Part shown: piece after piece, positions 1 through 64,000 of the stretch | Layout of the letters: every line of letters starts with the position of its first letter | Numbering within the stretch: the stretch's first letter is position 1 | Notes under the pieces: model-generated | Databases searched by the model: none | The model's input: the letters and a program-made list of their open reading frames with translations, nothing else | What the model was told of the DNA's origin: nothing | Source of the DNA: Bacteroidota bacterium | Lineage (GTDB): Bacteria; Bacteroidota; Bacteroidia; Chitinophagales; Chitinophagaceae | Direction of reading: 5' to 3' | DNA length: 64,000 bases | Assembly: GCA_018267585.1 (NCBI GenBank) | Contig: JAFDYE010000482.1 | Span: forward strand, 14,380 to 78,379 | Program-made: the position numbers and the translations under genes

Positions 1-1826
1 AGACAAATGCTCAGGGGAGTAACCTCTTGCTGAAGACCATTAAAATTATAGTCCCTGATAACACCGATGATCCGGCCCTTTTTTCCCCACTGTTCGAACC
101 TCCGGCCGACCGCCGCCGCAGGAGACGGATAGCCGAAGAGCCGCACAGCCTTCTCATTAAGGACCATGGCCTGCATAGTGTCCGTCGGAATATCGCTGCG
201 GAAGAACCGGCCCGCCAGCAGCTTCATTCCGTACTGCTCCAGATACCCGAAATCGACATAGGTCAGATCGAGATTGGCGATCTGCATTTCCCCGCGGCTG
301 TTCTCGACCTTTGAATAGGCGCCCCAAGTGCCCGCGCCGGGCACACTACCGGAAAAGGCAGTCGAAACTACCCCCGGCAGACCCGTTACCTCCCGTCGGA
401 ACACCGTCTTATGCGGATCATTGTGGGTATCCACCACCAACAGACGATCCTTATCAAAGCCAAGGTCACGGCTGCGCAAATAGTCGAGCTCGGAATACAC
501 GACAACAGTACCGATGATCAGGCTGATCGAGATCGTGAACTGCACAACGACCAGCCCCTTCCGGAGCACAAGCCCCTGCCTGCCGGTCGAAAAACGGCCC
601 TTCAGCGAAGCGATCGGCTTAAAGGAGGAAAGAACAAGCGCGGGATACACACCGGCCAGCAGACCAATAACAAGCACAATGGCCAATAAGGTCAGGATAT
701 TCACAGGTTCGCTGTAAATACCGGCGCTGATGGTCTTCCCGGCCAGCTGATTAAAAAGGGGTAGCGCCAGACTGCAAAGCCCCATCGACAGCACAAAGGC
801 GAAACAACAGAGCACTATAGACTCGCCAAGGAACTGACCGGCCAGCTGCATCCGTTCTGCGCCGATGACCTTCCGGATACCGACCTCCTTCGCCCGCTCA
901 GTAGCCCGCGCCGTGGTGAGATTGACAAAATTTATACAGGCGATCAGGAGAATGAACAACCCGATGACCCAAAAGATATTGACATTGCTCCTGCTACCGT
1001 TGACAAAGCCGCCACGGGACGACCAGTATATATCCTTCAGCCGTTCGAGGAACAGAACATAGTCCTGCTTCTCGTTCTTTAGCTTCTCCCCGATATGCTT
1101 TTGAATAAAAGGCCGCAGCTTGGCCTGCAGCGCATTCGGGTCCGCTCCCGGCTTCAGCAGGAGAAAAGAGCTCACGCCAAAACTTCCCCAGCGATAGTCA
1201 AGACTGTCCCTGAATCGCCGCCTCGTCGACATCGAGACGAACAGATCAGCCTTTATCGACGAGTTCCCGGGCAGGTCTTTCATGACGCCGGTGACCGTTG
1301 CGCTAAACCCACTGTCGGAAAAAAGAAGGGTCTGCCCCATCGGATCTCCTTCGCCAAAATACTTTTTCGCCGTAGACTGCGAAAGCACCACACTGAATGG
1401 GGCCTTCAACGCACTGCCGGGATTACCTTCGACCAGCGGGAAATCAAAAACTGTGAATAGAGAGGAATCTGCGAATACAGTAGCCTTCTCCTGGAACCGA
1501 ACGGCGCCCCTTTTTATCAACGTAGCACTTCTGTTAAGACGGACCACGGCTTCAATGTCCGGATAGTCGGCCTTCAGATTAATAGCCATCGGCATTGAGG
1601 TGCTGGCAATATGCTGGGTCGCAGAAGTCGACTCCAGGTCGGTGACCAGCCGGAATATACGCGACGACTTCGAATGAAAATTGTCATAACTCGTCTCCAA
1701 CCGGACATACTGATAGATCAGAAAAAAAGCCGACATGCCAACGGCAAGCCCGGCAATATTGAGTACGGAAGATCCCTTGTGCCGCCAAAGATTGCGCACA
1801 GCGGTCTTGAAATAATTCCTTAACAT
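1..1826 (-). CDS. ABC transporter permease (MacB/FtsX-type, Bacteroidota family); 3' end runs off the window
   Basis: Not in the ORF track because there is no stop in the window. Manual translation from ATG at 1826 gives MLRNYFKTAVRNLWRHKGSSVLNIAGLAVGMSAFFLIYQYV..., and the window edge reads GRIIGVIRDYNFNGLQQEVTPL. Both are typical of this family and resemble 26375..28747. Confidence 0.9.
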   Translation of the reverse strand, partial: MLRNYFKTAVRNLWRHKGSSVLNIAGLAVGMSAFFLIYQYVRLETSYDNFHSKSSRIFRLVTDLESTSATQHIASTSMPMAINLKADYPDIEAVVRLNRSATLIKRGAVRFQEKATVFADSSLFTVFDFPLVEGNPGSALKAPFSVVLSQSTAKKYFGEGDPMGQTLLFSDSGFSATVTGVMKDLPGNSSIKADLFVSMSTRRRFRDSLDYRWGSFGVSSFLLLKPGADPNALQAKLRPFIQKHIGEKLKNEKQDYVLFLERLKDIYWSSRGGFVNGSRSNVNIFWVIGLFILLIACINFVNLTTARATERAKEVGIRKVIGAERMQLAGQFLGESIVLCCFAFVLSMGLCSLALPLFNQLAGKTISAGIYSEPVNILTLLAIVLVIGLLAGVYPALVLSSFKPIASLKGRFSTGRQGLVLRKGLVVVQFTISISLIIGTVVVYSELDYLRSRDLGFDKDRLLVVDTHNDPHKTVFRREVTGLPGVVSTAFSGSVPGAGTWGAYSKVENSRGEMQIANLDLTYVDFGYLEQYGMKLLAGRFFRSDIPTDTMQAMVLNEKAVRLFGYPSPAAAVGRRFEQWGKKGRIIGVIRDYNFNGLQQEVTPLSIC

Positions 1827-1953
1827 AGCCCCGATTTAATTTGTTAACCTTCCCCCGACCGGTCACAGTCAACCCCATGCCCGGCCCGTCGCTGCCAGAG
1901 CACAAGGTCAAAACCTTCCCCGATCGGTCACTTTCAAAACTAATGGATTAGGA

Positions 1954-1968
1954 GCACAGGGAATGCCA
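1954..1968 (-). promoter_or_regulatory. sigma-54 (-24/-12) promoter candidate for the permease
   Basis: Minus strand TGGCATTCCCTGTGC has exact GG-N10-GC spacing, about 130 bp upstream of the permease ATG. Confidence 0.55.
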
Positions 1969-2021
1969 ATTTATTATCTCGTTAAACATCAATAAATTAA
2001 GAGAAAACTTCCCGGTGCCAC

Positions 2022-2038
2022 TGTCCGATATTGCGACA
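2022..2038. promoter_or_regulatory. Candidate enhancer (UAS) for a sigma-54 activator
   Basis: Imperfect palindrome TGTCCG-ATATT-GCGACA, 55-70 bp upstream of the -24 element. A CGGACA half-site also lies upstream of the second permease (26290..26295). Confidence 0.35.
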
Positions 2039-2116
2039 TTCACCGTCCGGAAAGGCGGCGTTTACTCTATCTCCCACCTAACCGAAGGCACAAGAATTGA
2101 GGAAAGAATTCAGACA

Positions 2117-3892
2117 ATGGAAAATGAATCCTTTCTTACAAAATACGTCTTCAGCACCGATCACAAGATAATAGCCAAACAGTTCCTCATCACCGGCATA
2201 TTGTGGGCGCTGGTCGGGGGCTTTTTTTCAGTCCTTATGCGTCTGCAGCTCGGCTTCCCCAACACGTCTCATACCTTTCTGCAGCGACTGGCCGGCCATC
2301 TGTTCGTTAGCGGCAAGCTCCAGCCCGAGACCTACTATCAACTGATGACGATGCACGGTACGATCATGATCTTCTTCGTTCTCACGGCAGGGCTCAGCGG
2401 AACATTTGCCAATTTCCTTATTCCACTGCAGATAGGAGCAAGGGACATGGCGTCCCCCTTTGTGAACATGCTGTCTTACTGGGCCTTCTTCGTGGCGAGC
2501 GTCATCATGATCGCCTCCTTCTTTGTACAGGGCGGCCCCTCGGGAGTGGGATGGACTGCCTACGCACCACTTAGCGCACTAAAGGATGCGGACTCTGGCT
2601 CCGGCACAGGACTCGACCTCTGGATCACAAGCCTGGCCTTCTTTATCGTCTCGACGCTGATGGGCGGCATTAATTACATATCCACGATTCTCAATATGCG
2701 CACAAAAGGAATGAGCATGACGCGGCTTCCCCTCAGCACCTGGGGTCTGCTGTTCACCGCCATCATGGGCCTCCTTTCCTTCCCGGTGCTGCTGGCAGCA
2801 TTCGTGCTCCTCCTGTTCGACCGCAACGCAGGGACCAGCTTTTTCCTCTCGGACATCTTCATGACCTCGACCGCACGCGCAATGCCCTATGAAGGCGGGA
2901 GCGCTATCCTCTATCAGCACCTCTTCTGGTTCCTTGGTCACCCTGAAGTCTATATCGTCATATTCCCCGCCTTCGGGATCGTCTCCGAAGTAATGAGCGT
3001 CAATTGCCGAAAACCGATCTTCGGCTATACGGCCATGGTGTATTCGATGTTCGCTATTCTTTCCCTCTCCTTCATGGTCTGGGCCCACCATATGTTCGTA
3101 ACGGGAATGAACCCCTTTCTCGGCTCGCTGTTCGTGCTGTTCACACTGCTGATCGCCATTCCGTCAGCCGTCAAGGTCTTTAACTGGCTGGCAACGCTCT
3201 GGCGGGGCAACATCCATTTCACCCCCGCAATGCTGTTCGCCATCGGATTCGTCAGCACCTTCATCTCGGGCGGGCTGACCGGCATCTTCCTTGGCAATTC
3301 CACCATCGATATCCAACTGCATGACACCTATTTTGTGGTAGCGCATTTCCACCTGGTCATGGGCGTATCCGCCGTTTTTGGTATGTTCGCGGGCATTTAT
3401 CACTGGTTCCCAAAAATGTTCGGCCGGTTCATGGACCCGGTGCTCGGCTATATCCACTTCTGGATAACCCTCGTATCCGTCTACTTCATCTTCTGGCCGA
3501 TGTATTACGAAGGGCTGGCGGGTATGCCGCGCCGGTATTTCGATTTCTCGGGCTGGATATCTTTTAACCAGTTCGAAAAACTCAACATCGTCATTTCCTC
3601 CTTTGCTTTTTTGGCATTCTTCGTACAGCTGATATTTGTCGTTAATTTCTTCCGCTCCATCTTCAAAGGAGAAAGGCTGAAAGAGAAAAATCCCTGGAAG
3701 TCCAATACCCTCGAATGGACGACACCAATAAAACCCGGTCACGGCAACTGGCCGGGAGAGATACCCGAGGTCTTCAGAGGCCCCTACGAATATTCAAAAG
3801 ACGGAAGAGAGTTCATTCCGCAGGACGAACAGCCGGGATCCGTCAATAGTGACATTTCTGACATTCCGTCCCGCCAATATTCTCAACGGTGA
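2117..3892 (+). CDS. ctaD: Cytochrome c oxidase subunit I (heme-copper oxidase, A1 type), stand-alone copy
   Basis: Motifs MHGTIM, GARDMAS..N (D-channel D and N), WFLGHPEVY, WAHHMF, IAIPSAVK (K-channel K), HDTYFVVAHFH and GMPRRY. ATG 2117 preferred over the track's GTG 2015. Confidence 0.95.
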   Translation: MENESFLTKYVFSTDHKIIAKQFLITGILWALVGGFFSVLMRLQLGFPNTSHTFLQRLAGHLFVSGKLQPETYYQLMTMHGTIMIFFVLTAGLSGTFANFLIPLQIGARDMASPFVNMLSYWAFFVASVIMIASFFVQGGPSGVGWTAYAPLSALKDADSGSGTGLDLWITSLAFFIVSTLMGGINYISTILNMRTKGMSMTRLPLSTWGLLFTAIMGLLSFPVLLAAFVLLLFDRNAGTSFFLSDIFMTSTARAMPYEGGSAILYQHLFWFLGHPEVYIVIFPAFGIVSEVMSVNCRKPIFGYTAMVYSMFAILSLSFMVWAHHMFVTGMNPFLGSLFVLFTLLIAIPSAVKVFNWLATLWRGNIHFTPAMLFAIGFVSTFISGGLTGIFLGNSTIDIQLHDTYFVVAHFHLVMGVSAVFGMFAGIYHWFPKMFGRFMDPVLGYIHFWITLVSVYFIFWPMYYEGLAGMPRRYFDFSGWISFNQFEKLNIVISSFAFLAFFVQLIFVVNFFRSIFKGERLKEKNPWKSNTLEWTTPIKPGHGNWPGEIPEVFRGPYEYSKDGREFIPQDEQPGSVNSDISDIPSRQYSQR

Positions 3893-5063
3893 TGGAGTCC
3901 TTCGCGCCCGTGGCCAGCTCACGGGCAAATCTGCTGTAGATGCTATAGAACCTGTTGCCCTTATTGGTGCCATCGGGAAAATCGACCTTGGTGGTCCGGT
4001 GACAGTTGATACACCAGCCCATGCTCAAAGGAGCGAACTGCCGCACCTCATCCATCTCCTGCACCGGCCCGTGACAGGTCTGACATTGTATCTTGCCGGC
4101 TTTTGTGTGCTGGGCGTGGCTGAAGAAAACGTGATCGGGAAGACTATGGATCCTGACCCATTCGATCGGATGTCCGGCCTTCGTGTATTTCCTCTGATCC
4201 GGATCATAGCCGGTATAGCCGTATAGCTTTCTGATCTCGTCATTGGGGTTGACCCTGCTACCGTCCTCCCGCTGCAGCCGCTCACCACGGTAGTCATTGA
4301 TGGCCAGGTGACAGTTCATACAAATATTGGGAGAGGGGACAGTAGCATGTTTACTTTCAAGGGCATTGGTATGACAATACAGACAGCTTATCTGATTGAG
4401 GCCTGCGTGTATCCTGTGTGAAAAATAGATCGGCTGCTTCGGCTGATAGCCCTGTGACCGCCCCAGTCCTATCCCAAGCTGTGTCATCCAATAGCCAACC
4501 ACGCCGAACAGCAAAATGCTGGCCACAGTTATATATATCTTGTTCCGGTAGACCGGGACAGGCGGGGGCGCAACCAGCCCCTGTTTTTCTTCGGCCAGTT
4601 TCTTAAGATTGAGATTGTGCAGATAGAGCCCAATTACAAAAAGGCCGAGAATGCAGCTGACGATACCGTAAAGCAGACTGTGATCCTCCTCAGGAGGGTT
4701 AGGGAGGGTCGAAGTATTGGTCTTCGCAAGCGGCTCTGCATAACTATTGACATAACTGAGAATGGCGTCTATTTCGGCGTCGGAGAGTCCCGGGAAGGTA
4801 TTCATCGGCGCACGACCGTACTGGTTATAGAGATTTGTGAAATAAGTGTTCCCGGAAGCCAGTACCTTGGTGTTGTTGTGGATCCAGTCGTGAAGCAGCT
4901 TGCGGTCGGTGACCCGGTCTGTGACGCCCTTTAACGCCGGACCGGTGATGACCCTCACCGGATTGTGACACTGGGCGCAGTTGGTCTGGAACAAAGCCTT
5001 ACCATCCTGGGCATAAGCCCGGAAAGAAAGAAATAAAAGGACAAAGAAAAAAAGCCGCGCCAT
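3843..5063 (-). CDS. Hexaheme c-type cytochrome, ActA-like (signal peptide, monoheme domain, 2 TM helices, pentaheme c3-type domain)
   Basis: Six CxxCH motifs: CAQCH, CLYCH, CMNCH, CQTCH, CINCH, CQKCH. QPIYFSHRIHAG, WVRIHSLPDHVFFSHAQH and SMGWCINCHR match alternative complex III ActA. Start set at MARLFFFVLL (5063). Confidence 0.85.
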   Translation of the reverse strand: MARLFFFVLLFLSFRAYAQDGKALFQTNCAQCHNPVRVITGPALKGVTDRVTDRKLLHDWIHNNTKVLASGNTYFTNLYNQYGRAPMNTFPGLSDAEIDAILSYVNSYAEPLAKTNTSTLPNPPEEDHSLLYGIVSCILGLFVIGLYLHNLNLKKLAEEKQGLVAPPPVPVYRNKIYITVASILLFGVVGYWMTQLGIGLGRSQGYQPKQPIYFSHRIHAGLNQISCLYCHTNALESKHATVPSPNICMNCHLAINDYRGERLQREDGSRVNPNDEIRKLYGYTGYDPDQRKYTKAGHPIEWVRIHSLPDHVFFSHAQHTKAGKIQCQTCHGPVQEMDEVRQFAPLSMGWCINCHRTTKVDFPDGTNKGNRFYSIYSRFARELATGAKDSITVENIGGTECQKCHY

Positions 5064-5099
5064 GTCGTGGCTTTTTCCAAAAAAAATCATGCCAGCCAC

Positions 5100-5378
5100 C
5101 TACAGCAGATTGCTCGTCATGGGATCGATGACCGCCTTTACTTCTGCGATCGTATTGACGGGGAAACCGCCCAGACGGGCATGTTCCCGGATCAACTCCT
5201 CACTTTCAGCAATATGAATGCAGTAGATCTTGTCTTCGGTGACAAAAGACTGTATCCAGTGATAGGGCTTGCCCAGCTGACAAACCACTTCGCAGGAGGT
5301 CCTTGCGATCTCCTGCAGCTCTTCCGGCGAAAGGTTTCCGGCGCCGGGTAGTATTCTCTCGATAACAAACTTCTTCAT
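5100..5378 (-). CDS. DUF4242 protein, cytoplasmic single domain
   Basis: MKKFVIERILPGAG...WIQSFVTEDKIYCIHIAESEELIREHARLGGFP matches the DUF4242 pattern. No signal peptide. Confidence 0.85.
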   Translation of the reverse strand: MKKFVIERILPGAGNLSPEELQEIARTSCEVVCQLGKPYHWIQSFVTEDKIYCIHIAESEELIREHARLGGFPVNTIAEVKAVIDPMTSNLL

Positions 5379-5404
5379 ATGAGTGAGTTTTTTGATAAGT
5401 ACTA

Positions 5405-5475
5405 CAAAGTTGTCCCTTATATCCTTCAACAATGATAGAGGTTCTCCCTATTTAAGGCGGGCGGATTCCCTATTT
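5405..5475 (-). promoter_or_regulatory. TAGGG direct-repeat operator plus -7-like element for the DUF4242-cytochrome unit
   Basis: Minus strand AAAATAGGGA...AAATAGGGA with TAGGG starting at 5472 and 5450 (22 bp apart), then CAACTTTG ending at 5405, 45 nt from the proximal TAGGG. Confidence 0.65.
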
Positions 5476-8067
5476 TAGGATCCCCAGCCTGAGCGCCTCC
5501 TGTACCGCCTTGGTCCGCGAGTTGACATCCAATTTAAAAAGGACCGAAGAGATATGATGGTCGACGGTCTTGGCGGAAATAAAGAGCCTGGCCCCTATTT
5601 CCTTGTTCTGCAACCCCTCCTTCAATAATTCGAGAACACCCAGCTCCCGGTCGGTAAGAAGGGCCGGATTGGCAAGGGTCGTTTTCCTGAGACCCCGGGG
5701 AATGCTTTTGATGCCGGAAATCCTCATTTCCAGCTTCATCTTCTCATAGACCGCCCCGGCACCCAGCTGATTGACGATCGTCAACGCCTTTTTCTTGTCC
5801 TCCCCGCCGCCCTCGAACAGGGCCAGCGCCTGCTCATAAGGACAACCCAGCCGTTCCCATAAAGCCGCGGCCCGGACAGCCCCAACCGACGTACCCAGTC
5901 GATAACCCTCGTAGGTTTCCCGGAGGGGAACCTCCAGTTTTCGGCTCCTCAACAGCCAGAAATCGAATTCGCTATTCTCATAAAGGCTGGCCGTCTGCCC
6001 GATCAGCCCGATCGCGCACTCGATGGCCTCCTTTTCGAGCAGCAGGCTTCCGGTAAGCCATTCATACTCCAGCAGGGCTACCAGGGCAGGAAGTATCCGC
6101 TGCAGCTCCATCGCCTCAAAAGCCATCGCCTTCGCCTGCAGCAGAAGAGGAAGAGCATCCCCTTCCCCCTTCCTCATCTTTATCGTCCCGATCACCACCA
6201 GCGCACCCATCCTGACGATCGGCGCCTGGTCCTCATTCTTCAGGAGCTCCTCCGAAAGGCTGCAGGCCTCTTTCCAACGTCCCGTATCCAGCATCAGCCT
6301 GGCCTTTCCAGACAACATATAGGTCCTCCAGGAACCCAGCTCCCTCTCCTCACAATATTGAATGCCCTGCGCAAGTACCCCGGCGGCAAATGCATAGTCC
6401 TTTATTTTTATACCGCCATTGCTGAGGCTCGTATAGGCCTGGGCCGCCAGTTCATGATAACCATGTTTCAGCGCCAGCTCAAGGCTTCGCTGCAGCAGCT
6501 GAACCCCTCTTTGCCGGTACGCCGGTATCCGCATCTGAACAGCCCCGACATTGTTGAGAGCATGGGAAAGGATCTCGTCATCCCCCAGCTCGTTCGCGAT
6601 GACGATCGCGTTCTCACCCCAATGGATGCATTCCACGATTTGATCGGAAAGCATCTTCAACTGCGACATATTGCTGTATGCCATGGCCTTGGCCCGCGAA
6701 GAAGGCTGGGCTGCGAGGACCTCGATGGCCTGCTGCCCGTAGCTTTCGGCCTGCTTGCGATTGCCGTCGAACCACCAGAGACGCGACAGGAACCACATCG
6801 AATCCCCTATTCTCCCCGTCTCCTCCTTCTCCTTCCAGATGGCAAGCGCCTTTCCCTGGTAAATAATGGCCTCCTTGATCCGGTTGGTCAGATAGCATTC
6901 ATAGGCATAGGACGCATAGAGCCTCACCAACAGGTCCTTGTCCTTCCCCTGGTAGTATTCGATGGCCGTATAGTACAGTTTGGAAGCCTCGACGTGCGCT
7001 CCGACCTCCGCAGCCGCAGCAGCAGCAAGAGGAGCATAGCGAACGACCAGCTCATATTCATTGGCATTTTTCGCATGATGGACGATCCGTTCTATCTCGC
7101 GGTGCTCCTCAAAGCTCCCCCTGAACAGCTCCAGGATCTTCTTGTTCAGCGCGATCCGCACAAAAGGCGACAGCGAGGTCTCGATCGTCCTCCGGTATAG
7201 CTCGTGCTTAAAGAAAATAAGCCCCTCCCGGACGAACAGGATCTTCGCCTCGAGGCATTTCGCCAGCGCCGACGCATACATTGGCTCGACCGTTTCCAGG
7301 TATTTTACCTCAAAGCCCGTCGGCAGTACGGACAGCAGGTCCCATACCTGCTTGGTCTTTTCGTCCAGCCGGTGATACACAGAGAGGACGGCGTCTTTAA
7401 TATTGTCGGGGACCCCCGGACTGTAACTCGCCAGGATCTCGTTCACATAAAATGGATTTCCACCGGAAATGCTATAGACGTCCTCCCCGTTATAGCCCTT
7501 CTCCTTCGCCAGCTTCTCAACCGCAGGTCGCGACAACGGCGTCAGGTGCAACCGGGTGAAAGAGTCGGGAGGCAGCTGTCCCAGGACATTTCGCAATGGA
7601 TGTAAAGAATGGATCTCGTCGTCCCGGTACGTGAGAACAAAAAGACAGCGTAGCCGGGCAATGCGCCTGGCCAGGAACTTTATAAAATCCAGTGTGGCCT
7701 CGTCGGCCCAGTGGATATCCTCAAAGATGATAACGGACGGCGACGACCGGCTGGCGATCTCATGGATGAACCGGTTGAAAAGTGCGGCCCTGTCCTCCTT
7801 CCCGCCGGTATTCTCCCAGCCATCGCCGTGTATCTGCCAGATAATGTCATACAGCGGAGCCAGTGGACGCGGCGTGAACAGCGCGTCGCAGCTGCCCTGG
7901 TAAAAGCTGGCGACCTCTCCCTTTTCTCTGCAAAAAGCCCTTATCAGCGAGGTCTTTCCGATACCCGACTCTCCGCTTATAAGAATACAATGTCCCTCCC
8001 CATCTGCAATATCTCTTAGCCTTGATTGCAGAGTCGATAAAAAACCGGCTCTTTCGATCAACTCCAT
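5470..8067 (-). CDS. LAL/MalT-like regulator: N-terminal AAA (STAND-type) ATPase, helical/TPR-like middle, C-terminal LuxR HTH
   Basis: Walker A GESGIGKT; Walker B IIFEDIHWAD; GGNPFYV; C-terminal LTDRELGVLELLKEGLQNKEIGARLFISAKTVDHHISSVLFKL. Confidence 0.92.
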   Translation of the reverse strand: MELIERAGFLSTLQSRLRDIADGEGHCILISGESGIGKTSLIRAFCREKGEVASFYQGSCDALFTPRPLAPLYDIIWQIHGDGWENTGGKEDRAALFNRFIHEIASRSSPSVIIFEDIHWADEATLDFIKFLARRIARLRCLFVLTYRDDEIHSLHPLRNVLGQLPPDSFTRLHLTPLSRPAVEKLAKEKGYNGEDVYSISGGNPFYVNEILASYSPGVPDNIKDAVLSVYHRLDEKTKQVWDLLSVLPTGFEVKYLETVEPMYASALAKCLEAKILFVREGLIFFKHELYRRTIETSLSPFVRIALNKKILELFRGSFEEHREIERIVHHAKNANEYELVVRYAPLAAAAAAEVGAHVEASKLYYTAIEYYQGKDKDLLVRLYASYAYECYLTNRIKEAIIYQGKALAIWKEKEETGRIGDSMWFLSRLWWFDGNRKQAESYGQQAIEVLAAQPSSRAKAMAYSNMSQLKMLSDQIVECIHWGENAIVIANELGDDEILSHALNNVGAVQMRIPAYRQRGVQLLQRSLELALKHGYHELAAQAYTSLSNGGIKIKDYAFAAGVLAQGIQYCEERELGSWRTYMLSGKARLMLDTGRWKEACSLSEELLKNEDQAPIVRMGALVVIGTIKMRKGEGDALPLLLQAKAMAFEAMELQRILPALVALLEYEWLTGSLLLEKEAIECAIGLIGQTASLYENSEFDFWLLRSRKLEVPLRETYEGYRLGTSVGAVRAAALWERLGCPYEQALALFEGGGEDKKKALTIVNQLGAGAVYEKMKLEMRISGIKSIPRGLRKTTLANPALLTDRELGVLELLKEGLQNKEIGARLFISAKTVDHHISSVLFKLDVNSRTKAVQEALRLGILK

Positions 8068-8122
8068 AGTGGTTGTTTATAAGCAGACCTCCGGTCCGCT
8101 GCCCGAAGGCTTAAATTCTCAT

Positions 8123-8194
8123 AAATTAGGGGGACAGTGCTGGTAAAATAGGGAAAAATCCTTACATCCTATAGCCGAATCGAAGGTTCCTTTG
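8123..8194 (+). promoter_or_regulatory. TAGGG direct-repeat operator plus -7-like element for the tandem DUF4242 gene
   Basis: TAGGG at 8127 and 8149 (22 bp apart), then TTCCTTTG ending at 8194, 45 nt from the proximal TAGGG. Same geometry as 5405..5475. Confidence 0.65.
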
Positions 8195-8239
8195 TAATGG
8201 AAATTCATATTCTGATCATCAATTCAAAGCCACTTCATC

Positions 8240-8866
8240 ATGAAAATCTTTATTGTCCACACAGCACTCGCAGCATTGAGCCTGCTCCCTTTCCGATTAC
8301 TGGCCCAGTCGGATAATACAGTCGCCGAACCCAAAAATGGCGACCATTTGTACCTGGACGTCCACCACCTTGGTCCGGGTAAGGTCACAGCGTCGGCAGT
8401 CGCAGAGGCACACGCAAAGGATCTGGCTGTTCAAAGGAAATACGGGGTGCATTTTCTCAAATATTGGGTCGACGAAACCGGGGGAGATGTTTACTGCCTT
8501 TCTTCTTCTGCTGATACCCAATCTATACGCAGAACGCACGCTGAAGCACATGGCCTGCTCCCGGATCAGATATATCCGGTAACCGAAGGTAAGGAGTCGG
8601 CCACAAACGGTGAAAAGAATTTCTACCTCGATATCCACGACTTCGGCACCCAAAAGGTTACTCCCCGGGACGTGGCCGCGGCCCACCAGAAGGACCTGGC
8701 GGTAGAAGGCAAGTATGGCGTGAACTTTATCAACTACTGGGTCAATGGAGGCATGGTCGTCTGCCTGTCCCAGGCTCCGGATTCCTCAGCCGTGATCAAC
8801 ACGCACAAGGAAGCCCATGGACTTATTCCGCAACACATTATGCAGGTCAAACCGGGGGAGAAATAA
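8240..8866 (+). CDS. Exported tandem DUF4242 (SCO4226-like putative metal-binding) protein
   Basis: Signal peptide (LLA-QS) followed by two copies, offset 91 aa, of YLD[VI]H...A.AH.KDLAV..KYGV.F..YWV...V.CLS......TH.EAHGL.P..I..V. Confidence 0.85.
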   Translation: MKIFIVHTALAALSLLPFRLLAQSDNTVAEPKNGDHLYLDVHHLGPGKVTASAVAEAHAKDLAVQRKYGVHFLKYWVDETGGDVYCLSSSADTQSIRRTHAEAHGLLPDQIYPVTEGKESATNGEKNFYLDIHDFGTQKVTPRDVAAAHQKDLAVEGKYGVNFINYWVNGGMVVCLSQAPDSSAVINTHKEAHGLIPQHIMQVKPGEK

Positions 8867-8876
8867 CCTCCCCCCA

Positions 8877-9356
8877 TTATCCTGTTTTTTTATGCGAACG
8901 CGCCCTCTCAAAAAAACTTCTCTCCCTCAACCGCGCCTCCACCTCAATAATGGCCTTCATAAGATTGTTGCGCGTGTTGGTAATCTCCTCAATGGCCTCG
9001 GTCATGATCTTCCATACGGGCTCCATCTCCTGAACCAGCTGCTTACCCTTGTCCGAGAGCCGCAAGATCCGTTTGCGCTCATCCTGCCTGTCCTTCCTGC
9101 TAAGGATCAGCCTTTCCTTCTCCAGCTCTTTCAACAGACTGATCGTAGAAGGATGAGCATAGCCGATCTCCGCCGCCAGCTCGACAACACCAAGCCCCGG
9201 TTTACGATAAAGAGTGTAAATGACAGGAAACCACTTGGGCTCAAAATCGATGCCGCAGTCCTTGTAGATCAGGACGCCATCCTTACGGAGCTGCTCGCTC
9301 AGGCGCTGAAGACGCGTGGAGATGGCCAGGATTCCCAATTCGTCGATGACATTCAT
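8877..9356 (-). CDS. MarR-family transcriptional regulator
   Basis: FEPKWFPVIY...LGVVELAAEIGYAHPSTISLLKELEKERLI...QDERKRILRLSDKG winged helix. Confidence 0.88.
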   Translation of the reverse strand: MNVIDELGILAISTRLQRLSEQLRKDGVLIYKDCGIDFEPKWFPVIYTLYRKPGLGVVELAAEIGYAHPSTISLLKELEKERLILSRKDRQDERKRILRLSDKGKQLVQEMEPVWKIMTEAIEEITNTRNNLMKAIIEVEARLRERSFFERARSHKKTG

Positions 9357-9368
9357 GGCGCTGCGGTA

Positions 9369-10007
9369 TTACAGGTGTAAATGGTAAAATAGATGATCGG
9401 TTGGCATACGCGGAAACCAGGAGGGCAAGGCGTCCATTTCTATCGGCCGAAAGCCGTTGCGCTCGTAAAAGCGATGCGCAGCCTTCATCTGGCCTACCGT
9501 CCCCAGATACAGATCGCTGATGCCGTTGCCCCGGCAGTGTGCCACCAGCGTATCCAGCAGCCGCTGGGCGATCGAAAGCTCCTTTCCCCGGAATTCCCTC
9601 TTTACGAACATCTTCCGGATCACGCCCGTACCATGTCCGACATTCATCAGCGCAATGCTTCCGACAACCATCGCGTCCTCCCGGCGAACTTCTTCACCCG
9701 TCCGCCCGGGGCCGGGTTGTTCCGTCGTCCCTATTCTCTTCTCCACCAGTTGTTCCGGCAGTCCGTTCTTCGCCCCTATCGTCTGCTCCGCCAGCCTCAT
9801 CCTCTCCCCCACGAGCCGTTCGCCGGCAACGGCTCCCCAAAAACCTCCCCCCGCCCGGATGTAACTCGCCTCGATATCCAGCAGGTCGGGCTGTCCCTCG
9901 ATCGTTATCGGAACCCCGAACTCTATCTGCTGGATGGGCAGGATAAGATCGATAACCTGCTGACAATAAGTATTGTTGAGCAATCTGATCAAAACCTCAT
10001 CTTCCAT
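9369..10007 (-). CDS. GNAT acetyltransferase with an internal repeat-derived insertion
   Basis: IRKMFVKREFRGKELSIAQRLL, YLGT, AAHRFYERNGF. ATG 10007 chosen because the -7 element TAGATTTG (10026..10033) overlaps the track start at 10028. Confidence 0.88.
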   Translation of the reverse strand: MEDEVLIRLLNNTYCQQVIDLILPIQQIEFGVPITIEGQPDLLDIEASYIRAGGGFWGAVAGERLVGERMRLAEQTIGAKNGLPEQLVEKRIGTTEQPGPGRTGEEVRREDAMVVGSIALMNVGHGTGVIRKMFVKREFRGKELSIAQRLLDTLVAHCRGNGISDLYLGTVGQMKAAHRFYERNGFRPIEMDALPSWFPRMPTDHLFYHLHL

Positions 10008-10025
10008 TTCAGTAATATTTATGTA

Positions 10026-10049
10026 CAAATCTACGTAGTTAACTACATA
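10026..10049 (-). promoter_or_regulatory. -7 promoter element and palindromic operator of the GNAT-MarR operon
   Basis: Perfect palindrome GTAGTTAACTAC (10035..10046) immediately upstream of TAGATTTG. Confidence 0.6.
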
Positions 10050-10074
10050 TATGCAAAAAAATGACCCCGCCGGG

Positions 10075-10821
10075 TCAGTTCATCCTCCGCGTCATCCGCC
10101 GACCCTGGGCATCGGCAGGCCCCATGACCTTATCCAGCAACTTCTCATAATCCGCGCGCGTGATCGCCTTTCCTCCGGGCGCCCTGAGTTCCTTCTCCGG
10201 TACGAAAGGATCTACCCTGGTCGCCGTGAATACGATGCCCCCGCTGTCTGCATCCAGCCGGAGGATTGCGCCCGGCAGCCCCCCAAACTTCTCCGGCCCC
10301 ACCGGGGCGGCAATATCTTCGCTGTACCAGGCTACCAGTCTGATACCTCGCATATTGGTCGCCGTTGCCTTTTTGCAGTCGTGCCCCAGAACGCTGCCCC
10401 TCTCTTCCGAAAGCTTCCACGACAGGTCTCTGATCGAATCGGAAATAAGATACTTCTTCTCCTCAAGCGTCGTCTCCTCCAAAAGCCTGCCATTCGCATG
10501 ATTCTCATAAAGAATACCGTCATCCCCCGGTCCCCCGAACCGCATGACAATACGGTTGCCGCCCCCGGAAGCTTCAAAAGGATCAGGAGCCTCGTCCTTC
10601 GGAGTGGCCTTGTAAACCGAGATGCTATCGTCAAACAACAGATCGTATGCTGCTGTTTGGAACTGGGGTACCGTCGCCCGCATCTGCGGATCAGAAAGGT
10701 GGCGGTGCACATCGATCTTTCGCTCGTAATGGATGACGCCCCGATGCACCTGCGGCGATAGCTGAGCACGCACCGCACCGGTAGCCGCCACAACACAGAA
10801 GAAGAAGAACAGGTATTTCAT
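10075..10821 (-). CDS. GLPGLI-family protein
   Basis: Signal peptide; W.L..E...VLGHDCKKAT...AWYSEDI....GPEKFGGLPGAIL. Confidence 0.9.
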   Translation of the reverse strand: MKYLFFFFCVVAATGAVRAQLSPQVHRGVIHYERKIDVHRHLSDPQMRATVPQFQTAAYDLLFDDSISVYKATPKDEAPDPFEASGGGNRIVMRFGGPGDDGILYENHANGRLLEETTLEEKKYLISDSIRDLSWKLSEERGSVLGHDCKKATATNMRGIRLVAWYSEDIAAPVGPEKFGGLPGAILRLDADSGGIVFTATRVDPFVPEKELRAPGGKAITRADYEKLLDKVMGPADAQGRRMTRRMN

Positions 10822-10841
10822 GTTTCTTGTTTTATTGTGTT

Positions 10842-10897
10842 CAAATCTATACCCCGGCTCCGTTAATCAACCCTGCTATAACGTTAATTAAGGTTAA
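10842..10897 (-). promoter_or_regulatory. Phased TTAAC repeats and -7 element upstream of GLPGLI
   Basis: Minus-strand TTAAC starting at 10897, 10887 and 10866; TAGATTTG at 10842..10849. Confidence 0.5.
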
Positions 10898-10937
10898 TCC
10901 TCTTTTCCGGCCGCTATCTTGCCTATCTTTACTGCTG

Positions 10938-12455
10938 ATGAAAATTCGATCCTTTATACCAGGCTCGCGCAGACTACGGGTCTCCGCCACCTTGATGATG
11001 CTCGCGATCATCGGGATGTCCGTCTTCCAGGTATACTGGTTTAAAAAACTTTATGGGGAAGAATGGGCCCAGCTAAAAAAAGAGACGGAGATCACCTTCA
11101 GAGACGTCATCTATAAAATACAGATACAGCGCTTTCAAAACGATAGCAGTTTCACCCGCAGGCAAATCAGGAACAATCTCTACCTGTTCGACATCATCGA
11201 CAGCTTTGACACCCCTCGTCAAAAGACAGGGCCGGCAACCGGACTTGTCATCAGAAAGGATAGCGGCCACTCGAAAGACCTCATGCTGGCCTTGAAGGCG
11301 AATTTTCACGCGGACACCCTGAACCATGATACTCCGGAGAAAAGGATGATCTCCATGCAAACCATCGGCCCTCCCCCCGGCCCCGACGGCCAGATGCCCT
11401 TGATGATAAGGGTCATAACCCCGGCAGACAGCGGCAGCAACACCCTTTCGATCGGCCATCTGGACTCCGCTTATAAAACAGAGCTCCTCAAAAACAGGAT
11501 CGACGTACCCTATGTCATGCTGCGGGTGGAAGGTAGACGCAGTGCCCTCGAACAACCGGTACCCGCCAACCAGCTGAAAACAAGTTGCCTCTTCATCGGT
11601 CTCTCAAACGTTTTTGCCTATCAGGCCAGCTTTGACAACCCTTTCCGCTATATCCTTCACCGGCTGCGCCTGCCACTGTCCATGGCCGTCCTCCTCCTGG
11701 CCTTTACGACCGCGTCGTTCGTCTTCCTTTACCGCAACCTCAAACAGCAGCAGCAGCTGGCCGTCATAAAAAACGATTTTATCAGCAATATGACACACGA
11801 GCTGAAAACACCCATTTCGACCGTCAAAGTGGCCGTAGAAGCGTTGCGCCACTTTGACGCGCTGAATGACCCGCAGAAGACAAGGGAATACCTCGATATC
11901 TCCGCACTCGAGCTTCAACGGCTGTCCCTGCTCGTCGACAAAGTGCTGAAGCTGTCTTCCTTCGAAAACAAAGAGATCGAGTTGAACAAGACGGACGTAG
12001 ACCTCCACGAGCTGGCGGCAGAGACCATTGCCAGCATGCGGCTGCAGCTGGAAAAGACGGCGGCATTCGTACAACTCACCACCAGCGGTGAACGCTGGAT
12101 AGTCAAGGCGGACCGAACCCATATGAGCAGCGTATTTTCCAATCTGCTGGATAACGCGCTCAAATACTGTAAGGAAATTCCGGTGATCACCATCCATCTT
12201 TCGGAAAATACCGGACCGGCAGCATCGGTCGATGTAGCCTTCACCGACAACGGGATAGGCATACCACCCGGGTACATCTCGCGGATATTCGAAAAATTCT
12301 TCCGTGTCCCTTCCGGCGACCACCATGACATTAAAGGCTACGGACTCGGCCTGAGCTATGTCCATCACATCGTGACCAGGCACAACGGCTCGATCGCGGT
12401 AGAAAGCAAAGAAGGAAAGGGGACCAGCTTCACCATCAAACTGCCCGTCGCATGA
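10938..12455 (+). CDS. Membrane sensor histidine kinase (HisKA + HATPase_c)
   Basis: Two TM segments; FISNMTHELKTP, NLLDNALKY, DNGIGI, IFEKFFRV, GYGLGL. ATG 10938 follows TATCTTTA. Confidence 0.92.
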   Translation: MKIRSFIPGSRRLRVSATLMMLAIIGMSVFQVYWFKKLYGEEWAQLKKETEITFRDVIYKIQIQRFQNDSSFTRRQIRNNLYLFDIIDSFDTPRQKTGPATGLVIRKDSGHSKDLMLALKANFHADTLNHDTPEKRMISMQTIGPPPGPDGQMPLMIRVITPADSGSNTLSIGHLDSAYKTELLKNRIDVPYVMLRVEGRRSALEQPVPANQLKTSCLFIGLSNVFAYQASFDNPFRYILHRLRLPLSMAVLLLAFTTASFVFLYRNLKQQQQLAVIKNDFISNMTHELKTPISTVKVAVEALRHFDALNDPQKTREYLDISALELQRLSLLVDKVLKLSSFENKEIELNKTDVDLHELAAETIASMRLQLEKTAAFVQLTTSGERWIVKADRTHMSSVFSNLLDNALKYCKEIPVITIHLSENTGPAASVDVAFTDNGIGIPPGYISRIFEKFFRVPSGDHHDIKGYGLGLSYVHHIVTRHNGSIAVESKEGKGTSFTIKLPVA

Positions 12456-12515
12456 CTTTCACCTCCCCAAAACCACCCATCACATGAATTTTATCTCCCC
12501 AAAACCTCCCATCAC

Positions 12516-13310
12516 ATGAGCGCGATTAAGGTCTTATATGCCGAAGACGAGATCTTTTTAGGCAAGATCGTCAAAGAGACGCTCGAGAGCCGGGGATTCG
12601 AGGTAGTAATGGTAACCGACGGCGCTGCCGTGCTGAGCGCATTTACCAGCAGCGCTCCGGACGTCTGCGTATTGGACGTAATGCTGCCGGGCCGCAACGG
12701 TTTTGAGCTGGCGACCGATATCCGTGCTATCAACGACGACATCCCCATCATTTTCCTAACCGCAAAGACCCAGACAGAAGATCTTATCAAAGGGTTCCGC
12801 ACCGGCGGAAATGACTACATCCGAAAACCATTCAGCATGGAAGAGCTGATCATCCGCATCGAGAACGTACTGCGCATCAGACGTTCCGGCCCTTCGGCAG
12901 CCCCCGCTGCAGAGACCATCGCCATCGGCAGGTATACCTTCCATACCCACCGGCAGGTATTGGCTTATCCTCACCCTCCGGGCTTGGATCACCCTCTCCA
13001 CCAGCCACTGTTGGATCACACGCCTCACCGGCTACCGGCGAATCAGCCCCTCCACCAGCCATTGACGGAAGGAGACTATGAACGCAAGCTTTCCTACAGG
13101 GAGAGCGAGCTGCTAAAGCAACTGTGGATAGGAAGGGACCATATCATACCACGCGAAGACATCCTCCGCGCCATATGGGGCAACGACTCCTTCCTCAACA
13201 GCCGCAACCTGGACGTTTATATTACAAAGCTGCGCAGCTATCTGAGATACGACAGCCGGATCGAGATACTGACGATAAAGGGCGTCGGCTACAGATTCGT
13301 GCTGCCCTAG
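12516..13310 (+). CDS. OmpR/PhoB-family response regulator with a His/Pro insertion
   Basis: YAEDE, LDVMLPGRNG, FLTAK, DYIRKPF; C-terminal LSYRESELL...SRNLDVYITKLR...IKGVGYRF. Confidence 0.93.
   Translation: MSAIKVLYAEDEIFLGKIVKETLESRGFEVVMVTDGAAVLSAFTSSAPDVCVLDVMLPGRNGFELATDIRAINDDIPIIFLTAKTQTEDLIKGFRTGGNDYIRKPFSMEELIIRIENVLRIRRSGPSAAPAAETIAIGRYTFHTHRQVLAYPHPPGLDHPLHQPLLDHTPHRLPANQPLHQPLTEGDYERKLSYRESELLKQLWIGRDHIIPREDILRAIWGNDSFLNSRNLDVYITKLRSYLRYDSRIEILTIKGVGYRFVLP
12986..13066 (+). repeat. 3 x 27-bp imperfect in-frame tandem repeat
   Basis: ggatcaccctctccaccagccactgtt / ggatcacacgcctcaccggctaccggc / gaatcagcccctccaccagccattgac. Confidence 0.8.
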
Positions 13311-13314
13311 GATT

Positions 13315-13380
13315 TTAACCTCGCTTAACCTTTCTGACAGAATGTTAAACCTCGTCTTTTAGCACAGGCCGATAACTTCG
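13315..13380 (+). promoter_or_regulatory. Phased TTAAC repeats and -7-like element upstream of the OM barrel gene
   Basis: TTAAC at 13315 and 13325, TTAAA at 13345; TAACTTCG at 13373..13380. Confidence 0.5.
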
Positions 13381-13393
13381 GAAAAACAATTAC

Positions 13394-16210
13394 ATGCTCC
13401 GGAGTTACCTGGTTTTGACCTTCTACCTGTCCGCGCTGTCAGCTTTTTCCCAGACAATGACCATAAAAGGCCGGGTCTGCGATTCGTCTACGAACAACCC
13501 CCTTGCCTATGCGACTATATCGCTGGTCAGCGCCCGCGACACCACCCTGATCAGCTTTGTGATAGCCGATTCCGCAGGGCAGTTCCTGCTGAAAAAACCG
13601 GGGCCCGGTGATTATTTGCTTTCCGCCTCCTATGCAGGCTATCTTCCCGCATGGAGGCCGCTGCCGTACCTGTCCGGCGACGGAATTCACGAGACAGCTG
13701 ACATACACCTCGTGCCGGTCACCAACCTGCGGGACGTCCGGGTCACAGCAAGACGCCCCCCTGTTGAGATCAACAACGACACCATCGAATTCAATTCAGA
13801 GAACTTCAGGACGCAGCCAAACGCCGTGGTAGAGGACATGCTGAAAAAAATGCCTGGCGTAACCGTAGAAAGCGATGGAACGATCAAGGTCAACGGACAG
13901 ACGGTGCGTCGCATATTGGTCAATGGGAAGGAGTTCTTTACCGGCGACGTGAAAATGGCGACTAAAAATCTGAACGCCGATGCCGTGGACAAGGTACAGG
14001 TCTTCGATCGCAAAAGCGACCAGGCGGCATTTACAGGTGTCGACGACGGCAATGGCGAGAAGACGATCAATCTTAAATTGAAAAAAGACAGGAATTTCGC
14101 CACTTTTGGGAAGATCACGGCGGGAGGAGGATCGGGCTCCGGAGGTGGTCGGTATGACGCCCAAACTAATATCAATAAATTCAAGGGAGATGAACAGCTC
14201 TCCTTTTTGGGCATGGCCAACAACACTAACCGGCAAGGCTTCTCGCTGATGGACGTCCTGAACTTTACCGGCGAACTGTCTCGCGGGATGCGCAACGGCG
14301 GTGGCAGAATAAATATCCAGTCAGGAAACGCCGGCAGCAACAACGGACTCCCCGTGACCGGGCTCGGGCAAAACCAGCAGGGCGTCGCCAGGACATCCGC
14401 GGGCGGTCTAAACTACAACAATTCCTGGGACAGCGGCAAAGGGTCCTTGAACTCCAACTACACGGTCAGCAATATACGCCTGGTAACCAACAAAACATCT
14501 CTTTCACAGAACTTGGCGCCCGGGAATAATTATACGACTCAGGACACGACGGGCACGGTATACGAGGTCACCCAGCACCGGCTGGCCGCTATCCTCGACC
14601 AGCAGCTGGGCAGCAGCACATCCTTCCGGCTGACGCCTTCCATGACCTGGCAGCACTCCGGGAAAAATGCCGCCGACCGCTACGCCAGTCAGACATCGGA
14701 CGGCCAGCTGCTGAATGACGGTTTCAGCGACAACGGAACAAACCCCTCTGCCTTCGATTTTTCGACCGAACTGCTGCTAAGGCATCGCCTTGCAAAAAAG
14801 GGTAGAACTATATCCGGAGACTTCAATATCGCCTACAATCATAGCAGGCAGGATGGCAGCCAGATCTCGGATAACCAGTACTATCGCGGCACCGACTCTC
14901 TGATCGATCAGATCACAGGCCGTGACGCGACCACCAGAACCCTGGGCGGCAATATCACCTACACCGAACCGATCGGCCGGCGTTCACTGCTTGCCCTGAG
15001 CAGCTTCCTCAACGTCAATACGGGCGCCAGCAACAAGCAAACCTTTGACTACAACCCCGGTTCGGGAAAACATGACATGCCGAACTCCCTGCTGAGCAAC
15101 GATTTTGGCAGCGAATACCGCTACTCCGGCGGAGGCATCAGCTTCCGAAGCAACCAAAAAAAGTTGAATATCACCGTCGGCGCCAATATACAGTCGGCAT
15201 CGCTGAACGCTACCAACCATTCAAGCGGCTCATACATCCGCCAATCGTTCACCGACCTCCTGCCCAACGCTATCTTTCAATACAATTTTTCTCAGACAAG
15301 AAATCTCCGGTTCGACTATAGCACCTACACCACACAGCCATCCGTCACCCAGTTGCAGCCAGTGCCGGATATCAGCAATCCCCTGAACACCACTACAGGT
15401 AATCCGACCCTCAAAAGAAGCTATACTCACAGCGTTTCGCTCAACTATTTCTCGGCCAGCCCTACCCGGGGGAGACACCTTCTCTTTTTTTTCAATGCCA
15501 CAGACGCCCTCGACGCCATCGTACAAAGCGACTCCGTCAGCTCCGTAGGCACAAGGACAAGCCGTCCCGTTAACACCAATGGCACAGGCAATCTTCTGAC
15601 CAATCTGGAGTATGGCTTCCCGATCCGCGCACTGCACGCCCGGCTCGAGCTGGGCAGCTTCTTTATTTATAGCCTTAATAAGGCCTTTGTCAACGGCGCA
15701 GCCAACAGGATCACCTCCACCACCCTGCGTCCCAACCTCTCCTTCGACTATGACATAGCAGATAAATTTGATCTTGAGCTGACCGCTTCCGTATCCTTCT
15801 ATACAGGCACCTATTCTTTGCAGCCGGCGCTGAACACCCACTACCTCCGGCACAATTATGGAGCGACAACCACCAACTACCTGCCCCTGGGCTTCTCGCT
15901 TCACAACGAGTTCTCCTATATACTCAATACCGGCAGGTCAGATGGATACAATACCAACATTCCCCTCTGGAATATCTCGCTTGCCAGACCTTTTCTAAAG
16001 AATGACCGGGCCGAGATCAAGCTAGGCGTCATGGACCTGCTGGATAGGAATAACGGGATCACCCGCAGCATTAACCAGGGAAATATCCTCGACGAAAGAT
16101 ATAATGTGCTACACCGCTACTTCCTGCTGAGTCTCACCTACAGCCTCAACAAAGCGGGCCTGCGGACAAAAGGAGGACCCAATATTAAAATAAGGAGTTT
16201 TGATAGATGA
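13394..16210 (+). CDS. Outer-membrane beta-barrel protein (TonB-dependent-receptor-like, carboxypeptidase-regulatory-like N-domain)
   Basis: Signal peptide; DTIEFN..NFRTQPNAVVEDMLKKMPGV; KNLNADAVDKVQVFD; C-terminal RYFLLSLTYSL. Confidence 0.88.
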   Translation: MLRSYLVLTFYLSALSAFSQTMTIKGRVCDSSTNNPLAYATISLVSARDTTLISFVIADSAGQFLLKKPGPGDYLLSASYAGYLPAWRPLPYLSGDGIHETADIHLVPVTNLRDVRVTARRPPVEINNDTIEFNSENFRTQPNAVVEDMLKKMPGVTVESDGTIKVNGQTVRRILVNGKEFFTGDVKMATKNLNADAVDKVQVFDRKSDQAAFTGVDDGNGEKTINLKLKKDRNFATFGKITAGGGSGSGGGRYDAQTNINKFKGDEQLSFLGMANNTNRQGFSLMDVLNFTGELSRGMRNGGGRINIQSGNAGSNNGLPVTGLGQNQQGVARTSAGGLNYNNSWDSGKGSLNSNYTVSNIRLVTNKTSLSQNLAPGNNYTTQDTTGTVYEVTQHRLAAILDQQLGSSTSFRLTPSMTWQHSGKNAADRYASQTSDGQLLNDGFSDNGTNPSAFDFSTELLLRHRLAKKGRTISGDFNIAYNHSRQDGSQISDNQYYRGTDSLIDQITGRDATTRTLGGNITYTEPIGRRSLLALSSFLNVNTGASNKQTFDYNPGSGKHDMPNSLLSNDFGSEYRYSGGGISFRSNQKKLNITVGANIQSASLNATNHSSGSYIRQSFTDLLPNAIFQYNFSQTRNLRFDYSTYTTQPSVTQLQPVPDISNPLNTTTGNPTLKRSYTHSVSLNYFSASPTRGRHLLFFFNATDALDAIVQSDSVSSVGTRTSRPVNTNGTGNLLTNLEYGFPIRALHARLELGSFFIYSLNKAFVNGAANRITSTTLRPNLSFDYDIADKFDLELTASVSFYTGTYSLQPALNTHYLRHNYGATTTNYLPLGFSLHNEFSYILNTGRSDGYNTNIPLWNISLARPFLKNDRAEIKLGVMDLLDRNNGITRSINQGNILDERYNVLHRYFLLSLTYSLNKAGLRTKGGPNIKIRSFDR

Positions 16211-16224
16211 GCGCTGCTTATAAT

Positions 16225-17163
16225 TTATTTTGCCGGGGTCAGCACAATATTTCTATATTCGATTGGCCCGTGATCGCCCTGCAGATAGATGGGGCCCGGC
16301 TCGCCTTCCCTGCTGTCAAGCGCACCACCCGTAATACCAGGTATCTCCTGGTTACAGATGACCGTCTTGCCATTGAATACGATCGTGACCAGCCTCCCGA
16401 CCAGGGTAATATCGTAGGTCTGCCACTCCCCCGCCTTCTTCACGCGCTGCTCGCTGGGCGAAAGAAAGCCATAGACGCCGCTGATCTGGTTATTGTAAGG
16501 CTCCGTTCCGTCTTCGTCCTCGATCTGCACCTCATAACGGCCCCTCAGATAGACGCCGCTGTTGCTTTCCCTGGGATAACGGAATTCGATATGAAGCTTG
16601 AAGTCGGTATACTTTCCGTCCGTGATGAAATTGGAGCCTGACCTCGGACTTCTCAGCACACCCGAGACGGCCTCCCACTGGTTGGTCTTGCCGGACGGAT
16701 GCCAGCCCTGAAGGTCCTTGCCGTTGAACAGAGGGATCGGCTTGCCCCATATCGGTGCCGTGGTCCGCTGCAGCTTGGGAGCCCGGTGAGCCGACCATTG
16801 ATAGGATTTGCCGTCGGGGTTGGTCAGCGTCCCGCTCAGACTATCTCCCCGGAACGTACCTTCGACGGTAAGATCGTTATCGCTACGCTCCCACTGCGGA
16901 GGTATGGAGAAATGAAACTTACCGGCATCATAATAGATCTTTGAGATAGGACGGGCGCTGCCGCCACCGCCGACAAAACGGCCAACCAGCGTGTGTACAC
17001 CCGAGCGGATGACCTCCAGCCAGGAAGGAACTTCGCGGTCGGACTGGTGAACAACGATGTCCCATCGTCCCTCAATAGTGGAATCTGTCGGATAATAGCC
17101 GGCGTGGGCAACAGAAATACAGAACAGCAACGGGAAGGCAAGCATGCCAATGGCCTTTTTCAT
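16225..17163 (-). CDS. DUF1080 (3-keto-glycoside hydrolase-like) exported protein
   Basis: LFNGKDLQGW, DFKLHIEF, NSGVYLRG, YEVQI, GEWQTYDI, GPIYLQGDHGPIEYRNI. Confidence 0.9.
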   Translation of the reverse strand: MKKAIGMLAFPLLFCISVAHAGYYPTDSTIEGRWDIVVHQSDREVPSWLEVIRSGVHTLVGRFVGGGGSARPISKIYYDAGKFHFSIPPQWERSDNDLTVEGTFRGDSLSGTLTNPDGKSYQWSAHRAPKLQRTTAPIWGKPIPLFNGKDLQGWHPSGKTNQWEAVSGVLRSPRSGSNFITDGKYTDFKLHIEFRYPRESNSGVYLRGRYEVQIEDEDGTEPYNNQISGVYGFLSPSEQRVKKAGEWQTYDITLVGRLVTIVFNGKTVICNQEIPGITGGALDSREGEPGPIYLQGDHGPIEYRNIVLTPAK

Positions 17164-17183
17164 AGTTGTGAATGTACGTAATT

Positions 17184-18113
17184 TTATTCGATGACGGGCG
17201 CGGGTTTCCATTTTGAACGGGGCTCAAAATATTCCCACAGCAGCGCAGAAACTTTCCGCGCCAGCTGCCAGGCCTCGTTGTCAGAAACCCATCGCTGGTC
17301 CTTATTGTTCTTCGTGGCGATATAGAACACGTAGTCGCCGTGAGGCGCGTTCACCAGCAGGACCTCCGACCTCGAATCGTCTACCATACCCTGTTTGGAC
17401 GCCGCCTGCACATAAGGCGGTATTGCAGAAAGCGCATATTCATTCCAGAAGACCTGCGTCATGATCCGGTACATGGTCTGGCTGGCCGCCGGACTGACGG
17501 CCCCGCCATCGCGGATGAGGGTCACCAGCCGGGCCATCTCTCTCGGCGTCGTTTGTCCCCAGCCATACAGCTGCCGGTTTGGTTCGCGACCCGGCGTCCG
17601 GTTGTTGAGCCTCGTATCTTTAAAACCATGGGCGTCCAGCCAGGCATTGATGGCCAGCCCACCCCCGGCCATTTTCTCACACCATACGGCTGAAGCATTG
17701 TCGCTGTGCGTGATCATCAGGACGATAGCGGTCTGAAGATCGGTAGGCGTGCTGTCCTTGAAGAACTGCATCAGACCCGACCCCTTCCTGGCCAGCGAAT
17801 CCCTGTATACCAACGGCTGATGATATTTATATACCCCCTGATTGATCTTGTCGAAGATGCCGACCATGATCGGGACCTTGATAATGCTGGCGGTAGGAAA
17901 AATGGTATCGGCATTGATCGCGACCTCTTTATTGGTCTTCAGATTTCGGACATAACACCCGGCGACACCGTGAAAAGAATCGATCAGCGGACGCAGCCGG
18001 GCCTCCAGCTTCTTATCGGTCCTGGCACCATCGCGCGTTAATTCGCCGGATTGTGAATAAGCTGACGGGCCGGCGAGGATAAGCCCCAGGAAAAGGATAG
18101 ATAGTCGGTACAT
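17184..18113 (-). CDS. Class A beta-lactamase-like serine hydrolase
   Basis: SxxK (TASIIK), SDN, KQG in place of KTG, TTPREMA; signal peptide. Confidence 0.8.
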   Translation of the reverse strand: MYRLSILFLGLILAGPSAYSQSGELTRDGARTDKKLEARLRPLIDSFHGVAGCYVRNLKTNKEVAINADTIFPTASIIKVPIMVGIFDKINQGVYKYHQPLVYRDSLARKGSGLMQFFKDSTPTDLQTAIVLMITHSDNASAVWCEKMAGGGLAINAWLDAHGFKDTRLNNRTPGREPNRQLYGWGQTTPREMARLVTLIRDGGAVSPAASQTMYRIMTQVFWNEYALSAIPPYVQAASKQGMVDDSRSEVLLVNAPHGDYVFYIATKNNKDQRWVSDNEAWQLARKVSALLWEYFEPRSKWKPAPVIE

Positions 18114-18186
18114 AAGACAGTTATAAAGACTAAAAATAAATATTTTTTCGTATAACCGGCCTGTCCGACTTCCTGACACCTAAAGC

Positions 18187-18882
18187 TTACAACCTCCTGC
18201 CCGCCGCCGGACCACCGTCCCGCCGGCCCGCAAACCACTGACGGATGGAAAAGATATGCAGCGTATACGCCAGCGGAACCAACACGCCCGGCAGGTAGAT
18301 CAACGGAAAATGCGCTACAAGGGATGCATCCGGCAGACCATGGAATTTCCGCAACGGCGTAGGCATAGAAAGAAAGGCAATGCTCACCACATTCACCAGC
18401 ATCAGCAGCCCGATTATATTATAGGCAAGCGCCGTCCACGACGGCCAGGCCTTCCGCACCAACGAAAAATAACCAACCGGTATCGCCAGCAGCCCCACAA
18501 GGACATCAAAATTGCGCCCCTCAAAGCTCAGCTGAACCGGCAACAAGCCGTTGCGAACCAACGCCCACAGACCGATCTCGACCAGGACCCGGAAGGACTG
18601 CCAATAAATGAACCACTGGGGCCGGACACGATAGACCAGGTACTTCCCCGTCTTCGACCGCCCAAGCAACAACACAACCGGCAGGGGAAGCAGAGGCACA
18701 AACGCCATCCGCGGAGGCAGGCTTGAAAAGTCGGCAAAAAACCCGGTCGAGGCCAATACTCCCAACCCTGTCAGCCAGGCAAGCAGCAGGAGGTATAGCA
18801 AACGAAAAATCGTCTTCTTATTAGCGGGTTCCGGCGCCCCGGACGTAACCGGAAGAGCCGGGCTGGACATAATACTGGACAT
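18187..18882 (-). CDS. Multi-pass membrane protein of unknown function
   Basis: About six hydrophobic segments; Q.FRVLVE and GRNFDVLVGL. Start uncertain (18882 or 18870). Confidence 0.7.
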   Translation of the reverse strand: MSSIMSSPALPVTSGAPEPANKKTIFRLLYLLLLAWLTGLGVLASTGFFADFSSLPPRMAFVPLLPLPVVLLLGRSKTGKYLVYRVRPQWFIYWQSFRVLVEIGLWALVRNGLLPVQLSFEGRNFDVLVGLLAIPVGYFSLVRKAWPSWTALAYNIIGLLMLVNVVSIAFLSMPTPLRKFHGLPDASLVAHFPLIYLPGVLVPLAYTLHIFSIRQWFAGRRDGGPAAGRRL

Positions 18883-19073
18883 AATAATAGTAGTATAAGA
18901 GTACAAAGTTCCGCGCGAACCACCACCCACCGGATAGCCAAAATTGCTATTTATGGACCAAATCATAACCTGTCGGAAACAGCCCCCTCGATTGCCGCTT
19001 TCACACAGCTTCAGTCCGATCAATTCAGGGTATGTTTGCACTATCAATTCGATCACACCTAAAAAAAGAAAAA

Positions 19074-19499
19074 ATGACAACGACAGCTGCAACAAAGATC
19101 ACCGTTGAGACCACCGTAAAAAAACCCGTCGAAAAAGTATGGGAATTCTGGTCGGCCCCCGAACACATCACCAAATGGAACACCGCTTCAGACGACTGGC
19201 ACACTCCCCACGCCGTCAACGACCTGCGCACCGGCGGCAAATTCTCCGCAAGAATGGAAGCCAAAGACGGCAGCTTTGGTTTTGACTTCGGTGGCGTATA
19301 CGATAACGTACAACAGTATCGGCTGATCGAATATACCCTCGGCGACGGCAGAAAGGTATCCGTCAGCTTCAATAGCAAAGACAACGAAACCCGCATAACC
19401 GAAACTTTCGAAGCAGAAGGCACGAACCCCATCGAAATGCAGAAAGGCGGCTGGCAGGCCATCCTGGATAATTTCAAGAAGTACACGGAAACGCACTGA
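19074..19499 (+). CDS. SRPBCC/AHSA1-family protein
   Basis: VEKVWEFW..PEHITKWN.ASDDWH...DLRTGGKF..RMEAKDGSFGFDF...QKGGWQAILDNFKKY; TATGTTTG promoter element upstream. Confidence 0.9.
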   Translation: MTTTAATKITVETTVKKPVEKVWEFWSAPEHITKWNTASDDWHTPHAVNDLRTGGKFSARMEAKDGSFGFDFGGVYDNVQQYRLIEYTLGDGRKVSVSFNSKDNETRITETFEAEGTNPIEMQKGGWQAILDNFKKYTETH

Positions 19500-19611
19500 C
19501 AAGCATGGCCCGGCGGTTGCTCCCGCCGGAAGGCAACAGTGACTGACCGAAGGGAAATTAGGGGTTTATACTGTTGGTGCAACCACCGAAGAACGCTACC
19601 TTAGGCTTGCT

Positions 19612-20757
19612 ATGTTATCATCCATTACCGATTCCCCGCTGCTGGAGACGATCATCTGCCTGATACTCGTCTACGCACTGCTAAGCCTGCTGGTCAGCAC
19701 GCTCACAGAGATATACAACAACTGGAAGAACGAGCGTGGCCAGATGCTGTTCGATGGCATTGTCAGAATGTTCGCCGATGGCTCAGACGTCAACTTCGGC
19801 GAACTGCTTTATAAACATCCCATGGTAGCGGCTATCTTCAAAACAGCCACCCGCCCGCCCATGTACATCAGCAATTTTATGTTCAGCCAGGCGTTGATCG
19901 ATACGATCGTCAACTACGGCAGGAAATTCATCAAAGACGAAGACACCTTCAAGCTTTTCCAGGCCGGCGTCAACAATATGAAGGCCAACAGTGACCTTAA
20001 GCTGATGCTGATCAACATGATCGAAAAGAGCGTCGCCTACAGCGGCGGCTATCCGGGAAAGGTGCTGACGATGCTGGACCAGCAGATACAGCAATGGTAT
20101 AAGGACCAGACAGACCGGATGACCGGCTGGTTCAAAGACCTCATGCGACGAAGGGTCCTGATCATCTCGATCGCCGTCACGCTGGTGCTCAACGTAAACA
20201 GCATCCATCTCTTCAAGACCATCTATACAAGCCCGACCCTGCGCAGCCAGCTGACACCCGTCGCCACACAGCTCGCCGACAACTACGCCAGGGCCAAACA
20301 GGACACGACAATCACGGCACTGCAGCAGTCCTACAGGGCGGTCGCCATGAGTCATCTGCAGAAAGGGAACGCCGATTCCGCTTTCGGCGTCCTTAACAAG
20401 GCGGTAACGGCGCTGGACAGTCTCCAGCGACACCACGATTCGGTTGGGGTCAACGACCTGCAGCAGATATCCGATCAGCTCGGAGAGCTGGCAGCCCTTC
20501 ATATCCCGATCGGCTGGCACAAAGGCGTGCCACCCCTGAGCATCGACACAGCTACGATCGACACGGCAACAAAAGATAGCGTACACGTAAAAGGCGGAAA
20601 ATGGACCAAAAAAGGATCGAACAGAGCCGTAGAGCTGTTCTGGTATGCGATCGGCCTCGCCATCACAGCCTTCTCGATCAGCGCCGGCGCACCGTTCTGG
20701 TTCGACATGCTGCTCAAGCTGGTCAACGTCCGTCGGTCAGGGAAAAAACCAGAGTAA
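19612..20757 (+). CDS. Conserved hypothetical membrane protein (GAPFWFD-type)
   Basis: N-terminal TM LETIICLILVYALLSLLVSTLTE, central TM, and C-terminal GLAITAFSISAGAPFWFDML. Confidence 0.75.
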   Translation: MLSSITDSPLLETIICLILVYALLSLLVSTLTEIYNNWKNERGQMLFDGIVRMFADGSDVNFGELLYKHPMVAAIFKTATRPPMYISNFMFSQALIDTIVNYGRKFIKDEDTFKLFQAGVNNMKANSDLKLMLINMIEKSVAYSGGYPGKVLTMLDQQIQQWYKDQTDRMTGWFKDLMRRRVLIISIAVTLVLNVNSIHLFKTIYTSPTLRSQLTPVATQLADNYARAKQDTTITALQQSYRAVAMSHLQKGNADSAFGVLNKAVTALDSLQRHHDSVGVNDLQQISDQLGELAALHIPIGWHKGVPPLSIDTATIDTATKDSVHVKGGKWTKKGSNRAVELFWYAIGLAITAFSISAGAPFWFDMLLKLVNVRRSGKKPE

Positions 20758-20794
20758 ATCCGACAGGTCTTCGCAAAATGTTATCCACCGATAC

Positions 20795-20824
20795 GCAAAA
20801 TCCCGGGCAAGCCCGGGATTTTGC
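20795..20824. terminator. Bidirectional intrinsic terminator
   Basis: Perfect 14-bp inverted repeat gcaaaatcccgggc-aa-gcccgggattttgc between convergent genes. Confidence 0.8.
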
Positions 20825-20860
20825 TATACGAGACTGTCAGAATAATTGACGAGAGCTAGC

Positions 20861-23527
20861 CTATTGCAGACTCGACCCGGCATCACCCATACCCTGCGAG
20901 TTCATATCCTTCCGCTTGAAAATGTTCAGGTCCATTTTGCCAAACCGGTAGGTGAATACCGCACGGAAAAGCTGGGGATCCTTGAGACGGTCATACTCCT
21001 GCGCAAAATAAGGACTCGAACTGTACTGTTTCGACCAGCGGGTGCGGAACACGTCGCTCATATTCAGTGTGATAGATGCAGCATTGTTCTTCAGGAAGCT
21101 CTTTTTGACGGCAATGTCGACACCGCCGAAAGGCCGGATAAATCCCTGAGCAGCGCTCTGTTGCGTTTGCCCCGGAGGACCGAACTGCTGTGGTTGCTGG
21201 TTGGCAGGAATATTTGTCTTGGACTGATAGACCGCCGTCAGCTGAATGGTAATATTCTCAGGCAACTTAAAATTACTGTTGAACTTTCCAAACCAGCTCC
21301 ACAACGCATCCTGGGACACCTGCTTCAGGTTCTCCGTATTGATATGCGAGTTATAGACGTTGATATTCAACGAAACATCCCACCAGCGGGTAATGGTATT
21401 GGTGGAAGTGACCTCACCGCCCACCGTATACGAGCTGTTGGCATTCTCGTACGTGTTGATCAGGATCGGCTTGGCGACGGGGCTTAGACCGCTGTCCTGG
21501 TAACGGGTAATGAGATTCGAAGTATATTTATAGTACCCGGACACCAACAATGTATTGCTGTGCGGAAAGGTCTTCATATACGAAAGTTCGAAAGAATTGG
21601 TAAACTCCGGTACGAGGTTGGGATTACCGCGCGTAATATTCAGCGTGTCCGAATAATCCGTAAAGGGCGCCAGCTGGAAGAATCCTGGCCGGTTGATCTT
21701 ACGAGTCCCGCTCAGTTGCAATTCCTGGTTATTCTTGAGTTTCTCGCTCAGGAACACCGAAGGGAAAAGGCTGGTCGGATAGGAATTGTGGAAATGCTGA
21801 CCCGTATTAAGTACATCCCCCGTATAGTTCGAACTTTCCCCCCTAAGACCCAGCGCATAACTGAAGTTGCCAAAGCCGCTGGTCAGATTTACATAAGCCG
21901 CATAGACATCATTGGTGCTGCTGTAGTCCGTAAGGCCGTACTTCGTAGGCTGCTCCTGACCGCTGGCATCAACGGGAAAGGTGTTGTTATAGTTGCTCAG
22001 CTTCTGTATGGAGGCGCGAAGACCGGCTTCTAATTTGGTCTTTGGAGTCAGCGGATTGGTATAATCTGTCTGAAAGGTCCAGAACGACGGCTTGGCCGAT
22101 CCGAGAGTTCTCTGCAACGAAGTTCCTTTGAAAGACGAGTGCTGCTGGTCCGCAAAATAATTGGTCGTATAGTCCGTATTCGCCTCACCCTTGACTCCGA
22201 AATACGAGCCGTCGGCCGTGATCTGATGACCATCTTTCGCGAACGAATGCTTCATGCCAAACTGTGCGCCGTTGACGTCAAAGGTCCTGTCGGCAAGGCT
22301 GTTGCGAACGGAATAAACGGCCGAATCGTACTGGTTCGCAAGGTAGTCCGTCCGGATAACAGACGCATCGGTCGGTTTGAAATTACCGTGCACCTTGATA
22401 TACGAACCGGAGAACGTAGTCTTATTGCTCACGAACCAGTCCACACCGATCTGCCCGAACATAAAATGCCCCTTGTTCCGCTGAAGGTCGTCCTGCACCA
22501 GGTGGGTAGTCGTATCAGACAGGTAGGTCGAACGGTCGGTATTACCGATGGTTCTGTTGTTCATAGCATTATACATCCCGTTGGCGGTGAAGTTCACCTT
22601 GCCGCTGCGAAGATTGAACCCGGCAAGCACATTGGGCTGACCATGTGAATCTATCCCGGCATTGATGTTACCATTATAGCCCTGCTTCCTGTTCTTCTTC
22701 AGGATAATATTCAGAATGCCGGACCCGCCACCCGAAGCATCATACTTCGCCGAAGGATTCGTCATCACTTCCACGCTCTCGATGGCATCAGCAGGTATCT
22801 GATCAAGCGACAACGTCGTCGGACGCCCGTCCACAAAGATAGTAGGGCTCGCGCCGCGAAGACTGACATTCCCATCGATGTCCACATTGACGGAAGGCAC
22901 GTTCCGCATTACGTCTACCGCCGTTCCGCCGGTGCTGACTATGTTCTTGTCTACGTTGAACACCTTTTTATCCAGCTCGAGCTTCATCGCAGGCGCACTC
23001 GCCTTTACGACAACAGAGCCCAGCTCCTTAATGTCACTCGCGAGCTTGATCGCACCCAGGTCCTTTTCAAATGAGGGGAGATTGCCCATCGGGTTGTTGC
23101 CCTGAGCGCCGGGCTTATCAGCCGCCTGCTGGGGAACGATCATGACATTCACGTCCTGATTCTTGTACCCCGTCGCAGAGATACGCGCGACCATCGGTGT
23201 AACGATCGGAAGGTCTTCGAAGTCGAACTCGCCGTTGGCCTTCGTCTCCGTACCCTTCAGCAAAATAAGTTTCCTTTTCTTGGTAGCAGGATCCATCGTC
23301 GCCTTTAATAATATAACAGAGGCCTGCGCCATCGGCTGACCGGCAGAATCCGTCACCTTTCCAAAAGCGCGACCGATAGTAGGAGGAGCTTGCGGCGCGC
23401 CAGGCCTGGCGCCCGGTGCACCCTGCGCAGGAGCCTGACCACCGGCAGGCTTCTGCCCCGCAGGAGGCTGGGCAACAGCCGCACTCATTAGGATAAGAGA
23501 GAAGATAAAAGCAGATAGTGTTTTCAT
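20861..23527 (-). CDS. Outer-membrane beta-barrel / TonB-dependent-receptor-like protein
   Basis: Signal peptide with Pro/Gln/Ala linker; DKKVFNV, VMRNVPSVNVDIDGNVSLRG, IPADAIESVEVMTNPSAKYDASG; C-terminal FTYRFGK. Confidence 0.88.
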   Translation of the reverse strand: MKTLSAFIFSLILMSAAVAQPPAGQKPAGGQAPAQGAPGARPGAPQAPPTIGRAFGKVTDSAGQPMAQASVILLKATMDPATKKRKLILLKGTETKANGEFDFEDLPIVTPMVARISATGYKNQDVNVMIVPQQAADKPGAQGNNPMGNLPSFEKDLGAIKLASDIKELGSVVVKASAPAMKLELDKKVFNVDKNIVSTGGTAVDVMRNVPSVNVDIDGNVSLRGASPTIFVDGRPTTLSLDQIPADAIESVEVMTNPSAKYDASGGGSGILNIILKKNRKQGYNGNINAGIDSHGQPNVLAGFNLRSGKVNFTANGMYNAMNNRTIGNTDRSTYLSDTTTHLVQDDLQRNKGHFMFGQIGVDWFVSNKTTFSGSYIKVHGNFKPTDASVIRTDYLANQYDSAVYSVRNSLADRTFDVNGAQFGMKHSFAKDGHQITADGSYFGVKGEANTDYTTNYFADQQHSSFKGTSLQRTLGSAKPSFWTFQTDYTNPLTPKTKLEAGLRASIQKLSNYNNTFPVDASGQEQPTKYGLTDYSSTNDVYAAYVNLTSGFGNFSYALGLRGESSNYTGDVLNTGQHFHNSYPTSLFPSVFLSEKLKNNQELQLSGTRKINRPGFFQLAPFTDYSDTLNITRGNPNLVPEFTNSFELSYMKTFPHSNTLLVSGYYKYTSNLITRYQDSGLSPVAKPILINTYENANSSYTVGGEVTSTNTITRWWDVSLNINVYNSHINTENLKQVSQDALWSWFGKFNSNFKLPENITIQLTAVYQSKTNIPANQQPQQFGPPGQTQQSAAQGFIRPFGGVDIAVKKSFLKNNAASITLNMSDVFRTRWSKQYSSSPYFAQEYDRLKDPQLFRAVFTYRFGKMDLNIFKRKDMNSQGMGDAGSSLQ

Positions 23528-23589
23528 CACATGTAAAATTTGAAGACAAAACTAATTTGATCAATTCAGTCCGTCTATACCAATGCTGC

Positions 23590-23623
23590 AAACGGAGCAA
23601 AAAACGCGGTAAACGGCGCAAAA
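23590..23623 (-). promoter_or_regulatory. 21-bp-period direct repeat, LytTR-box-like
   Basis: aaacggagcaaaa (23590) and aaacggcgcaaaa (23611), upstream of TAGTTTTG (23547..23554, minus strand). Confidence 0.5.
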
Positions 23624-23760
23624 CTGTCGGCAAAAAAAATGCTCGCAAAGTTCCTGTTTATTAGTTGATCAAACAGGAATTTTGTCTCTTCCGGGGATGA
23701 ATTATACCTGTGCGGATGCTATTCCGGATAAGGGGAAGCTAATGGGGATTAGTGGTAATC

Positions 23761-24303
23761 TTATTTTACACCCTTGCTGGGATCCCAGTTGCCGGCCAGT
23801 TTCCGGATATAAAGTATCTGGCCGGTGTGATAGGCATTGTGCGTGCTGATATGGGCGATAATGTCATACCAGCTTTGAAGCTTTGCGTCGTCGGCATTTT
23901 TGATCGCCGTCTCCCAGTCCTTCATGACCTGGTTGAGCTGCTCCACTGTGGACGCCCAGGTAGCCTCGTTAAAGGAAGTGAACGTCTCGTCGTTATTCCC
24001 ATCGAACGCCGACGGCTTACGACCATTGAACTTATCCAGCTCCTGCCGGTTCCAGAACAGCAAATGATAAGCAAGCTGCCCTACGGAGTGAGAAGAATCC
24101 GAAGGCTTCCACATCGCCTGCTGCGCAGTAAGGCCCTCGACAGCCTTGCTGACCGGTACAAACCAGTCCTGCTGATTCCAGGTATTCTGCAACTGATGGA
24201 GCAGGATCGATTTCAACGTGGGAGGCGTCTTTGCCTGCTGAGCCCTCACCGGCGCGCCGGCCAGCAAAAGACCGGTGAATACAAACAAGGTTAGCTTACG
24301 CAT
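23761..24303 (-). CDS. DinB-family protein, exported
   Basis: Signal peptide; HSVGQLAYHLLFW and HNAYHTGQI His triad. Confidence 0.88.
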   Translation of the reverse strand: MRKLTLFVFTGLLLAGAPVRAQQAKTPPTLKSILLHQLQNTWNQQDWFVPVSKAVEGLTAQQAMWKPSDSSHSVGQLAYHLLFWNRQELDKFNGRKPSAFDGNNDETFTSFNEATWASTVEQLNQVMKDWETAIKNADDAKLQSWYDIIAHISTHNAYHTGQILYIRKLAGNWDPSKGVK

Positions 24304-24321
24304 AAGAAAAATTTATATTTT

Positions 24322-26235
24322 TTAATAAACATGCCTGCCCTGGTCGATGCGACGCGACAATTCGTCCTTCCTTATATTCACCTGCTGTCCGACAGGGCGA
24401 CCATTCCTATAAGTAATTACATTTAGCTGCGCGGCGCCTAGCGGAAATCTTACCGGTGTGCCATTATACCTGGTGCTATAGAGGTCCGGATTCGTGTCGT
24501 CAAAAGTATAATAAATATCCAGCCCGCTGATCTCCGTGGTCATATCGACCGTAAGGTCCCTGTCCGGCGTACGCTTGGGGCTAAAGATGACATTAAATGA
24601 GCTGCGTGCATATTTGACGCCGGCCGCATCAAGATAATGGAACTCTTCTTCCATGCGGCGGGTAAAATCATCCCAGTTGCGCGCCTGCCTTGGACTCCAG
24701 TACACCTCGGAAAGAGCAAGCGCCCGTGGCCAGGTCATATACTCCACCTGCCGGAAGGTAGGCACCGACTCGGTCCAAAGATTACCCTGTCCGCCAAGAA
24801 TAAGCTTTTCATCCACACTGTCCGGCACCGGATCATAGTTATAGGAATCTCTCAGCCGGCACATCCCATACGTCGGCGGCTCGACCGTATTCTCGCCCTG
24901 GTACAGATCGAGATACGTAAAGTCCCAGGGAGTCATCACGACCTTATGCCCCATCCGCGCCGCAGTAACACCGCCGGACATTCCCTTCCAGCTCATGACC
25001 GTCGCCTCAGGCGCCAGACCGCCTTCGAGGATCTCGTCCCAACCGATCAGCTTCTTACCCTTCGAATTAAGCATCTTCTCCATGCGCTTGACAAAATAAC
25101 TCTGCAATTCCTCGACATTCTTCAAATGCTCGTCGGCCATACGCCGCTGGCATTTCGGACAGGTCGCCCAAAAACCTTTATAGGCCTCGTCACCGCCGAT
25201 ATGCATGTACTCGCAGGGAAAAAGCGCGGCCAGCTCGCTAAATATTTTATCCAGGACCAGGAACACCGAGTCATTGCCGATACAGAGCGCATTGTCTTCA
25301 CGGACCGGACCGCGCGAACCAGGGTTCACACTATACGGCAGCTGCGTACAGGAAAGATCATTGTAGGAGGATATCAGGGCAAGACTGTGCGCCGGCACGT
25401 CGATCTCCGGAAGAATGGTCACATACCGGCTTTGCGCATATCGAATGATCTCGCGCATATCGTCCTGGGTATAGTAACCACCATAGGGAGTAGGCTCACC
25501 CGCCAGCGAAGGCAGGAATTCGCCCCAGCGACCGGTTCTGGACACACGCCAGGCCCCGTGCCGGGTCAGCTGCGGCAGGCTCTTGATCTCGATGCGCCAT
25601 CCCTGGTCATCGCTGAGATGAAGATGAAGTGTATTGTATTTATAACGGACCATCTCGTCGATATACCGCATCACTTCCTCCTTCGTAAAGAAATGACGGC
25701 TTACATCAAGCATGAGCCCCCTCCAGCCAAATCGGGGATAGTCCATTATTTCCACACAGGGGATCGCGATCTTTGAGCTGCGGCCCGGAACTACCGTCCC
25801 GTCCGGTCTCGTCATAAAATCGGGCGGCAACAGCTGCAGCAAGGTCTGCAGCCCATAAAAGACGCCCGCCCCGTCATTTGCCCGAAGAACGATACGCGAA
25901 GGACTGACAGCAAGCGCGTAGCCTTCCTTTCCAAGCATGTTCCTATCAGACATCATTGCGATCTGTATTCCCTTTCCACCCTTCCCCCGGCGTATCCGGA
26001 TGCCCGTACGGACTGCCAGCTGGTCCACAAACCAGGCTGAAGCCTGATCGAAACCGGCTCCCTCAATGGACAATTCAGCAGACCTGTCAAGATTAAAAAC
26101 GCCGGACTGCTGCTTGACGGATACAGGCTGTGGAATAAGATGTAGTGAGGGTTCAGGCGCAGGATTCGCTTTCGTAGAAAAGTCGCCGGATAACAGAAAG
26201 GCCAAAATAAGGAGGGCCGCAGATAGTCTTTGCAT
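24322..26235 (-). CDS. Beta-N-acetylhexosaminidase (GH20)
   Basis: RFGWRGLMLDVSRHF, HLHLSDDQGWR, PEIDVPAH, HIGGDE, IGWDE, LGGQGNLWTE. Confidence 0.93.
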   Translation of the reverse strand: MQRLSAALLILAFLLSGDFSTKANPAPEPSLHLIPQPVSVKQQSGVFNLDRSAELSIEGAGFDQASAWFVDQLAVRTGIRIRRGKGGKGIQIAMMSDRNMLGKEGYALAVSPSRIVLRANDGAGVFYGLQTLLQLLPPDFMTRPDGTVVPGRSSKIAIPCVEIMDYPRFGWRGLMLDVSRHFFTKEEVMRYIDEMVRYKYNTLHLHLSDDQGWRIEIKSLPQLTRHGAWRVSRTGRWGEFLPSLAGEPTPYGGYYTQDDMREIIRYAQSRYVTILPEIDVPAHSLALISSYNDLSCTQLPYSVNPGSRGPVREDNALCIGNDSVFLVLDKIFSELAALFPCEYMHIGGDEAYKGFWATCPKCQRRMADEHLKNVEELQSYFVKRMEKMLNSKGKKLIGWDEILEGGLAPEATVMSWKGMSGGVTAARMGHKVVMTPWDFTYLDLYQGENTVEPPTYGMCRLRDSYNYDPVPDSVDEKLILGGQGNLWTESVPTFRQVEYMTWPRALALSEVYWSPRQARNWDDFTRRMEEEFHYLDAAGVKYARSSFNVIFSPKRTPDRDLTVDMTTEISGLDIYYTFDDTNPDLYSTRYNGTPVRFPLGAAQLNVITYRNGRPVGQQVNIRKDELSRRIDQGRHVY

Positions 26236-26374
26236 AGACAGGCAAAATACACAATTGACGACGGAAATGAACACCGTTCGTATCAAAAGCGGACAACGCT
26301 ATGACAAAAAAACACATACATCGTTGATTATTAATCGTATACTAGTCCGGCATCGTTTTTATTGTACCCATGGC

Positions 26375-28747
26375 ATGCTAAGGAACTATCTCTCCATCTG
26401 CCTGCGGAACCTCTGGAAACACAAGAGCTTCTCCGCGATCAACCTCGTGGGACTGGCCCTCGGTATAAGCTGTACACTCTTCATATTCCTTTGGGTGAAG
26501 GACGAAAAAAGCATAGACGCCTTTCACAGCAATTCCAACCGTCTCTATTACGTCTATGAACGCAATTATATGGGTGGCAAGCTCCAGTCCTGGTACTGGA
26601 CTCAGGGACCCCTGTCAGAGGAGCTGAAAAAAGAATTTCCGGAGATCGAACAGGCAACCGCCATCTCCTGGTCTTCGACCAGCACATTCTCAGTGGGAGA
26701 GAAGGCGTTGAAGGAATCCGGCTACAGCGCCGGCGCCGAATTCTTTACGATGTTCAGCCACCCGCTGCTGGAGGGTTCCGCAAAGCAGGCCCTGAATACC
26801 CCGAAAAGCCTGGCAATTTCCCGGAAGATGGCGGTAGATTTTTTTGGCAGCCCCTCCGCTGCCATCGGCAAGACCATCCGATACGAGAACCGCAAGGACT
26901 TCACCATATCCGCTGTCTTCGAAGACATGGGAGATAAGGTATCTGATAAAGCCAGCTTCATCATGAGCTGGATGGCCTATACAGAGGACGGCAACGAATG
27001 GACAAAGAACTGGCAGGCCGTTGACCCCCGCACAGTGATCCTCTTACGACCAGGCGCCAACGCCGCAACGCTGGAGAAAAAGATGACCCATCTCCTCGAC
27101 CACTTTGAGACAGAGCAGAAGAACATCCGGATCGAGCTTGCCCTCCAACCATTCAGCGACTATTATCTCCACTCGGAATTCCGCAATGGTGCGCCCACTT
27201 CCGGAAGAATAGAATACGTACAGCTGTTCAGCATCATTGCCTTGTTCATCCTCCTGATCGCGTGCATCAATTTCATGAACCTGACAACCGCCCGGTCCAT
27301 AAGAAGAGCAAAGGAAATAGGCGTCCGGAAAGTAATGGGCGCACAACGCAGCCGGCTGATCAGACAATTCATCGGAGAAGCCCTCCTCATGGCCTTTTTA
27401 TCGGTCGTCCTGGCGCTGGCAATTGTGATCTTTTTGCTGCCGCTATTCAACGGGATCACCGGCAAACAGCTCGCCATCCCCTTTGACTCTCCCATCTTCT
27501 GGGTCGAGCTGATCGTCCTCATTCTCCTGACCGGTCTTCTGTCAGGCAGCTATCCGGCGTTCTACCTGTCAGCCTTCAACCCGATACGCGTCCTGAAAAC
27601 CGCTCTACCGTCAGGTACGCGCGGGAACGCCCGTTTCCGACAGGGGCTGGTCGTATTCCAGTTCGTGCTTTCGATCGTACTTATCCTTTCCACTTTCCTG
27701 ATCTCCCGTCAGATCGATTATTTACAAACCGCCCGGCTGGGCTATGACAGGGAAAACCTTATTTATATTCCGCTCGACGGCGACCTTCGGCCAAAACAGG
27801 ACGTCTTTACTGCCAGCGTCAGGAACCTGCCGGGCATACAGGATATCACCCTCATGTCCGACAACCCGACAACACTCAACAGCGGAACCCTGTCGATCCG
27901 CTGGCCGGGAAAAGACCCTGATGTCAATACGCGTTTCATACACGCAGGCATAGGGCCGGACTTCATGAAGGTAATGGGCCTCCATATGTCGGCGGGACGC
28001 GATTTCTCCGTTGACTTTCCTACAGACTCATCGGGTGTCATCATCAATGAGACTGCGGCGGCGCTGATGGGCCTCGCGGGCGACCCCATCGGGAAAACGA
28101 TCTATAGCGGAGACTACCCGCTGCACATCATCGGAGTAGTAAAGGACTTCCATTTTCAGTCGCTCCACGAAGCGATCCTGCCCCTGGTGCTGTCCGGGCA
28201 AAAGAAGAATTTCGGAATGGCGCTGATACGAACCCGGCCCGGCAAGACGTCCGTCGCCCTGGCAGGCCTCAAAGACATTTGCAAACAGCTCAACCCCGCC
28301 TTCCCTTTCACCTATATGTTCTCCGATCAGGAATATGCCAAACTATATAACGGCGAGGCGATCATAGGCAGATTATCCGTGATCTTTGCCGCCTTGGCAA
28401 TATTTATTTCCTGCCTGGGTCTGCTGGGTCTGTCCATGTTCACGGCCGAACAGCGGATAAAAGAGATCGGTATCCGAAAAGTACTTGGAGCAAGCGTCCC
28501 CTCCCTGTTTGCACTGCTTTCCCGCAGCTTTCTGGGACTCGTCGGGATCGCCTTTGTCATAGCGGCGCCCCTGGGCTGGTGGGCCATGCATGCCTGGCTG
28601 CAGGGATATGCTTATAGAACGGATATCCCCTGGTGGACATTTGCTGCCGCAGGCGCTCTCGCCGCAGCGATCGCCCTGATGACAGTGTTCTGGCAGGCGA
28701 TGGCAGCCGCAAGAGCCAACCCGATCCGCACCCTGCGGTCGGAATGA
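26375..28747 (+). CDS. ABC transporter permease (MacB/FtsX-type)
   Basis: MLRNYLSICLRNLWK, ACINFMNLTTARS..RAKEIGVRKV.GA, EQRIKEIGIRKVLGAS, ANPIRTLRSE. Confidence 0.93.
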   Translation: MLRNYLSICLRNLWKHKSFSAINLVGLALGISCTLFIFLWVKDEKSIDAFHSNSNRLYYVYERNYMGGKLQSWYWTQGPLSEELKKEFPEIEQATAISWSSTSTFSVGEKALKESGYSAGAEFFTMFSHPLLEGSAKQALNTPKSLAISRKMAVDFFGSPSAAIGKTIRYENRKDFTISAVFEDMGDKVSDKASFIMSWMAYTEDGNEWTKNWQAVDPRTVILLRPGANAATLEKKMTHLLDHFETEQKNIRIELALQPFSDYYLHSEFRNGAPTSGRIEYVQLFSIIALFILLIACINFMNLTTARSIRRAKEIGVRKVMGAQRSRLIRQFIGEALLMAFLSVVLALAIVIFLLPLFNGITGKQLAIPFDSPIFWVELIVLILLTGLLSGSYPAFYLSAFNPIRVLKTALPSGTRGNARFRQGLVVFQFVLSIVLILSTFLISRQIDYLQTARLGYDRENLIYIPLDGDLRPKQDVFTASVRNLPGIQDITLMSDNPTTLNSGTLSIRWPGKDPDVNTRFIHAGIGPDFMKVMGLHMSAGRDFSVDFPTDSSGVIINETAAALMGLAGDPIGKTIYSGDYPLHIIGVVKDFHFQSLHEAILPLVLSGQKKNFGMALIRTRPGKTSVALAGLKDICKQLNPAFPFTYMFSDQEYAKLYNGEAIIGRLSVIFAALAIFISCLGLLGLSMFTAEQRIKEIGIRKVLGASVPSLFALLSRSFLGLVGIAFVIAAPLGWWAMHAWLQGYAYRTDIPWWTFAAAGALAAAIALMTVFWQAMAAARANPIRTLRSE

Positions 28748-28765
28748 CCGGTATCATCCACCCGA

Positions 28766-29170
28766 TCAACGGAAATTATAGTCGATAACCTTCAGCGTCG
28801 TACCCGGCCTGCAGGTATCCAGGAACCAGGATTCACCCACGTCCTTTATATCGTAGACGAAACCTACCAACAGCGTGTCTTTGTCGTGACCCGGGGGAAC
28901 GAGCTTCTTAAATTCCAGCTGATGAGCCTTGTCCGGGATATCCTTTATCAGCATGGGAGCCAGCGCGGAGTCAAAAATGGTGCTGTTCTTCCCGTGTATC
29001 GTGAGCCGGAAAGTGATCGTGTGCACATCGCCGGAAAAATTCTGGTCGGTATATAGCCGGTATTGTATGGTCCTCGGAACAGGGGCAGGTTCAGGACGGT
29101 CTTTCTTGCAGGCTTCAAAAGCTACTGCGACAAGAAGGGCTCCGCAGAAGAGCCGGGTAATATGGTTCAT
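28766..29170 (-). CDS. Hypothetical lipoprotein
   Basis: Lipobox FEA-C followed by KKD, resembling the Bacteroidota lipoprotein export signal. Confidence 0.7.
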   Translation of the reverse strand: MNHITRLFCGALLVAVAFEACKKDRPEPAPVPRTIQYRLYTDQNFSGDVHTITFRLTIHGKNSTIFDSALAPMLIKDIPDKAHQLEFKKLVPPGHDKDTLLVGFVYDIKDVGESWFLDTCRPGTTLKVIDYNFR

Positions 29171-29402
29171 TTTTGGGTATTTTTCAGGTTATCCGTAAAA
29201 GTACGAGGTTTAGGTAAAGCCTGAGAGGCCGACTGTACCAACGGCAGCTTTCAGCTTCCGAATTGAGGGTTTTGATATCTTTACTGTATTGCCGCGATTT
29301 CCCCGGTCTGACGGGGTACCCGACAATGTGATCACACCGCTGTCGCTAAAAAGGAGTAATTTTACTGCGCCGCAAGTTACACTCTCACTAAAACGATTGG
29401 CT

Positions 29403-29957
29403 ATGGCCTACAAGAACAAGACGATCAGGAATCCTGTCACCGGTCAGCAGATCCGGTTCATTCAGACGAGCAAAGACACTGAAGGACAGGTATTGGAAAT
29501 GGAATCGACCTACAGCGCGATGTCAAAAGAGCCTGTCTCCCACTATCACCCTTTTCAGGACGAAAACTTTATCGTAATTTCCGGCGAGCTGAGAGTGCGG
29601 CTGGACGGAGAAGAAACACACACGCTACAGGCCGGCGACACCCTTCAGATACCCCGCGGCCAGGTACATTCAATATGGAATGCATCCAGACAACCGGCAA
29701 TCCTCAACTGGCAGGTCCGACCCGCCCTGAACACAGAAGAGCTGCTGGAGACCATTATGGGACTCGCGACAGACGGAAAATGCAACAGGCGGGGCATGCC
29801 CGGCCTGTTACAAATAGCCCTGACCTCGGGTAAATATAACCGGGAGACAAGGCTCATCTCGCCTCCTCCCCTGATCCAACGGGTCGTCTTCTCCGTACTT
29901 ACACCCTTTGCACTGATGGCTGGCTACAAAGCGGTATATCAAAAATATCTGGACTGA
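29403..29957 (+). CDS. Cupin-domain protein
   Basis: HYHPFQDENFIVISG and IPRGQVHSIWN cupin motifs. Confidence 0.85.
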   Translation: MAYKNKTIRNPVTGQQIRFIQTSKDTEGQVLEMESTYSAMSKEPVSHYHPFQDENFIVISGELRVRLDGEETHTLQAGDTLQIPRGQVHSIWNASRQPAILNWQVRPALNTEELLETIMGLATDGKCNRRGMPGLLQIALTSGKYNRETRLISPPPLIQRVVFSVLTPFALMAGYKAVYQKYLD

Positions 29958-29977
29958 TACCGACGGCCAAAAGACTT

Positions 29978-30409
29978 TCACCTTTTTAAAAATAATTTAC
30001 TTTTTTCCAGCTGCTGACTGAATTCCCCTAACGAAGCCGTCTGCAACATATGCGAAATATTCTCACGGATCTTCTTGAACTCATGATGCAGCGGACACGG
30101 CTTGACCTCCGAGCACTGTTTCAGCCCCAGCGCACACCCCGAGAAGATGCTGTCGCCGTCGATGGTACGAACTACATCAGCAAGGGAGGCATTCAAAGAT
30201 GATTGATGAAGATAAAATCCCCCGGAAGGCCCCTTTTGAGACTGGACCATTCCCTTCCGGCTAAGATCCTGCAGGATCTTGGCAATAAAATGTTCGGGAG
30301 AATCGATGCCTTTCGCAATCTCCTTTATCCCAATCTTTGACCCGTCTACCGTCTTTTGGGCAATGAATAACAGGGCACGGATGGCATATTCACAAGCCTT
30401 TGAAAACAT
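29978..30409 (-). CDS. Rrf2-family regulator (Cys-containing)
   Basis: MFSKACEYAIRAL, LAKILQDL-like IAKILQDL, SQKGPSGGF, CALGLKQCSEVKPCPLH. Confidence 0.9.
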   Translation of the reverse strand: MFSKACEYAIRALLFIAQKTVDGSKIGIKEIAKGIDSPEHFIAKILQDLSRKGMVQSQKGPSGGFYLHQSSLNASLADVVRTIDGDSIFSGCALGLKQCSEVKPCPLHHEFKKIRENISHMLQTASLGEFSQQLEKSKLFLKR

Positions 30410-30448
30410 AAGCTCACTTTAGAGCGTAAAAATACGAGATTTGTCAAA

Positions 30449-30470
30449 TAAAAGAGTTCTTTGTCTTTTT
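30449..30470. promoter_or_regulatory. Inverted repeat upstream of the Rrf2 gene (candidate auto-operator)
   Basis: AAAAGA-N8-TCTTTT (30450..30469), about 40 bp upstream of the ATG. Confidence 0.45.
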
Positions 30471-30481
30471 TTCCGAAGGAC

Positions 30482-33019
30482 TCATTTCTCCGCCGCCCAA
30501 AATATCGCGTTTGAAAATATTCTCCTGTAAACCGGCTCGTCAAAAAGAACAGGCGAGTGACCCATAAAGACGTAGACGTTGCGCGCACGCTTTCCCTCGT
30601 TCGTCCAGATCACAGGGTGATCCCCCATCTTAACGACAGTATCAGGCCGATAAGAGGACTCGTCGACAGACGCGATGACATGGACACCCGAACGGGGACT
30701 CTTGTCGTAGGTATACCACTCCTCTTTTACCACACTGAAAGAGTCAGGGATCCCCTTCATAACAGGATGATTATGGTCTTCGACATGCACAATAGCGCTT
30801 GCAAACTGAGGGATATAGCTTTTCCATCGGATACCACCCATGAACTCCGAAAACCAGGGCCAGACCGGATACCCGTCAAACTCTCCCAGCAGGGTAGCAT
30901 GGTGAAAACCGATCCACCCGCCCCTGCCCTGGTCTATGTAATCTTGGAACGCAGTCATCGTCTCCCTTCGCCAACCATACGGCACATAGTCCAGCTGAAT
31001 GACCAGCGAATAACGCGCAAGCAGCGACTCAGTCATCGTGTCGGCATGGTTGCTGTAGTCCACAGCAAAATTACTATCGGCCGCCAGTCGGTCCAGCCAG
31101 ACCCTCGCCCGTCTCGAAAAATCAATATGGTGACCGCCGTTCTCGTACAACGCCAGGACGCGAAACCGGGGGCTCGCCTCTGCCCGCAGGCTGCCTGCAA
31201 CAGGCGCCGCTACCACCGGCTCCCGCGCCGCCACAGCCAGCATGAACCAGGACGCGTGCGGCAGCCACTGTTCGGCCCACCGCCAGTCATAGTCCTTTCC
31301 GGTGACAGCATAGGAAAGGTTAAGATCAATGTCGTGCTCATCATCAAGACCTGACGTAATACCGTTGACAATGCCGCCCGGCGCATTGGTATATTCAAAG
31401 GTCCCGAAGAACCCGTAAGCCGGGTTGTGGAGCCCTGTCCCCTCCAACATGCCAGCATCAAAAGGATTGAGACCGAGCACCCAGTTCAGTTGGTCGAGCG
31501 CGAACCTTTGCAGGCTATCGGCAAATAATTGGTCGTTCGGGAATAATGGCGCCGCCAGTCGGGCCGCCGCAGCAATCGAGCCCAAACGGGCATTCTCACC
31601 CTGCCACCAGGGCGAAGCCTCGCTGCCATGCGGAAAGAAAAAAGCGCTCCATCTATTTCCCAGGGTATCCTGCACCAGCTGTCTGCTATAACCGAAAGGG
31701 TTGGTTACCTCATAAGTGATCTTCATCTCGTACTCCAGCGACCGGCGGACTGCAGCCCTTATCGACAACCTCGTGTCCTCGTCAGCATACGGGTAATAAT
31801 AGAGTAGGCTTACAAGCGGCAATCCGGCATCTGAGGGATGAAAGAAAGGACGACCTTTGTCGTCAGCACGCCAATATCCATCATAGTTGCGCCAGACGGC
31901 AAATCGGCGCAGCAGCCGGCTCGCCCTCCTGCCGGCAGCCTCCTTATAGACAATATTTCGCGTAGCCTTGTATAACTCGGTCGCCGCGCTCAAGGCACAG
32001 TAATCATCGAGTATATTCTCCTTCCCGTCATTGGTCATGGCAGCATTCTCCTTTTCCAAAAAAGCAAAAGCTTCCTCCGCCGCTTTCAGGTAGTCCCCGA
32101 CAGAATAGTCTCCCGAATTGCCGGCGCTAAATGCCATGGCAAGGGCCGCGATGGCCATACCCCCGCCAGATCGGTAACTGACCTGGTAGCCCCGCCAGTC
32201 GTCGACAATGCGATCTCCGGCAAACGACTGGTCCTTCGACTGTTTGATCCGATAGCTCCGCTGTTCCGGCCCGACGACGCGGTCCCCTGGCAGCTTTCCC
32301 GGTCCTGGCGCCGAAACCGACCTATAGAATGACCCGCCTTTTGCGTGCACCCGGCAGAGATAGTCCGCGCCATATACGGCCTCGTCGGTGATCCTTCGCA
32401 TGATCTGGCGAAAGTCGCCACCGGGCCTTGCCGCCAGCAGCTCGCCGGTCTTGAGCAGGCTGTACTCGACAAGAGGTATCTGCTGTGGATTGAAATACGA
32501 AGAGAAAGAAAGGTGAGAAAGGTGTTTGCCGTAGTCCCCGGTCGCGTCATACCAGCCCCCATGAAGGTCCAGCGTATCCTTTCCGCCACCCGGCAAAAGA
32601 TGATGATCTGCCTTGTCGATAAGCCCCGCTGAACGCTGGCCCTTAAAATAATAGACGATATCGGAAAGCGTCGCTTTCTCGAGCACATTCGAGCCGATGA
32701 CGAATGGGTGTGAGCAGACGGCGCCTACCCGTAGCCTGTATACGCCGGCCGTCCTGTATCCGCTGAGATCAATGGTCCAGAACAGCCAGCGCTTCCACTT
32801 GTCGACCGGACCACAAAACACCGGCACACCCGTATAGACGACCTTACCGGTGCTGTCATTGACGAGCTCGTAGGCGGAAATGTCGGAATGGCCGACGGCT
32901 TCGATCACCGCCCGCTTGGGCCCCAAAGACTCATAGCCAACCTGATTGACCAGGACCCGGGTCGACTGTGCGAACAGCCAGCAGGGTAGCAGCGAGATAA
33001 AAAAAAATCTATAGCGCAT
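30482..33019 (-). CDS. GH9 glycoside hydrolase (exo-beta-glucosaminidase-like subgroup) fused to a ThuA-like domain
   Basis: Ig-like N-domain VLVNQVGY; GGWYDATGDYGKHLSHLS...NPQQIP; C-terminal FRVLALYENGGHH...GGWIGFHHA...EEWY...GDHPVIW...MGH. Confidence 0.85.
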   Translation of the reverse strand: MRYRFFFISLLPCWLFAQSTRVLVNQVGYESLGPKRAVIEAVGHSDISAYELVNDSTGKVVYTGVPVFCGPVDKWKRWLFWTIDLSGYRTAGVYRLRVGAVCSHPFVIGSNVLEKATLSDIVYYFKGQRSAGLIDKADHHLLPGGGKDTLDLHGGWYDATGDYGKHLSHLSFSSYFNPQQIPLVEYSLLKTGELLAARPGGDFRQIMRRITDEAVYGADYLCRVHAKGGSFYRSVSAPGPGKLPGDRVVGPEQRSYRIKQSKDQSFAGDRIVDDWRGYQVSYRSGGGMAIAALAMAFSAGNSGDYSVGDYLKAAEEAFAFLEKENAAMTNDGKENILDDYCALSAATELYKATRNIVYKEAAGRRASRLLRRFAVWRNYDGYWRADDKGRPFFHPSDAGLPLVSLLYYYPYADEDTRLSIRAAVRRSLEYEMKITYEVTNPFGYSRQLVQDTLGNRWSAFFFPHGSEASPWWQGENARLGSIAAAARLAAPLFPNDQLFADSLQRFALDQLNWVLGLNPFDAGMLEGTGLHNPAYGFFGTFEYTNAPGGIVNGITSGLDDEHDIDLNLSYAVTGKDYDWRWAEQWLPHASWFMLAVAAREPVVAAPVAGSLRAEASPRFRVLALYENGGHHIDFSRRARVWLDRLAADSNFAVDYSNHADTMTESLLARYSLVIQLDYVPYGWRRETMTAFQDYIDQGRGGWIGFHHATLLGEFDGYPVWPWFSEFMGGIRWKSYIPQFASAIVHVEDHNHPVMKGIPDSFSVVKEEWYTYDKSPRSGVHVIASVDESSYRPDTVVKMGDHPVIWTNEGKRARNVYVFMGHSPVLFDEPVYRRIFSNAIFWAAEK

Positions 33020-33035
33020 ACCGTTATATTTACAT

Positions 33036-33350
33036 TCAGGTCGCTCCCCAGGGCAGGACTATTTGATAGAACCCACGGTGTCCCGTAACATATAGCGTCT
33101 TTTGATCTCCGCTGAGCGCGATCCCGGCAGGCGCTCGGGCGTCCGGATCAGCTGGCTCTGCCGCCCCTGCGGATCATAACGATAGACCTCTCCAACGGCG
33201 ATATAGACATTGCCGGCCTTATCGGTCATACAACCAAATTCTCCCCTCTCCACGCCATGCAGCGCACCGGATACATCAGTTCGGCCATCAGCGGCAATGT
33301 GGAAACAAATCTAACCGGTCTGGGCTATCGGACGCAACAAAGCCACCCCT
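33036..33350 (-). pseudogene. Degraded C-terminal fragment of an SMP-30/gluconolactonase-type beta-propeller gene
   Basis: ERGEFGCMTDKAGNVYIAVGEVYRYDPQG...IRTPER continues after a one-base shift as PAGIALSGDQKTLYVTGHRGFYQI. In-frame TAG upstream and no N-terminus. Confidence 0.5.
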
Positions 33351-33415
33351 TCTTTACTACTGCATCCGCCGATTTCCCCCCAAGGATAGGTGAAAGAGCC
33401 CGGATGCGCCGGCGA

Positions 33416-33529
33416 TCAAAGCCATATCGCAAAATAGAGGAGCGCCGTAAGAACTCCAAGAAGAAAGGAGAATAGAAGACCGGCGGGCGAAATATGGTCT
33501 CTGGACAACGTAAGCAAGATTCTTTTCAT
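33416..33529 (-). CDS. Candidate 37-aa single-pass membrane protein
   Basis: Manual translation MKRILLTLSRDHISPAGLLFSFLLGVLTALLYFAIWL*; below the ORF-track cutoff. Confidence 0.35.
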   Translation of the reverse strand: MKRILLTLSRDHISPAGLLFSFLLGVLTALLYFAIWL

Positions 33530-33690
33530 AGTGGTACTTTGCCCGGAAAAGGCAAGCCATATGCCATCCATAACCCATTGTTTACCAACACTTGCCCCAA
33601 GGCCAATTATCCCAAAAAGGGAACAATGGTCCGCTCTGGGACAGACTTATCAATCCGGGACAATAAACCGCGCCGGAGCCAGCCGAACAA

Positions 33691-35994
33691 CTACCGGCCA
33701 GTCTCCGCCAGCCTTCCACCCGGCGCCGCCGGTGGAAAAGATAGCGGCCTGTCAGCCTGCGCCTGCCCAAAGACGGGATTCGGCTTGTCACCCATATAGA
33801 ACCTCAGCGTCGCTCCCGCCTTGATATCCCGAAATCCGATATAAGACTTACGATACGGAACTCCATTAAGCGTCGCCCGCTGTATATAAATATTATTCGG
33901 CCCCCAATTATCGGTCTGTACCGTGAATACCTTGCCCCCGCCGACCTCCAGACGAGCCTCCTTAACAAGCGGCGTCCCAAAAACAAATATCCCGTTAGCA
34001 GGATTGACAGGATAAAGACCAATGGCGGTCATCACATACCAGGCACTCATCTGCCCCGCATCGTCGTTGCCGCAAAGACCATCGTTCTTATTGGTATAGA
34101 AAGAGTCGGTTATTTTTTTGATCTGCATTGCGGTCTTCCAGGGAGCCCCGGCAAAAGCATACAAATAGGGGATATGGTGGTTGGGCTCATTCCCCTGGGC
34201 GTACATGCCCAAAAGACCCGAGATATCCGGGGAAGCCTGACTGCCCATACTCTTGCTGACCACAAAAAGACTGTCTAATTTAGTGATGAACGCCCTGTCC
34301 CCGCCCATCATCCGGACCAGGGATTCAACATCCTGCGGAACAAGCCAGGTATACTGCCAGGCATTACCTTCCGTATAATCTCCCCATTCATGGATCGACT
34401 GGAAAGGGTCAAACGGTTCGCGGAAAGACCCATTCGCAAGCACCGGCCGCATAAATTTGGTGACGGTATCGAAATAACGCGTATAATAGCTCGCACGCTT
34501 CGCATAATACTGCTCGTCATCCTTCTTGCCCAGCCTGGCCGCAACACGCGAAATGCACCAGTCATCGATCGCATACTCCAACGCCTTGCTGACGGACTCC
34601 CTTTCCTTATCGGCCGGGATATATCCCTGCTCCTTGAGGTATTTCATCCCATAGTCGTCCCGGGTAGAAGAGGCCTTCATCGCATCCAGCGCAAGCTCCG
34701 GATCAAATCCCCTGAATCCCTTCAGGTAGGCGTCCGCTATGACGGGTACAGCGCTATAGCCAACCATACAATCGGTCTCCCGCCCCTGCAGATGCCAGAT
34801 GGGCAGCTTGCCCTGCTGCTGGTAGATGGAAAGCATCGAGTTGACGATATCGCTGACCCGCTCGGGATGTATAACGGTCATCAGCGGATTGAGGGTCCGA
34901 TAGGTATCCCAGAGGGAGAAGATCGTGTAGTTGTTGAACGGCGCCTTTTCGATCACATTTCCGTCAGTGCCGCGATAGCTGCTGTCGTGGTCGTTGTAAA
35001 GAGCCGGGGCTATCATCGTATGGTAGAGCGCCGTGTAAAAGACGGTTCGTCGCGCCGGGTCCGCTATCGTAGCCTGTATCCTGCCAAGCGCCTTTGCCCA
35101 TTTTTCGCTCCCCTGCCGTACGACGCCGGCAAAGTTCCAGCGGGGTATCTCCGCATCTATATTGGCAAGCGCCTTCTCACCGCTGATATTTGAGACGCCC
35201 ACCTTAAGCATCACTACCCGCGGCGTATGCTGAAAGGAAATAAGCCCTTTGACCGTATCGGCCTCCAACGTGAGCTCCCGGATGGGACGATCTCCGTCGA
35301 TCAGCGTGAGATCCTTTAACGCTACGCTGCTGCGAATGGCAAAATAGATACGCCTGTCCTTTGCCCACTGGGAAGAATTGCGCCAGCCGATGAGCGTCGA
35401 ATCGTTTAGCTTCAGCAGATGCGCCTTCACCTTGGGATGCTGCCAGCCGGCGTCAAAATTCCCCTGCAGCAGGTCGATAATAATATGCCCCGGGCGATCT
35501 GCCGGAAAAGTATAACGATGAAATGCCACCCGCTCTGTAGCCGTGAGCTCGACCCTAACCCGGTGATCCTTTAGCCAGACAGAGTAGTAGCTTGGACTGG
35601 CAACCTCCTGTGCATGCGAATAGTGCGATGAATAGCCCTGGCTGGGATCGGCCTGGCTGCCCGTCTCCGTCCTTACCGCACCCGTAAATGGCATGATCAG
35701 GATGTCGCCGAGGTCAGGGATACCGGTGCCATTCAGGTGATTCTGGGCGAAACCCTTTACGACGCTATCCGAATAGTGATATCCCGAACACCAGTCCCAT
35801 CCCTTATTGATATTGCTGGGCCCAACCTGCACAGCCCCGAAAGGCACACTCGCACCCAGGAAAACATGCCCGTGCCCGCCCGTTCCGATATAAGGATCTA
35901 CGTATCTCAAATTTCCAAACCGCTGGCTATCGCGTGACTGAGCATACAGAGTAACACAAAACCCGATAGCGAGACAACTAAGAACGAATTTCAT
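33691..35994 (-). CDS. Alpha-mannosidase, GH92
   Basis: YVDPYIGTGGHGH, FSLWDTYR, SKALEYAIDDW, TEGNAWQYTW, YAQGNEP, GNDDAGQMSAW. Confidence 0.93.
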   Translation of the reverse strand: MKFVLSCLAIGFCVTLYAQSRDSQRFGNLRYVDPYIGTGGHGHVFLGASVPFGAVQVGPSNINKGWDWCSGYHYSDSVVKGFAQNHLNGTGIPDLGDILIMPFTGAVRTETGSQADPSQGYSSHYSHAQEVASPSYYSVWLKDHRVRVELTATERVAFHRYTFPADRPGHIIIDLLQGNFDAGWQHPKVKAHLLKLNDSTLIGWRNSSQWAKDRRIYFAIRSSVALKDLTLIDGDRPIRELTLEADTVKGLISFQHTPRVVMLKVGVSNISGEKALANIDAEIPRWNFAGVVRQGSEKWAKALGRIQATIADPARRTVFYTALYHTMIAPALYNDHDSSYRGTDGNVIEKAPFNNYTIFSLWDTYRTLNPLMTVIHPERVSDIVNSMLSIYQQQGKLPIWHLQGRETDCMVGYSAVPVIADAYLKGFRGFDPELALDAMKASSTRDDYGMKYLKEQGYIPADKERESVSKALEYAIDDWCISRVAARLGKKDDEQYYAKRASYYTRYFDTVTKFMRPVLANGSFREPFDPFQSIHEWGDYTEGNAWQYTWLVPQDVESLVRMMGGDRAFITKLDSLFVVSKSMGSQASPDISGLLGMYAQGNEPNHHIPYLYAFAGAPWKTAMQIKKITDSFYTNKNDGLCGNDDAGQMSAWYVMTAIGLYPVNPANGIFVFGTPLVKEARLEVGGGKVFTVQTDNWGPNNIYIQRATLNGVPYRKSYIGFRDIKAGATLRFYMGDKPNPVFGQAQADRPLSFPPAAPGGRLAETGR

Positions 35995-36129
35995 GGTCCA
36001 AAGATACGAAGGCGCAAAATCTGCGCACTCTGTCAAATAGCTAAAGTTTGCTAACGGTTTTTGATGACATAGATCAAGCGCCGATCGAACCGGTTGTCGT
36101 TGATTTGGGGATCATCAAAACCACTTTCT

Positions 36130-37086
36130 ATGAGCCGGTACCTGAAAATTGCGCTGGTGCTTTTTTATGTCCTTTTGACGATCTTCTGCTGCCTGCTGAC
36201 AGTGATCCTTTCGGGCATCTACATCTCTGACTTCGCCGGCTGGTCGATCGTGACGGGCTGGACACTGTATTGCTTCGGCTCCCCCTGGCTTTTCGCCGGC
36301 CTGCACTTCTGCTTCGCCCGGGTACGCCGCCCCATACGGGTCGAAGAAGAGCAGCTGCGCTCCGCATTTACAACGGTCAGCAGGAATGCCGGATATCATA
36401 AACGCATCTGTCTGCGCGTCATCGAATCAGATGAATGGGAAGCCTTCGCCACCGGCGTCCGCACCATAGCGATCTCAAAAGCGATGCTCCGGGACCTTTC
36501 CCCCAATGAGCTGGAAGGGGTCATGGCCCACGAACTGGGACATCTCGTCAGCCATGACACGATCATTGCCGCCGCTTATACACAGGCAAGGCTGCTGACC
36601 TACTGGCTGAACATATTGTTCAGGTGGGTCGCCCGCGCCCTCGCCATCCGCTTCCGGGAAACACGCACTATCCGGACGATCAGGGGCCCGGTCAGCAGAA
36701 CCAGGCTCACCCTGCTGCGTGGCATTATCGGGATGACCCTGGCAATCCTGATGATGTACTACATTCATTACCTCTTCGGGTTTATCGCCGCTGCCCTGTT
36801 CGTAATCGTCTTCGCCATTCTCAACCGGATAGTCCGCTTCTTCGACCTGCTCTTGTCGAGAATGACAGAGTACCGGCAGGACGCGTATGCGCAACGCCTT
36901 GGTTTCGGAAAAGAGCTCCGCGACGTACTGGTAAAGCTGGCGGAAAAGGACGAACAGACCGTAAGACCCTATTTTATCGTCTTCAATAGTACCCATCCCA
37001 TCATCTACAACCGGATCCGCAGGCTCGAACAGCTCGAGGACGCCGAAGATCAGCGACGGACACAAAATACCAACATTGGACACTGA
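36130..37086 (+). CDS. M48 (HtpX-like) membrane zinc metalloprotease
   Basis: EAFATG, ELEGVMAHELGH, SRMTEYRQDAYA, STHP....RIRRL. Confidence 0.85.
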   Translation: MSRYLKIALVLFYVLLTIFCCLLTVILSGIYISDFAGWSIVTGWTLYCFGSPWLFAGLHFCFARVRRPIRVEEEQLRSAFTTVSRNAGYHKRICLRVIESDEWEAFATGVRTIAISKAMLRDLSPNELEGVMAHELGHLVSHDTIIAAAYTQARLLTYWLNILFRWVARALAIRFRETRTIRTIRGPVSRTRLTLLRGIIGMTLAILMMYYIHYLFGFIAAALFVIVFAILNRIVRFFDLLLSRMTEYRQDAYAQRLGFGKELRDVLVKLAEKDEQTVRPYFIVFNSTHPIIYNRIRRLEQLEDAEDQRRTQNTNIGH

Positions 37087-37146
37087 ACATCAACGCCAGA
37101 CACAAAAGACCAACACTGGATACTGAACATCAACGCCGGACACTGA
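37059..37146. repeat. 40-bp tandem duplication (20-bp subunits) at a convergent gene junction
   Basis: gacacaaaataccaacattggacactgaacatcaacgcca / gacacaaaagaccaacactggatactgaacatcaacgccg / gacactga. Confidence 0.8.
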
Positions 37147-37834
37147 AAACAAACCCGACTCCGTAAACATTGTCGATGCTGATATGGCTGGACGCACCCA
37201 GGTGCTTGCGGAGCCGGGAAATGAATACGTCGAGGCTCCTGCCAAGGAAATAGTCGTTCTCGCCCCATAGCTGACTGAGTATCTCTTCCCGCCGGAGTAT
37301 CCTGTTCTCATTGCGAAAAAGAAATTCCAGGAGCTCGGCCTCCCTCGGAGTAAGAGATACATCCTTCGTCCCGCTGATCGAAAGCCGCAGCGCGTCTTTT
37401 GAGAAGACGACATCCTTGCACTGAATGACTGAAGAAGGAGCAGCAGCCATCTGCGTGCCCATGCTCCGTCGGATAATGTTCTTTATTCGCAGCACCAGCT
37501 CGTCGATATCGAACGGCTTGCTGATATAGTCGTCTGCGCCAAGCCGGAGGCCATGCAGCCTATCGCTCTTTTCATTGCGGGCCGTCAAAAAAAGAAAGGG
37601 AAGCCTGAGCCCCAGCTGAACGATACTGTCGGCCAGCTGAAAGCCATCCATTTCAGGCATGGCAATGTCGATCAGCGCAAGCTGGTATTCATTTCCCGGC
37701 ACGCGGAGACGGTCAAAAGCCTGACGGCCGTCAGTTGCCCAATCGACGTCAAAATCGGATATCTCCAGGTATTGCCGGACAACATTGCCCAGGTCGGTCT
37801 CGTCTTCAACCAGCAACAAACGTGGTTTCTTCAT
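37130..37834 (-). CDS. OmpR/PhoB-family response regulator
   Basis: LVEDE, IDIAMPEMDG, FLTAR, DYISKPF, GRSLDVFISRLRK, NVYGVGF. Confidence 0.93.
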   Translation of the reverse strand: MKKPRLLLVEDETDLGNVVRQYLEISDFDVDWATDGRQAFDRLRVPGNEYQLALIDIAMPEMDGFQLADSIVQLGLRLPFLFLTARNEKSDRLHGLRLGADDYISKPFDIDELVLRIKNIIRRSMGTQMAAAPSSVIQCKDVVFSKDALRLSISGTKDVSLTPREAELLEFLFRNENRILRREEILSQLWGENDYFLGRSLDVFISRLRKHLGASSHISIDNVYGVGFVFSVRR

Positions 37835-37877
37835 ATGATCTGATAGACCGGCTCCGCCCGGTCAGCGTCTGATTTTG

Positions 37878-39308
37878 TTACAATGGGATACTGATGATAA
37901 AAGTGCTTCCACGCCCCTCTTCGCTGACGATGTCAATGGTCCAGCCGTGCGCCTCTACCGCTTGCTTCACATAGAAAAGCCCCAGGCCCAGCCCCTTGAC
38001 CGTATTCGAAGCGCCCCCCGGGCCAACATGCCGGTAGAACTTATCGAAAACATGCCGCTGGATATCCTGCGTCATTCCGATGCCGTTGTCCCGTATGCTG
38101 ATGTGAACCCCCTTTTTATCTTCAAAGGTCGTGACCGCCAGCTCCTTCTCCTCCCTCCGGTTGTATTTGATCGCATTGTCGAAGATATTCTGCAGGATAG
38201 TAGTGAACCAGAACCGGTCGAGCCAGACCGTATCCCTCGTCGCGTCTTTCAAAAGGTAAAACCGCACATTGCTGCCGGAAAGCTTGAGACGATAGTCCAG
38301 CAATATCTCGTCCAGCAGATTGTGCAGCGAATACTCTTCCTTGTTCAGCGATATCTTGTTCAGGGTGGTAATATCCAGCACCTGGCTGATCAGCGCCTGC
38401 AGCCGCAGAGACTGCCGTTGAACGACCTCTATGAGCGGACTCAGATTCCCGGGGCTCGAAATGATCTTCTCCTTTTGCATCGTCTTGTTAGCCACGATGA
38501 TCGCCGTCAGCGGCGTATGGAACTCATGGGTAATGCTGTTGATAAAATCGGATTTCATCTCCGAAAGCTTCTTCTGGTGCATCCAGTTCCGGAAAGTGAC
38601 AAAGAATAAAAAGACAACCGACAAAATGGAGAATAGCGCCAGCAGGAAGGTCGGCATCATAAGGCGCAGGATGGTAGCACGCCTGTTACGAATATCCACG
38701 TAAAGCCCAAAGCTGACCCTGTTGGAATATGCCTGGGTGTTGAACACAGATACCGCGATCACCTTGTTCCTGGGCAGCGGCACGCTTAAAGACCCGCCGA
38801 TACGGATGCCATATCTTGTCTGGATGGCAGAATCGATCAACGGATAGCGGTTCTGGTTGCTATAGAGATTGACATAAGTCAGGTCGCTGAACATCACCGA
38901 AATGTCGTCGATAAGCAGCATATATTCGAGATCGCGCTGCAAATGATGGGTACGGATGATCCGGGTAAGAACACGCGCTGCCGTATTGCTCCTTCGCAGA
39001 GCAGTGAATATGCTGTCACAGATCTTTTGCTTAAGAACCTCGAACGCCGGACGGTCATTTCTGTACAGCTGCTCCAGCTGCCGTGTATGGGGAACCAGGA
39101 AACTGTCGATCACGTGCTGCCCCCCCGGCATCACCTTGTCGTTCCGGATAGCCGCTCCATATTCCGAATTCAGTATCGACCGCTCCTCCAGGTAAAAATG
39201 ATCGTTCTTCAGCTCATACGTATTGTAGAGAAGAAAGAACTGTACCGACGAAAGTATCAGAAAACTGAAGGTCGCAATGATGATATGGGTTGTGCTGGAA
39301 TACCGCAA
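37878..39308 (-). CDS. Membrane sensor histidine kinase
   Basis: FINSITHEFHTP, NIFDNAIKY, DNGIGM, VFDKFYR, GLGLGL; TTG start. Confidence 0.92.
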   Translation of the reverse strand: MRYSSTTHIIIATFSFLILSSVQFFLLYNTYELKNDHFYLEERSILNSEYGAAIRNDKVMPGGQHVIDSFLVPHTRQLEQLYRNDRPAFEVLKQKICDSIFTALRRSNTAARVLTRIIRTHHLQRDLEYMLLIDDISVMFSDLTYVNLYSNQNRYPLIDSAIQTRYGIRIGGSLSVPLPRNKVIAVSVFNTQAYSNRVSFGLYVDIRNRRATILRLMMPTFLLALFSILSVVFLFFVTFRNWMHQKKLSEMKSDFINSITHEFHTPLTAIIVANKTMQKEKIISSPGNLSPLIEVVQRQSLRLQALISQVLDITTLNKISLNKEEYSLHNLLDEILLDYRLKLSGSNVRFYLLKDATRDTVWLDRFWFTTILQNIFDNAIKYNRREEKELAVTTFEDKKGVHISIRDNGIGMTQDIQRHVFDKFYRHVGPGGASNTVKGLGLGLFYVKQAVEAHGWTIDIVSEEGRGSTFIISIPL

Positions 39309-39475
39309 ACAAAAAGTTTAGCAATCAGTAATAGTGTCGACCTGCGAATTTATCCCTTATCTGCAATACCTTTGTCGCTCTTTAATATCCGTTAACAATC
39401 TGTTTGAAGTCTATTGACAACATGCCGTCAACTGCAATAATACCTTTAATTTCAGTCATTATTAAGCAATTCAAA

Positions 39476-42412
39476 ATGTACAGGATCCCATTTCTTCTCA
39501 GCGCAGCGCTGATCCTTCAGCTTGGCGCGACCGGCCAGTTCATAGACAGGGTAACCGACCCCGTCGACTTTGTAAACCCGCTGATGGGTACGCAGTCGAC
39601 CGGAGGCCTTTCCAGCGGCAATACCTACCCTTCCATCGCCCTGCCCTGGGGCATGAATTTCTGGACGCCTCAGACGGGTAAGATGGGAGACGGCTGGCAG
39701 TATACCTATACGGCAGAAAAGATAAAGGGCTTCAAACAGACACACCAGCCCTCCCCCTGGATGAACGACTATGGAGAGTTCAGCATCATGCCCGTCACGG
39801 GTGCCCTTCGTTACACCGAAGACAGCAGGGCGTCCTGGTTCTCCCACAAGACGGAGGTCGTAAAACCTTATTATTACAGCGTGTATCTCGCCGACCACGA
39901 CATCACGACGGAGATCACACCTACAGAACGCGCAGCCCAGTTCCGCTTCACATTCCCGCGGACAGACAGCACCTATATAGTCGTGGACGCCTATGACAGG
40001 GGTTCCTATATAAAAGTCATACCCGGCGAGAACAAGGTCGTGGGCTATTCCACACGCAACAGCGGGGGAGTACCTTCCAACTTCAGGAACTATTTCGTGA
40101 TCGTCTTCGACAAGCCCTTCGCCAGCATACATACCTGGAAAGAGAAAGACCTTACGGACGCGCTGGAGCAGACCAGCAAGCACTCAGGAGCCGTGGTCGG
40201 TTTCGGGGCCCTGCAGCGCGGCGCCGTCATCCACGCACGCGTGGCCTCTTCCTTTATCAGCATCGAACAGGCAGAGGAAAATCTGAAAGAGCTGGGCAAC
40301 GACAGCTTTGAAACTACCGCGCAAAAAGGCCGTGACATATGGAACAAGACCCTCAGCAGGATAGAAGTTCAGGGGGGCACTATCGACCAGATAAGGACCT
40401 TCTATTCCTGCCTCTACCGGATGCTGTTCTTCCCGCTGAAGCTCTACGAGAAGGACAAGTCCGGCAGGATCGTGCACTATAGCGTGTACAACGGAAGAAC
40501 AGAGGATGGTTATCTCTTCGCAGGCACCGGCTTCTGGGACACTTTCCGTGCACTTTACCCCTTCCTCAACCTCGTCTATCCTTCGATCAATAAGGAAATG
40601 CAGCAGGGACTGGTCAACGACTATAAAGAAGGGGGATGGCTGCCCGAGTGGTCGAGTCCCGGCTATCGCAGCGTAATGGTAGGTAATAACTCCGCCTCGG
40701 TCGTAGCCGATGCGTGGCTCAAAGGGATCAGAGGCTATGACATCAATCTCCTGTACGAAGCCCTGAAAAAGGACGCCAACAACATGGGACCGATCGAGGC
40801 CGTCGGACGCACAGGGGTGGAATACTACAATACGCTCGGATACGTGCCCTACGACGTCAGGATCAACGAGAACGCCGCCCGTACCCTTGAATATGCCTAC
40901 GACGACTTCAGCATCTACCGTCTCGCAAAGGCGCTTGGACGGCCGGCTTCGGAGCTCAGGCTATACGCCGGCAGGGCCATGAACTATAAAAATCTCTTCG
41001 ACCCCGAGCACAAGCTGATGAGGGGAAAGAACAAGGACGGAAAGTTCCAGACGCCCTTCAATCCTTTCAAATGGGGAGACGCCTTTACTGAGGGCAATAG
41101 CTGGCACTACAGCTGGAGCGTCTTCCACGATATCCAGGGACTGATCGACCTGATGGGAGGAAAAAAGGAATTTATAGAGATGCTGGACTCCATATTTATC
41201 ATGCCTCCAACCTTTGACGACAGTTACTACGGCGGCGTCATCCACGAGATAAGAGAAATGCAGATAGCAGGCATGGGACAGTATGCGCATGGCAACCAGC
41301 CCATCCAGCACATGCTTTATTTGTACAACTATGCCGGAGAACCCTGGAAGACCCAGTACTGGGTACGACAGGCCATGAACCGACTCTACCAGGCTACCCC
41401 CGATGGATACTGCGGTGACGAAGACAACGGTCAGACCTCTGCCTGGTATGTTTTCTCAGCCCTTGGCTTCTATTCCGTCTGCCCCGGCACGGACCAGTAT
41501 GTGCTCGGTACCCCCTTGTTCAAAAAGGCTACGATCCACCTGGAGAACGGCAAAGACTTTGTCATCAGCGCGCCGGCCAACAGCGCCACCAACCTGTATG
41601 TACAGAACGCAACGCTTCAGGGTCAGCCCTACGAAAAGAACTGGATATCCCATACCGATATCCTGCAGGGCGGTGAATTTCAGCTGACCATGGGCGAGAC
41701 GCCGAACAAGACCAAGGGGACGGACGAAAGCGCCTACCCCTATTCTTTCTCCACGGACAAAGACAACCCGCTGCACCCCGCCCGCCACGACCTTTCGGTA
41801 GACACGATCAGGAAGAATAAGTACACCCTGATCTTTATCAACAAGGATCCGGCTTTCAGCGCCGCAACAAGAAAGCAGATGATCGATGCCTTTTTTTCGG
41901 TCTATCCGCGGGAAGCAAAACGCTTCAATAAGAACACGCTGCGGACGGTCACTTTCTTCGTCGACCCTACCTACAAGGGAGTCGCAGAGACGGACAACGG
42001 CCAGGCCAGATATAACCCCGAATGGCTGAAGAAAAACCCCGAGGACATCGACGTCGTGACCCACGAAGTAATGCATATCGTGCAGGACTACCGGCACGCG
42101 AACCCCGGCTGGCTGACGGAAGGCATCGCCGACTACGTGCGGTATCAATATGGCGTGAACAATGTAAAAAGCAGGTGGACCCTTCCCGACTACCGGTCTA
42201 CCCAGAACTATGACAACGCCTATCGCGTAACTGCACGATTCCTGTTATGGGTGGAAAAGACAAAAAATAAAAAGATCGTGGACCGCCTGGACGCTGCTTT
42301 GCGGGATGGCACCTATCAGCCCGCGCTATGGGCAACGCTCACGGGAGCCTCCGTCGAGCAGCTTTGGAAAGAATATGCCGCCGCGCCTGCCCTGTCGCTG
42401 ACGTACAATTAA
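39476..42412 (+). CDS. GH92 alpha-mannosidase fused to a C-terminal BSP (basic secretory protein, zincin-like) domain
   Basis: GH92 motifs FKQTHQPSPW, TGFWDTFR, ARTLEYAYDD, TEGNSWHY, GDEDNGQTSAW; then VVTHEVMHIVQ...WLTEGIADYVR and YDNAYRVTARFL. Confidence 0.9.
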   Translation: MYRIPFLLSAALILQLGATGQFIDRVTDPVDFVNPLMGTQSTGGLSSGNTYPSIALPWGMNFWTPQTGKMGDGWQYTYTAEKIKGFKQTHQPSPWMNDYGEFSIMPVTGALRYTEDSRASWFSHKTEVVKPYYYSVYLADHDITTEITPTERAAQFRFTFPRTDSTYIVVDAYDRGSYIKVIPGENKVVGYSTRNSGGVPSNFRNYFVIVFDKPFASIHTWKEKDLTDALEQTSKHSGAVVGFGALQRGAVIHARVASSFISIEQAEENLKELGNDSFETTAQKGRDIWNKTLSRIEVQGGTIDQIRTFYSCLYRMLFFPLKLYEKDKSGRIVHYSVYNGRTEDGYLFAGTGFWDTFRALYPFLNLVYPSINKEMQQGLVNDYKEGGWLPEWSSPGYRSVMVGNNSASVVADAWLKGIRGYDINLLYEALKKDANNMGPIEAVGRTGVEYYNTLGYVPYDVRINENAARTLEYAYDDFSIYRLAKALGRPASELRLYAGRAMNYKNLFDPEHKLMRGKNKDGKFQTPFNPFKWGDAFTEGNSWHYSWSVFHDIQGLIDLMGGKKEFIEMLDSIFIMPPTFDDSYYGGVIHEIREMQIAGMGQYAHGNQPIQHMLYLYNYAGEPWKTQYWVRQAMNRLYQATPDGYCGDEDNGQTSAWYVFSALGFYSVCPGTDQYVLGTPLFKKATIHLENGKDFVISAPANSATNLYVQNATLQGQPYEKNWISHTDILQGGEFQLTMGETPNKTKGTDESAYPYSFSTDKDNPLHPARHDLSVDTIRKNKYTLIFINKDPAFSAATRKQMIDAFFSVYPREAKRFNKNTLRTVTFFVDPTYKGVAETDNGQARYNPEWLKKNPEDIDVVTHEVMHIVQDYRHANPGWLTEGIADYVRYQYGVNNVKSRWTLPDYRSTQNYDNAYRVTARFLLWVEKTKNKKIVDRLDAALRDGTYQPALWATLTGASVEQLWKEYAAAPALSLTYN

Positions 42413-42427
42413 TCCCATCTTCCCACC

Positions 42428-43813
42428 ATGAGAAAGAACTATTTATTAGCCCTCGCCTTCCTAATTCTGTTCCTATCGGGAAAGGCGCAGCCCGGCAGCG
42501 ATCTGCACACGCTCCAGCAGAGATTTATCGACCTGCGCTTTGGCATGTTCATCCATTTCAACATCCCAACCTTTATGAACCAGGACTGGGCGGACCCCGA
42601 TGCGCCTCCGTCGATCTTCGATCCCCGCAAGCTGGACTGCACCCAGTGGGCACGGGCAGCCAGGTCGGCACACATGTCGTACGGCTGTCTGACAACCAAA
42701 CACCACAGCGGCTTCTGCATTTGGGATACAAAGACTACTGACTACAACGTCATGCACAGCCCGCTTCACCGGGACGTGGTCCGCGAATACGTCGATGCCT
42801 TCCGGGCGCAGGGACTCAAGACCTGTCTCTACTATTCCATACTCGACACCCACCACAAGCTGAGGCCCGGCTTCATAACCAGACAGCATATCGAAATGAT
42901 AAAGGCGCAGCTCACAGAGCTGCTCACCAACTACGGAGAGATCACCGCCCTGATCATCGACGGCTGGGACGCCCCTTGGTCCCGGATATCCTATGACGAC
43001 GTCCCTTTTGAAGACATCTATCGGCTGATCAAGTCTCTACAGCCTAACTGCCTGGTGATGGACCTCAATTCCGCCAAATATCCACCTGAAACCCTTTTCT
43101 ACACGGATATCAAATCCTACGAACAGGGTGCAGGCCAAAAGATATCCACGGCGACCAACAGGCTTCCGGCACTGTCCTGCCTGCCGCTGAACTCAGCCTG
43201 GTTCTGGAAAACGGATTTTCCGACCTCACCGGTTAAAGACCCGAAGATGCTCGTCGATGAAGACATCGTTCCCTATAACCGGATCTATGACAACTTCATC
43301 CTCAACGTAGCGCCCAACCGCGACGGACTCATCGACGATAACGCCCTGACCGCCCTCGCTGAGATAGGACGCATCTGGAAGAACGACGGTCCCGTCGCGA
43401 CACTGCCGCCGGCAGAAACGCCCGTTATCTCTCACAACCTCGCCAAACACCAGCCGGCCAACGCCAGCTGGAGCGACGACATGAATATTATGGATTTTGG
43501 CAACGACGATAACTTCCATACGGCCTGGCAGTCGAATGCAACCGTCAGAAAGCCCTGGTACGAGGTCGAGCTGGGGGCGGAAAAACCATTCAACGCAGTA
43601 GTCATCACCGAAATCCAGGACAATATCAGCCGGTACCGCCTCGAATACCGGACTCACGGTCAGTGGAAGCCATTGTTCGACGGTGAAAAGAAAGGGCGGG
43701 TGAAGATACACCGCTTCGAAAGGGTCTGGGGCGACGGGGTCCGGATCGTAGTAGAAGGATTTGCAGCGCCTCCCGCAATCGCAGAGCTCGGCGTGTACGA
43801 CGAAAGAAGATGA
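42428..43813 (+). CDS. Alpha-L-fucosidase (GH29) with C-terminal F5/8-type (CBM32-like) domain
   Basis: RFGMFIHF, LTTKHHSGFCIWD, LYYS, IIDGW, LNVAPNRDG; C-terminal DDNFHTAW...WYEVEL...IAELGVY. Confidence 0.88.
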   Translation: MRKNYLLALAFLILFLSGKAQPGSDLHTLQQRFIDLRFGMFIHFNIPTFMNQDWADPDAPPSIFDPRKLDCTQWARAARSAHMSYGCLTTKHHSGFCIWDTKTTDYNVMHSPLHRDVVREYVDAFRAQGLKTCLYYSILDTHHKLRPGFITRQHIEMIKAQLTELLTNYGEITALIIDGWDAPWSRISYDDVPFEDIYRLIKSLQPNCLVMDLNSAKYPPETLFYTDIKSYEQGAGQKISTATNRLPALSCLPLNSAWFWKTDFPTSPVKDPKMLVDEDIVPYNRIYDNFILNVAPNRDGLIDDNALTALAEIGRIWKNDGPVATLPPAETPVISHNLAKHQPANASWSDDMNIMDFGNDDNFHTAWQSNATVRKPWYEVELGAEKPFNAVVITEIQDNISRYRLEYRTHGQWKPLFDGEKKGRVKIHRFERVWGDGVRIVVEGFAAPPAIAELGVYDERR

Positions 43814-43827
43814 CCCGGCCGGGTTCC

Positions 43828-44568
43828 TCAAATAACGAACCCCGTCAGATCGAGATCGGCCTGATTAACCCCTTCCTTCATATCCTGGTATTTGATGCGG
43901 AAAAAAGTCCGGCCACCATCCGCTGCTACCCCCATATCGATCTCTATAACCCGGGCAGTGACCTTATAGTTTTGGAGCGTGCTGTTCACATCCACTTTCT
44001 GAAACCTCCAGCTATACCCTTGTGTCAGGTGAAAAGCCGCAAGCTGGCCGGCCTTCATCGGCCCCGCAAAAGGAAGAGTGTCACCCGCAAAAATGATCCT
44101 TTGCTGCTGCAGGTCGGCTTCGAGATAGCCAAAGATCCGCGCCTCGTCCTCCCCTCTGAAATGAAGCACATTCCTTTCCCGGGCGACAGTGACATTCTTC
44201 TCGGCAATGATCACCAGGCCCGGAGGCTGCTTCTCCAGCTGCTGCAGCCTCTGGTATTCTTCTGCGCTGATGCCAAAACGCGCATCGTAAGGAAGAGGCT
44301 TGTCACCGGCAGAAAATTTCTTCCTGTACTCTTCGAACCACTGCTTGTTCGCACCGACAGCACTATCGAACCTGCCGAGAATATCCTTCACCTCCTTCGG
44401 GATGTCCGGTCCGGCAATCCCATAGGTAAACGTCCGGCCGATAACCGAGTCAACCAACCGAAAAGCCCCCACCAACCCGGCAATTGTCCCCGGCTGGTTC
44501 GCACCCGTTTGCCCAAAACCCAAACCCGCCACCGATACCAACAAAATAGAAAGAAACCCCCTTTGCAT
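43828..44568 (-). CDS. Hypothetical exported protein
   Basis: Signal peptide MQRGFLSILLVSVAGLGFGQ. The track ORF's extra N-terminus reads through the tRNA antisense and is discarded. Confidence 0.65.
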   Translation of the reverse strand: MQRGFLSILLVSVAGLGFGQTGANQPGTIAGLVGAFRLVDSVIGRTFTYGIAGPDIPKEVKDILGRFDSAVGANKQWFEEYRKKFSAGDKPLPYDARFGISAEEYQRLQQLEKQPPGLVIIAEKNVTVARERNVLHFRGEDEARIFGYLEADLQQQRIIFAGDTLPFAGPMKAGQLAAFHLTQGYSWRFQKVDVNSTLQNYKVTARVIEIDMGVAADGGRTFFRIKYQDMKEGVNQADLDLTGFVI

Positions 44569-44593
44569 AGCTCCAACAACCATATCCAATACT

Positions 44594-44626
44594 TTTGGCA
44601 AATAACGGAAAAAATCCCTACCTTTG
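44594..44626 (+). promoter_or_regulatory. Bacteroidota housekeeping promoter of the tRNA
   Basis: TTTG (44594..44597) and TACCTTTG (44619..44626), 21-nt spacer. Confidence 0.75.
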
Positions 44627-44646
44627 CACCCCGTTCCACCAACTAT

Positions 44647-44717
44647 TGCCCAATAGTATAATGGTAGTACGTCAGATTCTGGATCTGAGTGTCTTGGTTC
44701 GAATCCAGGTTGGGCAA
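44647..44717 (+). tRNA. tRNA-Gln (anticodon CTG)
   Basis: Acceptor stem TGCCCAA/TTGGGCA; anticodon arm TCAGA-TTCTGGA-TCTGA; T-loop GGTTCGAATCC; CCA not encoded. Confidence 0.95.
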
Positions 44718-44907
44718 CAAGTGACCCCTCGCTTCGCGAGGGGTCTTTTTTTTGCACGGAAGCGAAGCGAGTTTACTCGCGTGAGCGGACGGGCAAAAAA
44801 AGACCATCCGGCGCCAGCCGGATGAGGTCACTCGGGTAATGTAGGGCAGGGGGGATCAGCCCGTCCCACGACGAAGGAGTGGGCGGGATAATCCAGGTTG
44901 GGCAACA
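44702..44907. mobile_element. Miniature tRNA-integrated element or island scar, bounded by an 18-bp direct repeat of the tRNA 3' end
   Basis: aatccaggttgggcaaca at 44702..44719 and 44890..44907, with a separate terminator after each copy. About 170 bp of hairpin-rich non-coding DNA between them. Confidence 0.65.
44723..44753 (+). terminator. Intrinsic terminator after tRNA-Gln
   Basis: gacccctcgc-ttc-gcgaggggtc followed by T8. Confidence 0.9.
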
Positions 44908-44923
44908 GAAAAAAAGTAATTTG

Positions 44924-44956
44924 CCTTGTAATACAAACTGTTACAAGGTTTTTTTT
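44924..44956 (+). terminator. Second intrinsic terminator, after the displaced tRNA 3' fragment
   Basis: ccttgtaa-N9-ttacaagg followed by T8. Confidence 0.7.
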
Positions 44957-45110
44957 AATGGGTACACCAGGCGACAGCCAACCCACCCGAAAAACTACCA
45001 CTTAGTTGTATTGTCCCCGGAAAATACCCGCGTTAGCTTTGTGGCACCTAACAGACCATAGGGTACGACTCCAAACATAAAACTACGGACGGTTTTACAG
45101 TGAAGAACAG

Positions 45111-45148
45111 AAAGGCCGGGCACAGCGACAAGCGAAGCCCGGCTTTTT
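45111..45148. terminator. Hairpin terminator downstream of the M28 gene, possibly bidirectional
   Basis: aaaggccgggc-N15-gcccggcttttt. Confidence 0.6.
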
Positions 45149-45177
45149 GTTAAAAAACCGCGTCGCCGGAAAGGTTA

Positions 45178-46977
45178 TTATCTTCTAAACAGCATCTTCG
45201 TACTCTGGGCAGGCAGGCCATCAATGATCAACGAACACACATAAGTGCCCGCCACGGTAAACCCATGATCCAGCAACACCTCGTTCAGCCCCTTCTTCAG
45301 CTGCACCTGCATCCGCCTGATCACCCGGCCATCCAGCGTCGTGAACTGCAACCAGGTCCGATCGGAAAAAACGTCCGTACCCGAAGTGATCGCGACCGTG
45401 GTCGATTCGTCAAAAGGATTCGGCCGGTTCGGCATCAGCCGGATACCATAATATCCCGCATCGGCTGGCGCCGGGAGACGCGGGTCCGGCGGCGGCAGGC
45501 TAAGAACATACTGCTTCGTCGACAGCGTAAACTCCGTCGCAAACTGGCTTTCCGTGTTATTGGCATCCATCGCCGCGGCGCTGATATAGAAATTCGTATT
45601 CATCGGATAAGGCACCGCAATGGTATCGACAAGCCCGCTGACCGTATAGACCGAATCCCAGTCGTTGGAGTTCGACCTGATCGCGATCCGGTATCCGGGA
45701 TTCGACACCCCGGAAGACGGATTGAATTTGACCCTCACAAGATTAGCCGTAAGGACGGTTGGCGTAATATTCACCGTATCCGGCCCGAGCGCCACCATCG
45801 CCAGCGAATTGCCGTTGATAAGCGTATTACGGGAAAGATAGTCCAAGTTGACATACAGCGAATCCACCTGGCCGTCCCCGTTGCTATCCCGCCCGAGGCT
45901 GTCCCGGATATTGTGCTGCCGGTCCTGATACGACGAGGACGTGCTGCCATTGCCGTCCTCATTGGCCTGTGTGAAACGTACTGCGGTATAGGAAAGCGCG
46001 CTGAACGCCTGGTGGTCGCCGCCCCGCCCGCTGCGATCCTCATTCTGCATGATATTGATATTCATCGGCACGCTCACCTGGTTCATCAGCTGCTCTTTGT
46101 ACTCAAGCTTTACATAGCGGGCCCACTGCTTGTGCGCAGAGTTGACGGTACCCAGCGAGAATATCCGGATATCCGTGCTGTCAATATCACCGTAAAAAGG
46201 GCAGCCCGGACTCGAGGCGGTATGGCCGCAAAACACCCCGCCGGCAACGTCGTTGTTGTTGACAGCCTTGATACGTACATTCTTTCCGTCAAGATAGTTG
46301 GCAAGGGCGCTCGCCCCGATCAGACCCTGCTCTTCCCCCGTGTTGACCGAAAAGACAATGGTGCTCCTGAACGTATACTGACTGAGCACCCGGGCCAGCT
46401 CCATCACCAGCGCAGTGCCGGTAGCATTGTCACCAATACCCAAAGCACTGCCCGTCACGTCACAGTTGTCGGCATTCCGGCTGTCCATATGCCCTTCGAC
46501 GATGATCAGCGATGGGTTCGCCGTCTGACTGCCGGGAAGTACCGCCATCACATTGGCGTGCCTCGTGATCGACCCGGAACATCCAGCCGAAGAGGGCGAA
46601 TAATCGAACCACAGGTAGGCGGGCTTCAGCCTGCCTTCGTTCGCCGAGCTGTACTGCTGAAATTTACTGTATATCCAGCGACGCGCAGCGCCAATGCCGC
46701 GCGTAGTCGAGGTTGTATCAGAAAATGTATTTCTGTTCCTGAACCCCGCAAGGGCATATAGGTCCGCCTTGAGGCTGTCGGTCGAGATCTGGCTCAACAG
46801 ACCTGCCGAGATGACGCCGGGGTCGGTGATGACCGTCGTCGCCTGGTAGTTCACAGGATTGTAGGTACCCAGCAGGATCTTGTTCACTTCAGCTGAAGAA
46901 ACAGCCTGGTTGTTTTGCGCGTAGGTGCATTCCCCCCACGTAGTCGTGAGCAGGACGACAGGCAATAGGAATTTCAT
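45178..46977 (-). CDS. M28-family metallopeptidase with T9SS C-terminal sorting domain
   Basis: EGHMDSR, GIGDNATG, GEEQGLIG, NNDVAG, GRGGDHQAF; C-terminal PNRPNPF...GTYVCSL...KMLFRR. Confidence 0.85.
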   Translation of the reverse strand: MKFLLPVVLLTTTWGECTYAQNNQAVSSAEVNKILLGTYNPVNYQATTVITDPGVISAGLLSQISTDSLKADLYALAGFRNRNTFSDTTSTTRGIGAARRWIYSKFQQYSSANEGRLKPAYLWFDYSPSSAGCSGSITRHANVMAVLPGSQTANPSLIIVEGHMDSRNADNCDVTGSALGIGDNATGTALVMELARVLSQYTFRSTIVFSVNTGEEQGLIGASALANYLDGKNVRIKAVNNNDVAGGVFCGHTASSPGCPFYGDIDSTDIRIFSLGTVNSAHKQWARYVKLEYKEQLMNQVSVPMNINIMQNEDRSGRGGDHQAFSALSYTAVRFTQANEDGNGSTSSSYQDRQHNIRDSLGRDSNGDGQVDSLYVNLDYLSRNTLINGNSLAMVALGPDTVNITPTVLTANLVRVKFNPSSGVSNPGYRIAIRSNSNDWDSVYTVSGLVDTIAVPYPMNTNFYISAAAMDANNTESQFATEFTLSTKQYVLSLPPPDPRLPAPADAGYYGIRLMPNRPNPFDESTTVAITSGTDVFSDRTWLQFTTLDGRVIRRMQVQLKKGLNEVLLDHGFTVAGTYVCSLIIDGLPAQSTKMLFRR

Positions 46978-47049
46978 GCCGGCTTGGATTTAAGGTTAAG
47001 CACGGTCGGGCAAAAGGGGAGGGAGCCTCCGGAGAAGCTCCCTTATCAG

Positions 47050-49935
47050 CTACTGATTAAAAACTTTCTTCACGAAAACCTGGTCAGCAAGTACGATCTG
47101 GACAAAATAGACAGAAGAAGGCAGCGAGGAAAGGTCGTTGATCACAAAGGAATTGACACCTTTCGCTCCCTGATAACGCGCCTGCTTAAGCGCCATACCC
47201 CTGCTGTCGAGCAGCCGGATAGCGACACGCTCCGCCCTGGCGATGTTCAACCGGACGGTTACCTGAGACCCAAAAGGGTTCGGCGAAACGTCCAGCACAA
47301 CACTACCTGCAGCGGCAGCGATCGTCACCACATTGCTGTAGGCAAAATTGCCATTGCCATCTGTCCATTTAAGACGATAATATGTAGCGGTATTAGGGGT
47401 AGGACTCTTGTCCGTATAAACGTGATTTACGTCGGCGCCGTTGCCAGCTCCGGCTACAGTGCCCACAGCGGCAAAATTCAGCCCATCGCTGCTGCGCTCG
47501 ACGGTAAATTGTACGCCGGGCATCTCGCCATAGGAGGTCCAGCTAAGCACATTGCCATAGTCGGAGCTGCGGCCGGTAAAGGATCCAAAGGTACTGGCCA
47601 GCACCGTGGACATATTGATAGTGTAGGTGGCCGGAGACGGGTCCTGCTTACCCGCAGCATCAAGATAGGCATAAGTGAACGACGTAGAGATCACGGTGTT
47701 GATAGTAGTGAACTTCACCTGCAGCAGGGCCGGATTGTAGTTGCTGATCCGGTAGCCGTTGGTCAGCAGGACTCCGCCATAATACAATTGCTCGTTGGAC
47801 GGGACAGACGTGATAACGACATTCCTGCCCGAGCCCAGAGACCCGTCTTCGGGGTCCGAACCCACCAGGGGGCCAGGGCTTGCGACAGTCCCCGCGCCAT
47901 TGAGGGTGACCAGCGCATTCTGCGCCGGCATCGCAATGGTATAATTCTGGTCATAGGAGTTCGGCAGCTGTTCGATGCCAAAATCCTGTCCGGTGATCGA
48001 ATAATTTGTCGAATTAAAGACACGCAACAGCAGAGAGGTGTTTATCCATCCGGCGCTGACGCCGGGAGCAGGCACCGGGCTCCCGTTGGCTACCTGCGTG
48101 GTCGTAATAGCGATCTCCATGCCGCTGGCATTGACAGGACAGTTCAGCAGGGTAAATGTCCCATCCGAAGCTACAGCAGTGGAGTACAGCACATTATTGG
48201 TAATAGGGTCGACAAGATTGGCATACAGTGTACCTCCGGCATTGACACCGGATTCGCCGTTCGTCCGAATATTCGTGGTATCCCCATTCGCGCTGCCGTC
48301 GGCATCATCCCAAACCGTACCGCTGACCGTTATACAACTCAGGGTGACCGATTGTGTCGAGGAATCGATGATCCCCCAGGTCCAGGTATTCAGCAGACGG
48401 GCATTCCCATAGTCATTACACTGAACATTATCGGCGTCGTTATTGGTGCTTCCGTATTTGACCGCCGGCGCAGGGATGACATTGGTCGGATTGCCATTTC
48501 CATTCCAGGCACGGCCAACCTGCGGGTCTGTCGAGTAGGTAGGAGGCTTGACCCCTACAACCGAATTGTCATAACCTATGCCGGTATAGTTGTTGTTGTT
48601 GTCCGAGCAGTCGCTGCCTCTGCTATATATCTGAGTATCGTCCCAAAACAGGGGGTTATTGGGTTGCGACAACGGTGCTACGCCACCCACAGTGAACCCG
48701 TTGACATTGAGCTCAGCATCATAGATGGGAATATTGATACGCCCTTCCCGGAATGAAAAGATAATATTAAAGCTCGTATTGGCTGGCACAACGTTACCCA
48801 ACCCATCCTTTCCGTCCCATACATAGGTAACCACTCCGGCACTTTGCGCCGGCAGCTCGACAAAACGGTCGGCCGTATGATTCTGAAAACCAGGAACACC
48901 ATTCAGGTCAAAAAGCATATAGTAGTCACCGTCCTGTGGGGCATAAAAACGCACGTTGTAAGGCCCGGGTGGGCAGCCGGCTATGACAGGGGCCAGCAGC
49001 ACGGGATTACTGGGAATGCTCGCAGGTGGATACACCGTAGCATCCGGCGACTGCAGGAATACCGGATACCCCCCCTGCAGATAGGGGGCCACCAGCTTGG
49101 GCAACACAATGGACTTACGATCCGTGATCCAGTTGCCATTATTCGCGACGCCAAAATCATTGAATGCGACGATAAAAGACAGAGGCTTAAAACCGCCGGC
49201 CGGAGGGAACTGGACGCTCACAGAGACCTTGTCCTTGGTATAAGCAATAAATTGCGAACAGGCCGAGACTGTTGGGTCCTGCAAATCATTAGAAACATTA
49301 TATACTGAAAAAGCCCATTCATTACAGTGAATACGACCCTTGGCCGCCGTACTGAGCGTTGTGTTGACAACCGTCATATCGAACCACTTGGACAGCATCG
49401 ACTCGCCCGCGTCAGTAGCGCCGTTGTCATTGCTCTGGTAGAAGGAGACATAGTAGTCGCCGTTCATGGAGGGCTTAAAGGTCAGCGCCTTATAGCCAAA
49501 TGGCGAACCCCCGATGGAAGGACCCGCGGCCGCCTGACTATAAGAGCTCAGATAGCCGTTGCCAGTTGAACTCGGCAAAAGTATAGGAGACCCGACCTGC
49601 GCCCCCGTAGGGTCATAGATCCGCATATAAACGTTAGTATACACGCTGATCGTCCCGCTCGGAGCAAGCGTTTCCCAGTGGAATCCATAATACAGGGATT
49701 CATTCTGCCAGTCCTTGACATAAAAATAGATTCGCTGGTCCACCGGGGCGCCGAGAAAGGAACCTACATTACCAAGCGGAAAAGACGAAGTGGTGGAAAC
49801 AATGAGACCCGTACCCTGAGTGCTATTTGGCATTACCTGTTTAGTGCCTTCCGCCAGAAGATGCGAGGCGCCGGGCAGGCAGCTCAGGTTGATTAGGATA
49901 AGCAGGACAACCCTGAATGTGTAGACAGGTTTCAT
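47050..49935 (-). CDS. Large T9SS-secreted surface protein (SdrD-B-like and FlgD-Ig-like segments)
   Basis: Signal peptide; YVWDGKDGLG; VSGTVWDDADG; VERSSDGLNF...YYRLKWTDGNG..AYSNVV; SPNPFG...YFVQI....KKVF. Confidence 0.82.
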   Translation of the reverse strand: MKPVYTFRVVLLILINLSCLPGASHLLAEGTKQVMPNSTQGTGLIVSTTSSFPLGNVGSFLGAPVDQRIYFYVKDWQNESLYYGFHWETLAPSGTISVYTNVYMRIYDPTGAQVGSPILLPSSTGNGYLSSYSQAAAGPSIGGSPFGYKALTFKPSMNGDYYVSFYQSNDNGATDAGESMLSKWFDMTVVNTTLSTAAKGRIHCNEWAFSVYNVSNDLQDPTVSACSQFIAYTKDKVSVSVQFPPAGGFKPLSFIVAFNDFGVANNGNWITDRKSIVLPKLVAPYLQGGYPVFLQSPDATVYPPASIPSNPVLLAPVIAGCPPGPYNVRFYAPQDGDYYMLFDLNGVPGFQNHTADRFVELPAQSAGVVTYVWDGKDGLGNVVPANTSFNIIFSFREGRINIPIYDAELNVNGFTVGGVAPLSQPNNPLFWDDTQIYSRGSDCSDNNNNYTGIGYDNSVVGVKPPTYSTDPQVGRAWNGNGNPTNVIPAPAVKYGSTNNDADNVQCNDYGNARLLNTWTWGIIDSSTQSVTLSCITVSGTVWDDADGSANGDTTNIRTNGESGVNAGGTLYANLVDPITNNVLYSTAVASDGTFTLLNCPVNASGMEIAITTTQVANGSPVPAPGVSAGWINTSLLLRVFNSTNYSITGQDFGIEQLPNSYDQNYTIAMPAQNALVTLNGAGTVASPGPLVGSDPEDGSLGSGRNVVITSVPSNEQLYYGGVLLTNGYRISNYNPALLQVKFTTINTVISTSFTYAYLDAAGKQDPSPATYTINMSTVLASTFGSFTGRSSDYGNVLSWTSYGEMPGVQFTVERSSDGLNFAAVGTVAGAGNGADVNHVYTDKSPTPNTATYYRLKWTDGNGNFAYSNVVTIAAAAGSVVLDVSPNPFGSQVTVRLNIARAERVAIRLLDSRGMALKQARYQGAKGVNSFVINDLSSLPSSVYFVQIVLADQVFVKKVFNQ

Positions 49936-50176
49936 AAGTATGGATTAAATTCGATCGATCAGCGACGTAGACAGGCGTCAGTTTGATCTTTCACGGTGCA
50001 AGCTATAAAACTTTGATCGATCCGGCAATCCTCAAGAAATGGGCGGCGCTATTAGAAAAGACAACCGGTCAAAAATGCCGGAACTTGCACCGGTTTTATA
50101 TCCGTTTATGCATGAGGCTAATCAAGAATATGTTAAAGACCCTAGGGCTTTAAGTTTTCCACATTAAGGGAAATAT

Positions 50177-51052
50177 TTATTTGTTCTTAGGGGTAGATTG
50201 TAGCCGGGAGATGCAGACTTCCAGGCTGTCACGCCAGTCCGGTATGGTCAGGCCATAGATTTTTTTGATCAGGGTCTTGTCGAGCAGGGAATAGCGAGGC
50301 CGGCGCGCAGGAGTAGGGAAATCGGCACTGGGAATAGGATTGACCTGGCAGCTGCTGCCGATAAGTACCCGGATCGCCAGCGCAAAATCATACCAGCTTA
50401 TGATTCCCTCGTTACTATAGTTGTAGATGCCAGGCGCCCAGTGGGAGCCGGCAACGATATGTAGAATAGCCGCAGCCAGATCAGCGGCATAAGTAGGCGA
50501 GCCGATCTGGTCATTAACCACGTTAATGGCAGGCCGTTCCCCCATCAGTCTCATCATGGTCTTGACGAAATTATTGCCAAACTCCGAATACACCCAGGAA
50601 GTACGAATGATCAGCGTGCCGTCACGGTGCTCCCGAAGCGCATTCTCCTCTCCTTCCAGCTTGGAAGCCCCATACGTATTGATCGGCGCCGTTCTATCAT
50701 CTTCCCGCAGAGGAGTGGACGAGCTGCCGTCAAATACATAATCCGTCGAAATATGTATCAAACGGGCGCCAAATACCTTGCAAGCCCGCGCCAGCCAGCC
50801 GGGTGCATCTCCGTTGATTCGAAACGCAGCCTCTTTCTCCGTCTCAGCCTTATCGACCGCTGTATATGCAGCACAGTTGATACACCAGTCGCAGCGGTTA
50901 TCGTCAAAAAAAGAAGCAATTTGGCCCGGATCGTCAATCGACAGGAGGCCGCGGTCTGCAAACACAAATTCCAGCGCAGGGAATGCCGCGGCAAGAGCCT
51001 GAAGCTCCCGGCCCAGCTGACCTCCTGCTCCGGTGACAATGATCCTTTGCAT
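50177..51052 (-). CDS. rfbD: dTDP-4-dehydrorhamnose reductase
   Basis: GAGGQLG, NCAAYTAVDKAE, STDYVFDG, YGASK, DQIGSPT, ARRPRYS. Confidence 0.95.
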   Translation of the reverse strand: MQRIIVTGAGGQLGRELQALAAAFPALEFVFADRGLLSIDDPGQIASFFDDNRCDWCINCAAYTAVDKAETEKEAAFRINGDAPGWLARACKVFGARLIHISTDYVFDGSSSTPLREDDRTAPINTYGASKLEGEENALREHRDGTLIIRTSWVYSEFGNNFVKTMMRLMGERPAINVVNDQIGSPTYAADLAAAILHIVAGSHWAPGIYNYSNEGIISWYDFALAIRVLIGSSCQVNPIPSADFPTPARRPRYSLLDKTLIKKIYGLTIPDWRDSLEVCISRLQSTPKNK

Positions 51053-51612
51053 TATCCTTTAAACTCAAAATTATTGCGACAATTGGCCAGGACCGGCAGC
51101 TCCCTGTCCTTTTCGGAAACGATAGCCTCATCCGCAGACACCTTCCAGTCAATGTTCAGCACCGGATCATCATAACGGATTCCTCCTTCGCTGTCCTTGT
51201 GATAAAACCCATCGCATTTATAAGATACCTCCGCTGTCTCGCTGATGACCGAGAAGCCGTGCGCAAAACCTGCGGGAATAAAGAATTGCTTTCTATTTTC
51301 CGCCGACAATTCGATAGCCATATGCCTGCCATACGTAGGAGAGCCCCGGCGAAGATCGACGGCCACATCGATTATCCTGCCCGACAGCACGCGGATAAGC
51401 TTTGCCTGCTGGTAGGGCTCCAGCTGATAGTGAAGACCACGGATCACCCCATGACGGGAAAAGGACTGGTTGTCCTGGACAAATCGAATGGATATTCCCT
51501 GCTTTTCCCAGGCCTGCTCATTGTACGTCTCAAGAAAATAGCCCCGCTCGTCCTTGTATACCACTGGGTCAAATACCAGCAGTCCCGGAAACTCGGTAGT
51601 AGTAAAAGGCAT
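51052..51612 (-). CDS. rfbC: dTDP-4-dehydrorhamnose 3,5-epimerase
   Basis: DERGYFLETY, VQDNQS.S..GVIRGLHYQ, DVAVDLRRGSPTYG, GFAHGF. Confidence 0.95.
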   Translation of the reverse strand: MPFTTTEFPGLLVFDPVVYKDERGYFLETYNEQAWEKQGISIRFVQDNQSFSRHGVIRGLHYQLEPYQQAKLIRVLSGRIIDVAVDLRRGSPTYGRHMAIELSAENRKQFFIPAGFAHGFSVISETAEVSYKCDGFYHKDSEGGIRYDDPVLNIDWKVSADEAIVSEKDRELPVLANCRNNFEFKG

Positions 51613-51617
51613 TTACT

Positions 51618-52679
51618 TTATCTTTTGATATATTGCTCCGCATAGTATTTCTGATAATCGCCCGAAGTCACGGCCGCTACCCAATCCTGGTGGCTGAGGT
51701 ACCAGTCCACCGTCTTCTCCAGGCCTTCCTCGAACTGGAGTGAAGGCTTCCAGCCCAGCTCCTTATTGAGCTTCGTCGCATCGATGGCATAGCGAAGATC
51801 ATGCCCTGGACGGTCTTTGACATAGGTGATCAGCTTCGCTGACTCACCTGCAGGACGGTTCAGCTTCCTGTCCATGATCTTACAAAGCAGATTCACGATA
51901 TCGATGTTCTTCCACTCATTGAAGCCGCCGATATTGTATTTCTCCCCTGGCTTGCCTTTATGAAAGATCGTGTCGATCGCAGCCGCATGATCCTCCACAA
52001 ATAGCCAGTCCCGCACATTCTCCCCCTTGCCATAGACGGGTAGCGGCTTATTATGGATAATATTGTTGATCATAAGGGGGATCAGCTTCTCCGGAAAGTG
52101 GTTGGACCCATAGTTGTTTGAGCAATTGGACAGAATGACCGGCATGTCATAGGTATGGTGCCATGCCATTACGAAATGGTCGGAAGCGGCCTTGGAAGCC
52201 GAATATGGCGACCTTGGATCGTATGGGGTCTCCTCTGTGAAAAATCCTTCGGCGCCCAGAGAGCCGTATACCTCATCTGTCGAAACATGATAAAAGAGCT
52301 TGCCTTCCGGATCATCCTTCCAGAAAGATCGGCTCACATGGAGCAGATTGACAGTACCCAGCACGTTCGTCCGGACAAAGGCCAGCGGGTCCATGATGCT
52401 CCGGTCTACATGACTCTCCGCAGCAAGGTGAATGACGGCATCAAAAGCATACCGGGCAAACAGCTCTTTCAGTCGCGCCTCATCAACGATATCGCCTTTT
52501 TCAAATGTGTAATTGGGAGCATCCTTTATATCATCCAGGTTTGCCAGGTTTCCTGCATAGGTCAACGCATCCAGATTGACAATATGATAATCCGGATACT
52601 TCCGCACGAATAAGCGTACGACGTGCGACCCGATAAATCCGGCGCCGCCTGTGATCATGATCGTTTTACTGTACTTCAT
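51618..52679 (-). CDS. rfbB: dTDP-glucose 4,6-dehydratase
   Basis: GGAGFIG, HLAAESHVDRSI, STDEVYG, YSASKA, DRPGHDLRYA. Confidence 0.95.
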   Translation of the reverse strand: MKYSKTIMITGGAGFIGSHVVRLFVRKYPDYHIVNLDALTYAGNLANLDDIKDAPNYTFEKGDIVDEARLKELFARYAFDAVIHLAAESHVDRSIMDPLAFVRTNVLGTVNLLHVSRSFWKDDPEGKLFYHVSTDEVYGSLGAEGFFTEETPYDPRSPYSASKAASDHFVMAWHHTYDMPVILSNCSNNYGSNHFPEKLIPLMINNIIHNKPLPVYGKGENVRDWLFVEDHAAAIDTIFHKGKPGEKYNIGGFNEWKNIDIVNLLCKIMDRKLNRPAGESAKLITYVKDRPGHDLRYAIDATKLNKELGWKPSLQFEEGLEKTVDWYLSHQDWVAAVTSGDYQKYYAEQYIKR

Positions 52680-52684
52680 CGCTG

Positions 52685-53983
52685 TTATAGGCTCCAGTAT
52701 TTTCTTTTTGCGATCTTGTTCTTATAAGTGCCCTTCAGGTCAGCGATAATGGCCCCGTCCCTGGTGATCGACGTAAAATAAGCATCGTCCAGATCCTTGT
52801 ACTGTACGTGAGGCACGGTGATAATGACCGCATCATAGTCGCCGCTGTTCTTGCGCGAAAGATGCAGTCCGTATTCCTCATGGACCTCCTCTTCCACCGC
52901 ATACGGGTCCTCGACGTCGACATGAATATTGAAGGCCAGCAACTCCTTTACCGTGTCTACGATGCGGGAATTGCGGATATCACTGACATTCTCCTTAAAG
53001 GTCACACCCATGATCAAAACCTTCGGATCATTGGAAATACGCAACACATGGGTGATGATCTTACGGGCAACATACCGCGCCATATCGTCATTGATATACC
53101 GCGAAGAAGCGATCACCTTCGACTCATAACCCAGCGCAGCCGCCTTATACGTGAGATAATAAGGATCTATACCGATACAGTGACCGCCAACGAGACCCGG
53201 CTGGAACTTAAGAAAATTCCATTTGGTGCCGGCCGCTTCAATGACATCATAAGTATTGATGCTCATCCGGTCAAAGATAAGAGATAATTCGTTCATCAGG
53301 GCGATGTTGAGATCGCGCTGGGTGTTCTCGATGATCTTGGACGCTTCGGCAACCTTGATAGAAGGCGCACGATGAACCCCGGCATCCACAACCAGCTCGT
53401 ACGTCTTTGCTATTTCGTTCAACGAAAGGTCGGTATTGCCGGATACGACTTTTACTACCGTCCGTAGCGTATGCTTCTTATCCCCGGGGTTGATACGCTC
53501 GGGAGAATAGCCCAGGCTGAAATCCCCCTGCGCCAGCTTGAGGTCGGAGTGCTTCTCCAGAAGAGGAAGACAGTCCTCCTCTGTACACCCGGGATAGGTG
53601 GTAGACTCGTAAACCACATAGTCTCCCTTCTTCAGCACTTTTCCGACTGTATTTGAAGCGCCGACCAACGGCTTGAGATCGGGTACGTTGTACTTATCTA
53701 CGGGCGTAGGCACGGCTACGATGAAGAACCTCGCCTCCCGGAGCACTTCCAGGTCATCCGTAAAAACAATGTCACGGTCCTTGAAGTCTGCGGCATCGAC
53801 CTCTTTGCTGGGATCAAGGCCGGCCCGCATCATCTGTATCCGGCGGTTATTGATGTCAAAGCCGATAACGGATATCTTTCGTGCAAATTCCAGGGCGATC
53901 GGTAGTCCTACATACCCCAGACCAATAACGGCCAGCTTGGCCTTTTTTGAGAGGAGGTCATCGTAGATCTTAGCTTCACTCAT
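52685..53983 (-). CDS. UDP-N-acetylhexosamine 6-dehydrogenase (WbpO/TviB-like)
   Basis: GLGYVGLP, VPTP, ESTTYPG, SPERINPG, ENTQRDLNIALMNEL, GGHCIGIDPYYL. Confidence 0.88.
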   Translation of the reverse strand: MSEAKIYDDLLSKKAKLAVIGLGYVGLPIALEFARKISVIGFDINNRRIQMMRAGLDPSKEVDAADFKDRDIVFTDDLEVLREARFFIVAVPTPVDKYNVPDLKPLVGASNTVGKVLKKGDYVVYESTTYPGCTEEDCLPLLEKHSDLKLAQGDFSLGYSPERINPGDKKHTLRTVVKVVSGNTDLSLNEIAKTYELVVDAGVHRAPSIKVAEASKIIENTQRDLNIALMNELSLIFDRMSINTYDVIEAAGTKWNFLKFQPGLVGGHCIGIDPYYLTYKAAALGYESKVIASSRYINDDMARYVARKIITHVLRISNDPKVLIMGVTFKENVSDIRNSRIVDTVKELLAFNIHVDVEDPYAVEEEVHEEYGLHLSRKNSGDYDAVIITVPHVQYKDLDDAYFTSITRDGAIIADLKGTYKNKIAKRKYWSL

Positions 53984-54010
53984 ATTATTATTAAGGTTTA
54001 GGTTTCGCTG

Positions 54011-54994
54011 TTAGCTTTTGCTGGAAAATTCCTTCGGTTGCTTTACCCACTCTTCCGGCGGCAGGGACTTGAAATACTCATACGTCGTCTTGAGGCCGTC
54101 CTTACGCTCTACCTTGGGCTCCCAACCCAGTATCTCCCTGGCTTTCGTAATATCCGGGCGACGCTGTTTGGGGTCGTCCACCGGAAGAGGCTTGTAGACG
54201 ATCTTCTGCTTGGTACCCGTAAGCGAAATGACCTCCTCGGCAAATTGCTTGAGCGTTATCTCCGAAGGATTTCCAATATTCACCGGAAGGTGGTAGTCAC
54301 TCATGAGAAGACGATAGATGCCTTCCACGAGATCGTCTACATAACAGAACGAACGCGTCTGGCTGCCGTCGCCAAAGACCGTAAGGTCCTCGCCACGCAA
54401 AGCCTGACCAATAAAAGCCGGCAGCGCCCGGCCGTCATTAAGCCGCATCCTCGGTCCATAGGTGTTGAAAATACGCACTATACGCGTCTCCAGACCATGG
54501 AAAGTATGATAGGCCATCGTCATCGCTTCCTGGAAGCGCTTGGCTTCGTCGTACACGCCCCGGGGACCTACAGGATTGACATTCCCCCAGTACTCTTCGG
54601 GCTGCGGGTGAACCAGGGGATCGCCATATATCTCCGAAGTAGAGGCCACGAGAATACGCGCCTTCTTCGACTTTGCCAGACCCAGGCAGTTGTGCGTCCC
54701 GAGAGAGCCCACCTTCAGGGTCTGGATAGGTATCTTCAGATAGTCTATCGGACTCGCCGGCGAAGCAAAATGCAGAATATATTTCAGATCGCCCGGTACA
54801 TGGATGAACTTGCTTACGTCGTGATGATAGAACTCGAATTGTTCCAGCTTGAACAAATGCTCGATATTGCGAAGGTCTCCGGTGATGAGATTGTCCATCC
54901 CGATAACCTTGTAGCCCTCTTTGATGAAACGGTCACAGAGATGGGAGCCAAGAAAACCTGCGGCACCTGTGATCAATACGCGTTCGTTGCTCAT
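54011..54994 (-). CDS. UDP-glucuronate decarboxylase (UDP-xylose synthase)
   Basis: [52 protein letters not shown]. Confidence 0.92.
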
Positions 54995-55013
54995 TTGTGT
55001 TCTCTTATTTTGG

Positions 55014-56336
55014 TTATTTTTTATCGGATGGGTTAGCAGGCGCACGACCGATGCTCTCATAGTAGAACCCCAGTTCCCGGATCGCTGCTATATCGAAAAG
55101 ATTGCGGCCGTCGAATATGACCTTGTTCTTCAAAGAAGTGACGATCTTCAGGAAGTTGGGGGTGCGAAACTCGTTCCATTCAGTTGCAATGATCAGCGCG
55201 TCGGCCCCTTCCAGGGCATCGTACTGGCTTTCCGCGTAGATGACCTTATCCCCGATAAGGTTTCGCACATTGTTCATGGCCTCCGGATCAAATACGCTCA
55301 CTGTAGCGCCTTCCTTGACCAGGATGTCGATCATATACAACGCCGGCGCTTCACGGATATCGTCCGTATTGGGCTTGAACGCCAGACCCCACAATGCAAA
55401 ATGCTTCCCTTTGAGATCCCCAAAGAACTTTTTGATCTTCGGCATCAGGTGCAGCTTTTGCTTTTCATTCACATCCATAACAGCATTGAGTATACGAAAA
55501 TCATAGCTGACCTCTTGCGACGACTTTACAAGCGCCTGCACGTCCTTGGGAAAGCAGCTGCCCCCGTATCCGATACCCGGGAAAAGAAAACGCTTCCCGA
55601 TCCGCTCGTCGCTGCCGATGCCCCTTCTTACCATATCCACGTCGGCTCCAAGGCGCTCACAAAGCAGAGCCACCTCATTCATAAAGGTGATCTTGGTAGC
55701 CAGGAAAGAGTTGGCGGCATATTTGGTGAGCTCCGCAGAACGCTCGTCCATATAAATGACAGGATTACCCTGGCGGACAAAGGGCGCATAAAGGTCCCCC
55801 ATCGTCTTGCGCGCACGCTCTGACCCCGCACCTATGACCACACGGTCTGGCTTCATAAAGTCGTCCACCGCAACACCCTCGCGGAGAAACTCCGGGTTGG
55901 AAACCACATCGAACTCACCTTTGTAGTTCTTCGCAATGGCAGCCCGCACCTTTTCAGCCGTCCCCACCGGTACGGTACTCTTGTCGACGATCACTTTATA
56001 GCCTTTCAACAGCTGACCCAGCTGATCAGAAACACCAAGAATATATTTAAGGTCGGCAGACCCGTCCTCACCCGGAGGGGTCGGCAGCGCAAGAAATACG
56101 ATCTCCGCGTCCCTGATGCCGGCTTCAAGATCGGTAGTGAATTTCAGCCGCTCTTCCTTCAGGTTCCGAAGGAAAAGCTTTTCCAGACCTGGTTCATAGA
56201 TGGTGATCTGACCATTGGAAAGTTTTTGCACCTTGCTGGTGTCGATATCCACACAAATAACATCATTACCGGTTTCTGCAAAACAGGTTCCCGTAACGAG
56301 CCCTACATAGCCGGTTCCAATAACAGCGATTTTCAT
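55014..56336 (-). CDS. ugd: UDP-glucose 6-dehydrogenase
   Basis: [61 protein letters not shown]. Confidence 0.95.
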
Positions 56337-56402
56337 AAAAATCCTTTTTAGGTTTTAAGTCAGTTTTTTAGTCAGAATCATGCCAAAAATTGTCAAACCT
56401 GC

Positions 56403-57536
56403 TTACGCGCGGTCAACGAATTCCAAAACTGCCGTGGTTATGGTTCTCAGTTGTTCTTCGTCCAGCTCTGTATGCATCGGAAGGGAAATGACCCTTTCGG
56501 TGAGCCAGTCTGTGGTCTCGAGGTGAAAATCTCCCCCACCAAGGGACGCAAACATTTGCTGACGATGCGCGGGCACTGGATAATAGATCATCGAGGGTAT
56601 ATTCTTCCCCATCAGAAAGGTATTCAGACCATCCCGGTCCACACCTTCCAGGACAAGCGTATACTGATGAAATACATGGTGGCTATAGGATGCCCGATAG
56701 GGCGTTATGATCTTAGGATGAGCCTTAAAGGCATTATCGTAATAGTCGGCGGCGGCACGTCTGGCGGAGATGTACTCATCCAGTTTTTTCAGCTTCACAT
56801 TCAGCACGGCTGCCTGGATGGAATCCAGACGGCTGTTGCAGCCTACAAGATCGTGATAATATCGTCGGCTCTGCCCATGGTTCGCAATCATTTTCAACCG
56901 GCTAGCTAACGCATCATCATCTGTAAATATTGCCCCCCCGTCTCCGTAACAACCCAAATTTTTTGACGGGAAGAAGGACGTCGTCCCGATCGTACCGATG
57001 GACCCGGTCTTTTTTATGGCGCCGCCGGCGAAGATATAATTACTTCCGATTGCCTGGGCATTATCTTCTATGATAAAAAGATTAAACTTTTTAGCTATCC
57101 GAAGCAGCTCCTCCATCGGAGCAGCCTGACCATAAAGATGCACCGGGACAATGGCCCTGGTCCTGGACGTGACAGCCCGCTCGACAGCGGCAGGATCGAT
57201 GCAGAAGGTCCTGGGATCAACCTCGACAAACACCGGCTTCAGCTTTAGCAGAGCGATCACCTCGGTCGTGGCGATATAGGTAAAAGAAGGAGTGATGACC
57301 TCGTCGCCAGGCTGCAGATCAAGGGCCATCATCGCTATCTGCAGGGCATCGGTACCATTCGCACAGGGGATGACGTGCTTCGAACCCACATAGCCGCCAA
57401 GACCTGCTGCAAGATCGGCGACGGCCTTTCCATTGATAAATGACGTGTTATCTAAAACCTCCTGGATGGCTGAGTCAACTTCACTCTTTATATTTGTATA
57501 TTGCCGTTTAAGATCTACCATTTGGATGGGCCGCAT
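56403..57536 (-). CDS. DegT/DnrJ/EryC1/StrS sugar aminotransferase
   Basis: NGTDALQIA, PVHLYGQ, EDNAQAIG, SFFPSKNLGCYGDGG, NSRLDSIQAA. Confidence 0.93.
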   Translation of the reverse strand: MRPIQMVDLKRQYTNIKSEVDSAIQEVLDNTSFINGKAVADLAAGLGGYVGSKHVIPCANGTDALQIAMMALDLQPGDEVITPSFTYIATTEVIALLKLKPVFVEVDPRTFCIDPAAVERAVTSRTRAIVPVHLYGQAAPMEELLRIAKKFNLFIIEDNAQAIGSNYIFAGGAIKKTGSIGTIGTTSFFPSKNLGCYGDGGAIFTDDDALASRLKMIANHGQSRRYYHDLVGCNSRLDSIQAAVLNVKLKKLDEYISARRAAADYYDNAFKAHPKIITPYRASYSHHVFHQYTLVLEGVDRDGLNTFLMGKNIPSMIYYPVPAHRQQMFASLGGGDFHLETTDWLTERVISLPMHTELDEEQLRTITTAVLEFVDRA

Positions 57537-57688
57537 AGTTTGTACGTTTATTTGAAATGATGTGGTAATTTATATTCCCTTGGGGGCACAAACCTACTGC
57601 AAAAATGTGGTTTATCCAATGTTATAGGCTTCAGGACCAGTGACTGCGGACATGAATCAGTAACTATTCAAACACAAAATCGGAGACG

Positions 57689-58978
57689 TTGAGCATTCTT
57701 TTCTATCACATTTTTTTATGGCTGTATAAGATAGGTATCCGCCTCATATCGCCCTGGAACCGGAAGGCCCAGCTCTGGCTGGAAGGAAGAAAGGACCTCT
57801 TCGACAGGATGAAAGCCTCCCTTTCATCGTCCCCTGTCACCGGGGGTCAGACGATCTGGATGCATTGTTCATCACTCGGGGAGTTCGAGCAAGGACGCCC
57901 CGTCCTTGAAAACCTGCACCAAAGATCACCGGAATGCCGCATCATACTCACCTTTTTCTCCCCCTCCGGCTACGAGACCAGAAAAACCTATCCCCTCGCC
58001 AACCATATCTTTTATTTGCCGCTGGACAGCCCCGGAAATGCAAGACAATTCGTTGACCTCATAAAACCAGACCTGGTGCTTTGGGTGAAATACGACTACT
58101 GGTACTATTTTCTGGCAGAGCTGAAAAAACGGAATATTCCGGCGCTGCTGATATCCGGCGTGTTTCGTCCCGACCAGCCATTCTTTCACTGGTATGGACG
58201 CCTTCACCGCTACATGCTCGAATGCTTCACCCACCTCTTCGTTCAGACCGATACCTCAAAGACCTTATTGAGCCGGCTGCGGTTGACTGACCAGGTAAGC
58301 GTCAGCGGTGATACCCGCTTTGACCGGGTGATCGAAATAGCAGAAAGCGGCGCTCCCCTGCCACAGATCGATGCCTTCTGCGGCGCCCGGCCCGTCATCG
58401 TCGCCGGCAGCACCTGGGAAGAAGACGAAGAAGAACTGGATCACTATGCCAATACCCATCCGGATATCCGCTTTATCATTGCCCCACACGAGATCGGCGA
58501 AGACAGACTGCGTGAAATAGAAGGACTCTTCCGCCATGCGGTAAGATATTCAGTGTGGGAAAAAAATGGCAGGACCGCCACCGGAGCACCAGCAGGATGG
58601 CCGGAACCCAACGTGCTCATCATCGACAATATAGGTATGCTGTCACGACTATATCGCTATGCTACAATCGCTTATGTGGGAGGTGGATTCGGAGATGACG
58701 GCGTACATAATGTCCTGGAAGCCGCGGTATATGGCAAACCGGTCGTTTTTGGACCGGTCATAGAAAAATATATCGAGGCAGTTGAGCTCAACGAGTGCGG
58801 AGGCGGACTGATCATAGACAGCGCACTCGAAGCCGAAAAAGTTTTTAACCGCCTCTTACAAAATCCACAGGAATGCCTCGAGACTGGCGCAGCATCCCGG
58901 AACTATGTCCACTCAAAAAAAGGTGCTACAGACAGGATTATCAGGTACATCTATGAAAAACGCCTCTTGACCAGCTGA
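57689..58978 (+). CDS. waaA: Kdo transferase
   Basis: IWMHCSSLGE, TFFSPSG, YLPLD, GDTRFDRV, IAPH, HNVLEAAVYGKPVVFGP; TTG start. Overlaps the convergent gene by 28 bp. Confidence 0.92.
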   Translation: MSILFYHIFLWLYKIGIRLISPWNRKAQLWLEGRKDLFDRMKASLSSSPVTGGQTIWMHCSSLGEFEQGRPVLENLHQRSPECRIILTFFSPSGYETRKTYPLANHIFYLPLDSPGNARQFVDLIKPDLVLWVKYDYWYYFLAELKKRNIPALLISGVFRPDQPFFHWYGRLHRYMLECFTHLFVQTDTSKTLLSRLRLTDQVSVSGDTRFDRVIEIAESGAPLPQIDAFCGARPVIVAGSTWEEDEEELDHYANTHPDIRFIIAPHEIGEDRLREIEGLFRHAVRYSVWEKNGRTATGAPAGWPEPNVLIIDNIGMLSRLYRYATIAYVGGGFGDDGVHNVLEAAVYGKPVVFGPVIEKYIEAVELNECGGGLIIDSALEAEKVFNRLLQNPQECLETGAASRNYVHSKKGATDRIIRYIYEKRLLTS

Positions 58979-59802
58979 TAGAAATGCCGGGTAGTCTCCC
59001 GATTCTCATCCCAACCCAGCTTTACCTTCAGCTCACGCTCCATCCAATACTCGGCCTCCGGCAGGATCCTGAACCCATTGATGGTCTTCAGACTCCGCTC
59101 GTACATCACTTCATCTCCCCTAAACAATTGATTAATAAATACATATCTATCATTAACGCCGATCGCCTTCTTCAGGTCGCGAACAGGGGAATCGTTGAGC
59201 GTAGACTTCAGGTCCGCTACATCAGACCGCAGCCTGTCATTAAGGGATGAGTTGCCACTGCCTATTACATCATTGATCTCCCGCGACTTCTGAGAAAGGG
59301 TAAACCGGTCCGTCGGCTTCTCCGCGAGCGGATCGAACGGCCACTGTCCCCTTTCCGGCCCCTTGCCGGGAGGGGCATCTATCGTCTTCCTGGCAATGCT
59401 GCCATTCGTAGCCGTTGCGACGCTTCCGTTGTTGACGCCAGACGCCGCAACGCCCGAAACGCCTCCATTGACACCGGCTACCGGCGCCGCCGTAATTGCA
59501 GCCTCCACCTCGATCCCGGCCTCCAACGCGACGCCGGAATTCGTCTGACCGTTGCCGATCACGCTGGCACTGACCGCAGGGGCGGATTCTTTCCTCGGCT
59601 GTTGCTGGCCTGCAACGATTTTTGCAGCGGATGGCATCATAACCGCTATCTTCGTCGGCATTACCTTCGCAGGGGCGGGTTGACTGGCCATGATCTGGAG
59701 CTCCGCTTCCAGAAGCCGGGTGATCTCAAGGAGCTGAGCAGGTTCGGCCTGATGGTCAAACTGCTCTTTCAGTCGGGTAATCAGTTCTTTAAGTCGTTCC
59801 AT
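58951..59802 (-). CDS. Conserved Bacteroidota hypothetical protein (low-complexity middle, conserved C-terminus)
   Basis: C-terminal DLKKAIGVNDRYVFINQLFRGD...W..FY.LV.RRF; Ala/Gly/Val/Asn-rich linker. Confidence 0.75.
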   Translation of the reverse strand: MERLKELITRLKEQFDHQAEPAQLLEITRLLEAELQIMASQPAPAKVMPTKIAVMMPSAAKIVAGQQQPRKESAPAVSASVIGNGQTNSGVALEAGIEVEAAITAAPVAGVNGGVSGVAASGVNNGSVATATNGSIARKTIDAPPGKGPERGQWPFDPLAEKPTDRFTLSQKSREINDVIGSGNSSLNDRLRSDVADLKSTLNDSPVRDLKKAIGVNDRYVFINQLFRGDEVMYERSLKTINGFRILPEAEYWMERELKVKLGWDENRETTRHFYQLVKRRFS

Positions 59803-59909
59803 AGCACTGTTTAAGAGCACTTTTGGGTTAGAAAGTGTGGTGTGAACCGTAAAAAATCTAGTGTCCTATAAAGTTATAACAAATTCCGAACCTAATTTAT
59901 AAGTAGTAT

Positions 59910-60479
59910 ATGTTCATTGAACCCCATATCAAGGGTGAAAAACGCGGCTGGATCGAAGTCATTTGCGGATCAATGTTCTCCGGGAAAACAGAAGAACTGA
60001 TCAGAAGGCTAAAACGTGCTAAAATTGCCAACCTCCGGGTCGAGATCTTTAAGCCGGCCATGGATACCCGCTACCATGAGCTGAATATCGTATCCCATGA
60101 CGAAAATGCCATCCAGTCAACACCGATCGATAACTCCCAGACGATACTCCTGATGGCCGGCGAAGTCGACGTTATCGGCATCGACGAGGCCCAGTTCTTT
60201 GACGATCAATTGCCGGAAGTCTGCGACCAGCTTGCTGTCCGGGGTGCCCGGGTGATCGTCGCAGGCCTGGACATGGACTACGCTGCCAAACCCTTCGGAC
60301 AGATGCCTCATCTGCTTGCCAAAGCTGAATATATAACCAAGTTACATGCCATTTGTGTGAAATGTGGAAATATTGCAAACTATTCCTACCGTAAGAAAGC
60401 CCGGACAGGACAGATACTGCTGGGTGAAAAAGATACCTATGAACCCCGGTGCCGCCACTGCTACTATACCCTGCCTTAA
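59910..60479 (+). CDS. tdk: Thymidine kinase
   Basis: [29 protein letters not shown] and PRCRHC zinc ligands. Confidence 0.96.
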
Positions 60480-60517
60480 CAGACATCCGCAAAATAAAAT
60501 TTAACGATTCTTTAGAA

Positions 60518-61216
60518 TTGAACAGCCCCTACATTTGTGGGCCAAAACCCGGATCGATCAGTTCAGCCAAACACATATTAACACTTTTTCGCAAAGATCT
60601 TCTGCTGGAAATACGGCAGCAGTACACCTTCTATGGCGTCCTGCTGTACGTCGCCTCTACCATTTTCGTCCTTTATCTGTCCATGGGCGGGCCGGAAAGC
60701 ACGGTCTGGAAAGGCCTTTTCTGGATGATGCAGCTGTTCATCTGCGTAAACGCCGTCGCCAAAAGCTTTCTGCAGGAAGGAAAAGGCCGCCTCCTCTATT
60801 TCTATACCATCGCAGGCCCCAAAGACTTTATCCTGTCCAAGCTGCTGTTCAATGCCCTGCTGATGATCCTTATGAGCCTGGTTAGCCTCGGCCTTTTCGT
60901 ACTAATGCTCGGCAATCCGATGCCCAACCCCCTGTCCTTTGTTGCGATCAGCTGTCTCGGAGGGATAAGCCTCAGCCTCGTCTTCACTTTTCTGGCAGCC
61001 ATCGCGGCGCGCGCCCAGCAAAATGCAGCCCTGATGGCGATCCTCGGTTTTCCCCTGATCATCCCTCAGCTGCTGCTGCTGAGCAAAATATCGAACATTG
61101 CCTTCGAAGACGTCTTACAGGGAGGCCTGGCGACGATGAGCGCCGTGCTGCTCGGACTGGACGCCATGATCATCGCACTGTCCCTGATTCTTTTTCCATT
61201 TTTATGGAAGGACTGA
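60518..61216 (+). CDS. ccmB: Heme exporter permease CcmB (start codon uncertain)
   Basis: LFRKDLLLEIRQ, KSFLQE..GR, LILSKL-like FILSKLLFN, LMAILGFPLIIP. No suitable ATG; TTG 60518 is the nearest near-cognate start. Confidence 0.8.
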   Translation: MNSPYICGPKPGSISSAKHILTLFRKDLLLEIRQQYTFYGVLLYVASTIFVLYLSMGGPESTVWKGLFWMMQLFICVNAVAKSFLQEGKGRLLYFYTIAGPKDFILSKLLFNALLMILMSLVSLGLFVLMLGNPMPNPLSFVAISCLGGISLSLVFTFLAAIAARAQQNAALMAILGFPLIIPQLLLLSKISNIAFEDVLQGGLATMSAVLLGLDAMIIALSLILFPFLWKD

Positions 61217-61274
61217 GGTTTTTCCTATTAACTTTGCGCGGAGTTCGCAAATCGGTATAAATCAAGAAAGTCGT

Positions 61275-61982
61275 ATGATTCGTCAGAAATGGTGGAAAAT
61301 ATTATGCGGGGTCTTACTTGTCTACACCTTCATAGCAGGGTTCCTCGGAAGCGTTCCGGCGAAACCCATCCTCAATGAGACCATCCGGAACCTTTATTTC
61401 CATGTGGCCATGTGGTTCGCCATGATGGTGCTGTTCACGGTCTCCGTCATCTACTCCGTACGCTATCTCCGCACAAACAATCACAAATACGATATCTATG
61501 CCCTCGAATATACCAGGGGAGGCATCGTATTCGGCATACTGGGCTTCACAACCGGCTCCATCTGGGCCCGCTGGACATGGGGAGCCTTCTGGAGCAGCGA
61601 CCCCAAACAGCTGGGCGCAGTCATCGCCCTCCTCATCTACCTGGCCTACCTGGTCCTTCGCAATTCAATGACGGATATGGATAAACGCGCAAGGATCGGC
61701 GCCGTCTACAACATTTTCGCGTTTGCCATGTTGATGCCGACGATATGGATAATCCCGAGGCTGATGGAAAGCCTTCACCCCGGCGGCATGGGCAATCCCG
61801 CACTGGATACGCACGATATCGACGCCCGGATGAGGGTCGTCTTCTGGCCCGGGGCCGTACCCGGATGGACCCTGCTGGGAGTCTGGATAACAACCCTCAG
61901 GATCAGACTGGCTATCCTGACAGAGAAGAAAGAAGATCTGCACCCGGCCCCCAACCAAGCAAGAAAACTTCGTAATGCATAA
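61275..61982 (+). CDS. ccmC: Heme exporter / cytochrome c biogenesis protein CcmC
   Basis: RNLYFHVAMW and tryptophan-rich GSIWARWTWGAFWSSDPK; TAACTTTG promoter at 61229..61236. Confidence 0.9.
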   Translation: MIRQKWWKILCGVLLVYTFIAGFLGSVPAKPILNETIRNLYFHVAMWFAMMVLFTVSVIYSVRYLRTNNHKYDIYALEYTRGGIVFGILGFTTGSIWARWTWGAFWSSDPKQLGAVIALLIYLAYLVLRNSMTDMDKRARIGAVYNIFAFAMLMPTIWIIPRLMESLHPGGMGNPALDTHDIDARMRVVFWPGAVPGWTLLGVWITTLRIRLAILTEKKEDLHPAPNQARKLRNA

Positions 61983-62214
61983 GAAAATTTACAAACCACT
62001 ATTCACGTTATTGGCCTGTTTGATGGCCATTACCCTTTGGGCACAGCCAACCGGCGACACGTCAAAGGTCGAAATGGCCGACAGGTTCAGAGCAGACGGA
62101 AAGATATACGTAGTAATAGCCGTACTGGTGACGATACTTCTGGGATTGTTTATCTACGTTATCCGACTGGACAGAAAGATTACCAAGCTGGAAAAAGACT
62201 TTAATAATAAGTAA
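61975..62214 (+). CDS. ccmD: CcmD-family small membrane protein
   Basis: MAD.FRADGKIYVVIAVLVTILLGLFIYVIRLDRKITKLEK; overlaps the ccmC stop. Confidence 0.75.
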   Translation: MHKKIYKPLFTLLACLMAITLWAQPTGDTSKVEMADRFRADGKIYVVIAVLVTILLGLFIYVIRLDRKITKLEKDFNNK

Positions 62215-62288
62215 GGTTCGGACAAGGTGGTCGCCCAAAAAAATAACGATTGCTTCCACTTCCGAAATCTCACATTAAACCAAGCCAA

Positions 62289-63695
62289 ATGGAATACAAG
62301 TTTTTCGAAGCCGTAGAGAAAAGTTTCGACAAAGCAGCAAAGCACACCAGCTGGGACCCCGGCATCCTCGAACAGATCAAACAATGCAATGCCGTGTACC
62401 GCATGTTCTTCCCCGTAAAGATCGGGGACAAGATCGAAGTGATAAAAGCTTACCGCGTACAACACTCTCACCACAAGACCCCCTGCAAAGGCGGTATCCG
62501 TTTCGCCCCCTCCGTCAACCTGGACGAAGTAATGGCCCTTGCCGCCCTGATGACCTTCAAGTGCGCCATCGTCAACGTCCCCTTCGGCGGCGCCAAAGGA
62601 GGGATCAGCATCGACCCGAAGAAGTACACTCCCTACGAACTGGAAAAGATCACCCGCCGGTATACCTCCGAGCTGATAAAAAAGAACTTTATCGGCCCCG
62701 GCACCGACGTACCCGCTCCCGACTACGGCACCGGCGAACGTGAGATGGCCTGGATACTCGATACCTACATGAGCATGCGCCCCGGCGAGATCGACGCCCT
62801 GGGCTGCGTTACCGGCAAGCCCGTTTCCCAGGGCGGAGTCCGCGGCCGCCGCGAAGCAACAGGCCTGGGCGTCTTCTACGGCATCCGCGAGGTCTGTAAT
62901 ATGCCGGACATCATGAGCCGCCTGAAGATGAAACCCGGTATCGAAGGTAAAACCGTTATCGTACAGGGTATGGGCAATGTAGGCTATCACGCCGCCAAAT
63001 TCTTCCGCGAAGGCGGCGCCAGAGTGATCGCCCTCGCAGAATACGAAGGCGCCATCACGAACCCGAATGGCCTCAACGAAGAAGAGGTCTTCCAGCACCG
63101 GAAGAAAACCGGCAGCATCCTCAATTTCCCCGGAGCAACAAATATTACCACCTCAGGAGACGCGCTCGAGCTGGAATGTGATATCCTTATCCCCGCGGCA
63201 CTCGAGAATGTCATCAACGGGACCAATGCCCCAAATGTAAAGGCAAAGATCATCGGCGAGGCCGCCAACGGCCCCCTTACACCCGAAGCCGACGAAGTAT
63301 TCGTAAAGAAAGGGATACTGGTCGTCCCCGACATGTACCTCAACGCCGGCGGGGTAACCGTGTCCTATTTCGAGTGGCTGAAAAACCTCAGCCACGTACG
63401 CTACGGACGCATGGAAAAAAGGTTTACCGAAAATATGAACAGCCATATCCTCAGTCAGATAGAAGGACTCACCGGTAAAAAGGTCAGCCAGAAAGAAAAA
63501 GAATTTATCATGCACGGCGCCGACGAGGTCGACCTGGTATACAGCGGACTGGAAGAGACCATGATCGCCGCAACCCGCGAGATCATGGATGCCTGGAAAG
63601 CCAACCCCAGCATCCCCGACATGCGCACCGCCGCCTATGTCGTGGCCATCAACAAAGTGGGCACGTCCTACGCTGAGCTGGGTATCTTCCCATAA
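62289..63695 (+). CDS. gdhA: Glutamate dehydrogenase (Glu/Leu/Phe/Val DH family), animal-like type
   Basis: [50 protein letters not shown]. Confidence 0.93.
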
Positions 63696-63735
63696 TAGGC
63701 TCCGACAACTTTTTAAAGAAATTCCTGCCCGAAGC

Positions 63736-63765
63736 AAACTCCTGCCCGGGCGGGAGTTTCTTTTT
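63736..63765 (+). terminator. Intrinsic terminator after gdhA
   Basis: aaactcctgcc-cg-ggcgggagttt followed by cttttt. Confidence 0.75.
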
Positions 63766-63822
63766 AAAGCCTGACCCGCCCTCACCAGGCCGCATTGACG
63801 GTTTTTTATGTACCTTCAAACA

Positions 63823-64000
63823 ATGGACAGCACTCAACGATTCACCGACCGGGTCGAAGACTATGTCAAATATCGCCCAACCTATCCCGAAGCAATCCTT
63901 ACCACTTTAAAGGTCAGACCCGGCTGGATAGTGGCCGACATCGGCTCCGGCACCGGTATATCTACCCTGCCTTTCCTTCTCAACAAGAACCGCGTCTTCG
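63823..64000 (+). CDS. Class I SAM-dependent methyltransferase, truncated by the window end
   Basis: Manual translation MDSTQRFTDRVEDYVKYRPTYP...VADIGSGTGIST. Confidence 0.88.
   Translation, partial: MDSTQRFTDRVEDYVKYRPTYPEAILTTLKVRPGWIVADIGSGTGISTLPFLLNKNRVF

Follow-up and report, generated by a model that had tools for sequence, protein, structure and literature searches.

An AAA_16-TPR-LuxR regulator, here called LAL, and two DUF4242 genes make up a genuine gene switch of the soil Bacteroidota, one that is widely conserved and unstudied. In the window, the whole 64,000-nt stretch of Chitinophagaceae DNA analysed here, the gene for an exported tandem DUF4242 protein (tDUF) is divergent from LAL and that for a single-domain DUF4242 protein (sDUF) lies downstream of it (Table 1). 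The initial annotation had placed these three genes, and the cytochrome gene beyond them, in the same way, and the ORFs and Pfam matches confirm this. No other DUF4242 gene was found elsewhere in the genome searched, and no paper describing a LAL/tDUF/sDUF regulon was found in the literature. One LAL had also been suggested to control both the exported and the cytoplasmic DUF4242 gene, which is probably the case, given that the cassette and its operator are conserved across orders. We consider it probable that the cassette is a self-contained regulon under LAL as its dedicated activator, with tDUF and sDUF as the outputs.

Table 1. Features of the LAL/DUF4242 locus and its neighbours in the window.
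Feature	Position	Strand	Description
LAL	5470..8067	-	865 aa; AAA_16-TPR-LuxR regulator; ORF and Pfam
tDUF	8240..8866	+	Exported tandem DUF4242, His type; ORF and Pfam
sDUF	5100..5378	-	92 aa; single-domain DUF4242, ER type, cytoplasmic; ORF and Pfam
ActA-like cytochrome	3843..5063	-	Neighbour, not a conserved member; Pfam, NCBIfam and CxxCH count
Orphan COX1 paralogue	2117..3892	+	Neighbour; PF00115, 2.2e-145
Bipartite operator, tDUF promoter	8123..8155	+	Half-sites 8123-8133 and 8145-8155, 22 bp spacing
-7 box, tDUF promoter	8187..8194	+	TTCCTTTG, Bacteroidota type
Bipartite operator, sDUF promoter	5444..5476	-	Half-sites 5476-5466 and 5454-5444
-7 box, sDUF promoter	5405..5412	-	CAACTTTG

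Conservation of the cassette

A set of 80 related loci, drawn from several Bacteroidota orders, was searched for recurring genes with tblastn and by clustering the ORFs without bias. Only LAL (79 loci), tDUF (53) and sDUF (52) recurred. The proposed linkage of LAL homologues to DUF4242 genes is thus borne out by the survey, while that to the cytochrome gene is confined to the nearest Puia relatives. Both flanks of LAL are present in 63 loci, 34 of which have both DUF4242 genes, 11 sDUF only and 6 tDUF only; the canonical arrangement is absent from the other 12, and some loci have no recognisable operator. In 50 of 70 loci sDUF lies downstream of LAL. At least 476 relatives of LAL are present on genome contigs, the carriers being Chitinophagaceae, Mucilaginibacter, Dyadobacter, Spirosoma and Chryseolinea, and within the genus of the window 9 of 24 genomes contain LAL.

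The operator and its putative activator

Both DUF4242 promoters contain two AAAATAGGGAA direct repeats, 21–22 bp apart. In the tDUF promoter TAGGG is at 8127 and 8149 and the G of TTTG is at 8194; in the sDUF promoter these are at 5472, 5450 and 5405, and the TAG of the TAGGG at 5472 is the LAL stop codon. The common geometry of the two promoters noted in the initial annotation is confirmed, with a repeat spacing of 22 bp and 45 nt from the proximal TAGGG to the -7 box in each. Among orthologous loci the half-sites are 21–22 bp apart in 89 of 92 promoters, and the distance from the proximal repeat to the TTTG of the -7 box is exactly 45 nt in 67 of 69 (all 34 tDUF promoters having TTTG and 33 of 35 sDUF promoters). 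Both operators are conserved in these loci, the bipartite operator is kept across Bacteroidota orders, and the sDUF pair is intact even in loci where it does not coincide with the LAL stop codon.

In a pair scan of the 7.0-Mb genome with a PWM built solely from other genomes, the best pair was the sDUF operator (42.1 bits) and the tDUF operator scored 36.4 bits. The third-ranked pair scored 23.3 bits, against a null maximum of 25.1. The two operator pairs lie far beyond chance and are the sole significant ones in the genome. In five isolate genomes, operator matches outside the cassette were at control level. Does the operator follow the regulator or the DUF4242 genes? It scores 45.2 bits beside a LAL of only 40% identity (G434), yet 18 bits or less in 17 DUF4242 loci without LAL. 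The operator tracks LAL, not DUF4242.

LAL has Pfam matches to AAA_16 (1.5e-20), TPR_12 (1.4e-08) and, at residues 803-857, GerE (2.2e-17). Its N-terminal domain is a P-loop NTPase with Walker A GESGIGKT and Walker B FEDIHWAD, and its 865 aa with a TPR-like middle fall within the range of about 800–1000 aa. Across 71 orthologues, conservation reaches at least 95% at K38, E116 and D117 and at the HTH residues, and the HTH matches those of GerE, VraR, DevR and NarL in the PDB. On its domains LAL is predicted to belong with the STAND-like P-loop ATPases, to sense through its TPR region and bind DNA through its LuxR HTH, and to act as an ATP- and ligand-dependent activator. It lacks the full-length match to the MalT equivalog model that an orthologue should show: PRK04841 reaches 44.5 bits where the cut-off is 537, with the HTH alone matching, and TPR_MalT matches weakly (18.5 bits, cut-off 45). 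LAL resembles MalT of Escherichia coli in its large size and in its layout, in which a P-loop domain and a superhelical sensor region precede the C-terminal LuxR HTH. MalT is an ATP-dependent activator that binds asymmetric boxes forming direct repeats in front of its promoters, and LAL may be like it in this, but the two differ in operator sequence, target genes, ligand and phylum, and a MalK/MalY/Aes-like partner for LAL is a candidate at most. The LAL-type regulators of antibiotic clusters have the same order of AAA_16-type NTPase, TPR and GerE domains and act as dedicated activators of adjacent genes, as is predicted for LAL. Their targets are antibiotic genes, whereas those here are two small Bacteroidota genes with -7 TAnnTTTG promoters.

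From these features we propose that LAL would bind two direct AAAATAGGGAA repeats spaced by 21–22 bp, two helical turns, and centred near -49 and -71 if transcription starts a few nt past the -7 box. Bound there, it would activate two promoters, one for the divergent exported tandem DUF4242 gene and the other, starting at the stop codon of LAL itself, for the cytoplasmic DUF4242 gene. LAL probably regulates its own expression as well. In most relatives only 10–25 nt separate its start codon and the distal repeat, and its promoter must then overlap the operator, which makes autoregulation likely.

Co-occurrence with the operator is what suggests LAL as the binder, and the position of the sites is what suggests activation. 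Another factor might bind the repeats, or LAL might repress: inverted repeats are the commoner targets of LuxR-type HTH proteins, and the distal repeat overlaps the region required for the LAL promoter, at which binding could repress. However, direct repeats are the established binding sites of MalT, and the operator tracks LAL across 40–80% identity and is absent where other regulators adjoin DUF4242 genes. Their place upstream of the -33/-7 region, with a constant distance of 45 nt, is also activator-like. We regard another binder or a repressing LAL as distinctly improbable.

The cytochrome and COX1 neighbours

The initial annotation had inferred a wider candidate module for metal or redox sensing, in which LAL controls the cytochrome gene with both DUF4242 genes and sDUF may feed back on LAL as MalY and Aes do on MalT. 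The cytochrome gene begins (ATG at 5063) 36 nt beyond the sDUF stop codon (5100), and six CxxCH motifs are present at residues 29, 227, 248, 327, 351 and 401; both the spacing and the haem count were as first described. One motif is in an N-terminal class-I cytochrome c domain and five are in a multihaem part, a pentahaem c domain homologous to act-operon ActA. The protein scores 70 bits against QrcA. A paralogue, 63–65% identical, heads the canonical act operon of this genome on contig C498, where it precedes genes for an ActB-like (Fe-S) protein and an NrfD-like ActC. No actB-F genes are found beside the window copy, its neighbours being sDUF and the COX1 gene, with which it is convergent and overlaps by 50 bp. 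Unlike ActA of alternative complex III, which is encoded in the act operon, this homologue is paired with an orphan COX1, itself a paralogue (71% identical) of one that adjoins COX2 on contig C182.

Since no terminator-like site was found in the gap between sDUF and the cytochrome gene, the two could be co-transcribed in this genome, which would suit such a module, as would the identical gene order in genome G005. The distribution of the cytochrome nevertheless does not support its membership of the module. It is linked to LAL only in G005 and at locus L025, is absent from 77 of the 80 related loci (present only in L025), and adjoins the cassette with the orphan COX1 only in the closest Puia relatives; locus L102 has COX1 alone, 7.6 kb away. 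At L025 sDUF, the proximal repeat and the promoter have been deleted and the cytochrome kept. Across the genus, second cytochrome copies are not tied to LAL: three LAL-free genomes (G003, G007 and G022) carry one, while seven LAL-carrying genomes of the genus have the canonical copy only. The cytochrome and COX1 genes are a lineage-specific neighbour pair, and the cytochrome at most rides on the sDUF transcript in the Puia lineage.

For feedback by sDUF it can be said that the gene usually follows LAL directly, under the LAL operator, which would allow a loop, and that DUF4242 domains act as input domains in AraC HTH fusions. The sensors in these fusions, though, belong to the His type, whereas sDUF is an ER-type protein; 17 of 63 LAL loci have lost or replaced sDUF, which also occurs with an unrelated kinase/LytTR regulator. 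A MalY-like modulator role is unlikely, and the metal/redox module as a whole appears rather improbable. Less probable still is a composite in which the DUF4242 proteins form a two-compartment ligand buffer or sensor, probably for a metal, with sDUF contacting LAL and the sDUF transcript having captured, in this Puia lineage, the orphan cytochrome gene, which has its partner COX1 beside it. Were that so, the signal would be coupled to an alternative respiratory branch.

The DUF4242 proteins and their recurrence under other regulators

PF14026 matches tDUF twice (4.2e-41, 139.4 bits over two domains) and sDUF once (2.4e-21, 76.1 bits), with a gathering cut-off of 28.5. tDUF has a signal peptide, and 45 of 53 tDUF orthologues share its hydrophobic leader; no leader was found in sDUF. 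The AF2 model of tDUF (pLDDT 90.4) has two beta-alpha-beta-beta-alpha-beta, ferredoxin-like domains, and its best PDB match is 4oi6 (TMt 0.84, rmsd 1.5 Å, 34% identity). This is SCO4226 of Streptomyces coelicolor (PDB 4OI3/4OI6), the founder of PF14026, which has the fold of each tDUF domain and has the D-x-H, AH-x-x-D, W, C and H signature residues in common with tDUF. Invariant in each tDUF domain are D-x-H, AH-x-K-D, W, C, H and AHG-L-x-P. In sDUF, conservation is at least 95% at E7, R8, E20, W41, S44, K50, C53, H66 and E79, and a Cys/His pair is conserved in both the His and ER subtypes.

As outputs of the switch, these small ferredoxin-like proteins, tDUF in the periplasm and sDUF in the cytoplasm, probably bind the same small ligand. 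Is it nickel? SCO4226 is a cytoplasmic homodimer, its gene adjoining phoU/phoRP under PhoP control (PMC4991794), unlike the exported single-chain tandem tDUF. Its nickel sites are on the surface and of low affinity (Kd about 10 uM), with His76, Asp43 and Ser46 as the Ni-1 ligands (PMC4186839). Only the Asp is kept in tDUF (D78), Ser46 being replaced by Gly and His76 by Tyr, which also speaks against the metal/redox module. tDUF scores 105.7 bits against the NF033706 equivalog for SCO4226-family nickel-binding proteins, below the cut-off of 125, and sDUF does not match it. The nickel and metal basis of the initial annotation is weak, two of the three Ni-1 ligands not being kept. On a conserved His/Cys/Asp signature and the weak SCO4226 data, a transition metal is our leading guess for the ligand, though somewhat less likely than not.

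The proteins might instead be enzymes, cofactor-independent oxygenase- or isomerase-like members of the dimeric alpha/beta-barrel superfamily, transforming a small molecule with a toxic or signalling role, which LAL would sense through its TPR region. MalT-type regulators are textbook sensors of small organic ligands, the conserved Cys/His pair would fit, and at L055 a YdhR-like putative monooxygenase takes the place of sDUF behind the same operator. The two-domain model also matches tandem ABM-type monooxygenases, anthrone oxidase-like proteins and chlorite-dismutase/HemQ folds, at probability 1.0 but with a TM of only 0.42–0.48. This likeness is at the superfamily level only (rmsd 6–7 Å), the DUF4242 proteins yielded no catalytic motif known from a characterised barrel enzyme, and a His-type domain serving as transcription-factor input suits a binding role better. 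We consider an enzymatic role unlikely.

DUF4242 pairs also occur apart from LAL. At L151 a histidine kinase/LytTR pair is adjoined by an operon of the genes for sDUF, a lipoprotein and tDUF. Elsewhere in the Bacteroidota, including the same genus, His-type DUF4242 domains are fused to AraC HTHs in uncharacterised DUF4242/cyclase-like/AraC one-component regulators, which adjoin exported ER-type DUF4242 genes. Like the LAL cassette, these have a dedicated regulator and pair the two types on opposite sides of the membrane. The compartments are reversed, however, the His-type domain being cytoplasmic within the regulator and the ER-type protein exported, and both LAL and the TAGGG operator are missing. 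As the same effectors occur with AraC fusions and with a kinase/LytTR pair, sDUF and tDUF probably act as outputs rather than as co-sensors. The YdhR-like protein in place of sDUF at L055 points the same way.

DUF4242 is a large family, with 2,037 clusters at 50% identity matching sDUF alone, and its only functional label, 'nickel-responsive', has a weak basis. The cassette is a clean experimental handle on it: the regulator is dedicated, the operator is precisely defined, the target promoters number exactly two and carriers are in culture, so a reporter screen for the inducing signal would be straightforward. One effector pair turns up with LAL, with AraC fusions and with a kinase/LytTR pair, regulators of three unrelated types, and this points to a common physiological task of soil Bacteroidota that is performed on both sides of the inner membrane.

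A recurring cassette of a LAL regulator and two DUF4242 genes

The initial annotation described a LAL regulator (AAA_16-TPR-LuxR) with a DUF4242 gene on either side and a hexaheme ActA-like cytochrome, read together as a candidate metal/redox-sensing module. Open reading frames and Pfam matches place all of these genes where it had put them (Table). They lie in a 7.0-Mb MAG that is 95% complete, whose relatives are labelled Puia (Chitinophagaceae). No DUF4242 domains were found in this genome outside the cassette, that is, outside the LAL, the divergent exported tandem protein (tDUF) and the leaderless single-domain protein (sDUF). Traces of the window's DNA were found in two rhizosphere DNA metagenome runs only, and in none of the RNA runs.

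Table. Features of the window and of comparison loci
Feature	Location	Strand	Description
LAL	5470-8067	minus	865 aa; matches AAA_16, TPR_12, GerE
tDUF	8240-8866	plus	208 aa; two PF14026 matches after a hydrophobic leader ending A-Q
sDUF	5100-5378	minus	92 aa; single PF14026 match, no leader
ActA-like cytochrome	3843-5063	minus	406 aa; start 36 nt past the sDUF stop codon
COX1	2117-3892		convergent with the cytochrome gene; 50-bp overlap
Hairpin	5066-5098	minus	just ahead of the cytochrome start codon; T-run in loop
Lone half-site	16185-16199	plus	inside the 3' end of an outer-membrane barrel gene (13394-16210)
Proposed third target at 19555	19537-19604
Deletion in L025	12556-12760		Puia sp. 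SMAG_U4974
YdhR-like protein (L055)	7062-7472		PF08803 barrel protein, 104 aa
TonB-dependent receptor (L094)	14635-17586
AraC fusions	L114:180-1764, L117:2283-3885		366-370 aa; His-type DUF4242, middle region, AraC HTH
Operon without a LAL (L151)	224-7171		sDUF, 'c8' lipoprotein, tDUF and DUF3455 protein, divergent from kinase and response regulator
'c8' lipoproteins	L064:1966-2568, L118:5778-7064, L151:5365-5916		about 200 aa
DUF4242 after xoxF/J/G-like trio	L143:2679-6288		unrelated metagenome lineage

Of 24 genomes from the same genus, 9 have a LAL orthologue (54-88% identity), and at least 476 relatives were confirmed when genome contigs were scanned. Eighty loci were retained, from Chitinophagaceae, Mucilaginibacter, Dyadobacter, Spirosoma, Chryseolinea and others. 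Recurrence was tested with tblastn using the window's proteins and, separately, by unbiased all-against-all clustering of every ORF; the two agree that the only recurring genes are the LAL (79 loci), tDUF (53) and sDUF (52). Typically tDUF is divergent, ~120 bp upstream of the LAL, and sDUF follows on the same strand ~90-100 bp downstream. Where there is enough flank on both sides (63 loci), both genes are present in 34, sDUF only in 11 and tDUF only in 6, with 12 being non-canonical. The linkage to DUF4242 proposed in the initial annotation is thus upheld by the survey; the linkage to the cytochrome is not, since it is confined to G005 and L025, the closest Puia relatives. Distribution of the cassette is patchy, its genomic contexts are unrelated, and an even draw of 401 near-complete Bacteroidota genomes contained the LAL in 2 and PF14026 in 47.

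A paired operator that goes with the LAL

Both intergenic regions of the cassette contain two direct repeats with the consensus AAAATAGGGAA, spaced 21-22 bp start-to-start in 89 of 92 orthologous promoters. From the T of the proximal TAGGG it is exactly 45 nt downstream to the G of TTTG in a -7 box resembling TAnnTTTG; this distance is seen in 33 of 35 sDUF promoters and in all 34 tDUF promoters with a TTTG within range. As a rule the sDUF promoter's distal repeat overlaps the LAL stop codon, yet the pair is shifted off it and intact in L028, L033, L035, L048, L075, L097 and G005. The pair is thus a cis-element in its own right rather than a side effect of coding constraint.

A weight matrix for the pair was built from the other genomes, with reversed sequence as the null (maximum 25.1 bits). 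The window's two pairs score 42.1 and 36.4 bits and the next best pair in the genome scores 23.3, under the null maximum, so that this genome-wide scan found no further regulon members above control. When five isolate genomes were scanned with a degenerate pattern, only the cassette's own sites and matches at control frequency came back. The third target proposed earlier is not borne out, being a single half-site of 7.2 bits with no partner at 21-23 bp. The lone half-site at the end of the barrel gene (17.5 bits), also partnerless, is probably due to chance.

The operator goes with the LAL rather than with DUF4242. Beside a LAL of only 40% identity, in another family (G434), its score is 45.2 bits; in 17 DUF4242 loci without a LAL it never exceeds 18 bits. 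In other genomes it also precedes the 'c8' lipoprotein family, small secreted proteins and, 86 nt ahead and at 35.2 bits, a TonB-dependent receptor; the cassette of this genome has none of them. Lipoprotein 'c8' occurs in 12 of the 80 LAL loci, with the LAL operator ahead of it in several; it is triplicated within one 428-aa protein in G434, and in L151 sDUF and tDUF flank it. No copy was found in the window's genome, and a search for its function in Pfam, NCBIfam, PDB sequences and the Atlas returned no match.

Judged by predicted architecture the regulator is a LAL, and it is not an orthologue of MalT. Sites near -49 and -71, with two-turn phasing and a fixed distance to the -7 box, would fit a MalT-like activator. 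In most relatives just 10-25 nt separate the LAL start codon from the tDUF promoter's distal repeat. This leaves no room for a LAL promoter that does not overlap the operator, and autoregulation is accordingly likely. A reading of the LAL as a defence-type (Avs-like) STAND protein was dropped because of its LuxR HTH and the conserved, promoter-proximal operator.

The cytochrome and COX1

The window's cytochrome opens with a class-I cytochrome c domain that carries one CxxCH motif; five more in the C-terminal part bring the count to six. Its membership of the module had been tied in the initial annotation to conserved linkage, and none was found: apart from the window, only G005 and L025 have the cytochrome and COX1 next to the cassette. 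In L025 a clean deletion runs from just past the distal repeat to the final 15-20 nt of sDUF. It took the proximal repeat, the promoter and the sDUF gene, and the cytochrome was kept, 130 nt after the LAL. Both genes (2117-5063) are extra paralogues in this genome. A canonical act operon on contig C498 (ActA, ActB-like, NrfD-like ActC) is headed by a cytochrome 63-65% identical to the window's, and contig C182 carries a COX2-COX1 pair whose COX1 is 71% identical. Among 26 genus genomes, seven LAL carriers have the canonical cytochrome alone, and a second cytochrome copy is present in G003, G007 and G022, which have no LAL. The link to respiration, the most striking part of the original claim, does not hold.

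No terminator-like site was found in the 36-nt gap between sDUF and the cytochrome, and the two may be co-transcribed in this genome. A hairpin in this gap has the arms GTGGCT/AGCCAC in the window, CGTGGCAT/ATGCCACG in G005 and GTGG/CCAC in L025; the arms vary yet still pair, so pairing has been kept through the changes. The hairpin might serve the cytochrome gene in translation or as part of its promoter.

DUF4242 proteins: nickel, sensing and output

The predicted structure of tDUF is confident (pLDDT 90.4, pTM 0.79) and has two beta-alpha-beta-beta-alpha-beta domains, each resembling SCO4226, the Streptomyces DUF4242 protein with reported nickel binding (TMt 0.84, rmsd 1.5 A). Structure searches with both domains gave superfamily-level matches only, to tandem dimeric alpha/beta-barrel proteins. 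Invariant in each tDUF domain are D-x-H, AH-x-K-D, W, C, H and AHG-L-x-P, and we call this the His type. The sDUF protein is of a different subtype (ER type), with E-R at its start, and of the invariant set only the Cys and a single His are retained. Judging from strand topology, the His, Cys and Asp shared across the family should face a sheet-helix pocket, which would suit a ligand or metal site.

The nickel label for DUF4242 is weak. SCO4226 has four surface-exposed nickel sites with a Kd of about 10 uM, seen in a crystal soaked in 0.8 M NiSO4, and its authors describe the liganding residues as conserved only within Streptomyces (PMC4186839). When these sites were mapped on the alignment, only the Asp of the Ni-1 ligands was kept in tDUF, so this site is not conserved and the basis on which nickel had been proposed is weak. 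Neither tDUF nor sDUF reaches the NCBIfam nickel-binding equivalog cut-off. SCO4226 belongs to the genes controlled by PhoP, and oxidative stress represses it (PMC4991794).

Are the DUF4242 proteins sensors, or outputs of the regulator? The commonest context in Bacteroidota is a ~370-aa protein that starts with a His-type DUF4242 and ends in an AraC HTH; the gene after it encodes an exported ER-type DUF4242. ORFs of ~355-390 aa with an N-terminal PF14026, matched by size, occur in ~19 of the 47 PF14026-positive genomes. The two inspected, L114 and L117, have a single ER-type DUF4242 with a signal peptide ~110 nt after the fusion gene. These fusions show that a His-type DUF4242 can be used as an input domain, and a sensing role is therefore real for some family members; the fused type is not that of sDUF. 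Genus genomes with both LAL and AraC cassettes number 2, with LAL only 8, AraC only 12 and neither 4 (Fisher p = 0.014), suggesting that the two tend to be alternatives, a pattern that is only suggestive because the relatives are not independent. In L151 the tDUF, 53% identical to the window's, is accompanied by a Y_Y_Y/GAF histidine kinase and a LytTR response regulator, with no LAL and no TAGGG operator. The sDUF gene is missing from 17 of 63 LAL loci, and in L055 the YdhR-like protein replaces it behind a 48.4-bit operator. We favour the DUF4242 proteins as outputs rather than sensors.

In other lineages DUF4242 adjoins a Trans_reg_C-TPR regulator (L148) or a DJ-1-AraC regulator (L147), and in L143 the gene immediately after a PQQ-dehydrogenase, SBP_bac_3 and cytochrome c trio encodes an ER-type DUF4242.

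Literature naming DUF4242 or SCO4226 yielded nothing on Bacteroidota or on a LAL, and that on LAL/LuxR regulators in Bacteroidetes held nothing relevant and no description of the cassette. Homologues listed for the sDUF protein were only close relatives, titled 'DUF4242 domain-containing' or 'hypothetical'. Not previously described in the literature found, the cassette is a predicted dedicated-activator regulon, mechanistically ordinary.

Follow-up and report, generated by a model that had tools for sequence, protein, structure and literature searches.

A pair of respiratory genes in a soil bacterium of the Chitinophagaceae, probably of the genus Puia, encodes an orphan oxidase subunit I (CoxI') and an orphan ActA (ActA') that are probably conditionally expressed iso-subunits, derived by within-genus duplication and able to swap into the ACIII–aa3 supercomplex. 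The genes lie in the window analysed here (the whole stretch of 64,000 nucleotides, part of contig C424); they are intact paralogues with a conserved arrangement, purifying selection, a shared history and distinct promoter motifs. From these features we infer dependence on sigma-54, assembly into the main complexes and a functional retuning of respiration.

The coxI' gene (positions 2117–3892, forward strand) encodes an A1-type haem-copper oxidase subunit I paralogue of 591 residues, identified by its match to PF00115 (COX1; E 1.8e-145, far above the Pfam cut-off) and by paralogy to the main CoxI on contig C182 (73% identity). Its start was placed at ATG 2117 and not at GTG 2015, because all orthologues begin ME..SF and because a conserved promoter-like motif falls within the longer GTG frame. 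Against TIGR02891 the protein scores 617.4 bits, below the curated equivalog cut-off of 670.75, a shortfall that may be lineage-wide and not specific to the orphan. The metal-ligand histidines H80 and H412 (haem a), H410 (haem a3) and H275, H324 and H325 (CuB) are the same in all 16 orphans and in the 45 main or outgroup copies. Also invariant are E277 (equivalent to E286 of Rhodobacter sphaeroides) and the cross-linked Y279 of the helix VI motif GHPEVY, together with D110, N99 and N117 of the D-channel and K353 and S350 of the K-channel; the Mg ligands H402 and D403 and the Arg pair R472/R473 are conserved in all 16 orthologues. The first-pass annotation had described an intact-looking A1 subunit I with all haem, CuB and D- and K-channel residues in place, and this description extends to 16 of 16 orthologues.

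The actA' gene (3843–5063, reverse strand) encodes a hexahaem ActA paralogue of 406 residues with a signal peptide, a class I monohaem cytochrome c domain on its own TM tether, two TM helices in all and a domain with five haems. Its alignment to the ActA of Flavobacterium johnsoniae (chain A of PDB 6BTM) is full-length (E 2.6e-86, aligned residues 20–406) and takes in the monohaem domain and both TM helices; the six CXXCH motifs, five of them C-terminal, are invariant in 16 orthologues. The monohaem motif, CAQCH, occupies residues 29–33 of the 406-residue protein counted from the methionine at 5063 (38–42 in the longer frame); the N-terminal domain matches PF00034 (E 6e-10, residues 18–107) and conserves a Met within YGRAPMN. 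Identity to the main ActA on contig C498 is 63% and falls to 43% at TM1-loop-TM2, the most divergent part; if this region packs against ActB-F, its divergence would count against simple exchange.

The two genes converge, sharing 50 nt at their 3' ends (3843–3892), and therefore they do not form one operon or transcription unit. A similar junction, with a gap of −179 to +24 nt, occurs in 15 of the 16 orthologous loci. Scans of the junction detected no intrinsic terminator or terminator-like hairpin and no sigma-70-type promoter, and its RNA fold is ordinary (z −0.87). Directly upstream of actA' lies a small gene on the same strand (5100–5378) whose translation is a cytoplasmic DUF4242/SCO4226-like protein; it is present in only two of the 16 loci (G000 and G275) and is a mere neighbour outside the conserved module. 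The earlier view of the genes as a pair thus stands as to adjacency; they are not co-transcribed, and the pairing is not obligate.

Both genes are orphans in the sense first proposed. Neither the window nor the rest of contig C424 contains CoxII/III/IV, CyoE, SCO or ActB-F, so that coxI' has no subunit II, subunit III or assembly genes nearby and actA' no actB-F; in 16 of 16 loci actA' lies outside any actABCDEF operon, with no adjacent actB-F. The genes are also paralogues and not the sole copies from a split operon, since the main actABCDE is found on contig C498 and the main cluster actF-coxII-coxI-cyoE-coxIII-coxIII-coxIV-sco on contig C182. Partner subunits hidden elsewhere were ruled out by a whole-assembly tblastn, which returned no extra CoxII/III/IV, CyoE, SCO or ActB-F beyond the main set and a distant caa3-type CoxII on contig C402. 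Because the genome has no second copies of the other subunits, CoxI' would have to use the main CoxII/III/IV and ActA' the main ActB-F.

In phylogenetic trees each orphan set forms a single clade (support 100/100 for CoxI' and 100/99 for ActA'). ActA' and the main ActA of the genus together form one clade (100/99) with ActA' nested inside, which makes ActA' a genus-level duplication; by its position in the tree it descends from the operon copy. The CoxI' and ActA' clades have matching internal topologies, which also follow the species tree. A recent horizontal acquisition from a different family is ruled out by the nesting of ActA' and by GC content and codon-bias measures, in which the orphans agree with the main copies.

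Of the 104 species of the genus, at least 18, or about a fifth, have the convergent pair (16 with complete loci, and also G005 and G022), and conservation is limited to these two genes, since the flanking genes vary between subclades. Two genomes carry CoxI' without ActA' (G262, 99% complete, and G250), one has both genes unlinked (G003), one has a lone sister CoxI (G241) and in one both genes have decayed (G009); among the genomes surveyed in the genus, none has ActA' without CoxI'. A sample of 200 genomes, drawn from 151 genera across the family, yielded no confirmed second ActA outside the genus. G070, a candidate for a separate origin in a different genus, was rejected, its second ActA being an operon copy because actB follows it. 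The co-occurrence that the first-pass annotation asked about was therefore borne out within the host genus and, in that sample, not confirmed beyond it.

Upstream of each gene, sequence matching identifies a sigma-54-like −24/−12 motif: GGCACAAGAATTGA (2087–2100, forward strand), 16 nt before the coxI' ATG, and TGGCATGATTTTTTTT (5079–5094, reverse strand), 15 nt before the actA' ATG at 5063. The coxI' motif recurs at the same offset in 15 of 16 orthologous upstream regions and also in G282, G242 and G289. The pattern TGGCAYGNTTTTTYY was matched before actA' in 13 of 16 orthologous upstream regions, and it is present in the window too, where the start codon used in the scan masks it; the actA' motif occurs in none of 37 main actA upstream regions. 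On both genes the −24 element and the spacing fit TGGCAC-N5-TTGC, and the −12 element deviates from the canonical TTGC (TTGA for coxI', TTYC or TTTT for actA'). Motifs of the form GGCAY-N5-TTGA are enriched ahead of gene starts in the host genome, where grpE bears TGGCAG-N5-TTGA; the genome also has rpoN (two Sigma54_DBD matches) and at least 13 full Sigma54_activat matches, that is, enhancer-binding proteins. The basal pair in G264 has neither sigma-54-like motif. A separate palindrome, GGRAW-N-WTYCC, occurs before coxI' in about 9 of 16 loci and before actA' in none, and as a shared upstream activator site it is ruled out.

Transcription of both genes in relatives is suggested, weakly, by contigs from a rhizosphere metatranscriptome that match coxI' and actA' at 92–94% identity, whereas the genome's main paralogues reach just 73–79% there; the source of these RNA-library contigs is a close relative, and carried-over DNA may be among them. 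Among the RNA runs searched, none contains the host organism's own DNA. The possibility raised at first, that the genes are silent, thus meets weak contrary evidence from relatives.

Taken together, duplication within one Chitinophagaceae genus would have produced a two-gene accessory respiratory module in which CoxI' pairs with the housekeeping CoxII/III/IV and ActA' with ActB-F, yielding alternative isoforms of the ACIII–aa3 supercomplex. Each gene would be read from a separate promoter on the outside of the tail-to-tail arrangement. Most species carry, ahead of both orphans, a putative sigma-54-type −24/−12 element that the housekeeping act operon is missing, through which an enhancer-binding activator may induce the two iso-subunits jointly under some condition. 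The interpretation given in the first-pass annotation is partly supported.

A more demanding reading, possible but doubtful, is that CoxI' and ActA' are co-evolving contact partners of a dedicated second supercomplex isoform that a sigma-54 activator switches on as a unit, the altered interface being formed by ActA' TM1-loop-TM2 and the clade-specific surface of CoxI'. The main reading itself is favoured by the correlated divergence of the two proteins (pairwise r 0.83; partial r 0.78 after removal of main-copy distances; Mantel p about 2e-4). The orphan clades show conserved clade-specific substitutions and motifs, among them 17 substitutions specific to CoxI'. Against the main reading count the non-obligate pairing (G262, G250, G003, G241), the non-canonical −12 element and the motif-less G264. 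In A-type oxidases, moreover, the electron entry point is CuA in subunit II, so that subunit I is not an obvious co-varying partner for ActA'.

Some of these points lend something to the contrary explanation, rather unlikely on balance, that the two genes act independently and their adjacency is historical, with CoxI' an oxidase iso-subunit and ActA' a membrane-anchored multihaem cytochrome put to other use (for example in an ACIII isoform feeding a different acceptor, or as a stand-alone electron carrier). CoxI' is kept without ActA' in two genomes and unlinked from it in a third, and the GGRAW-N-WTYCC palindromes are restricted to the coxI' side. The mobile monohaem domain of ActA is regarded as an electron donor of the oxidase (PMC8552683). 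With CuA of subunit II as the general point of entry in A-type oxidases, ActA would be expected to pass its electrons there and not to subunit I. However, independence does not sit well with a tail-to-tail pair kept in at least 18 species despite changing flanks, with the absence of any surveyed genome that has ActA' alone, with the joint decay in G009, with divergences that correlate beyond species distance, or with the same promoter type on both genes.

Quite unlikely is the explanation that the genes are redundant duplicates with no distinct role that are drifting toward loss. Presence is patchy (roughly one quarter of the genus), G009 and G241 show loss or decay, and the orphans evolve 1.6–2.4 times faster than the main copies. 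The estimates of selection nevertheless argue for constraint and not for the relaxation that the first-pass annotation had considered: dN/dS is 0.05–0.11 for CoxI' (main copy 0.025–0.05) and 0.065–0.16 for ActA' (main copy 0.06–0.12), and the orphans' whole range of 0.05–0.16, over branches with dS > 0.6, shows no relaxation to neutrality. The orphan genes of 16 species have no stops or frameshifts, and neither the catalytic residues nor the haem motifs vary; in addition to the clade-specific substitutions, the promoter motifs are conserved within otherwise unalignable intergenic DNA.

Known structures of A-type oxidases show the Mg-site ligands and the Arg pair interacting with subunit II and the haem propionates, and we know of no A-type subunit I that functions without subunit II. 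It is very improbable that CoxI' and ActA' by themselves constitute a minimal oxidase, in which the cytochrome c domain of ActA' would deliver electrons straight to subunit I without CuA, as in cbb3 oxidases or cNOR: module conservation is limited to these two genes and the tethered monohaem domain is better conserved among orphans (78% identity) than among main copies (70%), but CoxI' retains those ligands and the Arg pair, and two species keep it without ActA'.

The preferred reading, that of iso-subunits exchanged into the main complexes, has partial precedents. In Pseudomonas aeruginosa, CcoN3 and CcoN4 are likewise encoded by extra catalytic-subunit genes outside the oxidase operon with few or no partner subunits (PMC5697931, PMC10790758), and hetero-complexes of the orphan CcoN4 with operon-encoded subunits are documented (PMC5697931). 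There the separately regulated proteins form condition-specific isoforms by hetero-complex assembly, whereas the assembly of CoxI' and ActA' is predicted; CcoN3 and CcoN4 are moreover C-type (cbb3) and CoxI' is A-type, and the Pseudomonas orphans are accompanied by the small ccoQ and not by a subunit of the upstream quinol:cytochrome c oxidoreductase. Paracoccus denitrificans is closer in oxidase type, its A-type aa3 oxidase having documented subunit I isoforms (CtaDI/CtaDII) from two isogenes with catalytic residues intact (PMC6955949). However, ctaDI and ctaDII both lie away from the ctaCBGE operon, whereas here one coxI is in the main operon and the other is the orphan; Paracoccus also uses bc1 instead of ACIII and has no paired paralogue of the electron-donating complex. 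The ACIII–aa3 supercomplex of F. johnsoniae (PDB 6BTM; PMC8552683) contains an ActA of the same architecture as ActA', and its actA-F-coxII-coxI order is shared by the main cluster of the host genome. The roles of the mobile haem domain of ActA and of ActE in electron transfer from ACIII to aa3 are still debated (PMC8552683). In the literature searched, no paper was found on a second ActA or on an orphan subunit I alongside ACIII.

Exchange of iso-subunits has been described within single oxidases, such as the cbb3 of Pseudomonas and the aa3 of Paracoccus. The module described here, small and vertically inherited, contains a second version of one subunit of ACIII and of one subunit of the aa3 oxidase, the two partners of a supercomplex, and these second versions have their history and promoter type in common. 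Should the products not swap in, the genes would be a plain lineage-specific pair of respiratory paralogues. If they do, the genus would offer a natural experiment on the hand-over of electrons from ACIII to aa3 and on the co-adaptation of supercomplex partners, and ACIII, treated until now as single-copy in Bacteroidota, may itself exist in isoforms; if the two proteins were in addition contact partners, this would be the first single genetic module to re-specify both sides of a respiratory supercomplex.

The coxI' gene (2117-3892, plus strand) and the actA' gene (3843-5063, minus strand) are convergent, with their 5' ends pointing outwards and their 3' ends overlapping by 50 nt, and no terminator-like hairpin was found at the junction. 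The ORF listing and translation give a 591-aa frame for a haem-copper oxidase subunit I and a 406-aa frame with six CXXCH motifs. CoxI' matches PF00115 at E 1.8e-145 and scores 617 bits against TIGR02891, slightly under that model's 670 cut-off; its closest solved structures are actinobacterial and proteobacterial aa3 subunits I. For ActA', the alignment to chain A of 6BTM, the ActA of Flavobacterium johnsoniae, begins at residue 20 and extends to the C-terminus (E 2.6e-86). The first-pass annotation had described an intact A1 subunit I beside a hexahaem ActA-like gene, and both descriptions were borne out: the haem and CuB ligands, helix VI Glu/Tyr, D- and K-channel residues, Mg ligands and Arg pair are invariant in 16 of 16 CoxI' sequences, and the six CXXCH motifs are unchanged in 16 of 16 ActA'. 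It had also reported no partner subunit genes beside the pair, which holds for the flanking genes: an ABC/FtsX permease gene upstream of coxI' comes first in window order, followed on the other side by a 92-aa DUF4242/SCO4226-like gene (5100-5378, minus strand) ending 36 nt short of the actA' start, a STAND-LuxR regulator gene (5470-8067) with a DUF4242/SCO4226-like gene on either side, the second of these exported and tandem (8240-8866, plus strand), and lastly a histidine kinase gene; none is a cox or act gene.

The housekeeping operon that the same annotation had proposed to look for was located elsewhere in the assembly (7.0 Mb, 929 contigs, 95% complete), so these are not the genome's only copies. 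The genes actA-B-C-D-E are on contig C498, which ends after them, and contig C182 carries actF, coxII, coxI, cyoE, two coxIII, coxIV and sco, together the standard Bacteroidota order, which is unbroken in the relative G007 (locus L027). CoxI' is 73% identical to main CoxI and ActA' 63% identical to main ActA. Since no further copies of main cox or act subunits came up in tblastn searches with each of them, coxI' and actA' are true orphans alongside a complete housekeeping set. A third, distant oxidase lies on contig C402 (L006:1-3966), with a CoxI (39% identical) of more than 696 aa running off the contig and a CoxII fused to cytochrome c, like caa3-type oxidases, and with a gene for an ASRT (Anabaena sensory rhodopsin transducer) domain protein ahead of it; the contig's GC content, 56.6%, is above the genome's 54.4%, and the contig may be contamination.

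Among 200 genomes sampled across the family and representing 151 genera, almost all have a single ActA. The only second match outside the window's genus, in G070, was rejected because actB follows it, making it an operon copy. Order-level relatives in other families (G031:C62, G033:C8, G036:C41) have a second, longer ActA-like ORF of 557-569 aa, in which a cytochrome c domain at the N-terminus is combined with a pentahaem domain ~48-50% identical; this extra ActA is of another kind. A search of all 104 species genomes in the genus, with both proteins as queries, found an orphan-type CoxI in ~25 species, and tblastn confirmed the convergent pair at 16 complete loci and also in G005, a long-read assembly full of frameshifts, and G022, where the pair is split over contigs; in three additional genomes the contig end falls inside coxI'. 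The suggested co-occurrence in other Chitinophagaceae therefore stands within the genus, with no pair confirmed in the other genera sampled. The gap between the two stop codons is -179 to +24 nt in 15 of 16 loci. The genes around the pair vary among subclades, so that the conserved part is coxI' and actA' only; the DUF4242/STAND-LuxR neighbourhood, limited among the 16 loci to the closest relatives (G275, and G293 without the small gene), lies outside the conserved module. Permease-regulator-SCO4226 synteny is also found in G005. CoxI' occurs without ActA' in G262 (99% complete) and G250, and G003 has the two genes on separate contigs. In G009 (L023, C269, 3396-4934) both orphans are wrecked and decaying together, coxI' having lost its first ~350 codons and a further internal stretch, and actA' ~85 codons in frame with two haem motifs. 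The G275 assembly also holds a second coxI' fragment with an ABC permease (L191, C9, 1-3894), 94% and 84% identical to the window, which points to strain mixture in this MAG or to its contamination by an organism closer to that of the window.

Maximum-likelihood trees of CoxI and ActA, which the first-pass annotation had advised, were built with family- and order-level outgroups and each recover the orphans as one clade (support 100/100 for CoxI', 100/99 for ActA'). ActA' forms a clade with the main ActA of the genus (100/99) and is nested among its basal main copies, which places the ActA' duplication inside the genus. The stem of CoxI' is long (0.30) and joins the main clade of the genus and sister genera in a polytomy, a position compatible with the same within-genus origin followed by acceleration. 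The groupings within both orphan clades are identical and match the main-copy tree (G293+G275+G000, the last being the window's genome; G294+G283; G243+G248; G007+G266; G280/G278/G287/G286; G264 basal). Pairwise CoxI' and ActA' distances correlate at r 0.83, with a partial r of 0.78 once main-copy distances are regressed out (Mantel p ~2e-4, nine species); this shows shared locus history, co-evolution or both. A lone CoxI in G241 (L183, C1, 7370-9112), 82% identical to the main copy and without an ActA neighbour, branches as the sister of all the orphans together (SH-aLRT 99%) and may represent their lineage at its earliest stage.

Relaxation of selection to neutrality, which would have spoken against a functional pair, was not seen. 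Orthologous CoxI' genes give Nei-Gojobori dN/dS values of 0.05-0.11, compared with 0.025-0.05 in the main copy; for ActA' the values are 0.065-0.16, compared with 0.06-0.12. CoxI' evolves 2.4 times and ActA' 1.6 times faster than the main copies. Seventeen CoxI' positions are fixed for residues other than those in 38 main and outgroup sequences. ActA' has its own conserved features, EDH ahead of TM1 and a TNTS motif in the linker past the monohaem domain (P-L/M-A-A/K-T-N-T-S; residues ~105-125, window ~4690-4750, minus strand), kept in 14 of 16 orphans (TNNS in G266, ANLS in G264), where the main ActA linker is variable and Pro/Gly/Thr-rich. Conservation of the monohaem domain is 78% among ActA' versus 70% among main copies, and TM1-loop-TM2 is the region furthest from the main copies (43% identity).

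GGCAY-N5-TTGW lies ~15-45 nt ahead of the coxI' start in 15 of 16 loci and three contig-edge loci (GGCACAAGAATTGA in the window, 2087-2100), and TGGCAYGNTTTTTYY was matched ahead of the actA' start in 13 of 16; the window's own copy, TGGCATGATTTTTTTT (5094-5079, minus strand), was hidden from the scan by its start-codon choice and occupies the 36-nt gap between the small DUF4242 gene and actA'. Both motifs have sigma-54 -24/-12 promoter geometry, with a -12 element departing from canonical TTGC. RpoN is encoded in the genome, as are at least 13 enhancer-binding proteins. Of 129 occurrences of GGCAY-N5-TTGA, 23 fall immediately ahead of a gene start (wrong spacings, 5/38 and 5/86), two sites adjoin enhancer-binding-protein genes, and TGGCAG-N5-TTGA is present at grpE, reported to be sigma-54-dependent in Bacteroidota (PMC12316311). 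We infer that the predicted coxI' and actA' promoters would be sigma-54-dependent. Even a loose motif is found in 0 of 37 main actA upstream regions. The motif is missing from the basal pair in G264, from the CoxI' genes that stand alone and from the sister copy in G241, and so appears to have been gained by both orphans in the crown clade. Palindromes of the type GGGAAT-N2-ATTCCC, often followed by GGTGTGGAAAT, lie upstream of coxI' at -83 to -140 (L035-L038, L040, L044 and others) in ~9 of 16 loci and upstream of actA' in none; they may be a candidate activator binding site.

The exact window DNA had no match in the RNA runs searched. Four rhizosphere/plant metatranscriptome assemblies contain 150-240-nt contigs matching the pair at 91-94% identity (actA' 4308-4548 and 4837-5020; junction 3742-3939; coxI' 3422-3700). 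Over the same segments the genome's own main paralogues are 73-79% identical and the nearest species-level orthologue 76-85%, so the contigs derive from a very close relative's copies of the orphan genes; with DNA carry-over possible, they hint that the pair is transcribed.

A strict partnership of CoxI' with ActA' has three points against it: CoxI' is able to persist alone, the ActA' TM region has diverged, and the proposed acceptor for electrons from ActA is CuA in subunit II, not subunit I. Neutral redundancy of the orphans is unlikely because of the selection data, and the residues serving subunit II, which CoxI' retains, make a stand-alone two-subunit oxidase unlikely too. The sequence evidence fits CoxI' and ActA' as iso-subunits of the housekeeping complexes, CoxI' entering the main aa3 oxidase and ActA' the main alternative complex III, in which the N-terminal haem domain of ActA is the proposed electron donor to the oxidase (PMC8552683). 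Precedents for such iso-subunits are the orphan CcoN subunits of Pseudomonas aeruginosa (PMC5697931) and the CtaDI/CtaDII isoforms of Paracoccus (PMC6955949); what would be new here is a single module giving one subunit to each of two supercomplex-forming complexes.

Follow-up and report, generated by a model that had tools for sequence, protein, structure and literature searches.

Paired TAGGG-type sites at two DUF4242 promoters are very probably docking sites of the adjacent LAL regulator in a Chitinophagaceae genome

The window analysed here, i.e. the whole stretch of 64,000 nt taken from a Chitinophagaceae genome, contains a gene encoding a large LAL/STAND-type regulator with a DUF4242 (SCO4226-like) gene on each side (Table 1). 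The first of these, d1, lies directly downstream of the regulator gene, and most related loci have an orthologue of d1 at the same position; the second, d2, is divergent from the regulator gene. Only three PF14026 domains are encoded in the whole genome, one in d1 and two in d2. In the regulator, Pfam detected an N-terminal AAA_16 ATPase (residues 3-143, E = 1.5e-20), a TPR region (TPR_12, residues 349-413, E = 1.4e-8) and a C-terminal LuxR/GerE HTH (PF00196, residues 803-857, E = 2.2e-17), nSTAND1 being under Pfam's cut-off (E = 5.7e-4). The Walker A motif, GESGIGKTS, was read from the translation. The protein thus displays the features of the LAL regulators: a P-loop NTPase with Walker A, a four-helix LuxR/GerE HTH at the C-terminus, a length of more than 800 aa and a helical-repeat (TPR) sensor between ATPase and HTH. 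No NCBIfam equivalog reached its cut-off. For MalT orthologues (NF003420), where the cut-off is 537, the regulator scored 44.5 bits, with a match confined to the HTH (residues 803-861). Assignment to the PAS-LuxR regulators (PimM-type) was also rejected, as Pfam gave no PAS match and the likeness is limited to the operator arms. The PDB sequence matches of residues 800-864 include GerE (1fse), ComA (3ulq), VraR and DevR, with GerE and ComA among the best. Our literature search returned no paper tying DUF4242/SCO4226 to a LuxR-type regulator.

A first-pass annotation, made from the letters of this DNA, had described the same operator geometry (TAGGG-N17-TAGGG) upstream of both DUF4242 genes. 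The repeats are found where it placed them, starting at 5472 and 5450 on the minus strand and at 8127 and 8149 on the plus strand, and each pair is followed by a -7-like box, CAACTTTG and TTCCTTTG, respectively. At both promoters the period is 22 bp, and the proximal T and the G of TTTG are 45 nt apart. The A-rich 5' flanks are present at all four copies (AAAATAGGG, AAATAGGG, AAATTAGGG and AAAATAGGG), and the distal minus-strand copy does contain the TAG stop codon of the regulator ORF (5472-5470). The 16-bp core of the proximal site is TAGGGA-GAAC-CTCTAT at d1, where the palindromic right arm matches in register at one position out of six, and the imperfect palindrome TAGGGA-AAAA-TCCTTA at d2.

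Table 1. Genes, predicted operator sites and core promoter elements at the locus (positions in the window; negative numbers relative to the predicted transcription start site, TSS)
Feature	Position	Strand	Basis or remark
LAL/STAND-type regulator, 865 aa	5470..8067	minus	ORF and Pfam
d1, single-domain DUF4242 / SCO4226-like gene, 92 aa	5100..5378	minus	PF14026, 2.4e-21
d2, signal peptide and tandem DUF4242, 208 aa	8240..8866	plus	PF14026, 4.2e-41, two stretches
d1 promoter, distal site AAAATAGGGAA	5466..5476	minus	predicted about -72 to -67
d1 promoter, proximal site AAATAGGGAGAACCTCTAT	5435..5453	minus	predicted -50 to -35
d1 -7-like box CAACTTTG	5405..5412	minus	G 5405 is 45 nt from proximal T; predicted TSS ~5400
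d2 promoter, distal site AAATTAGGGGG	8123..8133	plus	predicted about -72
d2 promoter, proximal site AAAATAGGGAAAAATCCTTA	8145..8164	plus	imperfect palindrome
d2 -7-like box TTCCTTTG	8187..8194	plus	G 8194 is 45 nt from proximal T; predicted TSS ~8199
42-nt insertion, this genome only	8083..8124		between regulator start codon and distal d2 site; comparison with L009, L013 and L020

Then, we investigated how exceptional these pairs are. The window has two occurrences of TAGGG-N17-TAGGG where 0.07 would be expected, and none of 100 shuffles reached two. In the 7-Mb genome it has five matches, and the AAAT flank is found only at the d1 and d2 promoters; the other three (C144, C623 and C666) lack A-rich flanks and score less than 12 bits on a position weight matrix (PWM). 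This PWM was trained solely on orthologous promoters from other genomes and then run across the whole 7-Mb genome, where the d1 and d2 promoter sites obtained 59.3 and 59.1 bits and the next-best match 19.8. A candidate third regulon member at 19555-19604 was discarded, having neither TTTG nor a distal copy and scoring less than 12 bits, vs. 59.

Conservation of the motif and of its spacing in orthologues, the lack of which had been named as an argument against the reading, was observed across 56 distinct Bacteroidota promoters from orthologous loci. Counting from the proximal T, nearly all pairs show the distal TAAAATnGGGAA at -22 and the end of TTTG at +45, and A is found at -25, -3 and -2 in 56 promoters out of 56. 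The distal T/GGG and the proximal GGGAA are kept and the spacers diverge; the proximal site also keeps TAGGGAA, an A at +8 and a C at +12. The d2-type promoters of orthologues carry the d2 proximal TAAAATAGGGAAAA with few changes; in those of L009, L013 and L018 its arms make a perfect inverted repeat, TAGGGA-N4-TCCCTA. In Bacteroidota, the palindromic right arm is weak. The exact TAGGG at the distal d2 site is peculiar to this genome (TGGGG, TGAGG or TGAGA in relatives), and most relatives have a degenerate sequence, ATAAAAT[G/A][G/A]G[G/A], at the orthologous position; the sameness of geometry between the two promoters is therefore partly genome-specific. On the d1 side, four loci (L011, L012, L020 and L022) have the regulator stop displaced upstream by 10-60 nt and the distal motif is still found exactly at -22, so it does not merely reflect coding constraint. 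The loci without d1 (L009, L015, L019 and L023) are also without the motif at the regulator stop. As far as these sequences tell, the motif follows its putative target genes. Non-DUF4242 genes adjoining the regulator are preceded by it in L023, L028 and L033.

The core promoters were compared with the Flavobacterium sigmaA box, TAnnTTTG, which spans -12 to -5 (PMC9723704). TTTG is located at +42..+45 in all orthologous promoters. Both -7 elements are degenerate, as the first-pass annotation had noticed, TA being absent from CAACTTTG and TTCCTTTG; relatives display nAAyTTTG and TTsCTTTG. A -33 TTG/TTTG would be expected some 19 nt before the -7 box; the consensus of the orthologous promoters has no TTG at +15..+20, which fits activator dependence. 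If the G of TTTG is placed at -5, or the -10 hexamer of other phyla at a start of +38/+39, the centre of the proximal site is computed at about -42.5 from the predicted TSS; for class II-type activators, the site is centred near -41.5 relative to the TSS and overlaps or abuts the -35. Sites ending at about -35, no conserved -33 TTG and a -7 without TA are, at the level of sequence, the signature of activator-dependent promoters. A scan of the region for sigma-70 promoters and terminators gave nothing above shuffles, as expected for the Bacteroidota promoter type. A search for RNA runs to locate the TSSs returned none matching more than 6% of the words of the window, and at L020, the closest complete genome, only fragments of metatranscriptome contigs from relatives aligned, showing neither starts nor ends.

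To associate the operator with a regulator, we considered the neighbouring genes. The strict pair was found in 11 of the 401 Chitinophagaceae genomes, once per genome (0 for a reversed-pattern control). It adjoins the regulator orthologue in ten of them, and in the eleventh the regulator is on another contig. The cultured relatives carrying the module include Puia sp. P3, Spirosoma arboris HMF4905, Dyadobacter jiangsuensis DSM 29057 and Danxiaibacter flavus. The LAL regulator is the sole neighbour conserved with the motif, and no sigma factor or other regulator gene is conserved across the loci. The MarR and cytochrome neighbours are common only to three close Puia relatives; the MarR gene (8877-9356, minus strand) was therefore discarded as alternative regulator, since it is kept only in these three and the operator in more than 35 loci. 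Dozens of genomes, belonging to several phyla, show this operator layout beside the regulator; the sites are therefore very probably the docking sites of this regulator.

Outside Bacteroidota, full-length homologues of the regulator with the same word were found in Acidobacteriota, Actinomycetota, Chloroflexota and Pseudomonadota. There the word forms a palindrome of 16 bp, TRGGGA-N4-TCCCGA, which is often repeated on its upstream side at a distance of exactly 22 bp and usually precedes a DUF4242 gene. The composite site was detected 19 times in 56 kb of flanks vs. 3 times in 285 kb of regulator coding sequence, and is always oriented away from the regulator. The distal hexamer is located exactly at -22 in 12 out of 22 sites, and 15 of the 22 have a TAnnnT hexamer beginning at +38/+39; this start of the -10 hexamer is also that of the Bacteroidota -7 box. 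In addition, the whole regulator family has almost the same recognition helix, KTVDHH(I/V)S.

The first-pass annotation had proposed the TAGGG pairs as binding sites of the LuxR-type HTH. Conservation and linkage to the regulator support this part, and we regard the two-word layout as very probably the predicted docking sites of the adjacent LAL regulator. Two details were revised: the bare pentamer is not the unit, the proximal site being a 16-bp imperfect palindrome (TAGGGA-N4-TCCyTA), and the two sites are not equivalent, the distal one being auxiliary and often degenerate. It is likely that the repeats form the operator of this LAL protein (STAND ATPase-TPR-LuxR HTH), acting as a MalT-like activator of d1 and d2. 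The computation shows how the sites read, how they are arranged and conserved, that the genome has no others and that they are linked to the gene of the regulator; that this protein binds them, oligomerises, activates instead of repressing and acts on its own gene is inferred, as are the positions of the TSSs. The proximal palindrome, T(A/G)GGGA-N4-(T/C)C(C/T)(C/T)nA, would extend from about -50 to -35 and abut the -33/-35 position, and an auxiliary half-site, AAAAT(A/G)GGGAA, would lie exactly 22 bp upstream, i.e. about two helical turns away and on nearly the same face. On the model of MalT, which multimerises in response to ATP and inducer, binds MalT boxes cooperatively and recruits RNA polymerase (PMC4381067), the ATP- and inducer-bound regulator would oligomerise and occupy both sites cooperatively. 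The presence of two sites at a rigid 22-bp period suggests this cooperativity. The bound regulator may then recruit RNA polymerase to intrinsically weak core promoters (-7 without TA, no -33 TTG), and this recruitment would turn on d1, with its cytoplasmic DUF4242 product, and d2, with its exported tandem-DUF4242 product. The d2 operator is about 60-100 nt from the regulator start codon in this genome and 20-60 nt in relatives; as it lies close to the start codon and the d1 operator covers the stop, the regulator probably also affects its own expression. Between this start codon and the distal d2 site, the 42-nt insertion was considered as a mobile element and rejected, with no further copy in the genome.

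Three other explanations were weighed. The sites might be the operator of the adjacent regulator and serve repression or a dual action: once occupied, they would block the divergent promoter of the regulator or an element lying upstream, until the inducer releases it. Some negative autoregulation is plausible from the d2 sites, which stand between divergent start codons and, in relatives, only 20-60 nt from the regulator ATG, and SCO6993, a LAL-type protein, has been reported as a negative regulator. However, the sites stop upstream of the core promoter (about -35), which has no conserved -33 TTG and a -7 without TA, and both MalT and PimM are activators that bind at or beside the -35; repression is thus unlikely. 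We give even less credit to the motif of another factor (an unlinked transcription factor or an ECF-type sigma with a GGGAAC-like promoter) that would merely be carried along with the DUF4242 genes. GGGAAC/GGGAAT is superficially similar to ECF -35 elements, and in most loci the motif tracks the DUF4242 genes as closely as the regulator. Nevertheless, a separate sigmaA-like -7 box, or a TAnnnT -10 hexamer in other phyla, stands at the fixed +38, and a 22-bp duplication with a palindrome in other phyla is not a sigma-factor architecture. Moreover, the motif also precedes the non-DUF4242 genes next to the regulator in the three loci mentioned above, and the loci share no sigma or other regulator gene.

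Finally, the likeness of the two promoters could be a by-product of chance, of coding constraint (I-[IL]-K-stop encoded as ATHAAATAG) or of a recent promoter duplication. The distal d1 site indeed extends over the final codons of the regulator and its stop. But shuffles give only 0.07 expected matches, the motif survives both the upstream-displaced stop of the four loci and the non-coding context of d2, the sequence between the conserved blocks is wholly different, which argues against a recent duplication, and the motif is conserved across phyla. This explanation, hardly credible, is refuted by the shuffles, the comparison of loci, the PWM scan and the sites of other phyla.

The preferred reading, a LAL activator at its own operator, can be compared with known systems. 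The regulator resembles MalT of Escherichia coli by its domain order (AAA/NOD ATPase, helical-repeat sensor and C-terminal LuxR HTH) and by the several short G-rich boxes upstream of a promoter without a good -35. The MalT box is GGGGA(T/G)GAGG, whereas the box is here AAAATRGGGAA; furthermore, the proximal site is here palindromic, the period rigid (22 bp) and the putative targets DUF4242 genes. The sequence bound by PAS-LuxR regulators is CTVGGGAWWTCCCBAG, located in the -35 region (PMC9774167). Operators of this PimM type share with ours a 16-bp palindrome with GGGA/TCCC arms at the -35 region of an activated promoter, and the HTH class is the same, but the regulator is here a STAND ATPase without PAS domain, the arms are separated by 4 nt instead of 2 and an extra copy is present at -22. 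ComA (Bacillus subtilis), GerE and NarL belong to the same tetrahelical HTH superfamily as the regulator. The GerE consensus, RWWTRGGY, resembles AAATAGGG. ComA uses direct as well as inverted repeats (PMC4797271). In contrast to the regulator studied here, none of these proteins is a STAND ATPase: they are small response regulators or consist of an HTH that stands alone, and they differ in sites, spacing and regulons.

In kind, this would be an ordinary local activator-operator pair, and the pairing of regulator and operator is well supported. Its Bacteroidota form, described here, combines promoters of the -7/-33 type with two sites 22 bp apart, and its -7 box begins at +38, as the -10 box does elsewhere. 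The sequence by itself defines an operator and a complete two-promoter regulon for an uncharacterised LAL subfamily which, in soil bacteria from several phyla, occurs together with DUF4242 (SCO4226-like) genes. With two sites, one regulator and two promoters, the system offers an experimental handle on the role of DUF4242 and on the signal of the STAND regulator. A wider reading, which we hold as doubtful, is that the regulator, the word it recognises, the two sites 22 bp apart and the +38 distance would constitute one ancient cassette of at least five phyla, kept through the change from -35/-10 to -33/-7, and that the cytoplasmic and exported DUF4242 proteins would act in a sensing loop as well as being outputs, e.g. 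by delivering a metal or a small ligand to the STAND sensor. The same spacing from operator to box, -10 elsewhere and -7 in Bacteroidota, provides a small and clean natural alignment of two promoter types, and this equality suggests that the activator-polymerase contact may be conserved between them.

The first-pass annotation had described, upstream of each of the two DUF4242 genes (d1 and d2) beside a LAL/STAND-type regulator gene, two TAGGG words in the same geometry. This paired-site observation is confirmed. Re-reading the sequence gave the same coordinates on both strands, a period of 22 bp and an offset of 45 nt at both promoters, A-rich 5' flanks in each case and the TAG stop codon of the regulator inside the distal minus-strand copy (Table). 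The proximal site of d2 reads TAGGGA-AAAA-TCCTTA, with a right arm palindromic at 5/6 positions, and that of d1 reads TAGGGA-GAAC-CTCTAT, with a poor right arm. Conservation in Bacteroidota is therefore mostly limited to the left half-site, and the original wording as a direct repeat was fair. The sequence comparisons support the prediction that these sites are the operator of the regulator, the proximal one being refined as an imperfect palindrome.

Features of the regulator-DUF4242 locus (positions in the window)
Feature	Position	Strand	Description
Multihaem cytochrome c gene	3843-5099		downstream of d1
d1, 92 aa	5100-5378	-	single-domain DUF4242 (PF14026, SCO4226-like), directly downstream of regulator
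CAACTTTG, d1 promoter	ends 5405	-	-7 element
TAGGG, d1 proximal	starts 5450	-	
TAGGG, d1 distal	starts 5472	-	contains regulator stop codon
Regulator stop codon	5472-5470	-	TAG
Regulator, 865 aa	5470-8067	-	AAA_16 ATPase, TPR region, LuxR/GerE HTH
42-nt insertion	8083-8124		GCAGACC...CTCATAA; between regulator start codon and distal d2 site
TAGGG, d2 distal	starts 8127	+	
TAGGG, d2 proximal	starts 8149	+	
TTCCTTTG, d2 promoter	ends 8194	+	-7 element
d2, 208 aa	8240-8866	+	signal peptide, two DUF4242 domains; divergent from regulator
MarR gene	8877-9356		downstream of d2

The 7-Mb genome encodes only three PF14026 domains, all in d1 and d2. In the NCBIfam comparison, the regulator had no full-length match to MalT or to any other named equivalog; judged from its sequence, it is not a MalT orthologue. 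The MarR and cytochrome c genes are common only to three close Puia relatives and probably lie outside the module, which leaves the LAL regulator as the sole conserved candidate binding protein. The 42-nt insertion, present in a single copy in the genome and missing in the closest relatives (L009, L013, L020), places the regulator ATG about 60 nt from the operator, instead of about 20 nt.

We then considered chance. TAGGG-N17-TAGGG has two matches in the window against 0.07 expected, with at least two in 0 of 100 shuffles. Five matches were found in the whole genome, and only the d1 and d2 copies carry an AAAT flank. A weight matrix trained exclusively on orthologous promoters of other genomes was used to scan both strands of the whole genome: the d1 and d2 sites scored 59.3 and 59.1 bits, and the next best 19.8. 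A putative third regulon member at window positions 19555-19604 (AAATTAGGGG, with TACCTTAG at +45) was rejected: it lacks TTTG and a distal copy, and scores <12 bits in the genome-wide scan vs 59 for the d1/d2 sites.

Orthologous loci were collected by searching with the single regulator protein (16 loci) and an alignment-based search (about 25 more). Regulator orthologues (42-84% identity) occur in Puia, other Chitinophagaceae, Mucilaginibacter, Spirosoma and Dyadobacter, and most loci keep the gene order, in which d1 follows the regulator and d2 points the opposite way. Motif and spacing are conserved in 56 distinct promoter instances, as the first-pass annotation had expected of orthologues. 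Counted from the proximal T, their consensus is TAAAATnGGGAA-N11-TnAAATAGGGAAnAnCnCTnAnA, then nnnnTTTG ending at +45; the period is 22 in nearly all pairs (single cases of 21 and 23), the offset is 45, and the spacers between conserved blocks have diverged. Positions outside the selection criteria are also conserved: A at -25 (56/56), G at -19 (51/56) and C at +12 (50/56). The overlap with the regulator stop could suggest that the motif is a by-product of C-terminal codons. This explanation was rejected because, in four loci (L011, L012, L020, L022), the regulator reading frame already ends 10-60 nt upstream, and the two-site promoter stands complete in non-coding DNA. Moreover, the motif at the regulator stop is lost in the d1-less loci L009, L015, L019 and L023. 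In L015 / L040 (DASUMO010000468.1), two tandem paralogous regulators (62% and 60% identity to that of the window) stand head to tail with no d1 between them, and the proximal site is found only at the upstream divergent promoter.

We searched 401 sampled genomes of the family for the strict pair AAATAGGGA-N13-AAATRGGGA, to see whether it is linked to the regulator. It was found in 11 genomes, one copy each, and the reversed-pattern control gave 0. Ten of the 11 matches adjoin a regulator orthologue and nine are directly upstream of a DUF4242 gene; the eleventh genome has the regulator on a different contig. In some relatives, complete two-site promoters beside the regulator also precede other genes, namely a TonB-dependent-receptor-like gene (L023:7130-7260), small secreted proteins or lipoproteins (L033:1490-1640, L035) and a cytoplasmic protein without assigned function (L028). 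The regulon is thus not strictly confined to DUF4242.

The sigmaA box TAnnTTTG of Flavobacterium spans -12 to -5 (PMC9723704). If the final G of TTTG is accordingly placed at -5, the 16-bp proximal site would extend from -50 to -35, centred near -42.5, its TAGGGA occupying -50 to -45, and the distal TAGGGA would lie at -72 to -67. The -7 boxes of the Bacteroidota promoters lack TA, and the consensus of the 56 shows no conserved TTG where a -33 element would be expected. The predicted layout resembles a class II activator site assisted by a helper site further upstream. For MalT, multimerisation, cooperative site filling and RNA polymerase recruitment are established (PMC4381067). By analogy, a MalT-like activation is the best model here: bound to ATP and inducer, the STAND regulator would multimerise, occupy the proximal and distal sites cooperatively and bring RNA polymerase to the promoter. 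PAS-LuxR regulators share GGGA/TCCC operator arms at the -35 region (CTVGGGAWWTCCCBAG), but their operator spacer is 2, vs 4 in the operator predicted here (PMC9774167). Because only a short distance separates the d2 operator from the start codon of the regulator, autoregulation is likely. A search of RNA data for the transcription starts turned up no usable run. Two contigs from rhizosphere/root RNA libraries (relatives, <90% alike) match L020:2440-2533; they include 59-60 nt in front of the regulator ATG and cross the distal site in reverse complement (…CCCCCTCATTTTA…). They hint weakly at a start of the regulator mRNA upstream of the distal site, and may instead stem from DNA carry-over.

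Full-length regulator homologues (33-42% identity) were also found in Acidobacteriota, Actinomycetota, Chloroflexota, Pseudomonadota and Ignavibacteria, many of them followed by a gene with a DUF4242-type start, MPRY(L/M/V)V(E/Q)RTF. Their flanks (56 kb) contain 19 copies of the composite T[AG]GGG[AG]-N5-9-C[CT]GA[TA], vs 3 in their regulator coding sequences (285 kb), without exception pointing away from the regulator. In these phyla, the site forms a clear palindrome of 16 bp, TRGGGA-N4-TCCCGA (e.g. TAGGGAACGTTCCCGA in L094). Among 22 such sites, 12 have a second T[AG]GG[GT][AG] at exactly -22, and one further site each has it at -24, -23 and -21; no other lies between -50 and -8. In 15 of the 22, a TAnnnT hexamer begins at +38 or +39, with a single further case (+40) between +25 and +55; the -7-like box of Bacteroidota likewise starts at +38. 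Throughout the family, the recognition helix hardly varies (KTVDHH(I/V)S), which fits the conserved DNA word. No publication on the LAL-DUF4242 pairing was found in our literature search; this widespread, uncharacterised module is now open to direct testing, and is in that respect of moderate interest. The regulator stop codon overlaps the operator in other phyla too, in different registers: in L078, L087, L094 and L103, the proximal site supplies the stop with its TAG and the distal site lies within the coding sequence, and in L074, L079 and L114 the stop is part of the distal site (TAGGTAG).

Follow-up and report, generated by a model that had tools for sequence, protein, structure and literature searches.

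tRNA genes are the classic landing sites of islands, and the sites themselves are usually treated as passive. The locus described here raises the question of what has come to lie behind a tRNA gene whose 3' end is present twice. The sole tRNA that ARAGORN and Rfam find in the window, by which we mean the whole 64,000-nt stretch of Chitinophagaceae DNA that was analysed, is tRNA-Gln(CTG). The original prediction was that the last 16 nt of this gene plus 2 nt recur 188 bp downstream, that each copy is followed by its own hairpin-T8 terminator, and that the interior is non-coding and has no integrase. All of these observations held. A repeat search recovered AATCCAGGTTGGGCAACA as an exact 18-nt direct repeat (18/18) at 44702-44719 and 44890-44907, spaced by 188 nt, where about 6e-6 such repeats would be expected by chance in a 901-nt stretch. 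A terminator scan placed a terminator-like hairpin with T8 after each copy (44723-44745 and 44923-44949) and also reported a terminator-like site on the minus strand, formed by hairpin c (listed below) and the A-run. No mobile-element gene, integrase included, lies near the repeats; the neighboring genes encode a GH92 enzyme, a fucosidase, an M28 peptidase and a T9SS-sorted protein. A GC-rich inverted repeat followed by a T-run also lies on the plus strand at 45111-45147, between this locus and the M28 peptidase gene.

We found that 44719-44907 is one copy of a family of gene-less modules carried by soil bacteria of the genus Puia and its relatives. The tRNA, the two repeat copies and the parts of the module are as follows, in window coordinates:

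44647-44718/44717, plus strand: tRNA-Gln(CTG) gene (ARAGORN; Rfam tRNA, 64.6 bits)
44702-44719, plus strand: left repeat copy, the last 17-18 nt of tRNA-Gln, from A58 of the T-loop
44720-44726, plus strand: 5' strand of P1, the closing stem of a four-way junction, pairing with 44826-44832 (structure mapping)
44723-44753, plus strand: terminator T1, with a 10-bp stem, a 3-nt loop and T8 (terminator scan)
44727-44741, plus strand: hairpin a, the inner 6 bp of T1 (helix 2, 6/6 pairs covary)
44742-44758 with 44790-44805, plus strand: long arm P2, T-run on A-run (inverted repeats I2/I3, MFE folds)
44767-44780, plus strand: hairpin b, at the tip of P2 (MFE folds)
44806-44823, plus strand: hairpin c, with 7 bp and a 4-nt loop (helix 7, 7/7 pairs covary)
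44826-44832, plus strand: 3' strand of P1 (structure mapping, covariation)
44833-44852, plus strand: unpaired linker with a conserved motif (consensus of 42 copies)
44853-44894, plus strand: 3' stem-loop, GGAT at 44853-44856 pairing with ATCC at 44891-44894, the start of the repeat (MFE folds)
44860-44887, plus strand: hairpin d, inside the 3' stem-loop (MFE folds)
44890-44907, plus strand: right repeat copy, a tRNA 3' end identical at 18/18 positions, its final ~12 nt unpaired
44923-44957, plus strand: terminator T2, with an AT-rich 11-bp stem and T8 (terminator scan)

T2 is specific to this locus, having no counterpart in other module copies, and is probably the original terminator of tRNA-Gln. 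The window copy is solitary, sits amid ordinary genes and bears no sign of current movement.

A search with the interior against this genome and its relatives, which had been proposed as a check, found copies at other tRNAs. In the window genome, a second copy with an 80% identical interior lies directly behind tRNA-Gln(TTG) and ends in that tRNA's own 3' end, carrying C where the window copy has T. A profile search of the same genome yielded more copies on seven further contigs. Full modules stand behind tRNA-Ser(GGA) and behind a tRNA-like 3' end on contig C92, each with a repeat of its own type, and behind tRNA-Pro(GGG) the left part of a module remains alone. Since MAFFT and RNAalifold misaligned the helices when given unaligned copies, we wrote the structure out explicitly from the window copy and built a covariance model on it (R1; 128 positions, 41 pairs). 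Full-length R1 matches are present in 69 of 104 genomes of Puia (Chitinophagaceae), at 1-18 per genome, and outside the genus the fold occurs in a few other genera of the order; a Gln-type module also stands behind tRNA-Gln in Dinghuibacter and Sediminibacterium. The family comprises hundreds of copies of ~150-190 nt. In 25 of the 30 best loci, the tRNA ends exactly at the module start. Copies with no tRNA in front start after attR-like remnants of tRNA halves, and all copies abut either tRNA ends or such remnants. Counting five module-rich genomes and the loci fetched earlier, at least 16 tRNA species carry modules:

Arg-ACG, Arg-TCT, Cys-GCA, Gln-CTG, Gln-TTG, Lys-TTT and Val-GAC
Leu-CAG, Leu-GAG and Leu-TAA
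Pro-GGG and Pro-TGG
Ser-CGA, Ser-GCT, Ser-GGA and Ser-TGA

We found no description of such modules in the literature. In Rfam, the tRNA alone reaches threshold, also when the threshold is relaxed, and other matches fall far below their gathering scores. The family appears to be undescribed. Three contigs binned to other lineages also carry the Gln-type module motif: L081 (binned as Synechococcus) and L085 (binned as Beijerinckiaceae) have it after tRNA-Gln, and L105, from the same Beijerinckiaceae bin as L085, has it without an upstream tRNA. All three are probably mis-binned Chitinophagaceae contigs.

The copies share a common plan: a terminator, a four-way junction, a YTTGGGTAA linker, a tRNA-adapted 3' hairpin and a copy of the tRNA 3' end. 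The original prediction had listed three additional hairpins (44767-44780, ~44806-44823 and 44860-44887) and likened them to REP hairpins. The hairpins are real, but they are not independent REP-like units: a single four-way junction includes the first and the second as arms, and the third is part of the 3' stem-loop. Compensatory changes occur in 6/7 pairs of P1 (helix 1), and helices 3-6, which make up the P2 region (44742-44805), covary as well. The outer 4 bp of T1 and its T-run have an alternative pairing in P1 and P2, and T1 folded as a terminator excludes the P1/P2 pairings, and vice versa. Across 42 sense-strand copies, 93.7% of cells are standard pairs, compared with 40-50% when the partners are slid by 1-3 columns; these figures favour the model, as the alignment was fitted to it, yet the margin is still large. 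In the same copies, 37 of the 41 pairs have changed on both sides, and every helix is supported. G.U pairs outnumber A.C (77 to 19) in the sense-strand copies, and the sense strand folds more stably than the antisense strand, by 4-22 kcal/mol. The fold is therefore selected on the tRNA-sense strand, either as RNA or as single-stranded DNA.

The best-conserved sequence of the family is the motif in the unpaired linker, YTTGGGTAAKG (CTCGGGTAATG in the window copy), which is identical in kind behind all tRNA types. Among the listed copies, the 3' stem covaries with the tRNA-specific base that follows ATCC (A-T, T-A/G, C-G), so that the sequence of each module is adapted to its own tRNA. In many copies the linker and 3' hairpin contain GCGG-NN-GGATCA(C)C (window 44833-44870 and equivalents), which we take to resemble the 3' end of 16S rRNA, a likeness that may be coincidence.

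The terminal repeat behaves differently from the fold. It runs from A58/A59 of the T-loop to the tRNA 3' end (16-19 nt, with 0-2 extra bases) and is preceded by a conserved ...GNNNTA junction in all tRNA types. In many copies it matches the local tRNA at 16/16 or 17/17 positions, at +147 to +214. Its identity is bimodal, either perfect or decayed, and in tandem arrays of diverged modules the tRNA-proximal repeat is perfect and the distal one decayed. The repeat follows lineage-specific tRNA changes in several species, though not in all. Where it has decayed, the junction is still ~90% paired, and Sediminibacterium modules keep the junction, linker and 3' hairpin but have lost the unpaired tail. 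Given this bimodality, the patchy tracking of the tRNA and the retention of the fold without an intact tail, the repeat seems to be generated again and again by some process rather than kept by constant selection, whereas the fold is maintained.

The association between module and tRNA-Gln is old. Comparison of the orthologous tRNA-Gln(TTG) locus between Puia species gives identities of 75-85% for the upstream gene and 72-83% for the module, with no similarity beyond the downstream end of the module; divergence like that of the flanking gene, together with the copies in Dinghuibacter and Sediminibacterium, supports this age. Some sites that seemed empty carry truncated modules with T1 only. 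Other copies are nearly identical to one another and speak for recent copying. In genome G084, the modules of tRNA-Ser(CGA) and tRNA-Ser(GCT) are 98% identical, with the identity beginning in the tRNA 3' half that the two have in common and stopping precisely where the repeat ends. In genome G023, the junctions of the Arg-TCT and Lys-TTT modules are ~93% identical and their 3' parts are tRNA-specific. G084 also holds an array in which tRNA-Gln is followed by a module (M1) with its repeat, a 4-kb block, a pseudo-core (described below) and a further module (M0) that is 98% identical to M1. The 4-kb block encodes a beta-lactamase-family protein and an AAA_14/DUF4143 ATPase and has no recombinase gene.

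Larger elements use the module repeat as well. A frameshifted tyrosine integrase element (contig C264 of the window genome), a large serine recombinase element (genome G096) and the 4-kb cargo block of G084 all lie exactly at a module repeat, which indicates that the displaced tRNA end serves as a second attachment site. On sequence comparison, the tandem and cargo arrays, the 98% identical Ser copies and the elements at the repeat point to recombination. Before modules that lack a full tRNA, we observed pseudo-cores, which are tRNA 3' halves with a T-loop insertion of ~5 nt (TTCGA-RAA-NN-TGT-CC; examples are L039 5269-5296, L040 10674-10701, and G000 C323 and C564). The same form occurs at the right junction of the large serine-recombinase element in genome G009, and we read the pseudo-cores as attR junctions of larger elements inserted between tRNA and module. 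A similar altered T-loop behind Gln, Arg-TCT, Pro, Ser and Leu tRNAs suggests one family of tRNA-targeting elements with many specificities.

Several further observations concern these arrays. The G009 element encodes a 594-aa large serine recombinase with Resolvase, Recombinase and Zn_ribbon_recom domains (L040 1468-3252), and as its frame crosses tRNA-Gln on the opposite strand, its C-terminal codons overlap the attachment site. In two species, G009 (L040 8931-10261) and the window genome G000 (C16:1125-1245), a truncated module is joined to an AAA_14/DUF4143 ATPase gene at an identical point inside hairpin b. The same ATPase family recurs beside pseudo-cores in G009 and G084 and may either travel as a cassette or act together with the modules as their partner. 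ORFs of ~400 aa at array junctions were considered as integrases and turned out to encode AAA_14/DUF4143 ATPases or a beta-lactamase-family protein. A 405-aa ORF directly past an array junction in G007 (L039 7752-8969, minus strand) has no Pfam match. In G000, the same upstream flank with tRNA-Gln(TTG) is present twice (C137, reverse complement 16870-16941, and C517, reverse complement 139-210, against C16, L002 1670-1741), one version with a module and the other with a gene for a 408-aa tyrosine integrase directly after the tRNA. The two versions may stem from a mixture of strains in the MAG or from paralogous loci, and they could represent a pair of alleles that alternate in nature.

If modules move, which enzyme moves them? 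The window genome, which is 95% complete, has no TnpB (PF07282), no reverse transcriptase (PF00078) and no large serine recombinase. Serine recombinases are likewise absent from two module-rich complete genomes and are sporadic otherwise. IS110 is present in the window genome as a fragment only, and the matches to tyrosine recombinases in that genome are not adjacent to solitary modules. Y1_Tnp occurs in 54 of the 104 Puia genomes, a distribution that agrees poorly with that of the modules; the contig of the window genome that carries a Y1 transposase (C64) has no module. There is no small GIY-YIG nuclease gene near modules, the GIY-YIG matches falling in long frames, of 618 aa (the size of UvrC) and 466 aa, whose contigs carry no module. 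We also sought a strain in which the window site is empty, as the original prediction had suggested. Two exact-pattern scans of metagenome contigs returned no empty allele, and the contigs of four public runs gave low-coverage fragments of the filled form, with no read that skips the 188 nt. A clean filled/empty pair was found neither at the window locus nor elsewhere. The relatives do not all share one arrangement: truncated, tandem and larger cargo-bearing alleles are all present among them.

From these observations we infer a mode of entry for the module and a role for its fold. The reading that we favor, which we consider about evenly balanced between right and wrong, is that the module is a protein-less insertion module for tRNA 3' ends that is moved in trans, and that the displaced tRNA end stays behind as an attachment site. 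The module would enter at the T-loop/3' end of a tRNA gene with the help of a trans-acting enzyme, for which the likeliest candidate is a site-specific recombinase such as those of the larger elements at the same tRNAs. It would bring a replacement tRNA 3' end and a terminator, leaving the tRNA intact and pushing the original 3' end downstream. The conserved single-strand fold would be the cis-acting feature that keeps the module competent for recombination, with the 3' hairpin rebuilding a short duplex copy of part of the target's T-loop and T-stem. The displaced end would remain a working attachment site. Elements with an integrase or a serine recombinase, and cargo without a recombinase, could land either on it or on the tRNA, and this would explain the arrays. 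The evidence leans in the direction of the small, non-autonomous, tRNA-targeting element mobilised in trans that was originally predicted, but that idea has to be changed substantially: the window copy is one of a large structured family at 16 or more tRNAs, beyond tRNA-Gln, its hairpins make up a covarying four-way junction, and the family is old at some loci.

Besides the failure to find a mobilising enzyme or a filled/empty pair, further points weigh against this reading. If classical integrases moved a protein-less element, it is difficult to see how they would serve at least 16 target specificities. Gene conversion among modules already in place, instead of insertion, could also produce near-identical copies. 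Finally, the divergence that parallels the neighboring gene, the presence in other genera and the ~90% paired fold where the repeat has decayed are explained by a function selected in the host no less well than by selfish mobility. A variant with a substantial chance of being right, though less likely than not, is that the modules represent a new class of recombination site, folded from a single strand and bound to tRNA genes, with an enzyme that reads the four-way junction and the T-loop/T-stem hairpin. Such an enzyme would install or exchange modules at any tRNA 3' end through recognition of the sense strand, and each module would be a spare attachment site downstream of the terminator. If so, the module would resemble an integron in serving as a landing pad, one anchored at a tRNA, where cargo is captured and the tRNA gene is kept sheltered.

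The same fold could belong to an RNA. Under this alternative, the main rival, which we regard as rather unlikely but deserving of serious attention, the module is a trailer RNA with a function in the host. It would be transcribed together with the tRNA, be freed when the tRNA 3' end is processed, and have a role in, for example, tRNA maturation, insulation or regulation. The YTTGGGTAA linker would be its working site, and the terminal tRNA-like tail either a functional or an ancestral part. Compensatory changes in all helices, the G.U excess and the stabler sense folds all speak for an RNA, as do the start of the module exactly at the tRNA 3' end, the long retention behind tRNA-Gln across genera with divergence like that of the flanking gene, the survival of the fold where the repeat has decayed, and the same unpaired motif behind all tRNA types. 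The difficulty lies at the 5' end, where every copy has a canonical GC-rich hairpin with a U-run; with such a conserved terminator, most transcripts should stop too early to include the strands with which P1 and P2 are completed. Uniform retention of the repeat is also not what is seen, tandem arrays, cargo arrays and copy exchange are unexpected for a simple RNA gene, and no Rfam family matches. RNA could also act as a guide. The omega-RNAs of TnpB consist of a scaffold and a 3' guide, and by analogy the fold here might be a scaffold and the 16-19-nt 3' segment a guide that directs a nuclease or recombinase, acting in trans, to tRNA genes beside the universal TTCGA motif of the T-loop. The layout of a scaffold with a 3'-terminal segment identical to the target is suggestive, the segment starts right after the conserved TTCGA of every tRNA, and the fold lies on the sense strand. 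We nevertheless consider an RNA-guided homing element improbable: the window genome has no gene of the TnpB type, such a guide would also target the restored tRNA, the supposed guide has its first 4-6 nt paired in the module's own hairpin, and in Sediminibacterium the tail has been lost with the remainder conserved.

Two readings would make the module a relic. The original prediction had offered, as its other option, the scar of a collapsed island. Such a scar would be CIME-like, a larger tRNA-integrated element with an integrase of which the two ends are left. Direct repeats of the tRNA 3' end do flank the module as they flank islands, integrase and serine-recombinase elements do use these tRNAs, and the CIME concept is published (PMC5704250). 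However, the same length class, fold and boundaries recur hundreds of times at 16 or more tRNAs, a uniformity that random internal deletions cannot produce. Moreover, the modules contain no remnants of island genes, and the left ends of real integrase and serine-recombinase elements are unrelated to them, leaving this option little chance of being right. The remaining candidate, a decayed tandem duplicate of the tRNA-Gln gene, would account for the perfect tRNA 3' end in the downstream repeat. Neither ARAGORN nor the Rfam tRNA model finds a second tRNA or residual cloverleaf, and the interior has a non-tRNA fold common to modules behind unrelated tRNAs; we give this idea almost no credence.

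The preferred insertion module and its alternatives all concern the same arrangement, in which many tRNA genes carry a structured, protein-less module that is at once a duplicate of the attachment site, a terminator for the tRNA and a landing site. If the modules are mobile, they are a new kind of minimal element; if they are a host RNA or DNA device, they add a new layer to the biology of tRNA loci. Either way, hundreds of copies provide a well-populated, covarying alignment that is ready to become an Rfam-style family. Cultured carriers are available in Sediminibacterium salmoneum, Sediminibacterium sp. C3, Flavitalea sp. BT771 and Puia dinghuensis.

Among known systems, the modules most readily call to mind CIMEs and the tandem accretion of integrative elements at tRNA genes (Pavlovic 2004; Bellanger 2011; reviewed in PMC5704250). 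Like CIMEs, they lack genes and are flanked by attL/attR-like direct repeats of the target 3' end (18/18 nt in the window, and likewise at other tRNAs), and integration at the distal repeat builds arrays. CIMEs, however, are decayed islands of varied size and content, whereas the modules are uniform at ~170 nt, have a covarying fold, occupy 16 or more tRNA species and have no known parent island; their uniform matches to the 128-position model and their conserved fold are not those of deletion derivatives of a larger element. [quoted passage not shown] The motif just before the repeat, the large serine recombinases and the units without recombinase genes are shared features (PMC3146451). Those islands differ in being kilobase-sized and confined to a single locus, with an integration module, in contrast to a non-coding fold of 170 nt at many tRNAs. 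Resemblance to MITEs is slight: the repeat search found no pairing between the ends of the module, which by eye are not inverted repeats, and the duplication is 16-19 nt long and always a tRNA end, unlike a MITE target-site duplication.

REP/BIME and REPIN-RAYT sequences are multi-copy, non-coding, hairpin-rich intergenic repeats that persist for long periods, are dispersed genome-wide and carry no target-derived repeat. The modules share with them their copy number, lack of coding capacity, hairpins, intergenic position and persistence. They differ in occurring only at tRNA ends or beside tRNA-half remnants, and in that the presence of the Y1 transposase does not track them. A mechanistic analogy is offered by the integron attC site and the attP(+) site of CTX-phi, both of which are folded single-strand recombination sites. 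By eye, the modules show no R/L box motifs such as the R''/L''-L'/R' boxes of attC; they are also anchored to tRNA 3' ends and carry a terminator. What they have in common with these sites is a structure conserved beyond sequence, here evident from covariation and from the ratio of G.U to A.C, a strand-specific fold, a hairpin that rebuilds the target duplex and, as in attC, cassette-like arrays punctuated by folded sites.
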